Assembly: GCA_963842525.1 (NCBI GenBank)
Contig: CAWJGT010000003.1
Location: forward strand, 32,001 to 96,000
Source of the DNA: an uncultured Holophagales bacterium
Lineage (GTDB): Bacteria > Acidobacteriota > Thermoanaerobaculia > Multivoradales > UBA5704
DNA: 64,000 nucleotides
Direction of reading: 5' to 3'
Shown here: piece by piece, positions 1 through 64,000 of the stretch
Numbering within the stretch: position 1 is the stretch's first letter
How the letters are laid out: every line of letters begins with the position of its first letter
The notes under the pieces: generated by a model
What the model was told of the DNA's origin: nothing
The model's input: the letters and a program-made list of their open reading frames with translations, nothing else
Databases searched by the model: none
Program-made: the position numbers and the translations under genes

Positions 1-1
1 C

Positions 2-472
2 GACCGTTTGAACCAGCTCGGCCTGACGATCCAGCTCCTGGCGCAGTCGTTCCACCTGGAATCCCCCCGTTCGCTCAAGCACCTGGTCGAGGAATGGTCG
101 CAGAAGCTCCAGCGGGTCGGCTCCGCGGAGCTCGAGCCGATGCTCGCCGAGATGGTACAGGGTGCCCCCTTCATCCAGATGGGCTATTTCGTCGATACGA
201 GCGGCTACACGGTGGCCCTCTCCTGCAACCGCGGCCTCGCCCAGGACAACGGGCACGCGATGACGGCCAACATGCGGGAGATCGACATGACGCGCCGCCC
301 CTGGTACCGGGCGGTGTCGCGCGAGAAGCGCTCGACGCTCACGCCGCCGTACGATTCGCTTTTCAACGGCGAGAAGGTCTTCACGGTCGCCTCGCCCATG
401 CTCGGCCGCGACGGCTCGTTCCTCGGCGTGGTCGGGATCGACATCAACGTCACGGGATGGACCAGGATCTGA
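2..472 (+). CDS. Methyl-accepting chemotaxis protein, 3' part only (end of signalling domain plus C-terminal Cache-like domain)
   Basis: Open from the window edge. DRLNQLGLTIQLLAQSFHLESPRSLKHL closely matches the tail of the MCP at 1236-2864. Cache-type motifs RPWY...TPPY...FTVASP...GVVGIDI. Confidence 0.85.
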   Translation, partial: DRLNQLGLTIQLLAQSFHLESPRSLKHLVEEWSQKLQRVGSAELEPMLAEMVQGAPFIQMGYFVDTSGYTVALSCNRGLAQDNGHAMTANMREIDMTRRPWYRAVSREKRSTLTPPYDSLFNGEKVFTVASPMLGRDGSFLGVVGIDINVTGWTRI

Positions 473-473
473 C

Positions 474-920
474 ATGGCCGGCCTCGGTGGCGGACGCAGG
501 GGCCTCACGGCCGGCAGCCATCTGCTGGTGCAGGCCGGGGAGTACGTCTGCGCCCTGCCGATCGGGTCGGTCCGCCGCGTGCTGCGCTCCCTGCCCGTCC
601 ACCCGCTGCCGGGCTCGGCCGTGGAGCTCAAGGGGCTCGCGGAGTTCGCCGGCGAGCCGCTGCCCGTCCTCGACCTCGCCCGCCTGGTCGACGCGCCGCC
701 GGCCGCCCATCCGAGCTACCCGGTGACGGTCGTGGTCTGGGTGGGGTCGCCGTCCGAGCGCGAGCTGGTCGGCCTGGCTGCGGATGCGGCCCTGGACGTG
801 GCCGAGGTGCCGCCGTCGTCGGTGGTCGGCGGGGACGGCGGCTTGGTCCTCGGGGAGGCTCCGCTCGGGGAGGCGTCGGTGCGGGTGCTCAACCTCGAAG
901 CCCTGGGGCAGGCACATTGA
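474..920 (+). CDS. cheW: CheW-like coupling protein
   Basis: ALPIGSVRRV, PLPGS...LKGLAEFAGEPLPVLDL, VGLAAD pattern; chemosensory operon context. Confidence 0.85.
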   Translation: MAGLGGGRRGLTAGSHLLVQAGEYVCALPIGSVRRVLRSLPVHPLPGSAVELKGLAEFAGEPLPVLDLARLVDAPPAAHPSYPVTVVVWVGSPSERELVGLAADAALDVAEVPPSSVVGGDGGLVLGEAPLGEASVRVLNLEALGQAH

Positions 921-1255
921 GCGCGCCGGCGGCGCCATCGGGACGGGGCTGGCTGTTGCTGCGCGGCGGCGGCGCGCTGTGGGGGGTGGAGAACGCCGCG
1001 GTGCAGGGGCTGGCGCGCCACGGCGGAGTTTTCCGGATTTCGCTCGCCGGGCGGATGCTCTACGCCGACGAGGTCCTCGGAGTGGTGCCGGACCTCGCGG
1101 TGCGGCCGGTCTCCCGGGTGCTGCGGCGCTTCTGGCCCGAGCCGGCCGGCGGTATGGCCGTGCACGCCGAGGAGCCGCTGATGATCGTCGATCCCCGGGT
1201 GCCGCCGCGCGCGCTCGTGGAAGGAGAGGTCGAGGATGGCGAAGGTCGCGACTGA
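917..1255 (+). CDS. Short, divergent CheW-like protein
   Basis: LYADEVLGVV...GGMAVHAEEPLMIVDP resembles CheW subdomains; start overlaps the cheW stop codon. Confidence 0.6.
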   Translation: MSAPAAPSGRGWLLLRGGGALWGVENAAVQGLARHGGVFRISLAGRMLYADEVLGVVPDLAVRPVSRVLRRFWPEPAGGMAVHAEEPLMIVDPRVPPRALVEGEVEDGEGRD

Positions 1256-2864
1256 AGCGGGCAACCACCCCCTGACCGGCCTGTGGATCGCGGCCGGGGC
1301 CGCCTTCTCCGGCCTTGCGCTGATGGCCGTGGCCGAGGCCTGGGGAGCCCAGGGGTGGCTCTTCGAGGCCTATCTCCTGATCGCCGGGTTGCTGGTCGCC
1401 CTCTACGCCTGGTACATCTATGGCGGCCAGCGGCTCCGCAGCCGCCAGGTGGAGGAGGCCGAGGCGCGCAACCGGCGGGCCGAGACGGCGCTGGTCCAGG
1501 CCCTCGAACGGCTGCGGATGGGAGACCTGGTCAACTGCGCGGAGCGGTCGCGCGAGCTGCCGGGCCGGCTGGCGGCGAGCTTCGCCAATGCCACCAACGC
1601 GCTCGACATGCTGGCGCAGCAGATCCAGGAGAGCTCGATCGAGGTGGCCGGGGCGGCCAACTCGGTCAACGAGATCGCCACGGAGCTGGCCTCCGGGTCC
1701 TCCCAGCAGGCGGCCTCGGTGGTGGAGATCACCGCCGCCATGGAGGAGCTGGCCCGCACCGCCTTCCAGATCGCCGAGAACGCGGCCACCCAGGCGAGCC
1801 TGGCGCAGAAGGCCGAGGAGGCCGGCGACCGCGGCAAGGCCGCGGTCGGCGAGGCGGTGCAGGGGATCGAAGAGGCGAGGAAGCGGATCCAGGGGATCGC
1901 CAGCCGCGCCGAGACCCTGGGCGTGCGCTCGCGCGAGATCTATCGCGTCCTCGACCTGATCACCGAGATCGCCCAGGAGACCCACATCCTCTCCCTGAAT
2001 GCCGCCATCGAAGCGGCGGCGGCGGGCGAGCACAGCCGGCGTTTCTCCGTGGTGGCCGAGGAGGTGCGCCGCCTTGCCCAGCGCTCCCAGGAGTCGGTCG
2101 ACTCCGTGCGCAACCTGCTCGACGAGTTCGCCAGCTCGATCCGCGCCACCATCGTGGCCACCGAAGAGGGGAGCCTGGAGGCCACCGGCGTGCTCGAACG
2201 GGCGCGCACCGCCGCCTCGGCCATCGACGAGCTGCGCACCACGGCGGGCGACAGCGCCCGGGTGTCGCGCGAGATCTCGCTCGCCACGCAGCAGCAGAAC
2301 GCCGCTTCCGACGAGGTCGTGCTCACCCTGAAGGAGGTGAGCTACGTGGTCCAGCGCATGGCTGACGGCCTCAAGCAGTTCACCGAGACCGCCGACCGCC
2401 TGCACCAGCTCGGGCTGGTCATCCAGATGCTGGCGCAGTCCTTCCATCTCGACTCACAGCACTCGCTCAAACATCTGGCCGAGTCCTGGGCGGGCGAGGT
2501 GCGCCGCCGGCTCGGCAATTGGGAGGCCATCGAGCGGCTGATCAACGAGCAGGTGCAGAGGAAGCCATTCGTCGAGTGCCTCTACTTCTACGACGGCCGG
2601 GGCGGGCAGGTGGCCCTCACGGTCAACCGCCAGCTCGTGGGCCATGGCGAGATCCCCCCGGCGGTCAAGGCGGGCGAGGGGTTCACCGAACGGCCCTGGT
2701 ACAGGGCGGCCGTGCACGAGAAGCACACCATCCTGACCCCGCTCTTCAACTCCCTGCTCACCGGCCAGCCGATCTTCACCGCCGCCACCCCGCTCTACGA
2801 ACGGGGCGACCTGGTGGGGGTCCTCGGCCTCGACGTCAACGTCGACAGTTGGACGAAGATCTGA
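1236..2864 (+). CDS. Methyl-accepting chemotaxis protein with C-terminal Cache-like domain
   Basis: Two adjacent N-terminal TM helices, HAMP-like segment, MCP hairpin (IAQETHILSLNAAIEAA...FSVVAEEVRRLA), then RPWY...LTPLF...IFTAATP...GVLGLDV. Confidence 0.9.
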   Translation: MAKVATEAGNHPLTGLWIAAGAAFSGLALMAVAEAWGAQGWLFEAYLLIAGLLVALYAWYIYGGQRLRSRQVEEAEARNRRAETALVQALERLRMGDLVNCAERSRELPGRLAASFANATNALDMLAQQIQESSIEVAGAANSVNEIATELASGSSQQAASVVEITAAMEELARTAFQIAENAATQASLAQKAEEAGDRGKAAVGEAVQGIEEARKRIQGIASRAETLGVRSREIYRVLDLITEIAQETHILSLNAAIEAAAAGEHSRRFSVVAEEVRRLAQRSQESVDSVRNLLDEFASSIRATIVATEEGSLEATGVLERARTAASAIDELRTTAGDSARVSREISLATQQQNAASDEVVLTLKEVSYVVQRMADGLKQFTETADRLHQLGLVIQMLAQSFHLDSQHSLKHLAESWAGEVRRRLGNWEAIERLINEQVQRKPFVECLYFYDGRGGQVALTVNRQLVGHGEIPPAVKAGEGFTERPWYRAAVHEKHTILTPLFNSLLTGQPIFTAATPLYERGDLVGVLGLDVNVDSWTKI

Positions 2865-2886
2865 GCGCCGTTCAATAGGAGCCTGT

Positions 2887-4965
2887 GTGGATCCGGAGTT
2901 CGCCGATCTCGTTCCGCTCTTCGTCGAGGAGGCGCGCGACCGTATCGAGCGGCTCTCCTCCTTCGTGCTCCGGCTGGAGACGGACGGCCGGGCGGTGGTC
3001 GAGATCAAGCGCGAGCTGCACACTCTCAAAGGGGCCGGCCGCATGCTGCGGCTGGGGGCCCTCGCCGAGCTCTGCCACGCGGCCGAAGAGGTCCTCCAGA
3101 CCCGCTCTCCCGATCTGCCCGGGCTGATGACCCGGGTCGTCGATCAGCTCAGCAGGATGGTGGACGCGGTCTCGCACGGCAACGATCCGCTGCACGACCC
3201 CGAGCTGCTCGGCCTCCTCGGCCAGCCGCGGGCGAAGCAGGCCGTGGACCCGCCGGCCGCCCCTCCCGCGAAGGAGCCGGATGCAGCCCTTCCAGCTCCG
3301 GCGCCTGCGCCCCGCAGTCCCCTCGCCGGGGACATCCGCGTGGACAGCGCCGCCCTCGACGCGGTGGCCGAGCGGGCGACCCAGGTGCGCATCCTGGCGC
3401 TCTCCGGCCGGCAGATCGTCGAGAGGCTCTACGACCTCGCCCGGCTCGCCGAGGAGGGCGTGCGCGAGCCGCAGCCGGTGCAGGTGCTGGCCGTCCTCTC
3501 CACCATGCTGCGGCGGGTCGCGGTGGAGCTCGAGGGCGGGCAGCGGCGGCTGGTCCGCGCCGGCGAGCAGCAGCTCGAGAAGATGCTGGCGCTCCAGCTC
3601 CAGCCTCTGCGCGGGGCGATGCACGTGCTCGCTCGCCATGCCCGGGAGCTGGCCCGATCCCTTCACCGCGAGGTCGAGGTGGAGCTGGAGGGGGAGGACA
3701 CGCGGCTCGACCGCCGCATCGCCCGCGAGCTGGAGGACGCGCTCCTCCATCTGGTGCGCAACGCCGTCGACCATGGCATCGAGCCGCCCGACGTGCGCGA
3801 GGGCAGCGGCAAGCCACGGATCGGGCGCCTCCAGGTCCGGGCCGTGCCGCAGGGTCCGAAGGTCCGCCTGTCGATCTGCGACGACGGAGGCGGGGTCGAC
3901 GTGGCCGGGGTGATCGAGCGGGCGGTGGCCCTCGGACTCGTGGACCGGGCGAGCGCCTCCGGGCTGAGCCGGGACCGGGCCCTGCGCTTCCTCTTCACCC
4001 CGGGGTTCTCCACCCGCGGCCAGGTCTCGGAGATCTCCGGCCGCGGCATCGGGCTCGACGTGGTGGCCGGCGTGGTCAACCGTGTGGGTGGCGAGATCTT
4101 CCTGGACACCGAGCCGGGCGAGGGCACCACAATCACCATCGAGGTGCCGGTGGCGCGCCGGGGCGAGGCGGTCATGCTGGTGCGGGCAGGACAGCTCCGG
4201 CTGGCTCTCCCCTCCGCGGTGGTGCGGCGGGCCACCCGGCTCGACCCGGACAAGGTCGTCGAGCGCGACGGCCGGAGCTTCGCCCGCTTCCCGGACCGGC
4301 TGGTCCCGTTCGTCCCGCTCGCCCGGCTCTACGGCCAGACGGCGAGCGACCAGCAGCTCCTGCTCGAAGGGGTGATCTCGGGGCAGCCGCTGGCGCTGGC
4401 GGTGGACGACGTCGAGGGAGAAGAGGAGGTCCTGGTGCGTCCCCTCACCCGGCGGGTCGCCACCGACCGGCTCCTCGAAGGGGTCGCCCTGCTGGCGTCG
4501 GGAGAGCCGGTCGGGGTGCTCTCGCCGACCGTGCTGTCGCAGCGCGACGTCCTGCGCGCTCTGCCGGGCGGGCGCGACCGGATCGTGATCCACAAGCTGC
4601 GGGTCCTCCTGGTCGACGACTCGCTGGTGACCCGCGAGATGGAGCGGCGGCTGCTGGAGGATGCCGGCTTCCAGGTGGCGGCGGCCGGCGACGCCGACGA
4701 GGCCCTGGGCCTCCTCGGCGAGCAGACGTTCAACTGTCTGGTCACCGACATCGAAATGCCGGGCATGGACGGCTTCGAGCTGACGGCGCAGCTCCGGGCC
4801 ATGGAGGGCCTCACGCAACTGCCGATCATCGTGGTCTCGACCCGCGACCGGCCCGAAGACCGCCTCCGCGGCCTCAAGGCCGGCGCCGACGCCTACCTGA
4901 CCAAGCAGAGACTGGACGCCGGCGAGCTGGTGGACCTCGTGCGCCGCCTCGGGGGTGGACGTTGA
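2887..4965 (+). CDS. cheA: Hybrid CheA histidine kinase with C-terminal receiver (WspE-like)
   Basis: Hpt ELHTLKGAG, HLVRNAVDHGIE, DDGGG, GFSTR...SGRGIGLDVV, CheW domain, REC LLVDDS...TDIEMPGMDG...YLTK. Confidence 0.95.
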   Translation: MDPEFADLVPLFVEEARDRIERLSSFVLRLETDGRAVVEIKRELHTLKGAGRMLRLGALAELCHAAEEVLQTRSPDLPGLMTRVVDQLSRMVDAVSHGNDPLHDPELLGLLGQPRAKQAVDPPAAPPAKEPDAALPAPAPAPRSPLAGDIRVDSAALDAVAERATQVRILALSGRQIVERLYDLARLAEEGVREPQPVQVLAVLSTMLRRVAVELEGGQRRLVRAGEQQLEKMLALQLQPLRGAMHVLARHARELARSLHREVEVELEGEDTRLDRRIARELEDALLHLVRNAVDHGIEPPDVREGSGKPRIGRLQVRAVPQGPKVRLSICDDGGGVDVAGVIERAVALGLVDRASASGLSRDRALRFLFTPGFSTRGQVSEISGRGIGLDVVAGVVNRVGGEIFLDTEPGEGTTITIEVPVARRGEAVMLVRAGQLRLALPSAVVRRATRLDPDKVVERDGRSFARFPDRLVPFVPLARLYGQTASDQQLLLEGVISGQPLALAVDDVEGEEEVLVRPLTRRVATDRLLEGVALLASGEPVGVLSPTVLSQRDVLRALPGGRDRIVIHKLRVLLVDDSLVTREMERRLLEDAGFQVAAAGDADEALGLLGEQTFNCLVTDIEMPGMDGFELTAQLRAMEGLTQLPIIVVSTRDRPEDRLRGLKAGADAYLTKQRLDAGELVDLVRRLGGGR

Positions 4966-6416
4966 ACCGCATCCTGGTCGTCGACGACAGCGAGATCACG
5001 CGGGCCATCCTCGCCCGCACCCTGCGCGGCGCCGGCTACGAGGTCCTGGAGGCGCGCGACGGCGCGGAAGGTGCGCTCATCGCCCTGCGGGAGCGGCCGG
5101 CGGTCGTCATCACCGATCTCGAGATGCCGATCATGGACGGCTTCCCCCTGCTCCGCCTCCTCAAGGCCGACCCCCTCTGCGCGCACATCCCGGTGCTCAT
5201 CCTGACCAGCCACGCCGAGGCGGCATCGCGCTTCTGGAGCCTGCGCACCGGCGCCGACGCCTACCTGACCAAGGACCACCGCCCGCAGGACCTGGTGGCC
5301 ACCGTGCGCGCCCTTGCCCGGCAGTCCGCCCGGGCGGACGCAGCCGCTCCCACGAATGGCGGCCCCGCGGGCCCGCTCCTCGCGGCCTCGGGCACCGAGA
5401 TCGGCCCGCTGGACGTGCTGGCTCGGGTGGCGCGCCAACTCGACGCGAGCCTCCTCCAGGCGACGGTGATCAACACCCTGCTCGAGCGAGGCATGGCCGC
5501 CGCCGACTTCCACGAGGTCAGCCGCGCCGCCCTGGAGACCCTGGGCGAGGTGGTGGATGCGCGGTTCCTGGCCGTGGCCGTGGCCGAGCCCGAGTCGGCC
5601 ATGGTGCAGATCGTCCTCCAGGAGCCGCTGGGTCAGGTGGGCCTGGACGTGCTGCACGACCTGCTCGTCCACCGTCTCGACCTGCCGCCGGGGAAACCCA
5701 TCGAGGTGCAGGTGAGCGGCGCCCGGGGCGAGGGGTCGGTGGACCTCGCGGGCACCCGCTGGTGGCCGCTGTCGTTGCGCGACGCCCGCGGCGTGCTCGC
5801 CCTCCTTCCCCGTGACCAGCAGCCTTTCGGCATGGCGACGGCCAGCCTGATCGACGACCTGACCGGAGCCCTGACCCTGGTCCTCGACAACGCCCGCCTG
5901 TCGCAGCGCCTGCGCGAGCTGTCCACCCTGGACGGCCTGACGCGGCAGCTCAACCACCGGGCCATCTACGACCGCCTCACCGAGGAGCTGGACCGTTCGC
6001 GCCGCTACCGCTATCCGATGAGCGTGATCCTCGGCGATTTCGACCACTTCAAGGAAGTCAACGACTCCTACGGCCATCTGGCTGGAGACGCGGTATTGCG
6101 GGAAGGGGCCGCGGTGCTGCGCCGCTGCCTGCGCTCGACCGATCTGCTCGGCCGCTACGGCGGCGAGGAGTTCCTGGCCGTGCTGCCGCAGGTCGACCTG
6201 GAGGCGGCGAAGCTGGCCGCCGAGCGCCTGCGCCAGGGCCTGGAGAGCTTCCCCGTGCGGCTCGAATCCGGCGTGACCGTCCACATCACCGCCTCCTTCG
6301 GAGTCGCCTCCCGCGACGAGCTCTCCTCCCAGGTCACCGGAGACCTCCTCGTCTCCCTTGCCGACCGCCGCCTCTACGAGGCCAAGGACGCGGGAAGGAA
6401 CTGCGTGCGGCCATAG
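4962..6416 (+). CDS. Response regulator diguanylate cyclase (REC-linker/GAF-like-GGDEF)
   Basis: N-terminal REC (ILVVDDS, TDLEMP), DGLT, DFDHFKEVNDSYGHLAGD, RxxD I-site (RSTD) and RYGGEEF active site. Confidence 0.95.
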   Translation: MNRILVVDDSEITRAILARTLRGAGYEVLEARDGAEGALIALRERPAVVITDLEMPIMDGFPLLRLLKADPLCAHIPVLILTSHAEAASRFWSLRTGADAYLTKDHRPQDLVATVRALARQSARADAAAPTNGGPAGPLLAASGTEIGPLDVLARVARQLDASLLQATVINTLLERGMAAADFHEVSRAALETLGEVVDARFLAVAVAEPESAMVQIVLQEPLGQVGLDVLHDLLVHRLDLPPGKPIEVQVSGARGEGSVDLAGTRWWPLSLRDARGVLALLPRDQQPFGMATASLIDDLTGALTLVLDNARLSQRLRELSTLDGLTRQLNHRAIYDRLTEELDRSRRYRYPMSVILGDFDHFKEVNDSYGHLAGDAVLREGAAVLRRCLRSTDLLGRYGGEEFLAVLPQVDLEAAKLAAERLRQGLESFPVRLESGVTVHITASFGVASRDELSSQVTGDLLVSLADRRLYEAKDAGRNCVRP

Positions 6417-6423
6417 GCGCGCC

Positions 6424-6810
6424 TTACCAGACCGTATCTACGATCGCGGACGAGCGGATGTCATCATCCTTGGTGACCAGCGTAATCCCCAATTCCATCG
6501 CGGTCGCCACGATCATCCGGTCTGCAGGATCCCCGTGGAATCCACTATCGAGAGTGCCTGCTGTCACCGCAATAGAGGGAGTGATCGGGAGCACCCTGAA
6601 AATGTCTCCCGGCAGGGCTCCTTGGACCCAGATCCGGACGTCGCGATCGAATGCCAGGCGCTGCTTGGAGACCAGCATAGCCACCTCCCAGCAACTGATG
6701 GCCGAGACGCCGAGCTCGTCGGCGGCTGCGATCGCCACACGAGCGGCGGGGGAGAGGCGTTCCGGGGCGGCGTTCCACCAGACCCAGACATGCGTGTCGA
6801 GAAGGATCAA
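6424..6810 (-). CDS. vapC: PIN-domain VapC toxin
   Basis: LLDTHVWVW, SAISCWE, HGDPADRMIVATA, LVTKD. Confidence 0.92.
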   Translation of the reverse strand: MILLDTHVWVWWNAAPERLSPAARVAIAAADELGVSAISCWEVAMLVSKQRLAFDRDVRIWVQGALPGDIFRVLPITPSIAVTAGTLDSGFHGDPADRMIVATAMELGITLVTKDDDIRSSAIVDTVW

Positions 6811-7031
6811 GATTCGGCGTCCCAGGTCTCATCCGTGGGAGAGACGATGTCCTTCTCCCAGAGGATACTGCCCAGGAGGGGGCGCGGCTTCTCGAAGGGA
6901 ATGACCTTGGCGACGGGTTTGCCCTGCCGGGTGACAATGAGAGTCTCTCCCGTCGCCGCGACCTCGTCGAGCAGAGAGAGACTATGGTCTGCAAATTCCT
7001 CTGCGGCTACGGAACGTGCTTTGGTCGACAT
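6807..7031 (-). CDS. Phd/YefM-family antitoxin
   Basis: LSLLDEVAATGETLIVTRQGKPVAKVIP; 4-bp overlap with the PIN toxin gene. Confidence 0.9.
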   Translation of the reverse strand: MSTKARSVAAEEFADHSLSLLDEVAATGETLIVTRQGKPVAKVIPFEKPRPLLGSILWEKDIVSPTDETWDAES

Positions 7032-7121
7032 GGCTCAGTCCTCGATCGGTTCTGGCCGGGGCGGCCTACGCCTGCACTTTAGTCTACCTCTTCGGCAGAC
7101 TTCGGGCCTTCAGGGTAGCCC

Positions 7122-7493
7122 TCAGGCCGCTCCCAGGAAGTCACGGCGGATCCGCTCCATCCGCTCCCGGTTGACCCCGAAGTCCCGGACGCCATAGCGG
7201 GCTGCCGAGCGGAAGTGGATCTGCTTCGCTCCGTCGTCGAAGGCGAATTCGACGTCGTCCGGGAAGCGGAAGACCCGCGAGCGGCAGACGGCGTGGAGGT
7301 AGTCCGGCTCGTCCTGGACGATCTTCGTCCGCTCCATGGCGCGCAGGACGCGGAGCAGCCGCTCCCGCGCTTCGGCCGGCGGGCCCGTATACGGGATCGG
7401 GTCCATGTGCTTCGAGCCGGGCGGCGCCAGGGTCGAGACGCAGTTCGGGGTCCGAGGGCAGGGGGCCAGCCGGGAAATGGACGGTGTCGTCAT
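7122..7493 (-). CDS. DUF1499 family protein
   Basis: LAPCPRTPNCVST, FRFPDDVEF, IHFRSAARYGVRDFGVNRERMERIR. Confidence 0.88.
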   Translation of the reverse strand: MTTPSISRLAPCPRTPNCVSTLAPPGSKHMDPIPYTGPPAEARERLLRVLRAMERTKIVQDEPDYLHAVCRSRVFRFPDDVEFAFDDGAKQIHFRSAARYGVRDFGVNRERMERIRRDFLGAA

Positions 7494-7544
7494 CGCTCTG
7501 CCGCCATCCTACTCTATGATGAACGGCTTCTTGGAGACCGCGCC

Positions 7545-8648
7545 ATGACCTCGCTCGACAGCCTGCCCACGCCCGCGCTCCTGCTCGACCTCGACGTGCT
7601 GGAGCGGAACCTCGGGCGCATGGCCGGGAAGGCCGCGTCCCTGGGCGTGACCCTGCGCCCGCACATCAAGACCCACAAGTGCATCGAGGTGGCCGAGCGC
7701 CAGCGGGGCCTCGGGGCCTCCGGGATCACGGTCTCGACCCTCTACGAGGCCCGGGTCTTCGCCGATCACGGGTTCAACGACATCACCTGGGCGTTCCCGG
7801 TGATCCTCAACCGGCTGGATGAGGTGCGGGACCTGGCCGGCCGGGTGACGTTCCGGGTGGTGGTCGATTCCCTGGAGGCCGTCGCCGCCTTGGACCGGCT
7901 CGGCATCCCACTCCATGCCTGGATCAAGGTGGACTGCGGCTATCACCGCGCCGGGGTCGATCCCGAGGCTCCCGAGGCCGTGGAGGTGGCCCGGGCGATC
8001 GCCGGCTCGCCGCGGCTGACGTTCGACGGCATTCTCACTCATTCGGGCCATTCCTACAACGCCAAAAGCCGGGAGGAGGCCGCCGCCATCGCCGAGCAGG
8101 AGCGCCGGGTGATGGCCGGCTTCGCCGAACGCCTGCGGGTCGAGGAGATCGAGGTGCCGGGCGTGAGCGTGGGGTCGACCCCTGCCATGTCGACCGTGGC
8201 GAGCCTGGAAGGGATCACCGAGGCGCGGCCGGGCAACTATGTTTTCCATGACTACGCCCAGGTGGTCATCGGCTCGTGCGCGGTCCGCAACTGTGCCGTT
8301 ACGGTCGTGTCGAGCGTGGTGTCCTCCCGGGGCGCCCACCGGGGGGACAACCGCTGCGTGGTCGACGCCGGGGCCCTGGCCCTCTCCAAGGACACGGGGC
8401 CGGACCGCCCCGAGCATCCGACGATGGGAGAGACGTTCGCCGACTATGCCGCGGGTGTCCTGAGCCCCGGCGTGCGGCTCCTCTCCCTGTCCCAGGAGCA
8501 CGGGATCCTGAGCGCCTCTCTGCCTGTGGGGACGCGTGTGCGCATCCTCCCCAACCATTCGTGCCTGACGGCGGCGTGCTTCGACGAGTATTTCGTGGTC
8601 CGCGGCGACGAGGTGGTGGACCGCTGGCGGATCTGGCGCGGCCGTTGA
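7545..8648 (+). CDS. Fold-type III PLP enzyme (D-threonine aldolase/D-serine dehydratase-like)
   Basis: LPTPALLLD, LRPHIKTHK (PLP Lys), HRAGV, THSGH, SVGSTP, RPGNYVF, SQEHG, PNHSC. ATG at 7545 follows GGAG. Confidence 0.88.
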   Translation: MTSLDSLPTPALLLDLDVLERNLGRMAGKAASLGVTLRPHIKTHKCIEVAERQRGLGASGITVSTLYEARVFADHGFNDITWAFPVILNRLDEVRDLAGRVTFRVVVDSLEAVAALDRLGIPLHAWIKVDCGYHRAGVDPEAPEAVEVARAIAGSPRLTFDGILTHSGHSYNAKSREEAAAIAEQERRVMAGFAERLRVEEIEVPGVSVGSTPAMSTVASLEGITEARPGNYVFHDYAQVVIGSCAVRNCAVTVVSSVVSSRGAHRGDNRCVVDAGALALSKDTGPDRPEHPTMGETFADYAAGVLSPGVRLLSLSQEHGILSASLPVGTRVRILPNHSCLTAACFDEYFVVRGDEVVDRWRIWRGR

Positions 8649-8805
8649 CGCCGCGAGCACTATGCTAAGCTAAAGCGCCCTGCCGAGCGGGGGGAGAGGG
8701 TGGCGTTGTCACGCCTGGGGCACTTCCGGCACTTAGGAGAAGGGAAGATCCACTCGGCCGCCGGCCGGGTTGAAACGGACATCCGATGAGGGACAAGGAG
8801 ACATC

Positions 8806-9075
8806 ATGAGCTGGGAAGACCGCGAAGACACTACGATCTACAAGGTCGTGATGAATCACGAGGAGCAGTATTCCATCTGGCCGTCGCACCGCGAGAACCC
8901 CCTGGGCTGGAACGACGTCGGCAAGCAGGGGCCGAAGCAGGAGTGCCTGGACTACATCAAGGAAGTCTGGACCGACATGCGGCCGCTCTCGCTGCGTAAG
9001 AAGATGGAAGAGATGGAGCGCGAGCGCCAGCAGCAGCAGGAGCAGGAGCCGCAGCAGGGCCAGGAGAGCAACTGA
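8806..9075 (+). CDS. mbtH: MbtH-like protein
   Basis: [15 protein letters not shown]...PLGW...[18 protein letters not shown]; RBS AAGGAG upstream of ATG 8806; Gln/Glu-rich tail. Confidence 0.97.
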
Positions 9076-9103
9076 CCGGCCGGACCGCGCTGTTCGAAAG
9101 CCT

Positions 9104-9877
9104 ATGAAACCCAGCTCTTCCCCTGCCGAGCGGTGGCTGGCCTACCGCGAGGTCAATCCGCGTGCCCGGCTGCGCATGTTCTGCTTCCCGTATGCCGGGG
9201 GCGGCGCGTCCGCCTATCGCGGCTGGGCCTCGTCGCTGCCGTCCGACGTCGAGGTCTGCCCGGTGCAGCTTCCGGGCCGCGAGAGCCGCCTGCGCGAGCC
9301 GGCGTTCGACCGGCCCGTGCCGCTGATCCAGGCGGTCGCCGACGCCCTGCAGCCGTGGCTCGACATGCCGTTCGTCTTCTTCGGCCACAGCATGGGCGGC
9401 ATGATCAGCTTCGAGCTGTCGCGGGAGCTGCGCCGGCGGGGCCAGAAGCTGCCACTGCACGTCTTCGTCTCCGGCCGGCGGGCGCCGCAGCTCCCGGCCC
9501 GGGACGAGCCGATCCACGACCTTCCGGAGCCCGAGTTCATCGCCCAACTGCGCGAGCTCAACGGCACCCCGGAGGAGGTCCTGCAGCACGCCGAGCTGAT
9601 GAAGCTGCTCATCCCCGTGCTGCGCGCCGACTTCGCGGTCAATGAGACCTACGAGTACACCGAAGAGGAACCCTTCGACTTCGGGCTCTCCGCCTTCGGC
9701 GGCCTCGGCGACGAGGAAGTCACGCGCGAGGACCTGGCGAGCTGGCGCGACCATGTGCGGGGCCGCTTCCGCCTGCGGATGCTGCCGGGGGACCACTTCT
9801 TCCTCCACGGCGCCAAGGACCTGATCACCGAGGCCGTGGCCCGCGACATGGCCGAGCTGCCGGTCCCGGCCTCGTGA
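9104..9877 (+). CDS. Type II (editing) thioesterase
   Basis: FCFPYAGGGAS, VQLPGRE, GHSMG nucleophile motif, LRADF, GDHFF. Confidence 0.95.
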   Translation: MKPSSSPAERWLAYREVNPRARLRMFCFPYAGGGASAYRGWASSLPSDVEVCPVQLPGRESRLREPAFDRPVPLIQAVADALQPWLDMPFVFFGHSMGGMISFELSRELRRRGQKLPLHVFVSGRRAPQLPARDEPIHDLPEPEFIAQLRELNGTPEEVLQHAELMKLLIPVLRADFAVNETYEYTEEEPFDFGLSAFGGLGDEEVTREDLASWRDHVRGRFRLRMLPGDHFFLHGAKDLITEAVARDMAELPVPAS

Positions 9878-10632
9878 CCGGCTTCCCGCCGCGCTCCGGA
9901 GGACCCGTCCTGGAGCTGCCGCCGGGCGAGATCCACATCTGGTCCATCCGCCTGGACCCTCCCGCCGACCGCGTGGAGCGCCTCGGCCGCTCGCTCTCCT
10001 CCGACGAGTGGGAGCGGGCGAATCGCTTCCGCTTCGACCGCCACCGCCGGCAGTACGTGGTGGGCCGCGGTGCCCTGCGGTCCCTCCTCGCCGCCTATCT
10101 CGGCACCCGCCCCGAGCTCGTCCGCTTCGGCTACGCCGATCGGGGCAAGCCCTTCCTCTCCACCCCCTTCGCGGAGAGCGACCTGCGCTTCAACCTCTCC
10201 AACTCGGACGAGCTGGCCCTGGTCGGCTTTGTGCGAGGGATCGAGATCGGCGTCGACATCGAATACCTGAAGCCGATGCCCGACTGCGAGCAGATCTCCG
10301 AACGGTTCTTCTCGGAGAGCGAGCGGGCCGTCCTGCGGGAGCTCCCGGCGCACCAGAAAGAGGAAGCCTTCTTCAACTGCTGGACGCGCAAAGAGGCCTA
10401 CCTCAAAGCCGTCGGCACAGGCCTCGCCGCGCCGCTCGACTCCTTCGACGTCACCCTCGCCCCGGGCGAGCCACCGCGCATGCTCACCCTGGAAGGAGAC
10501 GCCAGCCGCGCCGCCCGCTGGGCCTTCGAGCACTTCCGTCCCGCCGACCAGTACATCGGAGCCTTCGCCATCGAAGGCAAGCCGTCAGGCGAGGGGGAGT
10601 GGCGGGTAGAGCGCTGGAGCTTCGAAGGGTAG
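9874..10632 (+). CDS. Sfp-type 4'-phosphopantetheinyl transferase
   Basis: GKP, FNLSNS, IGVDIE, FFNCWTRKEAYLKAVGTGL. Confidence 0.95.
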   Translation: MTGFPPRSGGPVLELPPGEIHIWSIRLDPPADRVERLGRSLSSDEWERANRFRFDRHRRQYVVGRGALRSLLAAYLGTRPELVRFGYADRGKPFLSTPFAESDLRFNLSNSDELALVGFVRGIEIGVDIEYLKPMPDCEQISERFFSESERAVLRELPAHQKEEAFFNCWTRKEAYLKAVGTGLAAPLDSFDVTLAPGEPPRMLTLEGDASRAARWAFEHFRPADQYIGAFAIEGKPSGEGEWRVERWSFEG

Positions 10633-10648
10633 ACCCTCCTGCGCTCGG

Positions 10649-10973
10649 TATCCACCGCGGCGTAAGCTTATCCACCGCAACATATCCTTATCCACCGCAG
10701 CGAAGCTTATCCACCGCGACGTAAGGATATCCACCGCGACATAAGCTAATCCACCGCGTCTGGCGTTATCCACCGCGAGATAAGAATATCCACCGCGACG
10801 TATCCTTATCCACCGCAAGATAAGCGTATCTGCCGCGACGCAAGGATCTCCACCGCGACTTAAGCGTATTCACCGCGTCTAGCTATAGCAGTAGCGTATC
10901 ACGATCTCACCGCAAGATAAGCTTCTCCGCCGCGACGTAAGCTTATCCACCGCAACTTAAGCTTATCCAGAGC
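10649..10973. repeat. Degenerate tandem array, ~17 units, 19-20 bp period, core TATCCACCGC
   Basis: Cores (some with mismatches) read at 10649, 10669, 10689, 10708, 10728, 10748, 10767, 10787, 10807, 10827, 10847, 10867, ~10905, 10924, 10944 and 10964, plus one decayed unit near 10886. Confidence 0.95.
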
Positions 10974-11585
10974 TTCTACGAGTCCCACCGGCCGCTGGCC
11001 GCGCTTCACCGCAACCTGGAGCGGGAGAGAACAGATGTCGCTCGGCGCCGCCGCGAGCTCTATTTGCCTCAGAGCCGGCTGTGTAGCGCGGTAGATGCGT
11101 AACCGCGCCTGCTCGGGAAAAGATGCCGCGGCGTTGTCAACTGGGCTACGCCTGCCCGAAGTGGAGCGAGGGCTCCGTCCGGCCTAAGCCCACCCCGACA
11201 TAGGGCAGACAGCGGTTTCGGCATCCCGGAAGACTGCGATCCCCTGGAAGGGTGGATCGTGGATCCGAGCCAATGCCATGTCTGTGAAGCAGCCGCGTCC
11301 TAGGTTCAAAATGTGCCTGGGGAGGGCCTGCGGTCAGCAATGATCGTGGTGTTCTTCTGCGAGATGCACGGGCATACCCGCTGTCACCTCATTCGGAACG
11401 AGGGCACCTCATTCCCGCGTACTTCTCGGGACGCGGACGCGGGTTGCCGCAGCCGGTCCGCCGGGAAGTGGGACCAGGACGCCGACTATCGCACGCACTG
11501 CCGGGGATCTAATACCTTCCCTGCTTCCCGTCGTCTGAGCCTGTAGTGGAGCGAGTCGCCTCTCCTGTGGGCGAGGCAGAAAGGG

Positions 11586-13232
11586 ATGGCCATGAAGACG
11601 ACGAGGAATCGATGGATGGGATGTGCGATGCTCGCGGTCTGGGTTGCCGCCGTGCCGGTGGGTGCGGCGGTCATCACGGTCGAGGCTCCGGCCGACGACA
11701 ACAACACACAGGACATGACCTGCACCCTGCGCGAAGCGGTGCAGTCGGCGTTCGAGGACAATCCTAATCAGTCCAACAAGGGGTGCACGCCTGGGAATGG
11801 CGCCGACACAATCGTGTTCGACGCGGGCGCGGTCCCGCCCGGGACGGTGATCAAATTACCGCTCGGCTCGATCTCGCTGAGCTCGAGCGTGACGATCCAG
11901 GGGCCGGCCACGTTGAGCAACGCGGCCGGCTCTCCGATCTTCGTGCTCGCCAGCTCCTTCAAGATCACGATCAAGGATATCGACTTCCACCAGGGCTCGA
12001 CCTCGGGAAGCGGAGGCGCGATTCTGATCAACGGCGGTGACGCCGACGTGACGATCGACAACTGCACCTTCACCGAGAACCAGGCGGGCTCGGAAGGCGG
12101 AGCGATCTCGGCGGGCGGCGGCAAGCTCACGATCAAGAATTCCTATTTCGGGCTCAACACTTCGGGGCAGGGCGGCGGTGCTGTCAAAGCCTCGGGGATC
12201 GTGACGATCGAGGACTCCTGGTTCGAGGACAACGTCGCCGGTTTTGGCGGCGGCGCGGTCTACTGCGGAACAGGGGCCTTGACCGTGAAGCGAAGCTACT
12301 TCGGGCTCAACATCGCGAGCGGCGGCCGGGGCGCGATCTTCACCGGTGGCGGTGGCCTTCACACCCAGTGCAGCACCGAGATCCTCCACTCGCATTTCTA
12401 CGCCAACCACACGTTTGGCGACAGCAACGGCGGCGGACTGTACATCGGGGCGAGCGGCTCTGCCAATGTGAAACAGTCCCTGTTCCACCTCAACAGCGCG
12501 GGCTTCGGTTCGACGCTCGGCGGTGGCGGCGGCGGCATCTTCAGCCAGGGGGAGACCGTCCTCGACCGCGTCGTGATCTGGCAGAACGTCGTCAAGGGGG
12601 GCTTCGGCGGCGCGGGGATCCAGTTCTTTGGAAACTCGACGAAGAAGAGCACCGTGGTCAACTCGGCGGTGTTCAAAAATACAACGACCGCGAAGGACGC
12701 GATGAAGATCGACGGCGAAGGTATTCCCTGCTCGGACATGGAGGTCTGTCTCGGTGCCGGAATCTCGGTGGTCGGAAAGGCCGAGGTGGAGATCATCGCG
12801 AGCACGCTGGCTTCGAACTCGGGCCGGGAAGAGCTCTTGGTCGACAGTGATGGCAAGGTGGAGCTGACCAGTACGCTGATCGACGGCGAGCTCACCGACC
12901 AGACGTGCGGCGGGCAGTTGGGGCAGATCCACGACGGTGAGCTCAACGCGGGAGGGTTCAACCTCCAGTGGGGCGGGCTCTTCGGCAATCCGACCTGTCT
13001 CGTGATCGACAAAGGAAAACCCGACATCCAGATCCTGACCGGCGGCAGCTTCCCCGCCTCAACCCCGTTCGGTCCGCTCGACTTCCCCTACCCCCGCCCG
13101 AGCGCGGCCGGTGCGGCGGTCGAGGCGGGAGATTGGGTGAGCTGCGCGATCTTGCCGGTCGACAGCAAAGATCTCCTGGACAAGGATCGACCGCTCAAGT
13201 GCACGGTGGGAGCGGTCGAGACGTTGAACTGA
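11586..13232 (+). CDS. Secreted CSLREA-domain protein with GGAI-type beta-helix repeats and a choice-of-anchor-Q-like tail
   Basis: Signal peptide, CTLREAV, repeated FxxN...GGAI/GGGL motifs, C-terminal AAVEAG...C...RP..CTVGAVE. Confidence 0.8.
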   Translation: MAMKTTRNRWMGCAMLAVWVAAVPVGAAVITVEAPADDNNTQDMTCTLREAVQSAFEDNPNQSNKGCTPGNGADTIVFDAGAVPPGTVIKLPLGSISLSSSVTIQGPATLSNAAGSPIFVLASSFKITIKDIDFHQGSTSGSGGAILINGGDADVTIDNCTFTENQAGSEGGAISAGGGKLTIKNSYFGLNTSGQGGGAVKASGIVTIEDSWFEDNVAGFGGGAVYCGTGALTVKRSYFGLNIASGGRGAIFTGGGGLHTQCSTEILHSHFYANHTFGDSNGGGLYIGASGSANVKQSLFHLNSAGFGSTLGGGGGGIFSQGETVLDRVVIWQNVVKGGFGGAGIQFFGNSTKKSTVVNSAVFKNTTTAKDAMKIDGEGIPCSDMEVCLGAGISVVGKAEVEIIASTLASNSGREELLVDSDGKVELTSTLIDGELTDQTCGGQLGQIHDGELNAGGFNLQWGGLFGNPTCLVIDKGKPDIQILTGGSFPASTPFGPLDFPYPRPSAAGAAVEAGDWVSCAILPVDSKDLLDKDRPLKCTVGAVETLN

Positions 13233-15117
13233 GGTCGAATGCGGTGAGCTTCTTTTCCTGGGCGGCCGGCGCCGTGCCGGCCGGCCGCATCCAGGCCTCC
13301 AGGTGCCCCTTCTGCTCGGCCGTGGCCACGGGGTCCGGCTCCAGCTTCCATTTGAGGCGCGGCTCTTCGCCGAAGGTGATGGGGAGGTGGAGGATGCGCT
13401 CGCGGCGGGCGATGAGGAGGGTGGCTTTCTGCCCGGGGCGGTAGGCTTTGAGGCGGTCTTTCCAGACTTCGGGTGGGATGCGGTAGTCGTCGAGCGCCAG
13501 GATCTCGTCGCCGTAGTTGAGGCCGGCTGCGTAGCCGGGGGTGTCGCGGCGGAGCTGGGTGACCATCAGGCGTCCTCCCTGGACTTCGGTGTCGATCCCC
13601 AGCCAGCCGGCGGGTTCCTTGGGCTTGTCGCCGTTGTCCTTGTCCTTCTCGCTCTCGGTGAAGTGCAGGCCGAGCCAGGACAGGGCTTCGGAATAGTCGA
13701 GCTCGCCGGTCCCTTCGAGCACCTGATCGAACCAGGGGTCGAGGTCGATCCCCGCCACCTCCTCGGCGGCGGCGCGGAATTCGGCGCCCTCAAATCCATG
13801 CTCTCCTGAAAATCTTTGCCAGAGCCGGCGCATCACGTCGTCCAGGCTGGCCCGGCCGTTGGTGGCGCGACGGATCTTTACGTCGAGGAGGAAGCCGACG
13901 ATCGCGCCCTTGGTGTAGTAGCTGATCCCCGTGTTGAGGCTGTTCTCGTCCTTCCGGTAGTACTTGATCCAGGCGTCGAAGGATGAGTCCGCGAGCGACT
14001 GGACCTGCCGTCCCGGCGCGGTCTGCAGCTCTTCGATCTGCTTGCTGAGGTGCTTCAGGTATTCCTTGCGCGTCGAGAGGCCGGCGCGATGGACCAGCAG
14101 GTCACAGTAGTAGGAGGTCAGGCCCTCGGCGGTCCAGAGGTCGCGGGTGTAGACCTCCTGCTCGTAGTCGAAGGGCCCGAGGGCGACCGGGCGGAGGCGC
14201 TTGACGTTCCAGGCGTGGAAGAGCTCGTGGCTCACCAGCTCGAGCCAGTCCACGTACCCTTCGCGGGTGCGCGCTTTCCAGCGGCTGGTCATCAGGACGG
14301 TCGAGTCCTTGTGCTCGAGGCCGCCGCCGGCCTCGGTGATCATGTTGAAGAAGACGTAGCGCGGGTAGGGGGGACTGCCCCAGAGGGCGACCTGCTCGCG
14401 CACGATCCGCTCGGTGTCCGCGGCCGAGCGCGGGCCGTCCCAGATGGTGCCTTCGCCCTCGTTGACCAGCAGATGGGGGCGGCCGGCGACCTCGAAGCGG
14501 TAGAGCCGGGCGTTGCCGGCGTAGAGCGGCGAGTCGACCAGCGTGTCGAAGTCCTCCGCCCGGAAGCGGAGCGTGCCGCCGTCCTCGACCGGCTCGGCGA
14601 GGGGGCTCACCGCCACCTTCCAGGCGGCGGGCAGGACGACCTGGACGTCGTGAGGCCGGTTCTTGCCATCTGCCAGGGTCAGGAAGGTCGGCGCGCCGTT
14701 GACGATCGCGAAGTCCTGGTCCACGAAGTTGGTCCGCACCGTCATCTCGCGCGAGTAGACCCGATAGCGCACACGGACGCGGGGGAGGCCGCGGGTCTCC
14801 ACCTTCCAGCGGTTCTTGGTCGACTTGTCGAGGGACAGCGGCTCGCCGGCTTCGTTGGTGGCCGAGACCTCCTCCAGGTTCCGGGAGAACTCCCGGATCA
14901 TGTAGGAGCCCGGCGTCCAGGTGGCCATCATCAGCTCGACCTCGGGGCGTCCGTCGGTCGGGAGCAGCGCCTCGACGTCGATGTAGTGGGTCCAGGGCTC
15001 GGAGAAGCGCACGGTGTAGGAGATCGGTTCGGGCATCGCGGCTCCGTGGGCAGGGACAAGACCTGAGATCGCCAGGACGAGGAGGATCGGCATCAATAGG
15101 GCTCTGGCTCTGGACAT
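13195..15117 (-). CDS. M61-family glycyl aminopeptidase with C-terminal PDZ domain
   Basis: WTPGSY, GGGLEH, HELFHAWNVKR (HEXXH), EGLTSYY, SYYTKG, PDZ (TPGYAAGLNYGDEILA). Confidence 0.92.
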   Translation of the reverse strand: MSRARALLMPILLVLAISGLVPAHGAAMPEPISYTVRFSEPWTHYIDVEALLPTDGRPEVELMMATWTPGSYMIREFSRNLEEVSATNEAGEPLSLDKSTKNRWKVETRGLPRVRVRYRVYSREMTVRTNFVDQDFAIVNGAPTFLTLADGKNRPHDVQVVLPAAWKVAVSPLAEPVEDGGTLRFRAEDFDTLVDSPLYAGNARLYRFEVAGRPHLLVNEGEGTIWDGPRSAADTERIVREQVALWGSPPYPRYVFFNMITEAGGGLEHKDSTVLMTSRWKARTREGYVDWLELVSHELFHAWNVKRLRPVALGPFDYEQEVYTRDLWTAEGLTSYYCDLLVHRAGLSTRKEYLKHLSKQIEELQTAPGRQVQSLADSSFDAWIKYYRKDENSLNTGISYYTKGAIVGFLLDVKIRRATNGRASLDDVMRRLWQRFSGEHGFEGAEFRAAAEEVAGIDLDPWFDQVLEGTGELDYSEALSWLGLHFTESEKDKDNGDKPKEPAGWLGIDTEVQGGRLMVTQLRRDTPGYAAGLNYGDEILALDDYRIPPEVWKDRLKAYRPGQKATLLIARRERILHLPITFGEEPRLKWKLEPDPVATAEQKGHLEAWMRPAGTAPAAQEKKLTAFDLSSTSRPLPPCT

Positions 15118-15184
15118 GAGGGGACCAAAGTACAGGAGATCCCCTCGATCGCCAAATGGCCGGCAGGCCGTATACTCCGCCCCC

Positions 15185-16489
15185 ATGCGAGGCCCGCAGC
15201 ACGAAACAAATGCCCTCCTGGAGGAAGATGCGCCGGCCCTCTTCCGCGCGCTCTCGCCTCTCGGGCGGCGCGCCTACTTTCCGCCGGACGTGCCTGCCCA
15301 GAGCGCCGAAGCGCGGGGCAAGGAGATCAACGGCACCATCGGCCAGATCACCGACGGGCGGGGCGGTGCTGTCCCGCCGCCAGCTCTCGCCCAGGCCTTT
15401 TCAGGGCTCTCGGCCGCGGACCTCAGCCAGGCCCTGCTCTATTCGCCGATCGAAGGGCTGCCCGAGGTCCGGCACCGGTGGCGCGCATGGCAGCGGCGCG
15501 ATCTTCTGAGAGAGGTTCCCTCCAGCCTGCCATTGGTGACAGTCGGCTTGAGCCACGGACTGTCGATCCTGGCCGACCTCTTCGGCGGCGAGGGACGGGC
15601 AGTCGCCATTCCACGGCCTTTCTGGGGAAACTATCGCCAGGCCTTTGCCGTGCGCACCGGCGCGGAGGTGCGGACCGCGCCTGCCTATGTGGACGGCCGC
15701 TACAACTGCCACGCCACGGCCGAGGCTCTGGCGGACCTGCCGGACGGCGAGCCCGCGGTGACGATCCTCAACCTCCCCTCGAACCCCGGCGGGTACTCGC
15801 TGACGGTCGACGAACGGCGCGAGGTCTGCGCCTCCCTGGTCGCCATGGCAGAGCGGCGGCCCCTGGTGGTGATCTGCGACGACGCCTATGCCGGGCTGGT
15901 CTATGAGACCGAGATCCCGCGCGCCTCGCTCTTCTGGGACCTCGCGGGCGCGCATCCGAGCCTCGTCCCGGTCAAAGTCGATGGGGCGACCAAGGAGTTC
16001 TCCTTCTTCGGCGGCCGGGTGGGCTTCCTGACCTTCGCGGTGGATCCCGATTCAGGAGCCGCCCGGGCGCTGGAGAGCAAGGTCAAGATGCTCGTGCGCT
16101 CCAGCGTGGGCTCGCCGATCACGTCGAGCCAGGTCGTCCTCCTCCAGGCGCTGCGCAAGGAGGGGATCGAAGCGGAGGTGGAAGCGGTCCGAGCCCTCCT
16201 GGAGAGTCGGTACCGGGCCCTTCAGGGAGCCCTGGCGGAGACCGATCCCAAGCTCCTGACCGTGCTCCCCTTTAACTCGGGCTGCTTCGCTCTCGTCGAG
16301 CTGCCCGAGCGGCTCGGCCTGACCGCCGAGGCCGTGCGCCGCCACCTCCTGGACCATCACGACACCGGGCTGATCTCGATCGACGCGCGCTATCTGCGCA
16401 TCGCTCACTGCTCGGTGGATTCGTCCGCGCTTCCCGAGCTGGTTCGCAGGCTGGAGAGAGCGGTGATGGAGCTGTGCCGCCGGCCGTAG
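15185..16489 (+). CDS. Class I/II PLP-dependent aminotransferase
   Basis: FWGNY, NLPSNPGGY, DDAYAG, DGATKE...GGRVGF, PFNSGCF. Confidence 0.88.
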   Translation: MRGPQHETNALLEEDAPALFRALSPLGRRAYFPPDVPAQSAEARGKEINGTIGQITDGRGGAVPPPALAQAFSGLSAADLSQALLYSPIEGLPEVRHRWRAWQRRDLLREVPSSLPLVTVGLSHGLSILADLFGGEGRAVAIPRPFWGNYRQAFAVRTGAEVRTAPAYVDGRYNCHATAEALADLPDGEPAVTILNLPSNPGGYSLTVDERREVCASLVAMAERRPLVVICDDAYAGLVYETEIPRASLFWDLAGAHPSLVPVKVDGATKEFSFFGGRVGFLTFAVDPDSGAARALESKVKMLVRSSVGSPITSSQVVLLQALRKEGIEAEVEAVRALLESRYRALQGALAETDPKLLTVLPFNSGCFALVELPERLGLTAEAVRRHLLDHHDTGLISIDARYLRIAHCSVDSSALPELVRRLERAVMELCRRP

Positions 16490-17937
16490 GCGAAATAGAT
16501 CACCAGGCCGAGCGCCAGCCAGACCAGGAGCCGCAGCCAGTTCTCCGAAGGAAGGGAGAACATCAGGAGCAGGCAGGTGCCGATGCCCAGGATGGGCACC
16601 AGCGGCACCAGCGGCGCCCGGAAGGGGCGCTCGGCCTCCGGATGGGTGCGGCGCATGACGAGGACCGCCGCGCAGACGATGACGAAGGCGAGCAGCGTCC
16701 CCATGCTCACCAGCGAGAGAAGCACCTGGATCGGCAGCAGCCCGGCCAGCGTCGCCACGAACAGGCCGGTGGCGATCGTCGACTTCCAGGGCGTGCGGAA
16801 GCGGGGGTGGACGTCGCCGAAGAAGCTCGCGGGGAGCAGCCCGTCGCGCGCCATGGCCAGGAGCACGCGCGGCTGGCTGAGCATCATGACCAGGAGCACC
16901 GAGGTGATCCCGGCCACGGCGGCCACGGCCAGGAGCAGATGCGCCCAGCCGAGGCCAACCCGTTCGAAGGCCTCGGCCACCGGCGCCGCCACGTCGAGCT
17001 CAGTGTACGGGACCATGCCGGTGAGCACCGCCACCACGCCGAGGTAAAGGACGGTGCAGAGGACGAGCGAGGTAAGGATGCCGATCGGCACATCCCGTTG
17101 CGGTCTCTTGGCCTCCTCGGCGTGGGTGGAGACCGAATCGAAGCCCAGATAAGCGAAGAACGCGAGGGCCGCACCGGCCATCATGCCGAGCGGCCGGCCG
17201 CCGGGGTCGGCCTGTCCGAGGAGCGTATGGCCGAAGGCGCTCAGGCCCGTAAGGCCGTAGGGCGCGAAGGGATGCCAGTTGGCGGGGTTGACGTAGAAGG
17301 CGCCGACAACGATGACGAACAGCACGGCGACGACCTTGATCGCCACCATCACGGCGTTCAGCCCCGCGCTCTCGCGGATGCCGACGATCAGGATGACCGT
17401 CACGATCGCCACGATGAAGAGCGCCGGCAGGTTGATCACCGCTCCCGTGGGGACCAGCCGTCCGATCTCGGCGTCGTAGGCGATGGGAGGGCCGGCGAGC
17501 GCCGGAGGCATGGCCAGCCCGAAGGAGCGGAGCACGCTCTGGAAGTAGCCGGACCAGCCGCTCGCCACCGTGGCGGAACCGACCGCGTATTCGAGGACCA
17601 GGTCCCAGCCGATGATCCAGGCGAAGAGCTCGCCAAGGGTGGCATAGGCATAGGTGTAGGCCGAGCCGGCCACCGGCACCATCGAGGCGAACTCGGCATA
17701 GCAGAGCGCCGCGAAGACGCAGGCGAGCCCGGCCACCACATAGGACAGCATCAGGGCCGGGCCGGCGACCTCCTTGGCAATGGCACCGGTGGTCACGAAG
17801 ATGCCGGTGCCGATGATGGCGCCGACCCCCAGGCTGGTGAGCTGGACAGGGCCGAGCACACGGCGCAGGCGGCTCTCGCCCTTGAGCTCGGCCAGCAGCA
17901 CGTCGAGCGGCTTGCGGGTAAAGAGAGAATGAGGCAT
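16405..17937 (-). CDS. APC-family amino acid permease
   Basis: GAIIGTGIF, CYAEFAS, GSAYTY, FFAYLGFD, MARDGLLP; multiple TM helices. Confidence 0.95.
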   Translation of the reverse strand: MPHSLFTRKPLDVLLAELKGESRLRRVLGPVQLTSLGVGAIIGTGIFVTTGAIAKEVAGPALMLSYVVAGLACVFAALCYAEFASMVPVAGSAYTYAYATLGELFAWIIGWDLVLEYAVGSATVASGWSGYFQSVLRSFGLAMPPALAGPPIAYDAEIGRLVPTGAVINLPALFIVAIVTVILIVGIRESAGLNAVMVAIKVVAVLFVIVVGAFYVNPANWHPFAPYGLTGLSAFGHTLLGQADPGGRPLGMMAGAALAFFAYLGFDSVSTHAEEAKRPQRDVPIGILTSLVLCTVLYLGVVAVLTGMVPYTELDVAAPVAEAFERVGLGWAHLLLAVAAVAGITSVLLVMMLSQPRVLLAMARDGLLPASFFGDVHPRFRTPWKSTIATGLFVATLAGLLPIQVLLSLVSMGTLLAFVIVCAAVLVMRRTHPEAERPFRAPLVPLVPILGIGTCLLLMFSLPSENWLRLLVWLALGLVIYFAYGRRHSSITALSSLRTSSGSADESTEQ

Positions 17938-18046
17938 GGTCGTCCTCCTCGTTCAGGTCTGAGAGGAGGGTAGGAGAGAGGACGGGAGGGGCTCTATGCC
18001 GGCACCTCCGGGGACCTCCGGAGATTATGGGGAGGTGGCGGGAGGT

Positions 18047-18254
18047 CCTCACCCCCTGTCCCCCTCTCCCATCGCCCCCCCTGCCCCCGGGAGAGGGGGG
18101 ACCTAGATGAGGCCGGTCCGCGAGACCCAATGCTGTTCGTTCAGTTGAGTTGTCTGAAGCCGTCTTCGGCCATAGATCGGCACGGACGCCTGATCTACGT
18201 CCCCCCTCTCCCGGTCGGTGGGGGGGCGATGGGAGAGGGGGACAGGGGGTGAGG
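18047..18254. repeat. REPIN/MITE-like palindromic element, copy 1
   Basis: Arms CCTCACCCCCTGTCCCCCTCTCCCATCGCCCCCC ... GGGGGGCGATGGGAGAGGGGGACAGGGGGTGAGG around a ~95-bp core. Confidence 0.9.
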
Positions 18255-19274
18255 CACCGCCCGCCCCACCCGCAGCTCATCGCGCAGCCGGTAGGCGTGC
18301 CGGGCGGTGACGATCGCTCCGGGATCGGCGAGCCGGCTGCGCAGCAGGTGGAGGTGCCGGGCGGCGAGGTTGGTCAGCTCGGCGCGCAGGGCTCCTTCCG
18401 GAGCAATGCGCTCGCCGATGTCGACCACCGGGATGCCTGAGCCCCCCGGGCCGTCCCCGAGCCGGTCGGCGATCAGCCGGCGCCAGGTCTCTCCCTCCTG
18501 GCTTTCCGCGCGCAGGCGCAGGCGGCGATCGCTTGCGACGGTCCGGCCTCCAAGCTCGACGCCCCCGTCTGCGGCAAGCCAGACGACGAGGTCCATCTCC
18601 ATTTCGACCTCCTGCCGGTCCTGCTCCGTCGACCCGACCGCGGCGGGAGCGAGGCGCCGGGCCCCCTCGACGGCTTCGAGCGACCAGGGGAATCTCCGTT
18701 CGAGGAAGGAGCGGAGCGTGGGGACCACGACCTGCGCGAGATCGCCCTTCTCGAGCACGTCGCGCGGATCGAAGCCGGCCTCGGCCAGGTCGCGGCCGAA
18801 GGTGGCCTCGTAGCCCCGCTTGTTGGAGAAGAACCGGCAGACCGGCGGGCGCGTGGGGAACATCCCGCGGACCGTGGCGGCCAGGTCGATCGACTCCCAC
18901 CAGCGCTCGGCGGACAGGAAGGAGAGGGTCGCGAGCTGGACGTCCTGGAGGAGGAGGCCGCCCGGCCGCAGCAGGCCCGCGAGGGTCCGGCAGAAGGCGC
19001 GGGAGGCCGAAAAGACCTGCGGATCGAGCGTGATTCGCCCTCCTGACGAAGGCTCCGGCAGTGTTGGAGGGATTGCCGCGGCCACCCGCAGCCCCGGATG
19101 GGCGGAGAGCCAGCGCTCGACCGTGGCCGTCGTGTCCGGGCCGGGCCGCTCCAGGCAGAGCACGCCCAGGTGGGGGAGCACCTCCGGCGCTCCCGCGGCC
19201 AGCGCGTGGAGCAGCTCGGTGATGTGGAAGAGGTGGTCCTCCACGACCACGATCGGGCGGCGGGAGAGAAGCAT
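18195..19274 (-). CDS. Hypothetical regulator: receiver-like N-terminus and OmpR-type winged-helix-like C-terminus
   Basis: IVVVEDH...GVLCLERPGPD at the N-terminus; NLAARHLHLLRSRLADPGAIVTARHAYRL resembles Trans_reg_C; the last ~17 codons lie inside the repeat arm. Confidence 0.55.
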   Translation of the reverse strand: MLLSRRPIVVVEDHLFHITELLHALAAGAPEVLPHLGVLCLERPGPDTTATVERWLSAHPGLRVAAAIPPTLPEPSSGGRITLDPQVFSASRAFCRTLAGLLRPGGLLLQDVQLATLSFLSAERWWESIDLAATVRGMFPTRPPVCRFFSNKRGYEATFGRDLAEAGFDPRDVLEKGDLAQVVVPTLRSFLERRFPWSLEAVEGARRLAPAAVGSTEQDRQEVEMEMDLVVWLAADGGVELGGRTVASDRRLRLRAESQEGETWRRLIADRLGDGPGGSGIPVVDIGERIAPEGALRAELTNLAARHLHLLRSRLADPGAIVTARHAYRLRDELRVGRAVPHPLSPSPIAPPPTGRGGT

Positions 19275-19278
19275 GGCT

Positions 19279-22200
19279 TCAGGCGCCATAGTGGACGAAC
19301 GCACTCCAGAAAACGGGATGGGAGTAGACAGGATCAGCCTTTTCCCCGGAGACCCGCTCCAGGAAATCGCTCAAGGCTGCGATTCCGTCCTTGCTGATGC
19401 GGCCCTCGGCGAGCCACGCCCGTAGCTTCTCCTGAATCACCGGCAAGCTCGCGCTCCTCAACCACTGCTGGGCTTGTCGCAGGGCGGCACCGGGGCGCAG
19501 GCCCTCACCCAGGAAAAAATCGTAGAACCGGCCGATGCACAGCATGGTTGGAACGTCGTCGACCGGCCAGAGGCTGGCGATCACGCCGGCAGCCCCCGCC
19601 TGGAGGAAGCCGGCTGCCAGGCCTGTGAATTCGAGTGGGGCGTGGTGGGTGTCGTAGACGCCCGTGCTGCAGGCCGAGAGCACCGCCAGCCGCGGATTCC
19701 CCAAAGCCTTCGCCTGGAGGAGATCGGCCAACGTCAAGGTCTCGCTGGCTGAGAGCGCCAGGCGGGAGCGGGTCGGGTCGTCCTGATCAAATTCGCCGTG
19801 GGTGGCGAAGTGCCACAGGTCTTTACCGGCAAGAAGAGCGAGAGCTTGGGCCGGGGTGCGCACTTCCGCCAGAGTAAGAGGATCTTCCGCGGAGAACCAG
19901 CTTTGGACGAGAGTGGCCTCGGGCTTGGAGGCGATGAGGTTGCCTACACTGTCAGCCTCGATCACCGCGGCCTGGGCCGGTCTCGCTCCGGCCTCCACCG
20001 CTCGCTCGCGGGCTCGGGCCATAGCGGTCAAGCTGGGTGCGTAGCTCAGCTCGTAGCAATCGGCCAGCGCCTCCCCAGTCGCCGGGTCGCAGGCCAGCCC
20101 GAGGGGGAGAAGACCGAGGCCGCCGTGAGGCAGGAGGACGAGCCTGGCTCCTCGAGGGATCCCTGCGGCGTCGAGGTGCTCGACGAGGCGGCCGGCGAAG
20201 AGATGCCAGAGCTTCGCTCCGAGCTTCCCGCTGCATCTGTTCCCATGGCTCGGCGCCCATGTCCCAGAGCACGAGCAGATGTCGCGATCGAGAGCTTCTC
20301 CGGGCTGCCTCGTCGAGCCACCACTGGAGAGCCTCCTCCAGGAGCTTGCCTCCTTCTTCCTCTAGCTCCAGATCGACGATGCGGATTCCGGCCCGCCCGT
20401 TCTCCTCAAGACCGAGGAGGACCCAGCTTCCTGCCTCGGTGAGGATCGGTGCCACAATTACGATGCCGTCCCGCGTGCAGGCGGCCACCAGATCCTCGAT
20501 GTCCTTCGGCCCCATCTCTCCCGGTGGGCGGTAAGGGTCCACGATCTCCTTCATGCGGCGCCGTCGCTGCGCCAACCGTTCGAGGAGAGCCTGCCGGTCC
20601 TCGATCCGGCCTCCGGCGCTGAGCGCGTGCTCGAGCCCGCTCACCTCGTTCTTGGCCTCCTGCAGCTCGTGCCGCTCGGCCGCGGAGAGGCCGAGGGTCT
20701 CCAGGTGCAGAGCCTTGGCCAGCAGGCGTGCCCGGCTCGATTCCCAGAGAGCGAGAGCCCGCCTCGCATCGCCGAGCCGGAGCGAGGGCACCGGGATGTC
20801 CGCCGCCAGCCTCCCGAGGGATCTCAAGGTATCCAGGGCTTCCGCGTCGTGGACCTCGATACCGCCCACCAGAAGGTCGGCGGCACGCAGCACCGAAACG
20901 AAGGCAGCCTCGGCGGCCTGCCATTCCTGTCTCCGCAGGTGCACCATGCCCAGGGTCAGGGCCCCGGTCACGTGCTCTCGGGGAGCCCGCTCCAGGGTGA
21001 AGACCTCCAAGGCTTTCTCCATGCTGGCCCGGGATTCCTCGTCGATCGATTCCATGAAGGACGAGCCGATTTCGATCTGCTCCCCGAGTAGTCGAAGCTT
21101 CCCGTAGGCGACAGCGCGGTTCTTGTGCAGGCCGGCCCACTTCCAGGGGTCCGCCTCCCGGTGCGCCCGCGTCAAGGCGGCGTCGTAGGCAGCAATGGCT
21201 TTGTCGAGATTGCCCACAAATTGTTCCGGCGGCGGGAGGCTTTCAGGTAACCGGCTATAGGCGCTTCCCAGGCCCGCCTGCGTGAGAACCCAGGAGCGGG
21301 GATCGTCGAGGGGAGTAAGAATCTGAAGAGCATCTTCGAAGGCAGCAATCGCGAGCCGTAGGGTCTCGTCCGAATGACCCTCCGGCGACCTCAGCCAGGC
21401 ATGACCGAGGTTCTCCTGCAGGATTGCCCAGAGCTGACGGTCATCCTCACGCCGTAGACCCTCCGCGGCCTTCCTGAAGGCCTCCATGGCCGAGGCGAAA
21501 TTGGTTTTGGGCTCACCCCGGCGGCGAGCCATGTAGGCGTTCCCGAGGCTCATCCACACATGGCCCATACCGCTGGGGTCGCTGACGGCGCGGCCCAGGG
21601 ACACGGCCTCTTCGAGCAAGGCGATAGCTTTGTCAACGTTATCCGCCGGCGGGCCTGCGATGCGATCGAGAAAGGAAGCCGCGAGGTCGAGGCGGACCGA
21701 CCCGCGGAGACCCGGATCGTCCTGCCGATCAAAGACGGCGAGGGCTGCCTGGAGGTGCTCGATGGATGCCTCGAGGTTCTTCTCCGGATCATCCACGGAC
21801 CGCGCCGCGAATGCATTGCCGAGAGCCACCTTGGCGTGTGCCCATTCCACCGGCGTTGCCTCGGGATCGAGCACTGTCAGAGCTCGCTGCGCCGCGGCGA
21901 TCGCCTCCTCGACGTTGGTGGAGAGGCGGTAGCCGGGCCGCCTCACCAGAACACGGGCCAGCGCGACCTGCGCATCGGCCCAGTCACGAGGGTGGTCGGT
22001 CAGCACGCTGGCGGCATCCTGAAAGTCAGCGATGGCACCTTCGAGATTGGAGCGCAGAGGCCCGAGGACCCGCGACGCCATCATCCGGCCGCGATCGATT
22101 TTCGCCAGCCCGTGCCGGTGCGGATGCTCGTGGCGCGTGAACACCGTCAGCGCCTCGTTACAGGCGGCGATCGCCGCCTCGACGTCCTGCGCGCGCTGAC

Positions 22201-23431
22201 TTGTCCGGCTCTGCGCCATCAGGGTCAGCGCACGATGCATCTGGAGGTGGCCCCAGGGAAGGCCATCGGCGCGCGTCAGCAGCGCCGCGGCTGCGTCGAA
22301 CGCGGCCAGAGCCTGCTCGGCCTGGGCTCGATCGCCGGGTGGAGCCTCTTTGATCAGGGCACGACCCCGGGCATAGTGGCGTTCCGCTTCAGCAACGCGC
22401 CTGGAGGAAGGGCGGCGCGCGGTCGCCCGCACCGGACGCGCTGCCGGCGGCGAGCTTTTCTTCCTGACGAAAGCCACCGGTGCTCCCTGCCGCTTCTGAA
22501 GCCACCTGGCGAAGGGAGCGAGCAGATGTTCCGGCTTCAGCTCCGTTTTCTCCTGCAACCGCGCGAGCTCCGCCTCTTCCGGCGGGCCGAGGCTTTCCAA
22601 GACCTGCTTGCCCATGGTCTCGCGGTCGCCACGCGCAATGGCGTCAAGGGCTAACAGGCCATCCTTGTCGATGGGGAACAGGCGCTTCGCCCAGGCCATG
22701 TAGTAGGAAAATGCGTCGACGAAAAAGGAGAGGCTGGCGCCGTCGCCGGTCATCAGGCGCCGCTCGAAAGCAGGATGAATCCTGTCTTCGACGATGCGCC
22801 GCAGGACCTCGTCTTCTGGCGTGATGCCGGTCAGGCTGAGATGGAATCTGGCATTCTCGTAGAGGCTCCGCGGGACGTCTCGTACCACAGAAGAATCCTG
22901 ACCATCCCCGAACAGGATCTCGAAGTAGGCGAAGCCGGCCAGGAGCTGCTCACTCCGGATCCGGAGCCGCCGTTGCTGCTCCTCCTGGGGAGGGGAGTGC
23001 ACGCTGATCAGAAAGCCCCTCTCCTCACTGCGGGACTGCAGAGATCTGAGCTGTTCCTGCATGGCGCCCCGGAGCCGCCAAAGCCTGCGCCGCGGGATCG
23101 CCGTGAGGAGCCGCGCCAGGAAGCCGTGAGGATGAATGGAGAAACGCTGTGTCACCCAGGTCCCGTGGAAATCGGCGGCGAATTCCATCTCCAGCCGGGA
23201 AGTGACGAGCCCGTCGGTATTGTCGAGGACGAAGCGGCGCGGCCGGTCCTCTTCGCGGACGAAGCGCTGTTCCTTGAGCGTCCTCGCCTTCTGAACCACC
23301 TCCGGCGGCGCACCGTGCTCGCTCAGCTCTCGTGGATCCGGAAGCAGCGCCAGCGTGTGGAAACAGACGTCATACGCGAGCTCCGGCTCGACCCCGAAGA
23401 CCTCCCAGGCGGCGACGGTCCGGTGCTTCAT
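19279..23431 (-). CDS. TPR-CHAT (caspase-like) protease with SRPBCC-like N-terminal domain; one frameshift near 20225
   Basis: Repeated TPR-like units (WAxxQxNLGxAY, AIAAxxxAL); LLPHGGLGLLPL restored by a frame change; catalytic HFATHG and LSACSTG; VIASLWPVDD and HPVFWSAF. Confidence 0.85.
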
Positions 23432-23482
23432 GGGGTGGCGTCGGCCCGGTCCATGGGGGTACTCTACCTGGACGCAGCGTCG

Positions 23483-25984
23483 ATGATCTCCTCGCCCGAT
23501 CCCACACCCGGCCGCCGGCCGCCGCGCCTCCTGTACCTGGGAGCTGTCCTGTTCCTCGGGCTCGCGCTGGCCGCGGCGCATTCCATCCGCCGTGAGTGGC
23601 ACCGGCGGGTCGGCCAGGAGCAGGCGGCGGCCCTCTTCGAGCTGGTCCAGGACAAGACGCCGGCGCGGCCGACCGAGACGCCCGGCGTGAGCGCCTGGCT
23701 CCACCTGGCCCTCAAGCGCTACCGTGGGCAGATCCCCGATCTTGAGCGGGCCCGTCTCTGGGGCGAGATCGCCGACTGGCAGGACCGGCGTTCGGTGCCT
23801 CCGTCGCTCGCCGGGATGCGTGACCTCCTGGCGAGCCCGGTGAAGCCGGCGCCGTCCCACTCCGTCCCTCGCCTGCTTCCGGGCGCTGCCCTGGGTGACA
23901 TGAGCGGAGCGGCCCGGTCGCCGCTCCAGTTCCGGGTGCAGCGCTTCGTCGAGCTGGACGGCTATTGGCTGGTGGTCACGCGCCGCAAGGCGCTCGACGA
24001 GGCGGATCTGACCGATCCGGCGAACGCCTCGAATCGCTTCCTGACCTCGGTGGGGCCGCACCTGCTGCAGCTCGCCGAGCGGCTCGGCGCCTCTTTGGCC
24101 GCCCGTCCCCTGCCCGCGACGCCCGGAGCGGTGCCGCCGCGGGTGGTGCGCGTCTATGGCCTGTCGGAAGACGGGACCCTGGTCACGATGCCCCTGGGCG
24201 AGCTGGCGCCGGACCCCGCGGCGCGCCGTCGGGTGGCCCTGGACGAGGGGCGGGAGCTCCGCAAGCTGCCGCAGCTTCCCAACTTCGTCTCCAACGAGTT
24301 CTTCTTCCAGTTCGATGACAACCGGCCGCAAGGGCAGGTCTACTACTCGGGCCTCTATCTGGACCTCGGCGGGCAGGGGGTCGTGGCCACGATCACCGTG
24401 CCCTGGCGCGACCCTGCCTCCGGGACCGCCGGTGTCCTGGCAACGGACCTGACGTTCGACATCGACTGGCAGGCCTTCGCCCGCCAGATCGGTCCGCCCC
24501 TGGTGGCCGAGGTCGTCGCCCTGCCGCCGCCGCCGGAGGAACGCTGGCGGCCGTGGAGCGATCTGCTGGCTGCACTGCCCTCCTCCCGCGATCGGGCTCT
24601 GGGCCGCGCGGTCGCCGCCGCGGCCGAGCGCGAGCGGCGGGAGGGGTTGTTCGTGACCCCCGGGTCTGTCCAACACAGCCTCGTGGAGGGGCAGGGTGCG
24701 GTCGCGGCCCTTCAGGTCTCGGCCCGGAACTGGCTCGTCATCCTCTTTCCGAAGACCGGCGCGGACTTCCCGGTTTTGTCGTTGGCGCTGCTCCTGCTGC
24801 CCATGGCCCTGTCGCTGGGCGGCTTCGAGCTCTACCGCCGGCGGGCCGAGCAGGCGCAGGTCAAGGCCGAGCGCGAGCTGGCCGAGAAGCAGAGCCTCCT
24901 CAACACCATGCAGGTGCCGCTCCTGGTGGTCGATCCGAACTCGGACGTGGTGGCGTTCGGCAACGACGCGGCCCGCCGCCTGGGGATCGAGGCCGGGGTG
25001 CGGATCGCCGACATGGTGGCCGGCGACGAGCGGGCGCGCCGACACTACGAGCGGATGCAGGTGGCCGCACCGGACGCGCGGCGGGCTTATGGGCTCCCTC
25101 TCCGGGTGCGCGGCGAGTCCGGCGAGCTGGAGACCCGCTATGCCGTGGTGCGGTCCGTGGCGGTGACCGCGCCGATCGAGGCCCTGCAGGCCGACGAGCG
25201 GCACCGGCTGGGCATCCTTTTCCTCCTGGAGCCGGAGGACGACCTGGCCCTGCTGACCGACGATCTGGTCCGCGAAACCCGTGAAGAGGAGCGGCGGCGC
25301 CTCGCCGGGCTCTTGAGCCACGGGGTCGACACCCTGGTGCGGGTGCTCTCCCATGCCCTCACCCGCGGCGGTGAGGGGGAGCTCGTCACCTGGCTCGCCG
25401 GCTATGTCGAACGGAGGATCCGGGTCACCGCCTGGCTCCTCGACCACTGGGACGCAGAGCCACCGCTGCCTCCGGCCTGCGCCATCGAGTCATCCCATGC
25501 CCGAGAGACCCTCGCCGCCCTGGAGCGCGTCCTCGCCCTGGCCGCCACGGACCCCGAGCTGCGTTCCAGCCTGCACTGGGACAACGGCGCCCTGTCCGGC
25601 AGGCACGGAGGCCCGCCTCTACAGATTTCCTGCGACTGGCCCTCCCGCTACTGGTTCCCGCTGCCCGTGCGGGGCGGCTTCGGCCTGTTCCTGGAAGAGG
25701 TGCTGGTCAATGCCATCCGGCACAGCCGTCCAGGCTCCGTCCCCCGCCTCACCCTGCACCTGGATCGAGGGCGCCGGGAGCTGCTGGTCGAGGCTGAGAA
25801 CGAGGTGCGGGACGGAAGCGTCTCGCGGCAGCGGGGCGAGTCATACGGCGGCCTCCGCATCCTCGAGCGCCTGGCCTTCCTCTTCGGATGGCAGGATCTG
25901 GCCTTCGAGGAGTCGGGAAGCACTTTCCGCGTAAGCTGGCGGGTGCCGGTCAGCGAGCGAGAGGAGCCGGACGAAGCAGATTAA
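23483..25984 (+). CDS. Atypical membrane sensor histidine kinase-like protein (TM-Cache-like-TM-PAS-degenerate HK)
   Basis: YYSGLYLDLGGQGVVATITVP...GVLATDL (Cache-like), LLNTMQVPLLVVD...FGNDAA (PAS), LSHGVD (H-box-like), EEVLVNAIRHS (N-box), GESYGGLRILERL (G-box remnant). Confidence 0.65.
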   Translation: MISSPDPTPGRRPPRLLYLGAVLFLGLALAAAHSIRREWHRRVGQEQAAALFELVQDKTPARPTETPGVSAWLHLALKRYRGQIPDLERARLWGEIADWQDRRSVPPSLAGMRDLLASPVKPAPSHSVPRLLPGAALGDMSGAARSPLQFRVQRFVELDGYWLVVTRRKALDEADLTDPANASNRFLTSVGPHLLQLAERLGASLAARPLPATPGAVPPRVVRVYGLSEDGTLVTMPLGELAPDPAARRRVALDEGRELRKLPQLPNFVSNEFFFQFDDNRPQGQVYYSGLYLDLGGQGVVATITVPWRDPASGTAGVLATDLTFDIDWQAFARQIGPPLVAEVVALPPPPEERWRPWSDLLAALPSSRDRALGRAVAAAAERERREGLFVTPGSVQHSLVEGQGAVAALQVSARNWLVILFPKTGADFPVLSLALLLLPMALSLGGFELYRRRAEQAQVKAERELAEKQSLLNTMQVPLLVVDPNSDVVAFGNDAARRLGIEAGVRIADMVAGDERARRHYERMQVAAPDARRAYGLPLRVRGESGELETRYAVVRSVAVTAPIEALQADERHRLGILFLLEPEDDLALLTDDLVRETREEERRRLAGLLSHGVDTLVRVLSHALTRGGEGELVTWLAGYVERRIRVTAWLLDHWDAEPPLPPACAIESSHARETLAALERVLALAATDPELRSSLHWDNGALSGRHGGPPLQISCDWPSRYWFPLPVRGGFGLFLEEVLVNAIRHSRPGSVPRLTLHLDRGRRELLVEAENEVRDGSVSRQRGESYGGLRILERLAFLFGWQDLAFEESGSTFRVSWRVPVSEREEPDEAD

Positions 25985-25986
25985 GA

Positions 25987-26116
25987 CCCCCTCCCCGACC
26001 CTCCCCCGCGCGACCACCAGCCCCCCACCCCGAGCGGGAGAGGGCGCCCCCGCCCAATCCCGATTTTCTGCTTTTCCCCTCTCCCGCTTCGCGGGGGAGG
26101 GGCAGGGGAGGGGGCC
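25987..26116. repeat. Variant CCCCTCTCCC/GGGAGAGG palindromic element between convergent genes
   Basis: CCCCTCCCCGACCCTCCCCCGCG ... CCCCTCTCCCGCTTCGCGGGGGAGGGGCAGGGGAGGGGG. Confidence 0.75.
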
Positions 26117-26922
26117 TACATCAGCCCCTTCACATACCCCCCATCCACCGTGATCGCCTGCCCGGTCAGGTACGAGGCCGCCGGAGTACAGAGGAAGGCG
26201 ACCACCTCACCGATCTCCTCGGGCCGGGCCATCCGGCCGATGGCGGTAATGGCTGCCCAGTTGGAGAAGATCTCCTCGCGGGATTTGCCGGTGCGGGCCG
26301 AGGCCGCGGCGGCGAGCTCGTCCTGCCGCTCGGTCAAGGTGTAGCCGGGGAGCACGGCGTTGACCGTGACGCCGTCGGGCGCCACCTCCTGCGACAGGGT
26401 CTTGAGATAGCCGAGGACCGCCGGCCGCAGGGCGTTCGAGATCGACAGATTCGGGATCGGCTGCCGCGACGAGATCGAGTTGATGGCTACGATCCGGCCC
26501 CAGCGGCGCTCGCGCATGCCGGGCAGCACCAGCCGGCAGAGGCGGGGGATGAAGAGGAAGATCAGAGGAAGGGCGGCGGCCCAGTCTTCTTCCGTGATCT
26601 CCGCGGCCGGCTTGGCCGGCGGTCCGCCGCCGTTGGGGACCAGGATGTCGATCGGTCCGACCCGGCGGGTCGTCTCCTCGACGAGGCTCTCGAGCGACGC
26701 CAATTCGCGGACGTCCGCAGCAATGGCGGTCACGTCCGCGCCCGTGGCGGCCAGCCGGGTCCGGGCGGCCTCCAGCTTGTCGCCGCCGCGGCTGGAGAGC
26801 ACGATGCGGGCTCCCCGGCGGGCGAGAGCCTTGGCGGCGGCGAAGCCGAGGCCGCTACTGCCGCCGGTGATCAGGGCGACGCGTCCGGTCAGGTCGTCCG
26901 GGTTCTGGCTGTCGGCGCTCAT
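26116..26922 (-). CDS. Short-chain dehydrogenase/reductase
   Basis: [32 protein letters not shown]; SNALR replaces the usual YxxxK motif. Confidence 0.92.
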
Positions 26923-27797
26923 CCGATCCTCTCTCCCTGTTCGTTGTAGGTGTAGACACCGCGCCCGACCTTGCGGCCGAGCCGGCCGGCCCGCACATGC
27001 TGCACCAGGAGCTGGTTCGGGCGGAAGGCCTCGCCCAGCGTCTTGTGCAGGAACTCCAGGATGGCCAGGCGCACGTCCAGCCCCACGAGGTCGACCATCT
27101 CGAACGGCCCCATGGGATGGTTCAGTCCCAGCTTGAGCGCCTTGTCGATGTCCTCGGCGCTCGCCACCCCCTCCTGGAGCATGCGAAAGGCCTCATTGCC
27201 GATCAGGGCGTTGATCCGCGAGGTGACGAACCCGGGGGCCTCGTTGACCAGCACGACCTCCTTACCCATGCGCTCGCCGACGCGGCGCATCGTCGCGAGG
27301 GTCGCCTCGGAGGTCTCCAGCCCGCGCACCAGCTCGATCAGCTTCATCACGTGGACCGGGTTGAAGAAGTGCATGCCGCCGAAGCGGTCGGGCCGGCCGG
27401 AGCCGGCGGCCATCTCGGTGATCGAGAGAGCCGACGTGTTCGTGGCGAGGAGCGCCTCCTCGGGGCAGTGACGGACCACCTCCTGGAAGGTGCGGACCTT
27501 GAGGCCCATGTCCTCGGGTACCGCTTCGATAACCAGGTTGGCCGTGGCCACAGCGCCTGCGATGTCCTCATAGAGATGGAGGCTGCTCTTCGCGGTCGCG
27601 GCAGCCTCGGCGTCCACCTTGCCGAGCTGCACTCCCTTGTCAAGGTTGCGGTGGATCGCGGCCTCGGCCTTGCGCAAGGCCTCGCCGCTGGTGTCGAAGA
27701 GATGGGTCGTATAGCCGGCAAGGGCGGCGACGTGCGCGATGCCGCGCCCCATCGTGCCCGCGCCGAGGACGGCGACGGTCGAGATCTCCGTGCTCAT
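26919..27797 (-). CDS. 3-hydroxyacyl-CoA (3-hydroxybutyryl-CoA/PaaH-like) dehydrogenase
   Basis: [46 protein letters not shown]. Confidence 0.93.
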
Positions 27798-27803
27798 AGG
27801 CTC

Positions 27804-28463
27804 TCAGGACACCGGAAGGGTGTAGAAGCCGGTCGTCTTGCCGGCGAGGTTGCGCAGCTCGTCCGCGATCGCCAGCGTGTTGCGCATGGCGGCGGCGGCG
27901 AGCTCCTGCAGCTCGGGCGTCGTGCAGTGCCTCTCCAGGAACTCCCTGCCGAGTTGGTGGTGGTGCGCCTCCTCAGGCTGGATGGTGTCCTCGTAGAGCC
28001 GGGCGGTCCCCTCGTCGCCAGCCGACCGGCAGAAGTTGACGAACTGGGTGTTGCGCACCTGGGCGATCGCTTCGCTGGTGAACGGGCCGGCGGCGACCCT
28101 CTCGACGGTGGTGCGCAGGCCGCGCAGGTACTGATAGAGCGGGCTGTGGCCGTCCGCCAGCGGATCGAAGTCCGCGAGGTCCTCGCCCAGCTCGGCGAGG
28201 CGCTGGCTGATGAGGCCATAGTGGCGCATCTCGTCGCCGCACTGGAGGGCCAGGAGCATCTTGGCCTCCACCTCCGGTGTGGTCGGCATCCACAGCCCGG
28301 CCAGCTCGCTCGCCTCCAACTCGCTCTTGAGAGCCAACTGGAGCAGGGTGATGACGTCGACCTGACCCTCGGCCTCCGATTCGAGGGTATCCGTCTCCCC
28401 GAGCCGCGAGAAGAGGCGGTCCATCTCTTCCATGAGACCGGCTACGAATTCCTTGCTGTTCAC
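27804..28463 (-). CDS. Ferritin-like diiron-carboxylate protein
   Basis: E...DEMRH and E...EEAHH pairs in a helical protein. Confidence 0.75.
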   Translation of the reverse strand: MNSKEFVAGLMEEMDRLFSRLGETDTLESEAEGQVDVITLLQLALKSELEASELAGLWMPTTPEVEAKMLLALQCGDEMRHYGLISQRLAELGEDLADFDPLADGHSPLYQYLRGLRTTVERVAAGPFTSEAIAQVRNTQFVNFCRSAGDEGTARLYEDTIQPEEAHHHQLGREFLERHCTTPELQELAAAAMRNTLAIADELRNLAGKTTGFYTLPVS

Positions 28464-28488
28464 GAAAAGTCTCCTCCCTCCATGCTCC

Positions 28489-29109
28489 TTATTCTAGCGT
28501 GCGCAGGACCGCGCGGACCGGGGATGCGTCGAGGCCCGCCATTTTGAGGGGCAGGGCAATGAGCTCGTAGACCCCCTCGGGGACGCCATCCAGGACCAGA
28601 CCCTCCAGGATCGCCACGCCGCCCCCGAACAGGGCGTGGTGGGCGTCGAGCGTCTTGCTGTCGAATGGATCGACCGAAGGAGTGTCCATGCCGACCAGCA
28701 GCACGCCGCGCTCGGCGAGCTGGCGGGCGAGCTCAGGCGACAGGGCGGTGAAGCGCTCGGGGAAGTTCCGGCGGTCGCGGACGCTCTCGCTCTTGAACAG
28801 CAGCCGGCCGGGGTTGGTCAGGTCGACCCCCTCGACGTGCCGCGGCTCGATCAGCGGCTGCGGCGGGACCCGGATCACCCGGCAGGGGCCGAGGTAGGTG
28901 TCCAGCGACATCTCGGAGATGCCCGCGCCGCGCGGCTCGGTGTGGAATGGCGCGTCGGCGTGGGAGCCCAGATGAGGTGTCGTGGTGATCGACGACAGAT
29001 TGACCGAGGCGCCTTCCGCGAGGGACCAGGTGAGGCGGCTCTGGAACGGGGTGTCGCCGGGCCAGACGGGGAGATCCGGGCGGACGGTGGGCGAAAGGTC
29101 ATAGAGCAT
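28489..29109 (-). CDS. kynB: Cyclase-family kynurenine formamidase
   Basis: VWPGD, HLGSHADAPFH, GMDTPSVD, ILEGL, YELIALPL, DASPVRAVL. Confidence 0.88.
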   Translation of the reverse strand: MLYDLSPTVRPDLPVWPGDTPFQSRLTWSLAEGASVNLSSITTTPHLGSHADAPFHTEPRGAGISEMSLDTYLGPCRVIRVPPQPLIEPRHVEGVDLTNPGRLLFKSESVRDRRNFPERFTALSPELARQLAERGVLLVGMDTPSVDPFDSKTLDAHHALFGGGVAILEGLVLDGVPEGVYELIALPLKMAGLDASPVRAVLRTLE

Positions 29110-29160
29110 GGCGCCCTCCTTGCCCGGATCATAGCCCCTCTCCTCCATGCCAGGAGCGGT

Positions 29161-29228
29161 TTCCCCCTCTCCCGTTCGGGGTGGTGGGTGCGGGACGCAC
29201 GGGAGAGGGGGGCCAGGGGGGTGAGGGT
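29161..29228. repeat. Single-arm copy of the CCCCTCTCCC...GGGAGAGGGG...GTGAGG repeat
   Basis: TTCCCCCTCTCCCG...CGGGAGAGGGGGGCCAGGGGGGTGAGG. Confidence 0.75.
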
Positions 29229-29231
29229 GCC

Positions 29232-29672
29232 TCAGCGGCCCGGCTCGGAGATCTTCTCCACGACCTTGGCGAAGTCCTTGTCGCCGACGGCTCGCGCGCG
29301 GGCCAGGTCGGCCTGTGCGATGACGCCCAGGAGGCAGTTCTTGTCGTCCACCACCGGGATGCGCCGCACCTGGTGTTTGGCCATCAGGTCCCCGACGTCG
29401 TCGAGGCTGTCGTCGATGCGGGCGCAGGCGAGATTGCCGGACGACATCGCGTCGCGTACCGGCGTGCTGGCCGGCAAGCCATGTCCGAGCACACGGAGGG
29501 CCAGGTCGCGGTCGGTGACGATGCCGGTCAGGCGCAGTGTGTCGCGGCTCTCGATGACCGGCAGGCTGCCGACGTCCTCGGTCTCCATGAGGCGCGCCGC
29601 CTCCTGGGCCGTGGTCTGGGGAGTGATACAGGCGGGGTTCTGAGTCATCAGATCTTTGGCATGTTTCGCCAT
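29232..29672 (-). CDS. CBS-pair domain protein
   Basis: DLMTQNP, VGSLPVI, GIVTDRDL, QVRRIPVVD, LLGVIAQADL. Confidence 0.92.
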   Translation of the reverse strand: MAKHAKDLMTQNPACITPQTTAQEAARLMETEDVGSLPVIESRDTLRLTGIVTDRDLALRVLGHGLPASTPVRDAMSSGNLACARIDDSLDDVGDLMAKHQVRRIPVVDDKNCLLGVIAQADLARARAVGDKDFAKVVEKISEPGR

Positions 29673-29750
29673 GCTGGAAACCTCCTTCGTGACGTGGTAC
29701 CAGCCCGGGTACCGGGCCCGCTGACGTACTGTGCAAGAGCCGGGCCGGCT

Positions 29751-30388
29751 TCACCCGATGGAGCGTCGGAACACCGCCCGTACGCACACGAGCGCCAGCA
29801 GCCATCCGGAGATGACGTCCAGGATGTGATGCTGGTGGATCAGGACGGTGGAGGCGGCGATCAGGAGGGCCCATGACCAGAGCAGGATCTTGATCCCTCG
29901 GGGAGCGCGCGGCGAGAAGACTGCGACGCAGACGACGGCGAAGGCGACGTGTAGCGAAGGCACGAGGTTGTAGGTGAGGTTCAGCCGGTCGGCGCAGTGA
30001 TAGAGACCCGCCCAGATGCCCAGCTCTCCTTCTGAAGGCGGCGGGAAAGCAAGCTCTGCGGGGACCAAAAGAAAGCCGATGCCGCTCCCCAGGATGAGGA
30101 CGGCCATCGTGGCGACCAACGCGCGAAACTCGCGGCGGGTCCTGACGACGAAGGGCGCCAGGACGAACAGGAGGTACAGCGACATATAGAAGACCGTCAT
30201 CGCGGGGACGAAGGGGATGCGGAAGCTCCATCGGCAGATGGACGGCCAGCCGCGGGCTGCGGCGCGCGGTCAGGAGGTCCGCCCCGCCATAGACGAAGGC
30301 GAACCAGAGGCTGTTCGCGAGCGACAGCAGCCCCGCAGATCGAAGATGGGGCCAGCCGGGCCAGGCTAGGAAGGGGTCCAGGGGTCAC
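29751..30388 (-). CDS. PAP2-like membrane phosphatase/phosphotransferase; frameshift near 30220, start uncertain
   Basis: N-terminal part LWFAFVYGGADLLT...HLPMEL joins IPFVPAMTVFYMS; motifs PSLHVA and STVLIHQHHILDV. Confidence 0.75.
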
Positions 30389-31295
30389 CCAGGTACTGCA
30401 AGACCGCCGCAACGAGATCGCGCACATCCGCTTTCGGCTGCAGGTAATGGTCGGCGCCCCACACTGGATAGACCAGCCCCGGCCGGGCACAGACATCCGC
30501 GAGGACCAGTCCTCCGTCGTTGGGTCCAAGCGGAGTGAGCCGGCGATGGCAGCGCCGCGCGATAGCGCGGGTCAGATGCACACGGAGAGGGAAGCCCACG
30601 ATGCTGATCATCTGGATGTGCGCCGGCAGACGCAGCTCACAGTCGAGCGGGTGCCCGGGACCGTAGAGCAGGTCGTCGAGGAAGCCCAGGCTCTGCCCGC
30701 GCAGCTTGTAGTAGAGACGGTTCAGCACCGCGCCCGGGCTCCGGGACAGCAGCCACTCCGCCATCGGAGTGCCTTCGAGGATCCCGCAGAGGCTGACCCA
30801 GCCGATCACGTTTTCGAACGCGGGCCCGGCGCCGGGTTGTGCCAGCGCCATCTTCAGATCCGCGCCACCTTTGCTCAACGAAGCCAGGATGATGCGCCGC
30901 CGCGGCTGCCGCGCCAGCCAATCGCAGATGATCCGGGCATTCTGTTGCAAGGTTCCGGTGCTCGCGATCGGGATGAGGTCCGTCGGGCAGCCGAGCCGCT
31001 CCGCCTGCTCCCGCACGACGTGGCCGTCCGCGCCGGAGCGCGGATTCTCCCGGTAGAAGACGCCTGGGACGATCACGAGGATCGTTTGCGGGTCCCAGGC
31101 GGCCGGCGCCCGCCGGCCGCGGATCTCTTCGATGCGGCGGATGAACGGTCCATGGATCGGCGACTCCCGCACGCTGCGATAGAGCAGGGTCGTCGCCGCA
31201 TCGATCCCATCCCTGGCAGCGATCTCCCGCAGCTCGCCGGCGCTCGGGAGCGTCGCGCGATCGAACAGCACCGGAGCGTCCAGCGCCGCCATCAT
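30366..31295 (-). CDS. Alpha/beta-hydrolase-fold protein (lipase/acyltransferase-like)
   Basis: VIVPG, SLSKGG nucleophile elbow, NDGG and ADH (putative Ser-Asp-His triad). Confidence 0.65.
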   Translation of the reverse strand: MMAALDAPVLFDRATLPSAGELREIAARDGIDAATTLLYRSVRESPIHGPFIRRIEEIRGRRAPAAWDPQTILVIVPGVFYRENPRSGADGHVVREQAERLGCPTDLIPIASTGTLQQNARIICDWLARQPRRRIILASLSKGGADLKMALAQPGAGPAFENVIGWVSLCGILEGTPMAEWLLSRSPGAVLNRLYYKLRGQSLGFLDDLLYGPGHPLDCELRLPAHIQMISIVGFPLRVHLTRAIARRCHRRLTPLGPNDGGLVLADVCARPGLVYPVWGADHYLQPKADVRDLVAAVLQYLGDPWTPS

Positions 31296-31884
31296 GCCGG
31301 CTTACGGCGCCTGCCGAGAAGGAAGCCGGCCAGCCAGTCCCACGACGAGCGCGATGCCGCCCTGCCCACCAGGCCTGCGCTTGGCCATCGCCAGGAGCGG
31401 GTTGTCGAAGAGGTTGTCGGACATGTGCAGGTTGGCGACCAGCCAACGGTCGCCTTCCTTGACCAGCGTGGCGCTCCACCGCGCAGGCAGATCGAACGTC
31501 CTGCCGCTGGTCATCCGGAAGTGCTCGACACGCGCTTCCGAAGGCGATGCCGGTGTCGCCGCCGTAGAGGATGGTGAGCTCATCCACCTCGACGTCCGCC
31601 TTGTAGCTGTCGACGGCCTTGTCCGGGCCGGTCAGCATGCGGTTGAGGTACGTGCGCACGCCGTCGCGTCCGCGGCTGACCTCCGCGTTGTGCCAGGTGA
31701 CGGCCACATTGGGATGGAGATAGGTGAGCTGGCGCTCGATGTCGCCCTTGCCCATCGCATCGAGCAACCCGTCCCGCAGTGCGCGCAGCTCGTTGTGAAC
31801 CGCTTCATCCGGCGGCGGCGCTTGCGACGACATCGGTACGGCTGCTACGCACAGGAGCATCAGAGCTGCGACCGTTGTCTTCAT
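31292..31884 (-). CDS. Exported NTF2/SnoaL (DUF4440-like) protein with C-terminal TM anchor; 2-3 frameshifts
   Basis: Signal peptide, SRGRDGVRTY, then in another frame RWSATLVKEGDRWLVANLHMS; the stop overlaps the next ATG (ATGA at 31292-31295). Confidence 0.65.
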
Positions 31885-32881
31885 CTTGACCCTTTCGTGG
31901 CAGCGTCGCCACCCAGTGGAAAAAGTCGATCATGTCCTGATCGTTCGGTCCAAGACTCGCAGGGTTATATCGGGTTGCACGTAGACGGCGCGTCTCGTCC
32001 TTGAGATATCCGTGCGTGAACAGCCTGCGCACCCACAATTGCAGCGGCGTGAAGAGCCGCAGCGGGAACGACGCTCGGCGCGCCAGGACAATCCCCTGGC
32101 ACAACGTCCGGCCGTCCTCCAGAGGCTCCATCACGAGGAGGAAGCCGCTTCGCACGCGGGCGAAGTCGGAGGTGATCACGGCGAAGGTCCCGCCCCAGAT
32201 CGTCAGCGTGATCTTCACCGTACGCCCCGCGCCGACCCGCAGGAAGTGGTCGAAGATCGTATGCCCCACGACTTTCGCCTCGTAGCTGTTGCGCCGCGCG
32301 AAAGGAGCCGGGCAGTCGATCGCGGGCGGCCCCAACAACTCGCGGTCGTGGACGGCCGCGAAGTGCTGCCGGTCGAACGCGTGCGCCGAATTCATGTACC
32401 AGGTGCAGTCGGCGACATAGCTGAACAGCTTCGCCGCCACGAAGTCCTGCGGCTCCGCGTCCAGGAAGAAGGGCAACGGAAAAGGAGCCTCGCTCCCGTT
32501 GAAGAAGAAGAGATAGCCATGCCGCTCCTCGACGGGATAGGTCCGCAGGCAGGCAAAGGAGGGAATGTGCGATGAATTCGGGATCGACGTGCAGACGCCG
32601 TCCGTGCCATAGCGCCAGTTGTGGAACGGACATTGAATCGTCTCGCCGACCACCGATCCCAGGCCGAGGTCCGCGCCCAGGTGCGTGCAATGCGCGTCCA
32701 TGAGCGCGACGCGTCCGCTCGCCGTCCGAAAAGCCACCAACTGCCGTCCCAGGATGCGCTTGGAGAGAGGGCCCTGGAGCAACTGCCGGCTCTCGCAGAA
32801 GAGATACCACGACGGCGGATAGGCGGAGAAGGCGTCCGCCGGAGGAGCCTTGGGTAGACTAATGGATGACTTTCCCAGCAT
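31805..32881 (-). CDS. Rieske [2Fe-2S] non-heme oxygenase (KshA/VanA-like)
   Basis: CTHLGADL...CPFHNW Rieske motif; DRQHFAAVH mononuclear-iron motif. Confidence 0.9.
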   Translation of the reverse strand: MLGKSSISLPKAPPADAFSAYPPSWYLFCESRQLLQGPLSKRILGRQLVAFRTASGRVALMDAHCTHLGADLGLGSVVGETIQCPFHNWRYGTDGVCTSIPNSSHIPSFACLRTYPVEERHGYLFFFNGSEAPFPLPFFLDAEPQDFVAAKLFSYVADCTWYMNSAHAFDRQHFAAVHDRELLGPPAIDCPAPFARRNSYEAKVVGHTIFDHFLRVGAGRTVKITLTIWGGTFAVITSDFARVRSGFLLVMEPLEDGRTLCQGIVLARRASFPLRLFTPLQLWVRRLFTHGYLKDETRRLRATRYNPASLGPNDQDMIDFFHWVATLPRKGQDEDNGRSSDAPVRSSRTDVVASAAAG

Positions 32882-33779
32882 AGCGATTCTCCACGCGCTC
32901 ATCGGAAAACTGCGGGCCGCGCCATTCGTGCAGATAGGCCTTGAGCAGGCTGCCGCGCCCCTCCTCCCGGGAGGAGAGAGAGGGCAGATGGATCCACGGG
33001 ACCGTCGGGCGCATGTGATGATTCAGATGCCAGTTGTGGTTCAGCCAGACGAGGTCGAGCAGCCGGAACGTGCGCAGGTTCAGCGCCCCCTTCTGCACAT
33101 GGCGCTCTGTCCCGTAATGGTGCGCGTACTGCATCGCCGACCAGGTGAGCCCGAAGCCGAACAGCACCACCAGGTAGGAAAGAATAGGAATGCTCCAGAA
33201 ATAGATCAGCGCGGCATGCAGGAGGATCGCCGCCAGCGCCTCCGCCTGGATGAGCCGGCGGTATTTCGGGTTCAACGACTCCAGGAAGGCTTCCGTGGGC
33301 CGGTTGAACTTCGTATAGCGCGGTGTGATGATCGACGGCCGCAGCGCAACGACGAAATTGGTGAGGAGGATGAGCACCCAGAACATCCCCGTGAGCGTGC
33401 CGTAGAGCTGGACGTATTTCCAGAAGCGGTTCTCGTCCTCGAAATACAGGTCGAACGCTTCGTCGTCCGAGCGGTTGCGGATGTGATGGCCGATGTGTCC
33501 CTGGCGGATCAGGTGGAACGGCGCGGGGAAGAAGAGCGCCAGGATGGCCCCCACGGTTTGATTGACCTTGGGATTCGGATGCAGGAGGTTGTGCTCGGCC
33601 TCGTGCAGCATCGCGTAGCCCGAGTTCATCGTGATCCCATAGGCCAGGGACAGCAACGCGATCCAGCCCCAGGAATCGACCTGGCCCGTTGCCCAGAGGA
33701 TTGCACAGAGGCAGACGACCTGAGCCGCAGCGATGCCGAGGTTCAGCCGCGCGGGGATCGGAAACTCGGAACGGCTCAT
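32859..33779 (-). CDS. Membrane fatty acid desaturase-family protein
   Basis: His boxes HEAEH, HIGHH and HLNHH; TM helices. Confidence 0.9.
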   Translation of the reverse strand: MSRSEFPIPARLNLGIAAAQVVCLCAILWATGQVDSWGWIALLSLAYGITMNSGYAMLHEAEHNLLHPNPKVNQTVGAILALFFPAPFHLIRQGHIGHHIRNRSDDEAFDLYFEDENRFWKYVQLYGTLTGMFWVLILLTNFVVALRPSIITPRYTKFNRPTEAFLESLNPKYRRLIQAEALAAILLHAALIYFWSIPILSYLVVLFGFGLTWSAMQYAHHYGTERHVQKGALNLRTFRLLDLVWLNHNWHLNHHMRPTVPWIHLPSLSSREEGRGSLLKAYLHEWRGPQFSDERVENRYAGKVIH

Positions 33780-34684
33780 GGTACGACCTCCAGCCGTGGG
33801 TGATAACCACAGAGCTTCAAGCCGCGGAATTCCGGCGCTCGATCGAAGCGGGCGAACGTCCTTGGGACGATCTCGCGCGAGTAGAGGGACTTCCTGTACG
33901 CCTCGTCCCGGGACAGCGCCAGCAGCTCGCGCCGCATTTCGGGCAGGCGCTCGCGCAGCTCCGGCAGCTCGCGCACCAGCTCGTCGAGTACGTGCAGTTG
34001 GGCGCGCTTCGGTGCCGCGAAGAATTCCTCCATCATCCAGGCGAACAGCTTCGCATTCATCGTGCGCAGGAAGGGGCGAGCACGCAGCCACAGCGCATCG
34101 AGGAGCTCCTCGTCCCAGCGCACATGCCGCGCTTCGTCCGCCAGATGAAGCCGATGCGTCGCGACGAAGGAGGGCTCGATCGTCGTCGGATTGCGGAGAT
34201 AGCTTCGCGAATAGAACAGGGACCGTTCCTCCTGGAGGAGCATCAGCCAGAGGAACAGAGGGAAGGAGAGCGGGTGATTCACGGTCCACCGCAGGACCGG
34301 CACCAACACGGCAGGGGTCTTGATGAAACAGGTATTCCGGTTGCCATAAAGGTGAGGGGCACAGCGCTGGTTGAGCCGCCGGAACATCTCCGTATGCTGC
34401 CGTTCCTCGTCGCGAAACTGCCGCAGCCCTTCGGCAAGCCGGTCCGGCCACGGCTCGCGAAGCAACGCGGCGAGGAGCGGCCCGAGGGCCGCTTCGAAAA
34501 ACATGATCTGTTCGTTGAAGTAGAGCGCGTGGAGCTGGTTGTACCGCAGGCGCTGCTCCGCCGTGAGCTCCCGGTACGACGGTGTGTAGAAGAGAGGCGT
34601 GAGCTCGGCCGGAATGAAGGGTTTCCCTACATCGAGGGGAGCCTCTTCAAGGAGGGACGCCACCGCCATTGCATTCATGGTCAT
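33776..34684 (-). CDS. AurF/CmlI-like diiron oxygenase
   Basis: TPLFYTPSYRELTAEQRLRYN, E...FE, EERQH, EE, HLADEARH diiron ligands. Confidence 0.8.
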   Translation of the reverse strand: MTMNAMAVASLLEEAPLDVGKPFIPAELTPLFYTPSYRELTAEQRLRYNQLHALYFNEQIMFFEAALGPLLAALLREPWPDRLAEGLRQFRDEERQHTEMFRRLNQRCAPHLYGNRNTCFIKTPAVLVPVLRWTVNHPLSFPLFLWLMLLQEERSLFYSRSYLRNPTTIEPSFVATHRLHLADEARHVRWDEELLDALWLRARPFLRTMNAKLFAWMMEEFFAAPKRAQLHVLDELVRELPELRERLPEMRRELLALSRDEAYRKSLYSREIVPRTFARFDRAPEFRGLKLCGYHPRLEVVP

Positions 34685-34690
34685 TCGAGT

Positions 34691-36232
34691 CTATGCCTCG
34701 TACACAGCAGCGTCAACGTGTTTTCCGAACACCTCGGCCCATCCAGGCTCCGGCGACAGGGCCAGCGGCTTGACGTCGCCCAGCCGCTGGCCGCGCTGGC
34801 GGCAGCGGTCCAGATACAGGGCAAAGGCACCCTCGTCCAGCGGCGCGACCGTCACCGGCGCGAGCTGACCGAGCTGGCGGCAGAGACGGTATTGCGGGTT
34901 GGCCGACAGCTCTTCGTCGAGGATCTCCGGGAGGGCTGGTGAATGGCTCCTGGATTCCAGATAAAGGATGTAGCCGGCCGGGAGCGCGCAGGCGGGAGCG
35001 AGCAGGGCAAAACGGGGCGCCAGGCCGACGCGCCGGAACGCACGGTCGAGAGCTCCGGCCACGAAGGCTTCGTGAAGCTTTTCGCCGCGCAGGTCGGAGA
35101 CGTGGCCCTCCTTGCCAAGGAAGCGGAGAGAAGGCGTGCGGCCGAGGAAGCCTTCGACGCGCACGCGGTCTTCCAATCGGTAGCGGTAGAGCCCGCCGCC
35201 GGTCGTCACCACCACCGAATATATGCCCCCCTCCTCGAGCTCCCACGCGAAACGCGGATGTCCGTCCTCGAGGAATTCGAAAACGTGAGAGCGGATCGCG
35301 AGCGGCCATTTTCCCGCGAAAGGAATCGTCACGAACCCTTCCGTGGCAAGCAGCCCTTTGGGCTGGATCTCCACTCCCGGGAATCTGCGCGCCAGGCCGG
35401 AAAGAGCGAGGGCCGCATGAGCGTCCCCCCAGCAACTGATCAGGCCGAGGCGAGGCCAGATGCGGACCGGCTCTTCCGGAGAGAGGCGCCGCAGCTCGGC
35501 GGCCCGGCGCGGATCGAGGTCCCGCAGGAGGGATTCCCAGAACGCCGGCAGGGCCTCCAGCAGGAGAGTGAGGAAGCTCGGGTGCCAGACGGAAATCAAC
35601 GACAGATCGCGGCGTCGGAGGAGGAAGAGCAAAGTCACGTAGCGGAAGGTGTCGACATCCTTGATATGCCTGACAGCCCCTGGCACGGCCAGCGTGGCGT
35701 CGGCGAGCCGCTGCCAGAAGCCGCCCAGGTATGCGGCGTCCTCCTCGAAGCCGACCCGGACGGCCGAAGGCGCCTGCTCCTCGTTCGTCTCGATTGGGGT
35801 GATCGACCAGTAGGCCGAGCCGAGGGCGAGCCGGGGCCTGCACGCATAGAGGTCGAACACCCAGGGGGCCACGGCGTGGCGGATCTCCCGTTGCATCTCT
35901 GAAGTATAGGGAATGAGCTTCGCCGCCGCTGAGGAGCCGCCGGTGGGCTCCAGCGTCCGCACAGGCGAACGGGTCAGGACGCCGGCCTCGCCAACCCGGA
36001 TCCGCTCGACCCACGGCGCGACGTCCTCCCATGAAGCAAGGGGAACCCGGTCCTGGTATTCCTCCGCGGTCCGGATCTCCCCGAAGCGGTGCGCGCGGCC
36101 GAAGGCGGTGCCGGCGCTGTCACGAAGGTAGCCTCGAAGGAGGGCACGCTGGATGGCCTCCGGGTCGTCGAGGGCCTGGCGGAAGCGGAGGTAGCCAGGG
36201 AGATTGGCTGCGAGCCAGGGGAGGGACCTCAC
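34691..36232 (-). CDS. GH3-family acyl-acid amido synthetase
   Basis: TAFGRAHRF, YQDRVP, EPTGGSS...KLIPYT, LLATEG, VVTTGGGLYRYRLED, GEKL, NPQY; GTG start lies in the repeat arm. Confidence 0.88.
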   Translation of the reverse strand: MRSLPWLAANLPGYLRFRQALDDPEAIQRALLRGYLRDSAGTAFGRAHRFGEIRTAEEYQDRVPLASWEDVAPWVERIRVGEAGVLTRSPVRTLEPTGGSSAAAKLIPYTSEMQREIRHAVAPWVFDLYACRPRLALGSAYWSITPIETNEEQAPSAVRVGFEEDAAYLGGFWQRLADATLAVPGAVRHIKDVDTFRYVTLLFLLRRRDLSLISVWHPSFLTLLLEALPAFWESLLRDLDPRRAAELRRLSPEEPVRIWPRLGLISCWGDAHAALALSGLARRFPGVEIQPKGLLATEGFVTIPFAGKWPLAIRSHVFEFLEDGHPRFAWELEEGGIYSVVVTTGGGLYRYRLEDRVRVEGFLGRTPSLRFLGKEGHVSDLRGEKLHEAFVAGALDRAFRRVGLAPRFALLAPACALPAGYILYLESRSHSPALPEILDEELSANPQYRLCRQLGQLAPVTVAPLDEGAFALYLDRCRQRGQRLGDVKPLALSPEPGWAEVFGKHVDAAVYEA

Positions 36233-36417
36233 CCCCTGTCCCCCTCTCCCATCGCCCCCCCACCGACCGGGAGAGGGGGGACGTTGTTGAAGCTTCCTTT
36301 GCGAGTCCATGGCCGTTTCGAGGCACATGGCTTCGACCTTGCCACTGGGGCACAAGCCACGTTCCCCCTCTCCCGGTCGGTGGGGGGGCGACGGGAGAGG
36401 GGGCTAGGGGGTGAGGT
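36226..36417. repeat. REPIN/MITE-like palindromic element, copy 2, inside the operon
   Basis: ACCTCACCCCCT...GGGAGAGGGGGGACGT, core, ACGTTCCCCCTCTCCC...GGGGGTGAGGT. Confidence 0.9.
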
Positions 36418-37113
36418 CATCCCCACATCCTCCGCCCCGCCCGCGTCAAGTTTTCTTCCGCCAACTCGGTCAGACAGACGAGGCTCGTCCCCTCGCACCC
36501 AGCCGGGGTTCCTCTCCAGGAAGAAGGCCACGTGAGGATCTTCCAGCCGGCCCGGCGGGATCTCGGCGCATCCCTCCCGCAGCACCTGCGGCTCTGGGAA
36601 GCGGACGATCCCTTCCTTGTCTCGATAGAGATCGCCGAATCGCTCTCGGGCGAGGAAGCCGAGCAGCTCCCGGACCTCCGGCGGTGTCGTGCCGTCGTGG
36701 CGCGGCCAGAAATCTCGCCAGAAGACGGGGAGGAAGCGGTAGGTGCGGAAGCCCGAGGTCAGGAGCAGCCACCAGAGCCTTCCCCGGGGATTGCTCTCGC
36801 GCAGCGTGCGGACCGCGGCGATCCAGCAGCGGGGGAGCGCGGCGGTGCCCCAGGCGTCCTGCTCGACGATCGTGTCTCCCGAGTAGACGACGGTGACCGG
36901 CTCGCCTCCCGGCGGTGTCGTTTCGTAGATCCGGAGCGTCGAAAAGCCCCGGAGGCAGCCGTCCTCTTCGAGGAGCAGCGCCCAGTTCTTTTCGGCGAGA
37001 TCGGCTGCGAAGCGCTCGCGCGTGACCCCGGCGAAGTAGGCGGCGAGCAGATCGAGCATCGCCTCCCGCTCCGCGCTTGTCAGCTCTTCGCGACGCACCA
37101 GACGACCCCTCAC
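36417..37113 (-). CDS. GNAT-like protein; frameshift near 36483
   Basis: LRGFST, VVYSGDTIV...WGT, LLTSGFRTYRFLP, FFLERNPGW..GDELVCL after a frame change; GTGA overlap with the upstream gene. Confidence 0.7.
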
Positions 37114-38216
37114 AGCAGCGCCGCCTCGACATGGGGGAGGAGGCTGCCGTCGAGGGCCGGTTCCTCGTCTCCATCCCAGTGGACGGTGTACAGGACGCTC
37201 GCATATTCCCGCGGGCGGAAGCGGCGCTTCAGCCACGGCAGCCAGGGGTGGTGGGCCGCGAGGCCGAGGACCAGATAGGAGAGCCGCCGGGCACAGGCTT
37301 CCGCGTGGGCAGACTCCATGAGGGCCCGGAAGACCTCCGGATCGTCGCGGTCGACTGCCAGGTGCGAGACATACGCGTGCGGGAGCGGCTCGCCGGGATC
37401 GGGCAGGCGCGGCGTGCCCAGCCAGCGGCCGAGCCGGTTCAGAAGGGGGCGCCAGCGGGCGAGGCGCGGGCCGTAGCCGCGGACCACCACCTGTTTGAAC
37501 GAGCTCTGGTCCCAGATTGCCAGGCAGCCTACCACCTCGCCGTCCACCATGGCCAGCCGGAAATCCTCCGGCGCCAGCCCGCGGCTGCGCTCGTTCGACA
37601 GGAGCTCGGCCTCGGTGAAGAAGGGGGCCGCCTGGTAGCGACGGCGATTGCGCGCCAGGCAAGCCGCCACTTCGCCCATCAGTCTGTGCGTGCCGCGCTC
37701 GATGTGGACCGACGCTCGTCCGCGACGCGGACGGAGCGCCGGCAGGATCAGTGTCGAGAAGCCTGCCAGCTCGCGATAGCGGGGCAGACCCGGCACGCTC
37801 GCTTCGAGGAGGCGGCGGGCCATGCGGTTGTCCGCGATGATCGAGGTCACGTCGAAGGGAGCTTCGTCCGGCCGCCGGAGATCCTTCAGGATCCGGTAGC
37901 CGCCGGCGAGGAGCCGGACCCGTCCCCGGTAGGCCCGGTCGAGCCGGAGCTGGGCGAGGTAGCCCAGCCGTCGCGGCGTGCCGTCCACAAAGGCGTTCCA
38001 GACCGACCGGCTGCCCATCCCCACGATCTCTCCTGTCGCCGGATCGCGGGCGACCACCGTGTGATGCGGCTCCCCCTCGACTCCGGCGGCCAAGAAGGCG
38101 CTCGGCTCCCGCTCCAGGGAGACCCGGATCTCTCCCTCCATGGGGTTGTCGCGCAGCAGACGCCGGAGCCCCGCGTCGTCTTCCGGGTTCTCCGGGGTTG
38201 CGAGCTCGATCCTCAC
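37110..38216 (-). CDS. GNAT-like N-acyltransferase (tandem GNAT folds)
   Basis: IELAT...DD, LEREP, IVGMGSRS, LGYLAQLRLDRAYRG, TSIIADN..ARRLL. Confidence 0.7.
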   Translation of the reverse strand: MRIELATPENPEDDAGLRRLLRDNPMEGEIRVSLEREPSAFLAAGVEGEPHHTVVARDPATGEIVGMGSRSVWNAFVDGTPRRLGYLAQLRLDRAYRGRVRLLAGGYRILKDLRRPDEAPFDVTSIIADNRMARRLLEASVPGLPRYRELAGFSTLILPALRPRRGRASVHIERGTHRLMGEVAACLARNRRRYQAAPFFTEAELLSNERSRGLAPEDFRLAMVDGEVVGCLAIWDQSSFKQVVVRGYGPRLARWRPLLNRLGRWLGTPRLPDPGEPLPHAYVSHLAVDRDDPEVFRALMESAHAEACARRLSYLVLGLAAHHPWLPWLKRRFRPREYASVLYTVHWDGDEEPALDGSLLPHVEAALL

Positions 38217-38227
38217 TCTGGCCTTTC

Positions 38228-39586
38228 TCAGCTCGCCAACAGCAGCTCGCCCTGCCAGCCCTCGTCGCCCAGCGGAAAACGGTTGCGGCCGTCGACGTCC
38301 GAGCGGTGGAGGTAGTTGATGAGGAAGAAGTTGCGGAACATGAAGCCGTCCGACCGGTTCACCCGGTCGACGGACCGCCGCAGGATGCTCGGCCAGGAGT
38401 AGAAGGACCGCCGGGCCTCGACGCAGCAGCGCTCGACCTCCTCGGCCGTCATGCTCGCGGGCCGGAAGGGGACCTTGTTGTAGCTGTACTCGTCGTCCAG
38501 CCACCAGGCCTCGTAGAGGAGCTTGCCCTCGGCTTCCAGGCGCCGGTAGAGCGGCGTGCCCGGGAACGGCGTCAGATGGTTGAAGGCCGCGATATAGAAG
38601 CCATGCTCGCGCGCGAAGGCCACGGTCTCCGGGAAGCAGCCCGGCGTGTCGTCGTCGTAGCCGAAGATGAAGGTGCCATAGAGGCGGATGCCGTGCCGCC
38701 GCAGGTTTGCGAGCGCCTTGAGATAGCCGCCGCGCATGGTGTTGAAGCTCTTGTTCATGACGCGGAGGTTGTCCGGGTTGAGGCTCTCGAAGCCGATCAG
38801 CACGCCGCGGCAGCCGCTGCGCCGCAGGAGGTCGAGCAACTCCTCGTCGTGCGCGGCGTTGATGCTCGCCTGGCTGACCCAGCGGATGCCCAGCGGGATG
38901 AGGGCGCGGTAGAAGTCCTTGGCCTCCTGGAGGTTCGAGGTGATGTTGTCGTCGACGAAGAAGATCAGGCGCGCCTGATGGCGGATCTCCTCGATCTCGG
39001 CAAGGATCTCGTCGATCGGCCGCCGGGTCTGGGTGGCGCCGAAGACGGTCTGGACGGCGCAGAAGTCGCAGCGGAAGTGGCAGCCGCGGCCGGCCTCGAC
39101 GAGCCCGATGGGAAGATAGCGCTTGCCGCGGAAGATCCGGCGGTCGGGGCGGACGCCGGCCAGCGACGTGCGTCCCTGCTGGCGGTAGAGCTTGCGGGGA
39201 CGGCCGTGGCGCCAGTCGTCGACCACCTCCGGCCACAGCGCCTCGGCCTCGCCGACCACGACCGCCTCGGCGTAGCGGGCCACCTCGTCGGGGCAGAGGC
39301 TGGCGTGGAAGCCGCCCATCACCACGGGCACGCCGCGGCGCCGGTACTCGGTGGCGATCTGGTAGGCCCGCCGGGCCGTGTAGGTCTCGACCGACATGGC
39401 CACGAGGTCGGTCGGCTCGTCGAAAGGGATCGCCTCCATCCGGTCGTCGTAGAAGCGGACCTCGACGTCCGGCGGAGTCAGGCCGGCGATCAGGGCCGGC
39501 GGCAGCGGCTCCATCTGCCAGGTGCGGATGTAGGACCGGTCGCCCGCGCGGCGGCCGATGCACGGGTGGATGAGGGTGAGCTTCAA
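38228..39586 (-). CDS. Cobalamin-dependent radical SAM enzyme (second)
   Basis: VVMGGFH, VVVGEAE, RGCHFRCDFC, FFVDDN, IGFES, TPFPGT; TTG start overlaps the upstream TGA. Confidence 0.92.
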   Translation of the reverse strand: MKLTLIHPCIGRRAGDRSYIRTWQMEPLPPALIAGLTPPDVEVRFYDDRMEAIPFDEPTDLVAMSVETYTARRAYQIATEYRRRGVPVVMGGFHASLCPDEVARYAEAVVVGEAEALWPEVVDDWRHGRPRKLYRQQGRTSLAGVRPDRRIFRGKRYLPIGLVEAGRGCHFRCDFCAVQTVFGATQTRRPIDEILAEIEEIRHQARLIFFVDDNITSNLQEAKDFYRALIPLGIRWVSQASINAAHDEELLDLLRRSGCRGVLIGFESLNPDNLRVMNKSFNTMRGGYLKALANLRRHGIRLYGTFIFGYDDDTPGCFPETVAFAREHGFYIAAFNHLTPFPGTPLYRRLEAEGKLLYEAWWLDDEYSYNKVPFRPASMTAEEVERCCVEARRSFYSWPSILRRSVDRVNRSDGFMFRNFFLINYLHRSDVDGRNRFPLGDEGWQGELLLAS

Positions 39587-40927
39587 GCCGCCTGCCTCGA
39601 CCGCCCCAGCCCCAGGATCCAGTCGCAGTTGTAGAAGCGGTGCAGGTTGTGCGCGTAGAAGCGGTAGCCGAGGTTGGTGCCAATGCGCACCGGCCAGGGG
39701 CTGGGTGACGCCGCGAGCCGCCGGACGATGGAGCGCACACTGTAGGCGTACCGCCAGGCTGTCTCGATTCCGCTCTGGAGCTGCTCGACGGTCATCTGCG
39801 CCGGCTGGAAGACGACGTGCTGGCCGTCGTAGAGCTCCCAGTTGCGGGTGAGGATGCGGCCTTCGCTGTCGAGCCGGTGGAACAGGGCGGTGCCGGGAAA
39901 GGGGGTCACCATGGCGAAGCGCGGCAGGTCGATCCTGGCCTCGACCGCGAACCGGGCGGTCTCCAGGAAGACCTCCGGCGTGTCGTGGTCCAGGCCGAAG
40001 ACGAAGCAGCCCTGGAGCGCGATGCCGTGCCGGTGGAGGGTCTCGACCAGCTCGCGGAAGCGCTCCGGAGAGTTGAAGGCCTTCTTCGAGTCGCGCAGGT
40101 TCTCCCGCGAGATCGACTCCAGGCCCATGAGGAGGCCCCGGCAGCCGCTTTTCTGGGCCAGAGCGAGCAGGTGAGGATCGTCGGCCAGGAGGACGGTCGC
40201 CAGCCCGTACCACTGGACCTTCAGCGGGATGAGCGCCTCGAACAGGCGCGCCGCGTAGTCGCGGTCCGCGATCAGGTTGAGGTCGACGAAGATCAGCTTG
40301 CGCGCCCGTTTCTGTCGGATGTCGGCGACCACGTCCTCGACCGGCTTCTGGTAGGGCTTCTGCCCCCAGGCGGACGGGACGACGCAGAAGTCGCACTTGT
40401 GGATGCAGCCGCGCGTGGCCTCGAAGACGTCGTCGGTGAGGAAATGGCTGCGGGGCAGCAGATCGCGCCGCGGGAAAGGGCGACCGGCGAGAGAGAGGCC
40501 CGGCCTGCTGGTCGTAGCGCGGGCGCAGGTGGCCGGCTGCGAAATCGCGCAGCAGCTCGGGCCAGCTCTCCTCGGCGTAGCCGACGACGATCGCAGTCGG
40601 CGTGCGGCTGGGCGTCCTCCGGAACCAGGGTGACGTGCGGGCCGCCGAGCACGACGGTGATGCCGCGGCGCGGAAGGCGGCGGCCAGCTCGTAGGCCCGC
40701 ACCGCCGTGCCGGTGATCACCGTCATTCCGATCAGGTCGGCCTCGATCGCCTGCGGATCGACCTCCTCGATGCCCTCGTCGACGAGGCGGATCTCGGCCT
40801 CCAGCTCCGCCGGCACCAGCGCGGCCAGCGTGGTGAGCGTCAGCGGCATGTAGCGGAGCGACTTCTTCCAGATGCCGCCCCGGTGGCGGTAGAGCGGCCC
40901 TTTGGGGGAGATCAGGACAATCCGCAT
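39583..40927 (-). CDS. Cobalamin-dependent radical SAM enzyme (first); ~3 frameshifts near 40670, 40595 and 40505
   Basis: PLTLTTLAA, VVLGGPH, VVGYAE, TRGCIHKCDFC, FVDLN, MGLES, FVFGLD and TPFPGT found in successive frames. Confidence 0.88.
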
Positions 40928-41089
40928 GACCTATCGTCGTTCTCCGCTCTCTCTCGCTGTCAACTCGCCAGGTCGCGAGGCATCGCGAATCGGAGGCAGC
41001 GAAGTCCGTGCCAGGCCGCCTGAGACGCACAAGCGCCTGTGAACCCGGGAATGTGCCGCGGCCTGGGCGGTTTTCCCGAGGGACATTGC

Positions 41090-41119
41090 GTGTACGCGGG
41101 GTCTACAGGGAGTGTACGC
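41090..41119. promoter_or_regulatory. Candidate operator: direct repeats at 11-bp period upstream of the radical SAM operon
   Basis: GTGTACGC (41090), GTCTACAG (41101), GTGTACGC (41112). Confidence 0.35.
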
Positions 41120-41153
41120 CTGGCGCAGAAGATTACAGGGCCTCGTCAAGGTC

Positions 41154-41358
41154 GGTGGTGGCGCGGGCGGGAGACCTCACCCCCTGTCCCCCTCTCCCAT
41201 CTCCCACCCTTCCATCCCCGGGAGAGGGGGGACGTAGTTGATGCCCATGTGGCGAGCTCGCGGAAGGGCTTCGGATGCGTCCCCCCTCTCCTGGCGGGGG
41301 GTGGAAGGGAGATGGGAGAGGGGGACAGGGGGTGAGGTCTCCCGCCCGCGCCACCACC
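41154..41358. repeat. REPIN/MITE-like element, copy 3, with ~50-bp perfect terminal inverted repeats
   Basis: GGTGGTGGCGCGGGCGGGAGACCTCACCCCCTGTCCCCCTCTCCCATCTCCC and its reverse complement. Confidence 0.92.
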
Positions 41359-41367
41359 AACCTGTCC

Positions 41368-41884
41368 GCCCTTCGCGCAGAGCCAAAGACATGTGACTCT
41401 GGCCCTGCGCCATGTGTCTTTGCCGCTGCGTCATGGGCGGAGCGCCAGAGACTTTAGCCGCAGCTTCACTGCCAGGTGTCTTTGCGGCTCTGCCCTTGGC
41501 GCAGAGCCAAAGACATGTGACTCTGGCCCTGCGCCATGTGTCTTTGCCGCTGCGTCATGGGCGGAGCGCCAGAGACTTTAGCCGCAGCTTCACTGCCAGG
41601 TGTCTTTGCGGCTCTGCCCTTGGCGCAGAGCCAAAGACATGTGACTCTGGCTCTGCGCCATGTGTCTTTGCCGCTGCGTCATGGGCGGAGCGCCAGAGGC
41701 TTTAGCCGCAGCTTCACTGCCAGGTGTCTTTGCGGCTTTGCCCTTCGCGCAGAGCCAAAGGCATGTGACTCTGGCTCTGCGCCATGTGTCTTTGCCGTTG
41801 CGTCATGGGCGGAGCGCCAGAGGCTTCAGCCGCAGCTTCACTGCCAGGTGTCTTTGCGGCTCCGCCCATGGCGCAGAGCCAAAG
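41368..41884. repeat. Tandem array of four 124-bp units plus a partial fifth, with internal palindromes
   Basis: Unit starts GCCCWTSGCGCAGAGCCAAAG at 41368, 41492, 41616, 41740 and 41864; only a few substitutions between units. Confidence 0.97.
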
Positions 41885-42130
41885 TCGCCAGCCTGCTTTG
41901 GGCGGCCGCGGCTTCCCGGTCGATTAAAACCCTACGTTCGGCCTGGCCGGCACGTTGGGCCGAGTGGTCAGCCAGCTCCAGGCCAGTCCCTGCTTGAGGA
42001 ACCGAGGTCCATAAGAAGCTCAGGATGAGGTTGGGCGGCAGGGCAGCATGCAGATCGAGGCTGAAGAATGCCTACGCCCCTTCGGCTTCCGGAAAATTTG
42101 GGGTCGCACCTGGCGCTGAAGCGCCAGGCT

Positions 42131-42307
42131 TTACGCCCATGCCCCTTCGGCAAGCCGGCCCTCAGGGTCCTCCGCATCCCCGAGGACGCACTCCAGGCGG
42201 GCGACAGGACGCCCCCTGTCGAGGATCAGGATCGTCTCGCCGTGCCGTACCTGGTCCACCAGCGCGCTCAGGTTGTTCTTGGTCTCGGTCAGGGTGGCTC
42301 TCTTCAT
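42131..42307 (-). pseudogene. Orphan Phd/YefM antitoxin, apparently truncated at a palindromic repeat
   Basis: MKRATLTETKNNLSALVDQVRHGETILILDRGRPVARL; runs into CCGAAGGGGC...CCTGGCGCTTCAGCGCCAGG; no toxin gene downstream. Confidence 0.7.
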
Positions 42308-42351
42308 ATGGCTAGAATAGCCACGACGCTCCCCCCAAGGCAAGCCGTCGC

Positions 42352-44172
42352 TCACTCCCCTGGCAGCTCCAGCGTAAACACGGTCCCCTTGGGGACGTTG
42401 TCCTCGACGCGGATCGTGCCGTTGTGTTCGGTCACGATGCGGTGGACGATGGAGAGGCCCAGGCCGGTGCCGCGGCCTTTGGTGGAGTAGTAAGGGAGGA
42501 AGAGCTTGTCCCTGGCCGCGAGAGGGATGCCCTTGCCGGTGTCGGCCACACGGAGCTCCAGGTGCCCGTTGTCGCGCCGGGCCGCCACCGTGACCCGGCC
42601 CGGCGCCTGGGTCGCTTCGACGGCGTTGTCCAGCAGGTTGATGAGCGCGCGGCGGATCTGCTCGCCGTCCAGCAGGACCGTCGAGAGCGCCGGGTCGACC
42701 TCGGCCGCGACCTCGACGCCGGGTTTCACGTTGCGGTAGAGGTTGAGCGTGTCGCCCACCAGGCGGGAGAGGTCCACCAGGCTGGGCCGCGGCCGGGGCA
42801 TGCGGGCGTAGCGCGAGAACTCGTCGACCATCTCCTGGAGGTTGACCACCTCGCGGACGATGACGTCGACTCCCTGCTCGACCGCCGCGCCCAGGCCTGG
42901 ATCCCCCTGCTGGTGCTTCATGAGCATCCGCTCGGCCGCCAGGCGGATCGGGGTGAGCGGGTTCTTGATCTCGTGCGCGATGCGCCGCGCCGCCTCGTTC
43001 CAGGCCGCGAGCTGTTGTGCCTTGAGCAGCTCCTGGCTGCTCCGTTCGAGCTGCAGCTTGTTGCTCTCCAGCTCCTCGGTCATGCGGTTGAACGACTCCA
43101 CCAGCACCCCGAGCTCGTCGTCGGCCTCGATCTCGACCCGGTGGGAGAGGTCTCCATCGGTGATCTTCCGTGTCCCGTCGGCCAGGGCCTGGATCGGCAC
43201 GGTCACCCGCCGCGCCAGGTAGAGCCCGACCCAGGAGGAGGCGAGAAGGATCAGCAGGGTCACCATCAGGAAGATCAGCATGTGGCTCGCCCGCAGGTCA
43301 TCCTTCTGGACCTCGAGCTGGCGATAGGTCTGGTACTCCTGCACCAACTGCTCGCGCTTGCGGGCAAGCTCCGCGGGGATGAGGCGGCCGGTGACGACGA
43401 TCACCCGGGGCGTGCCGGCCGACGTGACCGCGGTCAAGGCCAGGGGTCCGGGGAGGCCGGGGAGGTTTTCGACGCGCGCCACCGTGCCCTTGTCCAGAGC
43501 TTCGGCGAGGAAGTCGCGGTCGATCTCGGGAAGGTCGGTCATCCCGGACAGCGACCTCATGACAGCATGCACGAACTCGGTCCCTTCATAGACTGCCAGG
43601 AGGTCCAGGTCCAGGTCTGCGAGCAGCTCCTTCGCGCGGCGGGTCAGCCGGGGCCGCTCGTCCGCCCGCACGAGGTCGATTCCTTGGATCTGCGCCAGGG
43701 TCAGCCGGGCATCGCGCAGGCCGGTCCGCTCGATCTGGTCATAGAGGCCCTGCGCCACCGCGTTGCCGCGTTCGAGCACCGGCGCCAGCGGCGTGCTGAA
43801 CCAGCGGTCGATCGAGCCCTGGAGCAGCTCGGTGGCGATGGCGAAGAGGAGGAGGACAGGGATCAGCGACAGGCCGACATAGGTGGCGACGAGCTTGAGC
43901 TTGAACGTCGAGCCGAGGATGCGGTGCCGGCGCTCGATGATCAGCTTGAAGACGTTGCGCAGCAGGACGAAGAGGATGGTCAGGATCAGGACGGCGTTGG
44001 CGTACGAGAGAGCGAACAGCAGCACGCGGTTGGCCAGCAGGGCCTCGGGGAGGTCGCGGCCCCGCTGGAGGAGATAGAAGATGGCGGTGAAGACCAGCAG
44101 CAGGACGAACAGGCCGGCGATGATCAGCCGGTGGTTCTTGCGGTGGCGGTTGAGCTTTTCGCGCAGGTCCAT
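42352..44172 (-). CDS. NtrY-like HAMP sensor histidine kinase
   Basis: Three N-terminal TMs, SIDRWF, HAMP (DELGVLVESFNRM), AAWNEAARRIAHEIKNPLTPI, NLLDNA, ADTGKG, GTGLGL. Confidence 0.92.
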   Translation of the reverse strand: MDLREKLNRHRKNHRLIIAGLFVLLLVFTAIFYLLQRGRDLPEALLANRVLLFALSYANAVLILTILFVLLRNVFKLIIERRHRILGSTFKLKLVATYVGLSLIPVLLLFAIATELLQGSIDRWFSTPLAPVLERGNAVAQGLYDQIERTGLRDARLTLAQIQGIDLVRADERPRLTRRAKELLADLDLDLLAVYEGTEFVHAVMRSLSGMTDLPEIDRDFLAEALDKGTVARVENLPGLPGPLALTAVTSAGTPRVIVVTGRLIPAELARKREQLVQEYQTYRQLEVQKDDLRASHMLIFLMVTLLILLASSWVGLYLARRVTVPIQALADGTRKITDGDLSHRVEIEADDELGVLVESFNRMTEELESNKLQLERSSQELLKAQQLAAWNEAARRIAHEIKNPLTPIRLAAERMLMKHQQGDPGLGAAVEQGVDVIVREVVNLQEMVDEFSRYARMPRPRPSLVDLSRLVGDTLNLYRNVKPGVEVAAEVDPALSTVLLDGEQIRRALINLLDNAVEATQAPGRVTVAARRDNGHLELRVADTGKGIPLAARDKLFLPYYSTKGRGTGLGLSIVHRIVTEHNGTIRVEDNVPKGTVFTLELPGE

Positions 44173-44183
44173 GGCCGGGGGCC

Positions 44184-44729
44184 TCAAGAGCCGCTGGGAG
44201 GGCGGAACTTGGGCGAGTCCTTCCAGTCGGTGGCGATGGTGACCGGGATGAACGACAGCAGGTTGCGCGAGCCGAGCTCGGCCTGCACTTTGATCAGCAG
44301 GCGGCCCTGGCGGGGGACGCCCGCGAGGTCGAAGACCGGCAGCGGGCCGATCCGGGCCATGGCCTCTTCGGCCGCCTGGCGGTCGTGCACCGTCCGGCTC
44401 TCGACCAGCTTGTCGTCGAGCTTGACGTGGATGCTGTAGGTCCGGGCGACCGCGTCATGGACCGCCACCACCTCGAGGGTGCTGGCCTCGAGCCGGCGGT
44501 CGTACCAGCGCTTGCGGTCGCGGTGCAGCTCGAGGCGGTAGAGGATGGAGGTGGGCAGGCCGCTGTCGAGCCGCTGCGCCAGGCGCCGGTCGAACGCGTC
44601 GCGCAGGGTGAAGGCGGCGAGCACCCGGTCGCCGTCGAGGGACACCTTGATGTCGGAGATCCGGGCCTCGGCGGCCCGCGCCCCGGAGGCCGCGAGCAGC
44701 AGAAAAAGTAGCGCCAGGGCGGGTCTCAT
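44184..44729 (-). CDS. DUF4390-like exported protein
   Basis: Signal peptide, LDSGLPTSILYRLELHRDRKRWYD; typical position upstream of ntrY-like kinases. Confidence 0.7.
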   Translation of the reverse strand: MRPALALLFLLLAASGARAAEARISDIKVSLDGDRVLAAFTLRDAFDRRLAQRLDSGLPTSILYRLELHRDRKRWYDRRLEASTLEVVAVHDAVARTYSIHVKLDDKLVESRTVHDRQAAEEAMARIGPLPVFDLAGVPRQGRLLIKVQAELGSRNLLSFIPVTIATDWKDSPKFRPPSGS

Positions 44730-44779
44730 CAATCCAGGCAGTGTAGCAGCACCGAGCAGCAGGTATGTAGAGGCGGCTG

Positions 44780-45268
44780 CTACGGCGTGACCGTCCCCTC
44801 CGCGGAGACCTGGAAGGCGAGCCCCGGCTCGATCCCGGTCCCCGGCGTGTCCACGATCCGGGTGAGCCGCACGTTGTTGGCGAAGACGTTCTCGGTGCTG
44901 GCGCCGGTGACGTGCGTGTCGCAGGCGTTCGGATCGCTGACGCGGATCCGGTTCTCGGTGCCGACGGGCACGTCGGTGAAGGTCAGCGTGAAGCGGTCCG
45001 GCGGCTGGACGTCGAAGACGACCAACCGGTAGCCCTGCCAGCTCGGATGGATGTGGGTCCGACCGATGCCGTTGACACACCCTGGAAACGCCGCCTGGAT
45101 GGCGGGATCGACCGTGGTGGACGAGTTGTAGACGAACTGCACGGTCGTGGTCCGCGGGGCGGTCGGACCCGGGTCGCCGCCGCCATCTCCACTGCATGCG
45201 AGCAGAGCGGAGGCGAGGACGAGGGCAGGGAGGGAGTGTCTGATCTCTCGGCGGATCTCGTATCGCAT
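44780..45268 (-). CDS. Hypothetical lipoprotein
   Basis: Hydrophobic stretch with lipobox LLAC followed by a Gly/Pro-rich linker. Confidence 0.6.
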   Translation of the reverse strand: MRYEIRREIRHSLPALVLASALLACSGDGGGDPGPTAPRTTTVQFVYNSSTTVDPAIQAAFPGCVNGIGRTHIHPSWQGYRLVVFDVQPPDRFTLTFTDVPVGTENRIRVSDPNACDTHVTGASTENVFANNVRLTRIVDTPGTGIEPGLAFQVSAEGTVTP

Positions 45269-45276
45269 GGCTCGGA

Positions 45277-45663
45277 TCACCTTTCCAGTACGAAACGCTG
45301 CGGGAAGATCTCGGCGAGGCGGACCTCTTCCCGCTCTCCCTTGTCGTTGCAGGCCAGGATGGGAAGGTCTTCGGCGAACTCGACCAGGGTCTGCCGGCAG
45401 AGGCCGCAGGGACGGGACGGCGGGCTGGTGGAGGTCACCACGGCGACGGCCTGGGGCCGGCGCAGGCCGGCCGACGCCGCGGCCGACATGGCGTTGCGCT
45501 CGGCGCAGATGGAGAGCGCCGGGATGCAGTTTTCGATGTTCGCCGCGGCCCAGACCGAGCCGTCCTCCATCAGGATCGCGGCGCCGACGGGGAAGCGGCT
45601 GTAGGGCGAATACGAGCTTTCCCGCGCCTTGGCGGCCGCGGCGATCAACGGTTCCCAGTCCAT
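45277..45663 (-). CDS. cdd: Cytidine deaminase (homotetrameric type)
   Basis: YSPYSRFPVGAA, NIEN, ICAER, PCGLCRQ. Confidence 0.93.
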   Translation of the reverse strand: MDWEPLIAAAAKARESSYSPYSRFPVGAAILMEDGSVWAAANIENCIPALSICAERNAMSAAASAGLRRPQAVAVVTSTSPPSRPCGLCRQTLVEFAEDLPILACNDKGEREEVRLAEIFPQRFVLER

Positions 45664-45743
45664 GCGCCGGAATGTAGCACGGTGCGCGTTGTGATAGCGT
45701 ACCGCCGCGCTTTGCGCACCCGTCAACCAACGGAGATCTTCCG

Positions 45744-46673
45744 ATGCAAAATAAAGTGACCGTGGTGGGGGCCGGCAACGTCGGGGCCACCACCGCGCAG
45801 CGGATCGCCGAGGCCGAGCTGGCCGACGTCGTCATGGTCGACATCATGGGCGACCTGGCGACCGGCAAGGCGCTCGACATGATGGAGGCCGCCCCGGTCC
45901 TCGGCTTCAATGCCCGGATCTCCGGCGGCGGCGACTATGCCCCGACCGCGGGCTCGGACGTCTGCGTCGTGACCTCCGGCCTGGCTCGCAAACCTGGCAT
46001 GAGCCGGGACGACCTGCTGGCCAAGAACACCGAGATCATCCGCGAGGTGACCACGCAGCTCGTGAAGCACTCGCCGGACACGATCATCATCATGGTGACC
46101 AACCCGCTCGACGCCATGTGCGAGGTGGCGCGCCGGATCTCCGGTTTCCCCCGCGAGCGGATCTTCGGCATGGCCGGCGTGCTCGACGCCGCCCGGATGC
46201 GCTGGTTCATCGCCGACGAGCTCCGCGTCTCGGTCGAGGACGTGGACGCCTTCGTCCTCGGCGGCCACGGCGACACCATGGTGCCGCTGCCGCGCTATGC
46301 CACGGTCAACGGCATCCCGCTGCCGCAGCTCCTGGCGGCCGACCGGGTCGAGGCGATCAACGACCGGACGCGCAACGGCGGCGCCGAGATCGTCAACTAC
46401 TACAAGACGGGCTCGGCCTACTATGCGCCGTCGGCTGCGGTCTTCGACATGGTGGCGTCGATCCTCCACGACAAGAAGAAGATCCTCCCTTGCGCGGTCT
46501 ACCTGCAGGGTGAGTATGGCTACTCCGACCTCTTCGTCGGCGTGCCGTGCGTCCTCGGCCGCGGCGGCATGGAAAAGGTCATCGAGCTCGAGCTGGCCGA
46601 GGACGAGCGCGCGGCCCTCGAGCGCTCGGCCGATGCGGTGCGCGACCTGGTGAAAGGTCTGCCGAGCTTCTAG
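45744..46673 (+). CDS. mdh: Malate dehydrogenase (LDH-like)
   Basis: GAGNVG, ARKPGMSRDDL, VTNPLD, LDAAR, GGHGD, GSAYYAP. Confidence 0.97.
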   Translation: MQNKVTVVGAGNVGATTAQRIAEAELADVVMVDIMGDLATGKALDMMEAAPVLGFNARISGGGDYAPTAGSDVCVVTSGLARKPGMSRDDLLAKNTEIIREVTTQLVKHSPDTIIIMVTNPLDAMCEVARRISGFPRERIFGMAGVLDAARMRWFIADELRVSVEDVDAFVLGGHGDTMVPLPRYATVNGIPLPQLLAADRVEAINDRTRNGGAEIVNYYKTGSAYYAPSAAVFDMVASILHDKKKILPCAVYLQGEYGYSDLFVGVPCVLGRGGMEKVIELELAEDERAALERSADAVRDLVKGLPSF

Positions 46674-46898
46674 ACCTCACCCCCTGTCCCCCTCTCCCAT
46701 CGCCCCCCCTGCCCCCGGGAGAGGGGGGACGTGGTTCGAGCGACCGAGGCGAGGTCGAAGCAGGGTCGATGCAGGACCCGTCACCAACTACATTCGATCC
46801 CGCCGAACGGCCAATGTCCTCGCCACAATCGCCTCAGCTACGTCCCCCTCTCCCGGTCGGTGGGGGGGCAATGGGAGAGGGGGACAGGGGGTGAGGTC
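46673..46898. repeat. REPIN/MITE-like element, copy 4, starting at the mdh stop codon
   Basis: GACCTCACCCCCTGTCCCCCTCTCCCAT ... ATGGGAGAGGGGGACAGGGGGTGAGGTC. Confidence 0.92.
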
Positions 46899-46934
46899 GA
46901 AACTCCACCACGTCCTCTCCCGTACCTGATTCCG

Positions 46935-49334
46935 ATGCGGCACCGGCGCGATCTCGTTCTGTGGGTCCTGGCGGGTGTCCTGGGCGTCGGCCTGCTCGCC
47001 TGGGCCTGGCCGCGTGCCTTCCCGTTCCATCCCCGGCAGTGGTCCGTCTCCCGCGAAGAGGCGGTCGACATCGCTCTCGCGCGGCTTACCGACCTCGGCG
47101 CGCCGGTCGAGGACTCCTATGTAGTCCCCGTGCTCGCCTCTGACGCCCAGATCGAGCGCCGGCTGGCCACCCTGCCGGGATCGCCCGATCCCGAGCGGCT
47201 GCGCGCGAGCGGCCTCCCCGACCAGGTGGCCGTCTGGGAGGTCTTCGTCTACCCACCAGGAGGCCGGTGGACCGACTGGAGATACCGGGCTCAGATCTCC
47301 GTGTCCGGCGAGGTGCTCCTGCTCCGCCTCAACCTCGATCCCCAGGAGAAGGGGAATCCGATCGACCCCCAGGCGGCGCGCGACCGTGCCGCCTCCTTCC
47401 TCGCGGCGCAGGGGTTCGACCTCGGGCGCTATGGCGAGCCGGAGATCCGCAGCCAGCAGCTCGCCGCCCGCACCGACCTCACCGTGCGCTACCCCGACCG
47501 CCGTGCCCTGGTGGGGGACGGGATCACCCACGGCGTCGAGGTCGTCTTCGCCGGCGATCGCCTGGCCGGGTTCCAGCCCTGGATGCAGGACCCCAAGGAG
47601 CGGCAGGTCCAGGAGAGCCTCCAGAGCCTCCAATTTGCCGGCCTGGGCCGGCTGGTGCTCGTCTGGCTCTTCCTCGCCCTGCTGGCCGCCCCCTTCCTGA
47701 AGCGCTACCACGAGGGGGAAATCGGTGTGCGCCGGGGCGGCCAGATCTTCGTTCTGGTCGCAGGGTGCGCCCTGCTCTTCCTGCTGATGACGGCCCGCTC
47801 CGCCGGACAGGATCTCGGCCTCGGCCTGGCCACCCGCGAGCAGACGACGTGGGTCCTGTTCACCGCCCAGATCGTCTTCCGGGTCGTCCCCACCGCGCTG
47901 CTCGCCTTCTTCGCCTGGTCGGTGGGGGAGTCGATCTGCCGCGAGCGGTGGGGTCACAAGCTCGCCGCCTTCGACGCTCTGTTCCAGCGTGACTGGGCCA
48001 ACGCGACCGTGGCGCGGTCGTCGCTGCGCGGCGTGGCCGCGGGGCTCTTCCTGGCGGGCGCCTTCACCGCTCTGCTCTGGGGGATGCACGAGGCCGGAGC
48101 CACCCCCCTGGCTTCCATCGCCATGGCCAGCGCCAGCCCATGGCCCGGCCTGGAGATCGTGGCGAGCCTCCTCGCCTTCAGCCTGCCGGGCTTCCTGGTG
48201 GCATTGCTCTCGCTCCTGCCGGTGGCGGCGCGTCACCTGGGCCGGGTGCTCGGGGTCCTGGCCGCGGTGGTCCTGGGCTCGATCGTCCTCTTCCCGAACC
48301 TCCTCGCCGTGCCGCTCGTCTGGGGGCTCCTCGCCACCCTGGCCTTCGGTGTCCTGCCGGTGGTGCTCTTCCTTATCTATGACCTGTTGACCGCGCTGCT
48401 CGCCGGCTTCATGGCCCAGGGGCTGTTCTTCGCCTGGCCGCTGTTGACCGCGGGCGACAGCTCGCTGCGGGTCCAGGGCGGCCTGGCGCTGGCGGTGCTC
48501 GCGGCGCCGCTGGTGGTGAGCCTCCGTGCCCTGGGCAGCAAACGGGAATTCGTCTACCGCTACGAGGACGTGGCCCCCCACGTGCGGCGGATCGCCGAGC
48601 GCGAGCGCCAGCGGGTCGAGCTGGAGACTGCGCGGCGCATCCAGAGCTCCATCCTGCCGGAGCTCCCGCCCCGCCTGCACGGCGTGGAGATCGCCCATGC
48701 CTACCTGCCGGCGAGCGAGGTCGGGGGAGACTTCTACGACGTCCTGGCCCTGGAGGATGGGCGGCTCGCCGTGGCCGTGGGGGACGTGGCCGGGCACGGC
48801 GTCTCCTCCGGCCTCATCATGGCCATGGCCAAGTCCGCCCTCGACGTGCAGGTGACCTTCGATCCGGACGTCCGGGCGGTCTTCCACACCTTGAACCGGA
48901 TGGTCTACCAGACTGCCCGCAAGCGGCTTCTGGCCACTCTCTGCTACCTCCTTCTCGATCCGCGCCGGCGCGAGATGGTCTATGCGAGCGCCGGCCACCT
49001 GTACCCCTACCGGGTGACCTCGCGCGGCACGGTCGAGGCGCTGGAGTCGACCGCCTATCCGCTGGGGGTGCGCAGCGACCTCGAGATCGTGCCCCGCACG
49101 GCCGCTCTCGACCCGGGGGACATCCTCTTCCTGTTCAGCGACGGGCTGGTGGAGGCGCGGCCGGAGGGGCGGGACGAGGTCTTCGGCTTCGACCGCCTGG
49201 AGGAGAGCCTCGCGCGCCACGCCCACAGCGGCGTCGAGGGCCTGCGCGACGGCGTGCTCGCCGACGTGGACCGCTTCACCGGCCCGATCCCGCGCGAGGA
49301 CGACCAGACCGTCCTCGTCCTGCGGCTCCCGTAA
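46935..49334 (+). CDS. Multi-TM sensor with C-terminal SpoIIE/PP2C (RsbU-like) phosphatase
   Basis: ELETARRIQ, EVGGDFYD, GDVAGHG, SAGH, PLG, FSDGLVE, EDDQT. Confidence 0.92.
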   Translation: MRHRRDLVLWVLAGVLGVGLLAWAWPRAFPFHPRQWSVSREEAVDIALARLTDLGAPVEDSYVVPVLASDAQIERRLATLPGSPDPERLRASGLPDQVAVWEVFVYPPGGRWTDWRYRAQISVSGEVLLLRLNLDPQEKGNPIDPQAARDRAASFLAAQGFDLGRYGEPEIRSQQLAARTDLTVRYPDRRALVGDGITHGVEVVFAGDRLAGFQPWMQDPKERQVQESLQSLQFAGLGRLVLVWLFLALLAAPFLKRYHEGEIGVRRGGQIFVLVAGCALLFLLMTARSAGQDLGLGLATREQTTWVLFTAQIVFRVVPTALLAFFAWSVGESICRERWGHKLAAFDALFQRDWANATVARSSLRGVAAGLFLAGAFTALLWGMHEAGATPLASIAMASASPWPGLEIVASLLAFSLPGFLVALLSLLPVAARHLGRVLGVLAAVVLGSIVLFPNLLAVPLVWGLLATLAFGVLPVVLFLIYDLLTALLAGFMAQGLFFAWPLLTAGDSSLRVQGGLALAVLAAPLVVSLRALGSKREFVYRYEDVAPHVRRIAERERQRVELETARRIQSSILPELPPRLHGVEIAHAYLPASEVGGDFYDVLALEDGRLAVAVGDVAGHGVSSGLIMAMAKSALDVQVTFDPDVRAVFHTLNRMVYQTARKRLLATLCYLLLDPRRREMVYASAGHLYPYRVTSRGTVEALESTAYPLGVRSDLEIVPRTAALDPGDILFLFSDGLVEARPEGRDEVFGFDRLEESLARHAHSGVEGLRDGVLADVDRFTGPIPREDDQTVLVLRLP

Positions 49335-49353
49335 GCCCTTTTTCCTCAGGAGA

Positions 49354-49417
49354 TTGAGGTTTTTTGAGGAAGTTTGAGCCGTTCTTTCATGACCTTTGAG
49401 AAGACTCAGGCTACTCT
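49354..49417 (+). promoter_or_regulatory. Sigma70-like promoter with phased TTGAG boxes (unit 1)
   Basis: TTGAG at 49354, 49364, 49374 and 49396; ATGACC (49389)-17 bp-TACTCT (49412). Confidence 0.65.
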
Positions 49418-49423
49418 GTTCCT

Positions 49424-49590
49424 GTGAGTGGACGGGCGAGGCGCTGCTGGAGGTTGTCGTTCTCGTTTCCTTGTTGTTCTTGTCGTTGTCTTGGAGGGAG
49501 CAGGAGAAGCACACTGACGATCTGCTGTTGTGAGATGTCCAGGAGGATGAGCTGGAATGGAACCCGGGGGTGCCCCGGGTTTTTCTTTTT
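49424..49590 (+). ncRNA. Putative small RNA, unit 1 (~165 nt)
   Basis: Lies between the promoter and an intrinsic terminator; no credible ORF; shares motifs with unit 2. Confidence 0.55.
49561..49590 (+). terminator. Intrinsic terminator
   Basis: AACCCGGGG-GTG-CCCCGGGTT followed by TTTCTTTTT. Confidence 0.85.
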
Positions 49591-49616
49591 GGGGCCCACC
49601 AGCAATTCAGGAGCCG

Positions 49617-49691
49617 CTGAGGTTTTTTGAGTTACTTTGAGGCTATTTTGAGGCCCCCTGTCATGACCTTTGAGAGTGGACCGGTTACTCT
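49617..49691 (+). promoter_or_regulatory. Sigma70-like promoter with phased TTGAG boxes (unit 2)
   Basis: (C/T)TGAG at 49617, 49627, 49637, 49648 and 49670; ATGACC (49663)-17 bp-TACTCT (49686). Confidence 0.65.
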
Positions 49692-49697
49692 GCCGTT

Positions 49698-49871
49698 GTC
49701 GGGTTGAACACGAGAGAGAGGGATGTGACTTCTTGCTGCTGTCGTTCTTTGCTGGTCTGCTGGTCTGTAGGTCTGTAGTTGTCCTGGAGGGATATGATGT
49801 AACTCTGAAGTTCTGACTTCGCGAGGAGGGAACCTGCGAAGACCCGGGGATGCCCCCGGGTTTTTTATTTT
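49698..49871 (+). ncRNA. Putative small RNA, unit 2 (~170 nt)
   Basis: Same layout as unit 1; shared GYTGTCGTTCT, GTTGTCYTGGAGGGA and AGGAGG motifs. Confidence 0.55.
49841..49871 (+). terminator. Intrinsic terminator
   Basis: GACCCGGGG-ATGC-CCCCGGGTT followed by TTTTATTTT. Confidence 0.85.
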
Positions 49872-50299
49872 GGTGGGATGTCGGCTGAGAGCGCAGGGAT
49901 GATGCCCGCCGCCGCCTCGACGGTCATGTGAGCTTCGCCAATCGCCCGCTGAGCGTCCTCCCGCGAGTACTGCTCCGTGGGGATGAAATCGATGTCGCCA
50001 TAAAACGAGAACTCCCGCTCCTTGCGCAGGCGGGTGGAGATCTGGGCAAGCTGCTCCAGCCGGTCTCGTTCCAAGGCTGGGAAGCGGTCCTCGAATTGCA
50101 GCAAGAACCCACCGACGTCATGCCACTTGGGAGGCTCGACTCCGACCTGCCGCAGCATGCCTTTGAGAGACAGCTCTACGATCTCCTGTGCCTCCCGGAC
50201 CACATCGGAGAAGGCTCCTTCGTCGAGCAAAACTTGAAGGATCTTCAGGCGCGACCGCGCTTTGAGAAGATAGCTCTGCGCCAGCGACAGGTTGGTCAC
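49865..50299 (-). CDS. HEPN domain protein
   Basis: FSDVVREAQEIVELSLKGML...PPKWHDV...REFSFYGD; GTGA-coupled to the MNT gene. Confidence 0.88.
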   Translation of the reverse strand: MTNLSLAQSYLLKARSRLKILQVLLDEGAFSDVVREAQEIVELSLKGMLRQVGVEPPKWHDVGGFLLQFEDRFPALERDRLEQLAQISTRLRKEREFSFYGDIDFIPTEQYSREDAQRAIGEAHMTVEAAAGIIPALSADIPPK

Positions 50300-50796
50300 A
50301 GCTCGAACACCTCGCCGGGACGGTAGTCGGGCTTGAGGTCCCAATACCAGGCATTGCCGAGCCAGACCCGTCGGGCCCCGAGTTGCGCGAGGCGCTCTCG
50401 GAGCCTGTCGAGCTCCCGGGCGAAGAAGCCTTCCCGGTCGAAGAGGATCCGGGAGTCTTCGGTCATATCCAGGAACAGGGGGCTACCATGGCCGGCCTCC
50501 TCGGGCGTCTTGAGGATAGGCGAAAGAGGAGGAGCGGCTCCAAGCTCGGAAAGCACAAACCTGCCGAAGCGCTTTTCGACCTCTTCGAACTCCTCGACCC
50601 GGCGCACCCGCCCGTTGGGCAGAGACTCGGAGATGAGGAGGAGGTCGATGTCGGAATCGGGCCTGGCCGTACCGCGGCCAGTAGAGCCGAAGATCACCAC
50701 GGCAATCAGCCGCTCGCCGTAAACCTCTTCACAGGCGCGAAGGAGGGCCGAGAAGACCTGCTCGAGGTTTTGCCTGGTGGGGTCAGCCAGAGTCAT
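50296..50796 (-). CDS. Minimal nucleotidyltransferase (MNT)
   Basis: VIFGSTGRG...DSDIDLL. Confidence 0.92.
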   Translation of the reverse strand: MTLADPTRQNLEQVFSALLRACEEVYGERLIAVVIFGSTGRGTARPDSDIDLLLISESLPNGRVRRVEEFEEVEKRFGRFVLSELGAAPPLSPILKTPEEAGHGSPLFLDMTEDSRILFDREGFFARELDRLRERLAQLGARRVWLGNAWYWDLKPDYRPGEVFEL

Positions 50797-50848
50797 CGGC
50801 GGATTATCGCATGGTCCGGAGGAGCCCCGCTCGGGGCCGGGAGATCCG

Positions 50849-53800
50849 CTACGACAGCAGCAGCTCCAGATCCTCCCGGCTGAGGCGGGCGATCAGGCTC
50901 TGGTCGGCCTGGATGATGGCGTCGGCGAGGTCGCGCTTGCTTTCCTGGAGCTGCAGGATCTTCTCCTCGACCGTGTCGCGCGCGACGAGGCGGTAGGCGA
51001 AGACCGGCCGCGTCTGGCCGATGCGGTGGGCGCGGTCGATGGCCTGGGCTTCGACCGCCGGGTTCCACCAGGGGTCGAGGAGGTAGACGTAGTCGGCGGC
51101 GGTCAGGTTGAGACCCAGCCCTCCGGCCTTGAGGCTGATCAGGAACAGGCGGCAGCCTGCATCGGACTGGAACTGCTCGACCCGCTCCCGGCGGTCGCGG
51201 GTGCGGCCGTCGAGATAAAGGTAGGGGATCCCCTCCGCGGTCGAGGTGGCGGCGCACCAGGGCGAGGAAGCTCGTGAACTGGGAGAAGACCAGGGCCTTG
51301 TGCCCCTCGGCGAGCACCTCGCGGAGCTGGGGCAGCAGGAGGTCGAGCTTGGCGGCGGGCTCGTCGCTACGGTCGCGGTCGAGGAGACCGGGATGGCAGG
51401 CCGCCTGCCGCAGGCGCAGCAGGGCTTCGAGGACCAGGATCTTGGTGCGCCCGAGCCCCTGCGCTTCGATGCGCCCGCTCAGCGAATTGCGGTAGTGGTC
51501 GCGCAGCTCGTCGTAGAGCCGGCGCTGCTTCGGCGGCAGCTCGCAGTAGAGGGTCTGCTCGACCTTGGCGGGCAGCTCCGGGGCGACCTGCTCCTTGGTG
51601 CGGCGCAGGAGGAAGGGGCGCAGTGCACGGGCGAGGAGCGTCCGCGTCTCCGCGTCCGGATCGCGCAGCTCGGTCGACCTGGCCCGCAGGAGCGGGGAGG
51701 CTCCCAGCATGCCGGGGTTCAGGAACTCGAGCAGGCTCCACAGCTCGCCCAGATGGTTCTCGATCGGCGTGCCGCTCAGGGCCAGGCGGTGCCGGCCGCG
51801 CAGCAGGCGGGCGGCCTTGGCCGTCTGGCTGTCGGCGTTCTTGATCGCCTGCGCCTCGTCCAGGATGACGTAGTCGAATTCCGTCTGGCGCAGCGTCGCC
51901 AGGTCCCGGCGCAGGGTGCCGTAGGTGGTGAGCACGAGGTCGTAGCCCTTGAAGGCGTCCTCGTCCCGGGCGCGGCCGGTGCCGGTGTAGTCGAGAACCC
52001 GCAGCCGGGGCGTGAAGCGGGCCGCTTCGGCGAGCCAGTTGAAGACGAGCGAGCGGGGGACCACGACCAGCGACGGCCCCGGTTTCTGCCGGGTGGGCCG
52101 GGTGCGCGCGGTCCGGCGCGCTTCGAGGAGGGCCAGGACCTGCACGGTCTTGCCCAGCCCCATGTCGTCCGCCAGGCAGCCGCCGAAGCCGAAGTCGCGC
52201 AGGAAGTGGAGCCACCCCAGGCCGGCGCGCTGGTAGTCCCGCAGCTCGCCCTGGAACCCCGGCGGCGGGTCGGCCGGGGCCACGCCCTCGAAACGGTGGA
52301 GGCGGTTGCGGGCGCGGGCGAAGGCCGCGTCGCAGGTCACCTCGGGCTCGCCGGCGAGCCATGCGTCGAGAAGGCAGGCCTGGACCGGCTGGAACCGCAC
52401 GTGGTCCTTGTGCGTCTGCCCGAGGCCGGCGACCGGGGCGAGCCGCTTCAACCATTCTTCGGGGAGCAGGCCGAGCGTTCCGTCCGAGAGGGGAACGAAT
52501 CCGTCGCCTCGTTCGAGGGCGGCGAGGAGCTCGGGCAGGCGGACGATCTCGGGGGTCCCGGGGTTCGCGCCGGAGAACTGCGCTTCGCCGTGCAGCTCGA
52601 ACCAGTCGACGCCCGAGCTGACCGCGAGCTGGAAGTTGCCGGCGGACCGATACAGCTTTCCCTTCGCCTCGACTTGCCATCCTTCCGAGAGAAGTGTGCG
52701 TACGGCCACCGCGACCCGGTTCGCAGGGATCGGCATCGGGAGCGTCTCGGAGCCGTTCCGGGCCGGACGGAATCCGAGGTCCGGCAGGCGGTCGGCAGCC
52801 CGCTGTTCCGCCTCGGGGTCGCGCAGCAGGAACTGCCGGTCCTCCCTTTCGTAGAGGCCCCGGCCGGGCGCCCCGGCGGGCACCTCGCGGCCGTCATAGA
52901 GGAAGGAGAGCTCCGCGCGCGGCCACTCGCGGTAGCTTTCCCCTTCGGTGGCCGGCCGCAGGCGGAGCCGCGGCATGGGGACCGGACGAACCTCTTGAAT
53001 GCGCATCGCCTCCGGCAGGTCGAGCCGGGGCATCCGGGGCGAAGCCACGAGGCGCTCGAGCAGCTCGTCCCGGTCGGCCGCCGGCACCCGCAGCGTTCCG
53101 AGGCTTTGGAGCAGAGGGATCCAGCCGAAGTCGCCCCGGACGTCGAGCCGGGCAGCCCGGCCGCCGGTGAAGACCAGCCCCGAGCGGAGCACGAGAGCCG
53201 GCTCGGTGAGGCCCAGGCGCTCCCCGTTGCGGCGCAGGGAGCCGGTCACTTCACAGTCCTGCGCTTCGTTCTCGCGCACCTCCAGCCAGAGCTCCCAGGG
53301 CTCTGCGTCGTCCCAGACGAGGGGCTCTCCCTCCGATCCAGGGCTGCGGCGCAGGCGGCAACGCCCGGTGGCGCAGAGGAGAGGGACGAGCGTGGCCGCC
53401 GCCGGCTCGGGGAAGCTGGGGGAGGAGGGGACGGTCTCCGAGACGGAGGCATAGGAGTACCAGGTCCGCCAGGGGCTGCTCTGCGGCGCGCCGGCCAGCA
53501 GAGCGAGGACCTCGCGGTCGGCGGGGTCGGGCAGGCGGGGGATCTGGCTGCGCGAGACCCGCAGGGGGTAGCTCTTCCCCAGCGTGCCGTCGAGCTTCCT
53601 CCGTGCGCCCAGGAGGTCCAACTTGAGCCGCTGGACCTGTCGCGTGGCCTCCGCGTCGATCACATAGACGATCTCGTCCGCGGAGGTGAAAGGAGCCTCC
53701 TCCCGGCTGATCGTTGCGAAGAGGTCGCGCCAGACCGGAGGCCGGCTCTGCATGGAAAGCTGGGGAGTGCGCGGTACCGGGGCGGGCTGCGGCGGCCTGG

Positions 53801-54248
53801 GTCGCTTCTTGTCCTCGAAGCGCCCCCCTATCCAGCCGTCGTCCTCTTCTTCCTCCTCGTCCCCAACGTCCTCTTCGTCCTCATCCCAGATCTCACCTTC
53901 GTCGGGGTCTTCCCAGTCCTCCTCCACCGCTACCTCGGCGACGAGCACGCGGGGCAGGCCGCCTCCCGGGCCCCGCAGCCCGCCTTTTGCGTCCGCGGCC
54001 AGGATCGTCGCCCATACGTGCTGGCAGGGCTCGCCGCGGTCGGCGATATAGGGGCAGGTGCAGGAGGCGTACAGGCGCTTCGACTCGCGGGTCAGAAGGA
54101 CATGGTACTCGTCGGAGCCGAAGACGGTCGCCGCCACGACATCGCGGTCGCTGGAGGTGACGGAGACCTTGCCGTCCCGGAAGTATTGCTGGCCGCGCTT
54201 GCGGACTCCAGAGTCGACGGAATGGGCGAGAGTGGAGGCGAGCGTCAT
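50849..54248 (-). CDS. SWIM zinc finger-SNF2 family helicase; frameshift near 51240
   Basis: CTCP...CQH (SWIM), [30 protein letters not shown]; after the frame change [33 protein letters not shown]. Confidence 0.92.
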
Positions 54249-54348
54249 CGGGACACATGCTATCAATTCCCGAGTCGCATGACGAGATCGCGGACAAGCA
54301 CATTGGAAACCATCGGCCGTCCGATGACGTAGGTGAAGGCGTAGGATC

Positions 54349-54934
54349 ATGGCCGTGTCCGACCCAATCGCCGAGAGCACCTCTGTCCTGGACAGCGCCG
54401 ACTTTTCCGGCGCCGCCGGCCGCCGTCGCCGTTCCGCCGTCGGTCGCCGACGGCGTCGAGCGCTCCCTCGATCCGCGTTCGATCGCGCTCCAGCGGACCG
54501 TCGGCTGGATCGTCGCCGGCTCGATCTCGCTCGGCCTTCTCCTCGGGGTCGGCATCCTTCTGCTGGTCCCCATCCCGGGGTGGATCAAGGCCCTGGCCGC
54601 TCTGCTCTGGGCCGGCATCACGCTGACCCTGGCGTGGCTTGCGCACCGCTGGCCCGAGATCGAGCACCGCCACGCCTCGTACAGGGTCGACGGGCAGGGC
54701 CTGGAGATCCGCCGGGGTGTCGTCTGGCGTGGCGTCCTCAACGTGCCTCGCTCGCGCGTTCAGCACACCGACGTCTCGCAGGGCCCCCTCGAGCGCAGCC
54801 ACGGGCTCGGCACACTGGTCATCTACACGGCGGGCACCCATCACGCGCGGGTCGACCTGCACGGCCTGGACTATTCGACGGCGCTCCGCATCCGCGACCA
54901 TCTCCTGCCGCGGGAAGGCGACGATGCCATCTGA
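54349..54934 (+). CDS. YdbS-like membrane protein with bPH domain (start uncertain, possible early frameshift)
   Basis: Two TMs, then IRRGVVW...VPRSRVQHTDVSQGPLER..GLGTLVIYTAG. ATG 54349 has an RBS but is in a different frame from the conserved part. Confidence 0.8.
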
Positions 54935-56459
54935 CCAGCGGCTCCACCCGCTGTCGGTCCTTTTCAGCTTCCTGACGCAGCTCAAAGGCTTCGCCATCCC
55001 GGGGATCCTTCTCCTTGTGGGCGCTGGCTCCGCGGGCTGGTTGGGCTGGCAGATGTGGACGGCCCTGTTCCTGATCCCGCAGGCGCTCGTATCCATCGCC
55101 CGGTACGTCTCGTTCCGCTACCGCTACGACGAGAACGAAATGGTGATCCGGTCGGGGGTCCTCTTCCGCAACGAACGGCATATCCCCTACAGGCGCATCC
55201 AGAACCTGGACGCCGTGCAGAACGTGCTCCATCGCCTCTTCGGCGTCGTGGAGGTCCGCCTGGAGACGGGCGGCGGCGACGAGCCAGAAGCGAAGATGAG
55301 CGTCCTGCCGCTCGCCGCTTTCGAGGAGATGCGGCGGCGCGTCTTCGCGGAGAAGAGCGGAGCTGGCGAGCCGGCGGATGCCGCCGCTGCAGTCGCCGAA
55401 TTACCCGCGGGCCGGACCCTCCTCCATCTGCCTCCGCGCGAGCTGATGCTCTATGGCCTGATCGAGAACCGCGGCGTCGTGCTCCTCGCCGCGGCCTTCG
55501 GACTGGTCTGGGAGCTGGAGTTCTTGAGCGGCGGCTTCGACAGGGTCTTCGGCCGCATCTTCGGCGAGCAGACGTCGGGCCGCGGCCTGGTCCGCTCCAT
55601 TGCGTCGGCGTTGCTCGGCCAGGGAGGGCTGCCGGTGGGCCGGATCGCGCTCGCCCTGGGGGCGTTCGTCCTCCTCCTCCTGGCCCTCCGGCTGTTCTCC
55701 ATGGCCTGGGCGCTCGTCCGCCTGTATGGTTTCCGGCTCACCCTCGCGGGAGAGGACCTCCGCACCGAGCTCGGCCTCCTCACGCGGGTCACCACGACGA
55801 TCCCGCTGCGCCGGATCCAGACGCTGACGATCCGGGAAGGGCCGCTCCATCAACTGTGCCGGCGCGCGTCGGTGCGTGTGGACACGGCCGGAGGCAGCGG
55901 CGGTGAGGAGGGCGAGGGCGCGAAGCAGCGCGAATGGCTGGCCCCGATCCTGCGCCGCGCCGAGCTGCCGGGCCTTCTGCGCGAGGTGCTGCCCGAGCTG
56001 GATCTGGCGGCGGTTACCTGGAATCCTGCCGCTCCCCGCGCCTTCCGGCGCGAGCTCAAGACCTCGCTCCTCGTGGCCGTCGCGGTCGCCCTGCCGTTCG
56101 TCCTTCTCCTGAAGTGGTGGGACCTCGCCCTGCTGGCGGTCCTCGTCGCCTGGGCCGTCGCCGCCGCCCGCCTGCACGTCGCCCATCTCGGGTGGGCCGT
56201 GACCGGCAGCGCGGTCCTCTTCCGCAGCGGCTGGCTCTGGAAGCAGGTGAGCATCGCGCGCTTCGCCAAGATCCAGGCCGTGGCGCTCCACGAATCCCCC
56301 TTCGACCGCCGCACCGCCATGGCGCGAGTCCGCGTGGACACGGCCGGCGCGGGGGACCTGTCGCACCGCGTGGACATCCCCTACCTCGCGCGCGAGACCG
56401 CCCAGGATCTCTACAATCTCCTCGCGCTGCAAGCCGCCCGCACCGCGTTCCGGTGGTGA
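54924..56459 (+). CDS. YdbT-like membrane protein with three bPH domains
   Basis: RLHPLS, three repeats of I..RIQ...Q/GPL.R...V.TAG. Confidence 0.88.
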   Translation: MPSDQRLHPLSVLFSFLTQLKGFAIPGILLLVGAGSAGWLGWQMWTALFLIPQALVSIARYVSFRYRYDENEMVIRSGVLFRNERHIPYRRIQNLDAVQNVLHRLFGVVEVRLETGGGDEPEAKMSVLPLAAFEEMRRRVFAEKSGAGEPADAAAAVAELPAGRTLLHLPPRELMLYGLIENRGVVLLAAAFGLVWELEFLSGGFDRVFGRIFGEQTSGRGLVRSIASALLGQGGLPVGRIALALGAFVLLLLALRLFSMAWALVRLYGFRLTLAGEDLRTELGLLTRVTTTIPLRRIQTLTIREGPLHQLCRRASVRVDTAGGSGGEEGEGAKQREWLAPILRRAELPGLLREVLPELDLAAVTWNPAAPRAFRRELKTSLLVAVAVALPFVLLLKWWDLALLAVLVAWAVAAARLHVAHLGWAVTGSAVLFRSGWLWKQVSIARFAKIQAVALHESPFDRRTAMARVRVDTAGAGDLSHRVDIPYLARETAQDLYNLLALQAARTAFRW

Positions 56460-56467
56460 GGGCCCCG

Positions 56468-59047
56468 TCACTCCTCCCGCAGCACCTCGATCGGGCGCCG
56501 TTCGAGCGCCCGGAGGCTGGCGGCCAGGCCGGCGGCGATGGTGAGGATCACGCCGCTGGCGAGGGCCACGGCGATGGGCAGCGGCTCGAAGCGGAAGTCC
56601 AGCTCGAAGCCGTGGTGCAGGATCCCCCAGGCCAGGGCCGTGCCGCCCGCCGTGCCGATCAGCGCGGCGACCAGGCCGATCAGGGCGTATTCCACCGCGA
56701 AGGTGCCGGCGACGTTGCGGCGGGTCATCCCCAGGGTCTTGAGCAGGGCCACCTCGCGGCCGCGGCGGACCGAGCCGGCGGTCACCGCGCCGGCCAGGAT
56801 CGCGATCCCGGCGAGCACCGTGAAGCCGCCCAGGAAGCGGATGCCGACGCCGATCCGGTCGAGCACCTGCGCGACCTTTTCCAGGATCTCGCGGATGCGC
56901 AGCAGCGTCACGTTCGGATAGCCGGCCGCGAGCAGGTCCTGGAACCTCTGCTCCGTGCCGCGCGGGAGCTGGAAGGCGGCCAGCCGCAGTTGCGGCGCGT
57001 TCTCCAGCACGCCCGGCTCGACGACCAGGAAGAAGTTGATGCCGAAGGTCCGCCAGTCCACCGTCCGCAGGCTGGTGACCTTCAGGTCGACGGGCACGCC
57101 CTGGATGTCGAAGCGGATCATCGAGCCGAGCTTGAGGCCCATGTCGTCCGCGAACTCCTGCTCCACGCTCACCTCGGCGTGCGCCGGATCGTTCCACAGG
57201 GAGCCCGCGACGACCTGGTTGTCGGCGGGCAGGTCCTCGACGTAGGTCAGGCGCTGCTCGCGGGTCAGGGCCCAGCGGCGCCCGCCCTCGCGATTGTCGC
57301 GGCCATTACGGCCATCCCGGCCACGGCGTTGCCCGCGGGTCAGCTCCGCGACCGTGCGGCCGTCGAGGGCCGAGATCCGGGCCATGACCACCGGGACCGA
57401 CTCGATGCGGGTTGCGCCCTCGCGCTGGAGCAGCGCCAGGATGCCAGGCCATTGGGCCGGCTGGACGTCGACCAGGAAGGCGCTGGGGGCCTCCGTGGGC
57501 ATGTCCGTCGACAGCTCCCGATTGAGCCGCCGCTGCACCAGCGACATGGAGAGGACGACGAGCACGCCGAGGCCGAGGGCGACGATGGCGCCGACGGTCG
57601 AGGCGCCGGGCCGGGCGAGCGCCGCGATGCCGTGCCGCAGCCACGGGCGCCGGACGGACTCGCGCGGCATGCGCCGGATCCCCCGCGATACCAGGAGCGC
57701 CGCCGCGGTGAGGGCGAGCGCGGCCACGGCGACACCGGCGGTGAAGCGGGCGCCGAGGTCCCACGAGCGCGCCTGGAGGCTCGCCATGGTCCACACGCCG
57801 AGGATCAGGGCGAGCACCGTGGCGGCGGTGACCCAGCGGTGGGAGGGAAGCGGCTCGGCCTCGCGCCGCAGCACCCGGGCCGGCGGCACGCGCAGCACGG
57901 CCGAGAGCGGCGGCAGGCTGAAGAGCACCGCCACGCCGAGGCCCAGGCCGAGCCCGCGCAGCAGCGACTGCGGCTGCCAGGGGCGGACCAGCTCGGCGGG
58001 AATCAGGTCCGGGAAGAGCGACGGAAGGGCGAGCTGGACCAGCGCGCCGGCAACGATCCCCACCAGGCTGCCGGCGAGGCCGAGCAGCGCCGTCTGCCCG
58101 AGATAAAGGGGAAAGATCTCGCGCGGGCGAAGCCCCAGGCACTTGAGCACCGCGATGGCGTCCAGCCGGCTCGCCATCCAGGCGCGCACGCTCTGGGCCA
58201 CGCCGATGCCGCCGACGAAGAGCGAGAGCAGAGCGACGAGGCCGAGGAAGCGGTCGACGCGCGCGATGCTCCGGCGCAGCGCGGGCTGCGCCTCGCGCCA
58301 GGTCTCGATGCGGTAGAACGACAGGTCGGGCAGCAACGCCCGCCGCAGCCGCTGCTTGGCGGCGTCCAGCTCCCCTGCCGAGAGGTCTTCGGGGAGCTTG
58401 AGCAGCGTGCGGTAGCCGATGCGGCTGCCGCGGCCCACCAGGCCGCTGCGGGCAAATGCCTCCGGGGACAGGAAGACCCGCGGCCCCAGGGTGAACGATA
58501 TGCTGATGCGGTCCGGCTCCGAGAGCACCTCGCCGGCGATCCGGAAGGGCTGGCCGCCGATGCGCAAGGTGTCCCCGGTGCGCAGGCCGAGGCGCGCGAG
58601 CAGCTCGGAGGCGACGACGGCCGTGCCGGGACGCAGGAGGCCGCGCAGCGGCACGCGGGGCCGCAGCTCGAGCTTGCCGTAGAAGGGATAGTCGCCGCGG
58701 ACGACCTTGAGCTCGACGAGCTGGCTCTTGCCGGGCCGGCCCGGCGCCTGGGGTGGGCCGGTGACGACCGTGACGGTCTCCTGGATGTCGGTGCGCTGCG
58801 CGTCTTCGAGGCCGGCCTTGGCGAGGTCGAGCCCCGGCGGCAGCGGCCGGTTCCCTTCGATCGAGAGGTCGGCCGCCAGGAGCTGCCGGGCCTCGGTGCG
58901 GATCCCTTCGTCCAGGCTGGCCGACATGCCCGCGACGGCGACCACGGCGGCCACTCCGACGGACAGGCAGGCGACGAAGAAGGTGAGCCGGCCGCGGGCG
59001 CCGCGCGACTCGCGGATGAGGCTGCGGAGGTAGAACGCCAGGCTCAA
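56468..59047 (-). CDS. YbbP-like FtsX-family ABC permease
   Basis: LLAADL, YPFYG, EPDR, IAVLKCLG, PSAFLVDVQ, INFF, EVALLKTLG. Confidence 0.92.
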   Translation of the reverse strand: MSLAFYLRSLIRESRGARGRLTFFVACLSVGVAAVVAVAGMSASLDEGIRTEARQLLAADLSIEGNRPLPPGLDLAKAGLEDAQRTDIQETVTVVTGPPQAPGRPGKSQLVELKVVRGDYPFYGKLELRPRVPLRGLLRPGTAVVASELLARLGLRTGDTLRIGGQPFRIAGEVLSEPDRISISFTLGPRVFLSPEAFARSGLVGRGSRIGYRTLLKLPEDLSAGELDAAKQRLRRALLPDLSFYRIETWREAQPALRRSIARVDRFLGLVALLSLFVGGIGVAQSVRAWMASRLDAIAVLKCLGLRPREIFPLYLGQTALLGLAGSLVGIVAGALVQLALPSLFPDLIPAELVRPWQPQSLLRGLGLGLGVAVLFSLPPLSAVLRVPPARVLRREAEPLPSHRWVTAATVLALILGVWTMASLQARSWDLGARFTAGVAVAALALTAAALLVSRGIRRMPRESVRRPWLRHGIAALARPGASTVGAIVALGLGVLVVLSMSLVQRRLNRELSTDMPTEAPSAFLVDVQPAQWPGILALLQREGATRIESVPVVMARISALDGRTVAELTRGQRRGRDGRNGRDNREGGRRWALTREQRLTYVEDLPADNQVVAGSLWNDPAHAEVSVEQEFADDMGLKLGSMIRFDIQGVPVDLKVTSLRTVDWRTFGINFFLVVEPGVLENAPQLRLAAFQLPRGTEQRFQDLLAAGYPNVTLLRIREILEKVAQVLDRIGVGIRFLGGFTVLAGIAILAGAVTAGSVRRGREVALLKTLGMTRRNVAGTFAVEYALIGLVAALIGTAGGTALAWGILHHGFELDFRFEPLPIAVALASGVILTIAAGLAASLRALERRPIEVLREE

Positions 59048-59051
59048 GCCG

Positions 59052-59774
<723 letters not shown>

Positions 59775-59877
59775 CGGACGGAATAAGCGAAGGGCGCCCC
59801 GGTTTTGTTCCACGCAGGATGGTACGACCGGCGCCGGCCGATCTTACCCTGTCTGGTTTGGAGCACTGGAGATCGAG

Positions 59878-60619
59878 ATGGCGACGACCTGGCGCAGACT
59901 TCCCTTCCTTTTCTTCCTGTCCTTCCTGTTTCTGGGGCTGCTCGCCTGCAGGCAAGTTGAGACCGGGGAGACCTCCGAGGCTCCCGCGCCCGAGCGGGCG
60001 GCGCCTCCTGCTCCAGCCGCCGCCCCTGCTCCCGCGCCGACCGCCGCCGGGGGCTCCGGTCGTCGTCTTCCTGGGCGACAGCCTGACGGCCGGCCTGGGC
60101 CTCGACGGCGACCAGGCCTATCCGGCCCTCCTGGCGCGCCGGCTCGCCGAGCAGGGCACGCCGGCCCGGGTGATCAACGCCGGGGTGAGCGGCGACACGA
60201 CCGCGGGCGGGCTCTCCCGTCTCGACTGGCTGCTGCGCCAGAAGCCCGACGTGATCGTGGTGGGTCTGGGCGGCAACGACGGCCTGCGCGGGGTCGACCT
60301 GGCGCAGACCGAGAGCAACCTGCGGGAGATCGTCCGCCGCGCCAAGGCCGCGGGAGTGCGCGTCCTCCTGCTCGGCATGCGGATCCCGCCCAACTACGGC
60401 CCCGAGTACACGAGCCGCTTCGAAGCCATGTATCCGGAGATCGCCAGGGAGCAGGGTGTCCCCCTGGTTCCCTTCCTCCTCGAGGGCGTCGGCGGCATCG
60501 CCGACCTCAACCAGGAGGACGCCATCCACCCGACGGCAAAGGGGCAGGAGATCGTTGCGGACAACGTGGAGCCCTACCTGCTGGAGATGTTGGAGATCCG
60601 GGCGGCCGCAGCGCGGTGA
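59878..60619 (+). CDS. Arylesterase/TesA-like GDSL lipoprotein; frameshift near 60050
   Basis: Lipobox LLAC in one frame; FLGDSLTAG, NAGVSGDTT, GGNDG, PPNYG and DAIHP in the next; divergent from ybbA as in the E. coli tesA-ybbAP layout. Confidence 0.88.
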
Positions 60620-60624
60620 AAAAG

Positions 60625-60703
60625 CAAGGACACCAAGGACAACAACGACGCCAACGACAAGAACGGCGTCCTTGAAGTCCTTGATGTCCTTTGGGTCCTT
60701 TGG
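60625..60703. repeat. Imperfect palindrome built from 4+4 nine-bp units between convergent genes
   Basis: CAASGACNN x4, 7-bp loop, GTCCTTKNN x4. Confidence 0.85.
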
Positions 60704-60719
60704 AGACCCGGTTCGGCGG

Positions 60720-61499
60720 CTATCTGCCCGGCCCCTTCGCCCCCTCCCACAGCGCATCCATCTCTTCCAGCGTCGCCTCGGCCGCGGAGATCCCCTTTTC
60801 GGCGAGGCCCTTTTCGACCTGCTCGAAGCGGCGGCGGAACTTGCGGTTGGTGCCGGCGAGGGCGGCTTCGGGGTCGATGTCCAGCTTGCGGGCGAGGTTG
60901 GCGAGGGTGAAGAAGAGGTCGCCGATCTCCTCCCGCACGGCCTCCTTGTCCTGGCTTGCGAGAGCCTGGCGCAGCTCGGCGGTCTCCTCGTCGACCTTGG
61001 CGAGGACGGATTGGGCGTCCGGCCAGTCGAATCCGACCCCGGCGGCCTTCTGGGTCAGGCGGTAGGCGGCGAGGAGGGCGGGGAGAGAGCCGGGGACGCC
61101 GGCGAGGAGCGATTCGCGGCCCGGCTCTTCCCGCAGCTTCCGGCGCTCCCAGGCTTGGCGCACCGCGTCGGCGTCGGCCAGTACCTCGTCGCCGAAGACG
61201 TGCGGGTGGCGTTCCACCATTTTCCGGTGGACGCGATCGACGACCTGTGAGACTCTGAAGGCGCCTGCTTCCTCGGCCAGCCGTCCGATGAAGGCGACCT
61301 GGAAGAGCAGGTCTCCGAGCTCTTCGGCCAGCTCCCCCCAGTCGCCGCTGTCGATGGCGCCGGCCACCTCGTGGGCCTCTTCGAGGAGGTAGGCGCGGAC
61401 GTCGGCGAGGCCCTGCTCGCGGTCCCAGGGGCAGCCGTCCGGGGCGCGGAGGCGGGCCACGAGGTCGAGCAGCTTCTGGAGATCGGGGGTTTCGGTCAT
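60720..61499 (-). CDS. mazG: Nucleoside triphosphate pyrophosphohydrolase MazG
   Basis: LRAPDGCPWDREQ, EELGDLL, RHPHVF, GFDW, EEIGDL, KFRRRF. Confidence 0.96.
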   Translation of the reverse strand: MTETPDLQKLLDLVARLRAPDGCPWDREQGLADVRAYLLEEAHEVAGAIDSGDWGELAEELGDLLFQVAFIGRLAEEAGAFRVSQVVDRVHRKMVERHPHVFGDEVLADADAVRQAWERRKLREEPGRESLLAGVPGSLPALLAAYRLTQKAAGVGFDWPDAQSVLAKVDEETAELRQALASQDKEAVREEIGDLFFTLANLARKLDIDPEAALAGTNRKFRRRFEQVEKGLAEKGISAAEATLEEMDALWEGAKGPGR

Positions 61500-61607
61500 C
61501 GGGAGGCCTCCGGGACCGGGGGCGCGCTTGCCCGCCGGGAAATCGGCTTGCTACGATTTTTCAACAGCTCGTCGAGAACCGTCCCGAGAGCCCGTCAGAA
61601 AGGAAAG

Positions 61608-62144
61608 GTGTCCAGGGTGAGCAGTCACGACAGAGAGATCAAGGTCACCGACAAGCGGATGTTTACGGCAGACGGCGAGCTGCGCGAAGAGTATCGCGAC
61701 CTCCTGGAAAAAGCGACCTCCGCGCCGGCTCCCGCTGCCACCGCCGCCGAGCCTGCCGAGCCCCCGGCGACCGCCGCGCCCCACGCGTCTCACGCCCCCC
61801 AGACACCACGCGGCACCGCGGCGGACCGGCGGCCCGCGCAGCGCGAGCCCGCGCCTCCTCCGGCGCCGGACGTCCCCCTCGACCTGCCGGAGGACTCGTC
61901 CGACTTCGGGCCTTCGTTCTATGACCTCGTGGCGATGATGGCCGAGCCCATCCCCATCTACCTGGGCGACGTCGAGCTGCCGAACGGCCAGTCGGCCGAA
62001 AACCTGGAAATGGCCCACCTGCACATCGACCTGCTCGACGTGCTGCGGCAGAAGACCGCCGGCAACCTTTCGGTCCAGGAAGCCGCTTTCCTCGAGGACC
62101 TGCTCTACCGCATGCGGGTCCGTTATGTCCAGAAGACGCGTTAG
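61608..62144 (+). CDS. DUF1844 domain protein
   Basis: IKVTDKR N-terminus; NLEMA...IDLL..LRQKTAGNL...E...LEDLLY. Confidence 0.8.
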   Translation: MSRVSSHDREIKVTDKRMFTADGELREEYRDLLEKATSAPAPAATAAEPAEPPATAAPHASHAPQTPRGTAADRRPAQREPAPPPAPDVPLDLPEDSSDFGPSFYDLVAMMAEPIPIYLGDVELPNGQSAENLEMAHLHIDLLDVLRQKTAGNLSVQEAAFLEDLLYRMRVRYVQKTR

Positions 62145-63861
62145 CACCCTCCTGGCCGTGGCGCTCCTCTCCGTGCCGTTGCCCGCGGCGGCGGCCGGCG
62201 GGCAGGTGTCCTCGGCCCAGGTGACCGGCGTCGAGATGACGCCGCCCGTGCGCCGCGCCCTGAAGCAGCTCGAAGAGCAGTGGCTGCAGTGGGTCGTCCA
62301 GAACAGCCAGCAGGGCTCCGACCGCGTGGTCGACGACCTGCTCGCCACCGCGCGGCAGCTCGGGATGGCCCGGCTCCCCGACCTGAGCGTCGGCACCCTC
62401 GCGCGCGCCGTCCAGGCGGCGCGGGCCGCGGACTTCGCCCGCGCCCGCTGGGCCCTCGCCGCCGCCGAGCGCCTCGACCCCGGGCGGCCGGAGACGGCCT
62501 TCGCCGCCGCCACCGTCGAGCGGTTGGCGGGGAGCTATCCCGCCGCGTTCGTGGCCCTCGTCCGCGGCTACGTGCGCGTCTTCGGCCTGACGATGGAACG
62601 CACCCTCTGGCTGCAGAACCTCCTGGTCTGGGGCCTGTCGCTCCTGCTGCTGGCCGGCGCCCTGTTCATCGCCCTCCAGATGGCGACCAAGGGCGGCGAC
62701 CTGTGGCGCGACCTGGTGGGCTTCCTCTCCCGCCTCCTCCCCGGGCCGGTGGCGGTGGTCCTGGCCGTCGCCGTCCTGGTCTGGCCGGCGGCTCTCCCTT
62801 CGGGGCCGCTGTGGCTCCCTCTCTACTGGTCGGTGCTGCTCTGGGCGTACTGCTCGACCAGCGAGCGCGTGGTGCTGGCGGCGCTCTGGGCCCTGGTGGC
62901 GGTGAGCCCGGTCCTCATCGGCCTGCAGAGCCGCCGCATCGCGGTGATGCTGTCGCCGCCGGCCCAGGCCATGGAGAGCCTGCAGCGCCACCGCCTGTAT
63001 GGCAGCCTGTTTGCCGACCTTGGCGCGCTACGCTCGCTGCTGCCCGACAGCGCGCCGGTGAAGCAGCTCCTGGGAGACGTCCACCGCTCGCTCAACCAGT
63101 GGGACCTGGCCTCTTCGCTCTATCGCCAGGTGCTGGAGCAGGAGCCGGAGAACACGGCCGCGCAGATGGATCTCGGGGCCCACGCCTTCCTCAAGGGGGA
63201 CTTCGGCACCGCCATCCAGCACTTCCAGAAGATCGCTACCGCCGATCCGACGAGCGCTGCCGCCCAGTTCAACCTGAGCCAGGCCTATTCCGAGTCGTAC
63301 CTGTTCGACGAATCGAAGCGCGCTCTCGCCCAGGCACGGCAGATCGACGATGCGCGGGTCGACGTCTGGATGCGCGACGTGGCACAGCAGCGGGTGGTCA
63401 CCTTGAACGGCGGCATGGCGCGCATCCCGGAGATCCGGCGCGAGCTGCTCGCGGCCTACCACACGCGCGAGGCCCCCTCGGCGCGCCTGGAGCAGATCCG
63501 CAAGGCCCTGCCGCTGGCCGTGCCCGTCGGCCTCGCGCTGCTGACCCTGGCCCTCTATGTCGCCCGGCGCCCGTTCCGGGATGCGGAGAGGTCCGAGCCG
63601 GTGGCGTACCGGCCGTATGGGCGCTGGCAGCGCGTCCTGCTGCCCGGCCTGGTCTCCGCCGAGGCCGGGGAAGGGCCGCAGAGCTTCCTGGCGCTGCTCC
63701 TGCCGGCGGCCCTGCTGATGCTGCCGCTGTTCGGGGGGTTGGGCTATCGCATCCCCTGGGGGTATGATCCGGGCAATCTCGCAGCCTGGATCCTGGCGAT
63801 CCTGGGTCTGTCCCTGTACGTTGGCGCGCGGCTCCGCTGGGAGCTGCGCAACGAGGTATGA
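62125..63861 (+). CDS. Membrane TPR protein
   Basis: Signal peptide, TM helices, TPR motifs (LGDVHR...YRQVLEQEP, AQFNLSQAY). Confidence 0.8.
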   Translation: MSRRRVSTLLAVALLSVPLPAAAAGGQVSSAQVTGVEMTPPVRRALKQLEEQWLQWVVQNSQQGSDRVVDDLLATARQLGMARLPDLSVGTLARAVQAARAADFARARWALAAAERLDPGRPETAFAAATVERLAGSYPAAFVALVRGYVRVFGLTMERTLWLQNLLVWGLSLLLLAGALFIALQMATKGGDLWRDLVGFLSRLLPGPVAVVLAVAVLVWPAALPSGPLWLPLYWSVLLWAYCSTSERVVLAALWALVAVSPVLIGLQSRRIAVMLSPPAQAMESLQRHRLYGSLFADLGALRSLLPDSAPVKQLLGDVHRSLNQWDLASSLYRQVLEQEPENTAAQMDLGAHAFLKGDFGTAIQHFQKIATADPTSAAAQFNLSQAYSESYLFDESKRALAQARQIDDARVDVWMRDVAQQRVVTLNGGMARIPEIRRELLAAYHTREAPSARLEQIRKALPLAVPVGLALLTLALYVARRPFRDAERSEPVAYRPYGRWQRVLLPGLVSAEAGEGPQSFLALLLPAALLMLPLFGGLGYRIPWGYDPGNLAAWILAILGLSLYVGARLRWELRNEV

Positions 63862-63900
63862 GCCGCGCTCGCCTGCGGGCACGGCCGAGGACCGTCGACG

Positions 63901-64000
63901 ATGGCCGTTGAAGGAAATCTCGAGCTCTTCAAGCTGCCGGAGATCCTGCAGCTCGTCTCCCAGCAGCGCAAGACCGGGATCCTGACCGTCCAGGGACAGC
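63901..64000 (+). CDS. DUF4388 (PATAN-like) protein, 5' part only
   Basis: MAVEGNLELFKLPEILQLVSQQRKTGILTV; runs off the window edge. Confidence 0.8.
   Translation, partial: MAVEGNLELFKLPEILQLVSQQRKTGILTVQGQ

Follow-up and report, generated by a model that had tools for sequence, protein, structure and literature searches.

A recurrent GNAT-GH3 gene cluster with B12-radical SAM enzymes and iron oxidases in an uncultured Holophagales bacterium: a candidate pathway to an amide-linked amphiphile

Background

In Singulisphaera acidiphila ornithine lipids are made through the OlsH/OlsI pathway; its GH3 enzyme, the sole characterised bacterial one found in the literature searched, produces N-acyl-ornithine and has as its partner an O-acyltransferase of the alpha/beta-hydrolase type (PMC12493201). 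Among cobalamin-dependent radical SAM enzymes, HpnP-like proteins combine B12-binding, radical SAM and DUF4070 domains (PMC10697835). The EmrAB-like pump AmfAB of Acinetobacter baumannii (A1S_1772/1773) is presented, in the available text of its description, as an operon of two genes that lacks an outer-membrane channel; according to the same text none of the tested antibiotics is exported, and loss of the pump leads to a longer lag at pH 4.6 (PMC10812440). This acid phenotype is reported there as mild and common to the AmfCD pump, either pump rescuing the double mutant (PMC10812440), so that it need not involve the pathway analyzed here.

In this work we have compared with these systems an eleven-gene block found in a 64,000-nt stretch of DNA (the window) of an uncultured Holophagales bacterium.

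Results and discussion

Organization of the block

Re-reading of the window confirmed eleven genes between positions 29751 and 40927, all on the minus strand, in the order given by the initial annotation: rSAM1, rSAM2, GNAT1, GNAT2, GH3, AurF-like, desaturase, Rieske, NTF2/SnoaL, alpha/beta-hydrolase (ABH) and PAP2 (Table 1). The four start/stop overlaps that it quoted are all present (TTGA 39583-39586, GTGA 37110-37113, ATGA 33776-33779 and ATGA 31292-31295); the desaturase/Rieske, Rieske/NTF2 and ABH/PAP2 junctions also overlap, and gaps of 11 bp and 6 bp separate rSAM2 from GNAT1 and GH3 from AurF, respectively. Coupling of all the genes, as proposed there, holds for most junctions and fails at GNAT2/GH3, which is split by a repeat element of about 190 bp. 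Arms of this element give 8 matches (4 pairs) in the window vs 0 expected, and 428 arms with 121 inward-facing pairs genome-wide. Promoter and terminator scans gave chance-level results.

Table 1 Features of the eleven-gene block (positions in the window)
Feature	Position	Strand	Basis and remarks
rSAM1 (clade R1), B12-binding radical SAM	39583..40927	-	Pfam Radical_SAM and DUF4070 on C-terminal piece
rSAM2 (clade R2), intact B12-binding radical SAM, 452 aa	38228..39586	-	PF02310, PF04055, PF19864
GNAT1, tandem GNAT acyltransferase, N-myristoyltransferase-like, 368 aa	37110..38216	-	Predicted structure, Foldseek, alignment
GNAT2, single-domain GNAT, orphan family, invariant SGDT motif	36417..37113	-	Orthologue model; one frameshift near 3' end
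Dispersed inverted-repeat (MITE/REP-like) element	36227..36416	.	Between GNAT2 and GH3; outside pathway
GH3-family adenylating amide ligase, intact, 513 aa	34691..36232	-	Pfam GH3, GH3_M, GH3_C over cut-off
AurF-like ferritin-fold diiron oxidase	33776..34684	-	Pfam AurF, 66 bits
Membrane diiron desaturase/hydroxylase-family enzyme, His boxes	32859..33779	-	Pfam FA_desaturase, 99 bits
Rieske mononuclear-iron oxygenase	31805..32881	-	Pfam Rieske
NTF2/SnoaL-fold protein, signal peptide and C-terminal Gly-rich membrane anchor	31292..31884	-	DUF4440/SnoaL (Pfam) on intact orthologue; features from alignment of 9
Alpha/beta-hydrolase, lipase-type Ser-Asp-His motifs, candidate O-acyltransferase	30366..31295	-	PDB 5d8m, E 4e-8
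PAP2-family membrane phosphatase/phosphotransferase, PSLH and HxxxD	29751..30384	-	Pfam PAP2 and PAP2_3

Pfam families were matched by rSAM1, rSAM2, GH3, AurF, the desaturase, Rieske, SnoaL/NTF2 and PAP2; GNAT1, GNAT2 and the hydrolase had no Pfam or NCBIfam match. The block is composed of two modules, a core (two B12-radical-SAM paralogues, the N-myristoyltransferase-like tandem GNAT, the orphan GNAT and GH3), which is widespread among unrelated bacteria, and a six-gene accessory set. All eleven families were found together elsewhere in different gene orders (G014, comprising loci L045 and L055; and L121), and their grouping is therefore not due to chance. Eight frameshifts, with no in-frame stops, are distributed over rSAM1 (three), GNAT2 (one), NTF2 (three) and PAP2 (one); in this assembly frameshifts are about 4 times as frequent in the operon as in the background, which may mean that this copy is undergoing decay.

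The GH3 ligase and the B12-radical SAM pair

The GH3 protein has the three domains, the nucleotide-binding motifs I-III (as defined in PMC12493201) and the C-terminal Lys of a GH3 acyl-acid amido synthetase, with G99, K105, T297-E298, G347, R350-Y351, D355 and K488 invariant in 16/16 aligned sequences. The locus resembles the OlsH/OlsI system (PMC12493201) in its GH3 enzyme with three nucleotide-binding motifs, in the presence of an alpha/beta-hydrolase, here a candidate O-acyltransferase, in the same block and in amide formation that would be ATP-dependent and free of ACP or PKS. It differs in that the obligate partners are two GNATs, accompanied by B12-radical SAMs and iron oxidases, that the hydrolase is accessory only (11/56 well-flanked loci) and that an OlsG-type methyltransferase was not seen in the clusters. 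By sequence score the ligase falls outside the OlsH equivalog (NF052613; 50.2 bits vs a cut-off of 620), a point against the reading favoured below.

In the alignment rSAM1 keeps CxxxCxxC and has DLN at the position of the DDN of R2, and its intact orthologue comprises B12-binding, Radical_SAM and DUF4070 domains. For rSAM2, which is 84% identical to its orthologues, every NCBIfam radical-SAM model scored far under cut-off (HpnJ 96 vs 578, HpnR 43 vs 650), as for the intact R1 orthologue. The comparison with HpnP-like enzymes (PMC10697835) was one of domain layout, which is shared; in the tree the radical SAMs of these loci form five cluster-specific paralogue clades.

The HpnP/HpnR/Grs-like roles considered in the initial annotation are not supported by these scores or by the genomes, where a squalene-hopene cyclase was matched in 1/14 carriers vs 12/47 non-carriers; none exceeded the cut-off in G000 (best E 1e-4; genome 96% complete) or in four distant carriers. 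Hopanoid modification was accordingly rejected. The wider proposal, in which the product is a modified hopanoid or one of the branched tetraether or iso-diabolic lipids of Acidobacteria, draws on the same domain layout and on the weak similarity to the HpnJ and HpnR models, and we consider it hardly credible; GNAT2 was found in just 8/301 genomes of the phylum, which makes it unlikely that the pathway is linked in general to the membrane lipids of Acidobacteria, a link raised initially as a speculation.

The two GNAT acyltransferases

The C-terminus of GNAT1 is flush and conserved, ending at the same column in 22/22 aligned sequences, and N-myristoyltransferases (NMT) use their own C-terminal carboxylate in catalysis. 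In its structure model (pLDDT 93) GNAT1 is N-myristoyltransferase-like, with a tandem GNAT fold and a fixed C-terminus: the top Foldseek matches were all NMT (best E 2e-13), and the superposition on yeast NMT runs through to the C-terminus (VIA Z 22.9, rmsd 3.7, 307 residues). While the fold is shared with eukaryotic NMT over the whole length, GNAT1 is only 11% identical to it, other tandem GNATs score equally well to within 1-2 Z (a mycobacterial one lies within 1 Z of yeast NMT) and the locus has no peptide substrate. Lipidation of a protein or peptide, with GH3 activating a tailored fatty acid and GNAT1 placing it on the N-terminal residue, would agree with the predicted NMT matches and with the action of B12-radical SAMs on peptides in other systems (the ApyD model matches a radical SAM, with a score under cut-off); we judge it very improbable, as the tandem GNATs within 1-2 Z of NMT include small-molecule enzymes, GNAT1 is missing from cyanobacterial-type loci and no conserved small ORF was found among 712 neighbouring ORFs.

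The orthologue model of GNAT2 (pLDDT 93) has a GNAT fold, with NatD, Gcn5 and LasI tied at Z of about 12 and FeeM and RpaI also among the structural matches. The family has 5961 members at 90% clustering, from Acidobacteriota, Proteobacteria, Bacillota and others; no Pfam family was present on the 120 relatives listed of these 5961.

Conservation and versions of the locus

The gene set recurs together across other genomes. GNAT2 and GH3 occur in the same 14/61 relatives, and AurF (8/61) and the hydrolase (8/61) are found exclusively inside these 14, even on separate contigs; the six accessory genes track the core even when unlinked. Among the 56 well-flanked GNAT2 loci GH3 is present in 52, GNAT1 in 50, the desaturase and PAP2 in 30 each, counts that come from loci which are not independent, many being kin or cut by contig ends and some being duplicates (L045/L055, L070/L071, L042/L056). 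Nine GNAT2+GH3 loci of at least 9 kb have no radical SAM, and for this reason the system is not built around two B12-radical SAMs and GH3, as first thought; its centre is GNAT2-GH3-GNAT1, which is also the smallest version. A Rieske gene is present in 8/9 loci without radical SAMs and in 0/6 with four or more. The mixture of O2-sensitive and O2-dependent enzymes pointed out initially does exist here, but it is just one of three versions (oxygenase-only, mixed and radical-SAM-rich). No GH3 gene lies within 14 kb of the GNAT2 homologue of Azospirillum, and the orphan GNAT therefore occurs in another context too.

Neither a carrier protein, a megasynthase nor a conserved precursor peptide was found in three or more loci among the 712 neighbouring ORFs (at least 35 aa), and neither an ACP nor a headgroup synthase recurred. 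Together with the recurring loci, this supports the idea of a conserved acyl-amide or lipid pathway without PKS, NRPS or ACP; a paper describing a pathway of such composition, which the initial annotation did not recognise either, was not found among the top matches in the literature searched (mostly open-access main text).

Accessory genes

The AurF-like protein has the ferritin-like diiron ligand set of AurF/CmlI, with E64, E94xxH97 and E184xxH187 invariant in 7/7 aligned sequences, and no PDB sequence match; aminobenzoate or aminophenylalanine genes did not recur among the neighbours as grouped by similarity. The desaturase gave weak NCBIfam matches to CrtW, GntB (arginine hydroxylase) and CrtR, all under cut-off. 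The best PDB match of the Rieske enzyme, KshA steroid 9-alpha-hydroxylase (E 6e-21), covers the Rieske domain only, and no reductase for it is encoded in the cluster. The hydrolase matches esterase MGS0156, and its SKGG, ND(G/A) and DHY motifs are conserved in 5 close orthologues. PAP2 similarity begins near 30384, not 30200, with an uncertain start codon.

In 13 related loci PAP2 and a squalene/phytoene-synthase-like domain form one fusion protein; the hydrolase was considered as the fusion partner and rejected, the partner being different. DDxxDGD, a motif of the fused domain, is present in 118/120 homologues, and Pfam SQS_PSY gave a match in 6/8 tested proteins, over cut-off in 3/8, in a set of which 7/8 had been chosen for a prior PF00494 label. 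An isoprenoid hydrophobic part, with PAP2 and this domain processing a prenyl diphosphate, the iron enzymes oxidising it and GH3 and the GNATs attaching amino acids, would suit these features, a Rieske enzyme nearest KshA/SdmA, a weakly CrtW/CrtR-like desaturase and radical SAMs of HpnP-like layout (PMC10697835). Against it stand the small size of the fusion family (175 proteins vs 5961 for GNAT2), a search of this genome that did not reveal the domain, the failure of SQS_PSY on all five aligned locus members taken alone and a core without prenyl synthase, which make the proposal rather improbable; a PDB search with the domain gave nothing convincing. The hydrolase (18 loci), a hexapeptide acyltransferase-like protein (14) and the squalene-synthase-like domain (13) share no locus, and behave as if filling one tail-transfer slot.

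The minimal locus of Acinetobacter baumannii

In A. baumannii, represented here by two records, the gene order is amfA-amfB-GNAT2-GH3-TolC-GNAT1, the TolC-like gene lying three genes downstream of AmfAB and overlapping GH3 and GNAT1. The published AmfAB deletion primers (PMC10812440, available text) fall on this minimal-core locus, whereas an AmfCD primer has no match there; that text does not mention the neighbouring enzymes, and a TolC-like gene belongs to the same locus.

The presence of an efflux pump is equally compatible with a secreted metabolite and with a lipid. The product might be an N-acyl amide that is secreted, as a signal, surfactant or antimicrobial, and diversified by the oxidases and radical SAMs, an option that we hold to be unlikely though deserving of attention: besides the tripartite pump, the patchy spread (2/5 congeners, 8/301 in the phylum), the plasmid location of the Citrobacter copy and the predicted structural tie of GNAT2 with LasI, with FeeM and RpaI among the matches, are in its favour, but the presence of PAP2, a membrane desaturase and a tethered NTF2 protein suggests that the substrate is embedded in the membrane, and most loci have no exporter. 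The membrane enzymes are themselves not universal, as PAP2, desaturase and NTF2 are missing from the anaerobe loci (L021-L023, L027) and from the A. baumannii locus, which argues against the lipid reading.

Proposed pathway

Taking the observed enzyme families, catalytic motifs and co-occurrence as the frame and reasoning from the families for all of the chemistry, we infer, with confidence slightly above even, that the cluster makes an amide-linked amphiphile, most likely an envelope (amino or aminoacyl) lipid, from primary-metabolism precursors, by a route that works like the OlsH/OlsI one and lies outside it. A three-enzyme core of GNAT1, GH3 and GNAT2 would assemble the scaffold: GNAT1, by analogy with NMT, may transfer a long acyl chain from acyl-CoA to an alpha-amine, GH3 would adenylate a free carboxylate (fatty acid or N-acyl amino acid) and then form the amide bond, and GNAT2 would add a further acyl group. 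The R1/R2 pair could tailor C-H positions by methylating them or by oxidising them without O2; aerobes would also use the Rieske, AurF-like and desaturase-family enzymes to hydroxylate or desaturate the chain or headgroup. The hydrolase, if it acts like OlsI, would attach a second chain to a hydroxyl through an ester bond, PAP2 would add or remove a phospho-headgroup, the tethered NTF2 protein would bind the product outside the inner membrane, and the EmrAB-TolC or MMPL transporter present at some other loci would move it outward.

Conclusions

A bolder reading, which we hold to be less likely than not, is that these loci define a hitherto unrecognised cross-phylum class of envelope lipids with an amide link, built by a carrier-free GH3 and two-GNAT core. 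Their C-H tailoring would fall either to O2-dependent iron enzymes or, interchangeably, to B12-radical-SAM paralogues, up to five in number, some of them anaerobic oxidases and not methylases; the second tail would come from an acyl- or prenyl-transferring module, and the simplest member would be the natural AmfAB-TolC cargo. The locus gives a candidate substrate for AmfAB, a studied pump that has none. No product has been described for the orphan GNAT family of about 6000 members, and PKS/NRPS-centred rules would not flag the cluster. Its oxygenase-only and radical-SAM-only versions, with the five radical-SAM clades, offer a route to non-methylating cobalamin radical chemistry, and the proposal is testable in cultured carriers: A. 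baumannii, Burkholderia arboris, Citrobacter (plasmid), Alysiella crassa and Alkaliphilus serpentinus.

Conservation and distribution of the gene cluster

The gene cluster is real, conserved and undescribed within the literature searched, where, as the initial annotation had supposed, no characterised pathway of this composition was found. Its genes do co-occur in other genomes: of 61 relatives, 14 (the carriers) have a detected GH3, the GNAT2 profile picks out exactly these genomes, and all eleven families were found together again, in a differing gene order, in genome G014 and at locus L121. The AurF-like enzyme and the hydrolase (8/61 each) are confined to the carriers and track them even when the six accessory genes, AurF-like to PAP2, lie on a separate contig (G003, G019 and G027). 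Among 56 well-flanked GNAT2 loci, kin and duplicates included, GH3 is present in 52, GNAT1 in 50, a radical SAM gene in 45, desaturase and PAP2 in 30 each, Rieske in 26, NTF2 in 24, AurF in 13 and hydrolase in 11.

The closest named homologues belong to Thermoanaerobaculia, the probable class of this genome, and GNAT2 occurs in 8 of 301 genomes of Acidobacteriota. Named hosts include Alkaliphilus serpentinus, Alysiella crassa, Burkholderia arboris, a Citrobacter plasmid, Acinetobacter baumannii, and gammaproteobacterial and Bacillota MAGs. Two paralogous accessory modules per genome were seen in G019 (L039 and L052) and G003 (L044 and L054), one with a PAP2-squalene-synthase-like fusion and the other with hydrolase and AurF.

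Organization of the operon

The eleven genes lie on one strand in the proposed order (rSAM1, rSAM2, GNAT1, GNAT2, GH3, AurF-like, desaturase, Rieske, NTF2, hydrolase, PAP2), and the four start/stop overlaps quoted for them are exact in the sequence. Coupling of all eleven stands at these overlaps and is interrupted between GNAT2 and GH3, which are split by an inverted-repeat element of ~190 bp. The element is one of four copies in the window and one of 121 inward-facing pairs genome-wide (428 arms counted), and contigs of related organisms end at it. Pfam backs 8 of the 11 genes; for GNAT1, GNAT2 and the hydrolase the assignment comes from structure or PDB similarity.

Features of the window and of the loci compared
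Feature	Location	Strand	Remarks
Operon, eleven genes	window 40927 to 29751	minus	rSAM1 to PAP2
Dispersed element, ~200 bp	window 18047-18254, 36227-36416, 41175-41337, 46675-46896		24-bp terminal inverted repeats, interior variable
Tandem repeat	window 41368-41884		upstream of operon; 124 bp, 4.2 copies, 96% matches
Presumed Phd/YefM-type antitoxin gene	window ~42050-42310		by eye; followed by truncated partner
Repeat array	window 10649-10969		~16 degenerate 20-bp units, GC locally lower; perhaps an array for protein binding or of a replication origin
AmfAB, GNAT2, GH3, TolC-like, GNAT1	L060:11180-18859		A. baumannii
RnfD-like + FG-GAP + ASPIC/UnbV fusion protein	L032:10475-13198, L033:1107-3815		Sedimenticola and Alysiella; adjoins oxygenase-only cluster
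PAP2-like region fused to GntB-like desaturase	L057:12473-13900		Burkholderia arboris, oxygenase-only cluster
Five-radical-SAM cluster	L058:1-28654		Citrobacter IncF plasmid; between yfa-type alpha-2-macroglobulin operon and large Ig-like protein
GNAT2 homologue	L059:12361-14861		Azospirillum; after ABC exporters, NAD-binding reductase and SET-domain gene; GH3 not found nearby

Comparison with intact orthologues shows 8 single-base shifts over 10,884 bases, located in rSAM1, GNAT2, NTF2 and PAP2; in-frame stops are absent. The control ORFs gave 9 shifts in 54,003 bases (47 genes scored out of 82 ORFs) and the flanking genes 1 in 23,055 (19 genes), so the operon, with a rate above the controls (Poisson P = 6e-4 against the 54,003-base set), is enriched in frameshifts. 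Since the shifts are mostly insertions, several of them within short runs, they suggest a region that varies between strains and has a poor local consensus; decay of this copy may also be their source. Run X3 contigs from a related organism, spanning 29715-36252 and 36393-40968, lack the extra bases at the PAP2 and NTF2 sites; X2 concurs with X3 at two of these sites, and the PAP2 difference was not seen in a short X1 contig.

Core enzymes

GH3 retains the three nucleotide motifs, as defined in section 6 of PMC12493201, and the C-terminal lysine; it shares the motifs with OlsH, the GH3 enzyme of the Singulisphaera acidiphila ornithine-lipid pathway, yet is not OlsH. GNAT2 is a single GNAT domain in which an SGDT motif is invariant; no enzyme stands out as its closest match. 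GNAT1 has a tandem GNAT fold nearest to N-myristoyltransferases, and the aligned sequences, 22 of 22, all terminate at one column. N-myristoyltransferases employ their own terminal carboxylate in catalysis, and the fold and the fixed C-terminus thus point by analogy to long-chain N-acylation of an alpha-amine as the probable activity of GNAT1. This likeness also raises a protein lipidation system, which we consider very improbable. The 712 neighbouring ORFs include no recurrent carrier protein, precursor peptide or headgroup synthase.

Five loci (L030, L031, L089, L091 and L167) form a subtype devoid of GNAT1 and radical SAM, with GNAT2, GH3, two to three Rieske enzymes, AurF/ferritin-like proteins, a 2Fe-2S ferredoxin, a fatty-acid hydroxylase and a hexapeptide protein.

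Oxygenase and radical-SAM versions

Versions were counted in loci of at least 9 kb holding both GNAT2 and GH3. Nine loci without radical SAM contain Rieske in 8 cases and AurF-like in 5; the 39 with one to three radical SAMs contain them in 19 and 9, and the six with four or more in none. The fall to zero suggests that some radical-SAM paralogues may stand in for oxygenases, and BchE provides a precedent for O2-free oxidation by a B12-radical SAM enzyme (available part of PMC13598231). A strict swap is disfavoured, because G050 has clade R3 alongside AurF and Rieske and the six SAM-rich loci come from few lineages. In a FastTree phylogeny (midpoint root, pieces of at least 250 aa) the radical SAMs of the cluster form a single family of five clades, separate from the genome's other B12-radical SAMs bar one distant paralogue; all five clades are present in clostridial loci L021/L022 and on the Citrobacter plasmid.

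A possible shared tail-transfer slot

Thirteen loci encode a PAP2 fused to a domain of ~270 aa that carries squalene/phytoene-synthase motifs. The fusion family has 175 homologues; of eight proteins compared with Pfam SQS_PSY, seven of which had been chosen for a prior label, three exceeded the cut-off. These motifs bring an isoprenoid-based product into consideration, which we regard as improbable; a hopanoid or tetraether link is the least credible reading, 13 of the 14 carriers being without a squalene-hopene cyclase match.

The squalene-synthase-like domain (13 loci), the hydrolase (18) and a membrane hexapeptide-repeat protein (14) have no locus in common, and all three are missing from 6 of the 40 loci with PAP2. 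We read the three as putative tail-transfer enzymes that replace one another, a reading in which the hydrolase is more likely to act as a transacylase, the activity demonstrated for OlsI (PMC12493201, section 4). Lineage sorting could also lie behind the three-way exclusion.

The Acinetobacter baumannii locus

In NZ_CP064203 genes for an EmrA-like and an EmrB-like protein are followed, after a 154-bp gap, by mutually overlapping GNAT2, GH3, TolC-like and GNAT1 genes; a second A. baumannii record matches the four-gene stretch at 95.9%. This locus contains exact matches to two published primers for deletion of A1S_1772/1773 (AmfAB), and a primer for the second pump, AmfCD, does not match it. The AmfAB operon has been reported, in the available part of PMC10812440, as lacking an outer-membrane channel gene, whereas here a TolC-like gene lies downstream (201.5 bits against the TIGR01844 cut-off of 225; Pfam OEP passed). 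The same part describes unchanged antibiotic MICs and a longer lag at pH 4.6, a phenotype that is weak support because it is mild and common to AmfCD. A review (PMC7024869, in part) reports that the pump gene pair is co-transcribed and assigns Emr pumps a role in colistin tolerance and osmotic stress. The locus tags downstream of AmfAB had no match in the literature searched; supplementary tables of A. baumannii transcriptome or Tn-seq studies may carry data on these genes. An MMPL transporter adjoins a further locus, L026. A secreted acyl amide, as an efflux pump might imply, is a tentative and rather unlikely alternative.

Proposed product

From the enzyme families, motifs and co-occurrence we infer substrates, step order and product: the operon would make an amide-linked envelope lipid, a reading to which we give slightly better than even chances. 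GNAT1, GH3 and GNAT2 would build the scaffold, R1/R2 (rSAM1 and rSAM2) and three iron enzymes would tailor C-H positions, the hydrolase would add a second tail, PAP2 would perform a phospho-headgroup step and the tethered NTF2 protein may handle the product beyond the inner membrane. OlsE, a membrane diiron enzyme hydroxylating the headgroup, offers a precedent (PMC12971839, in part). The operon falls outside the OlsH/OlsI pathway, but in its working it would resemble GH3-dependent amino-lipid synthesis.
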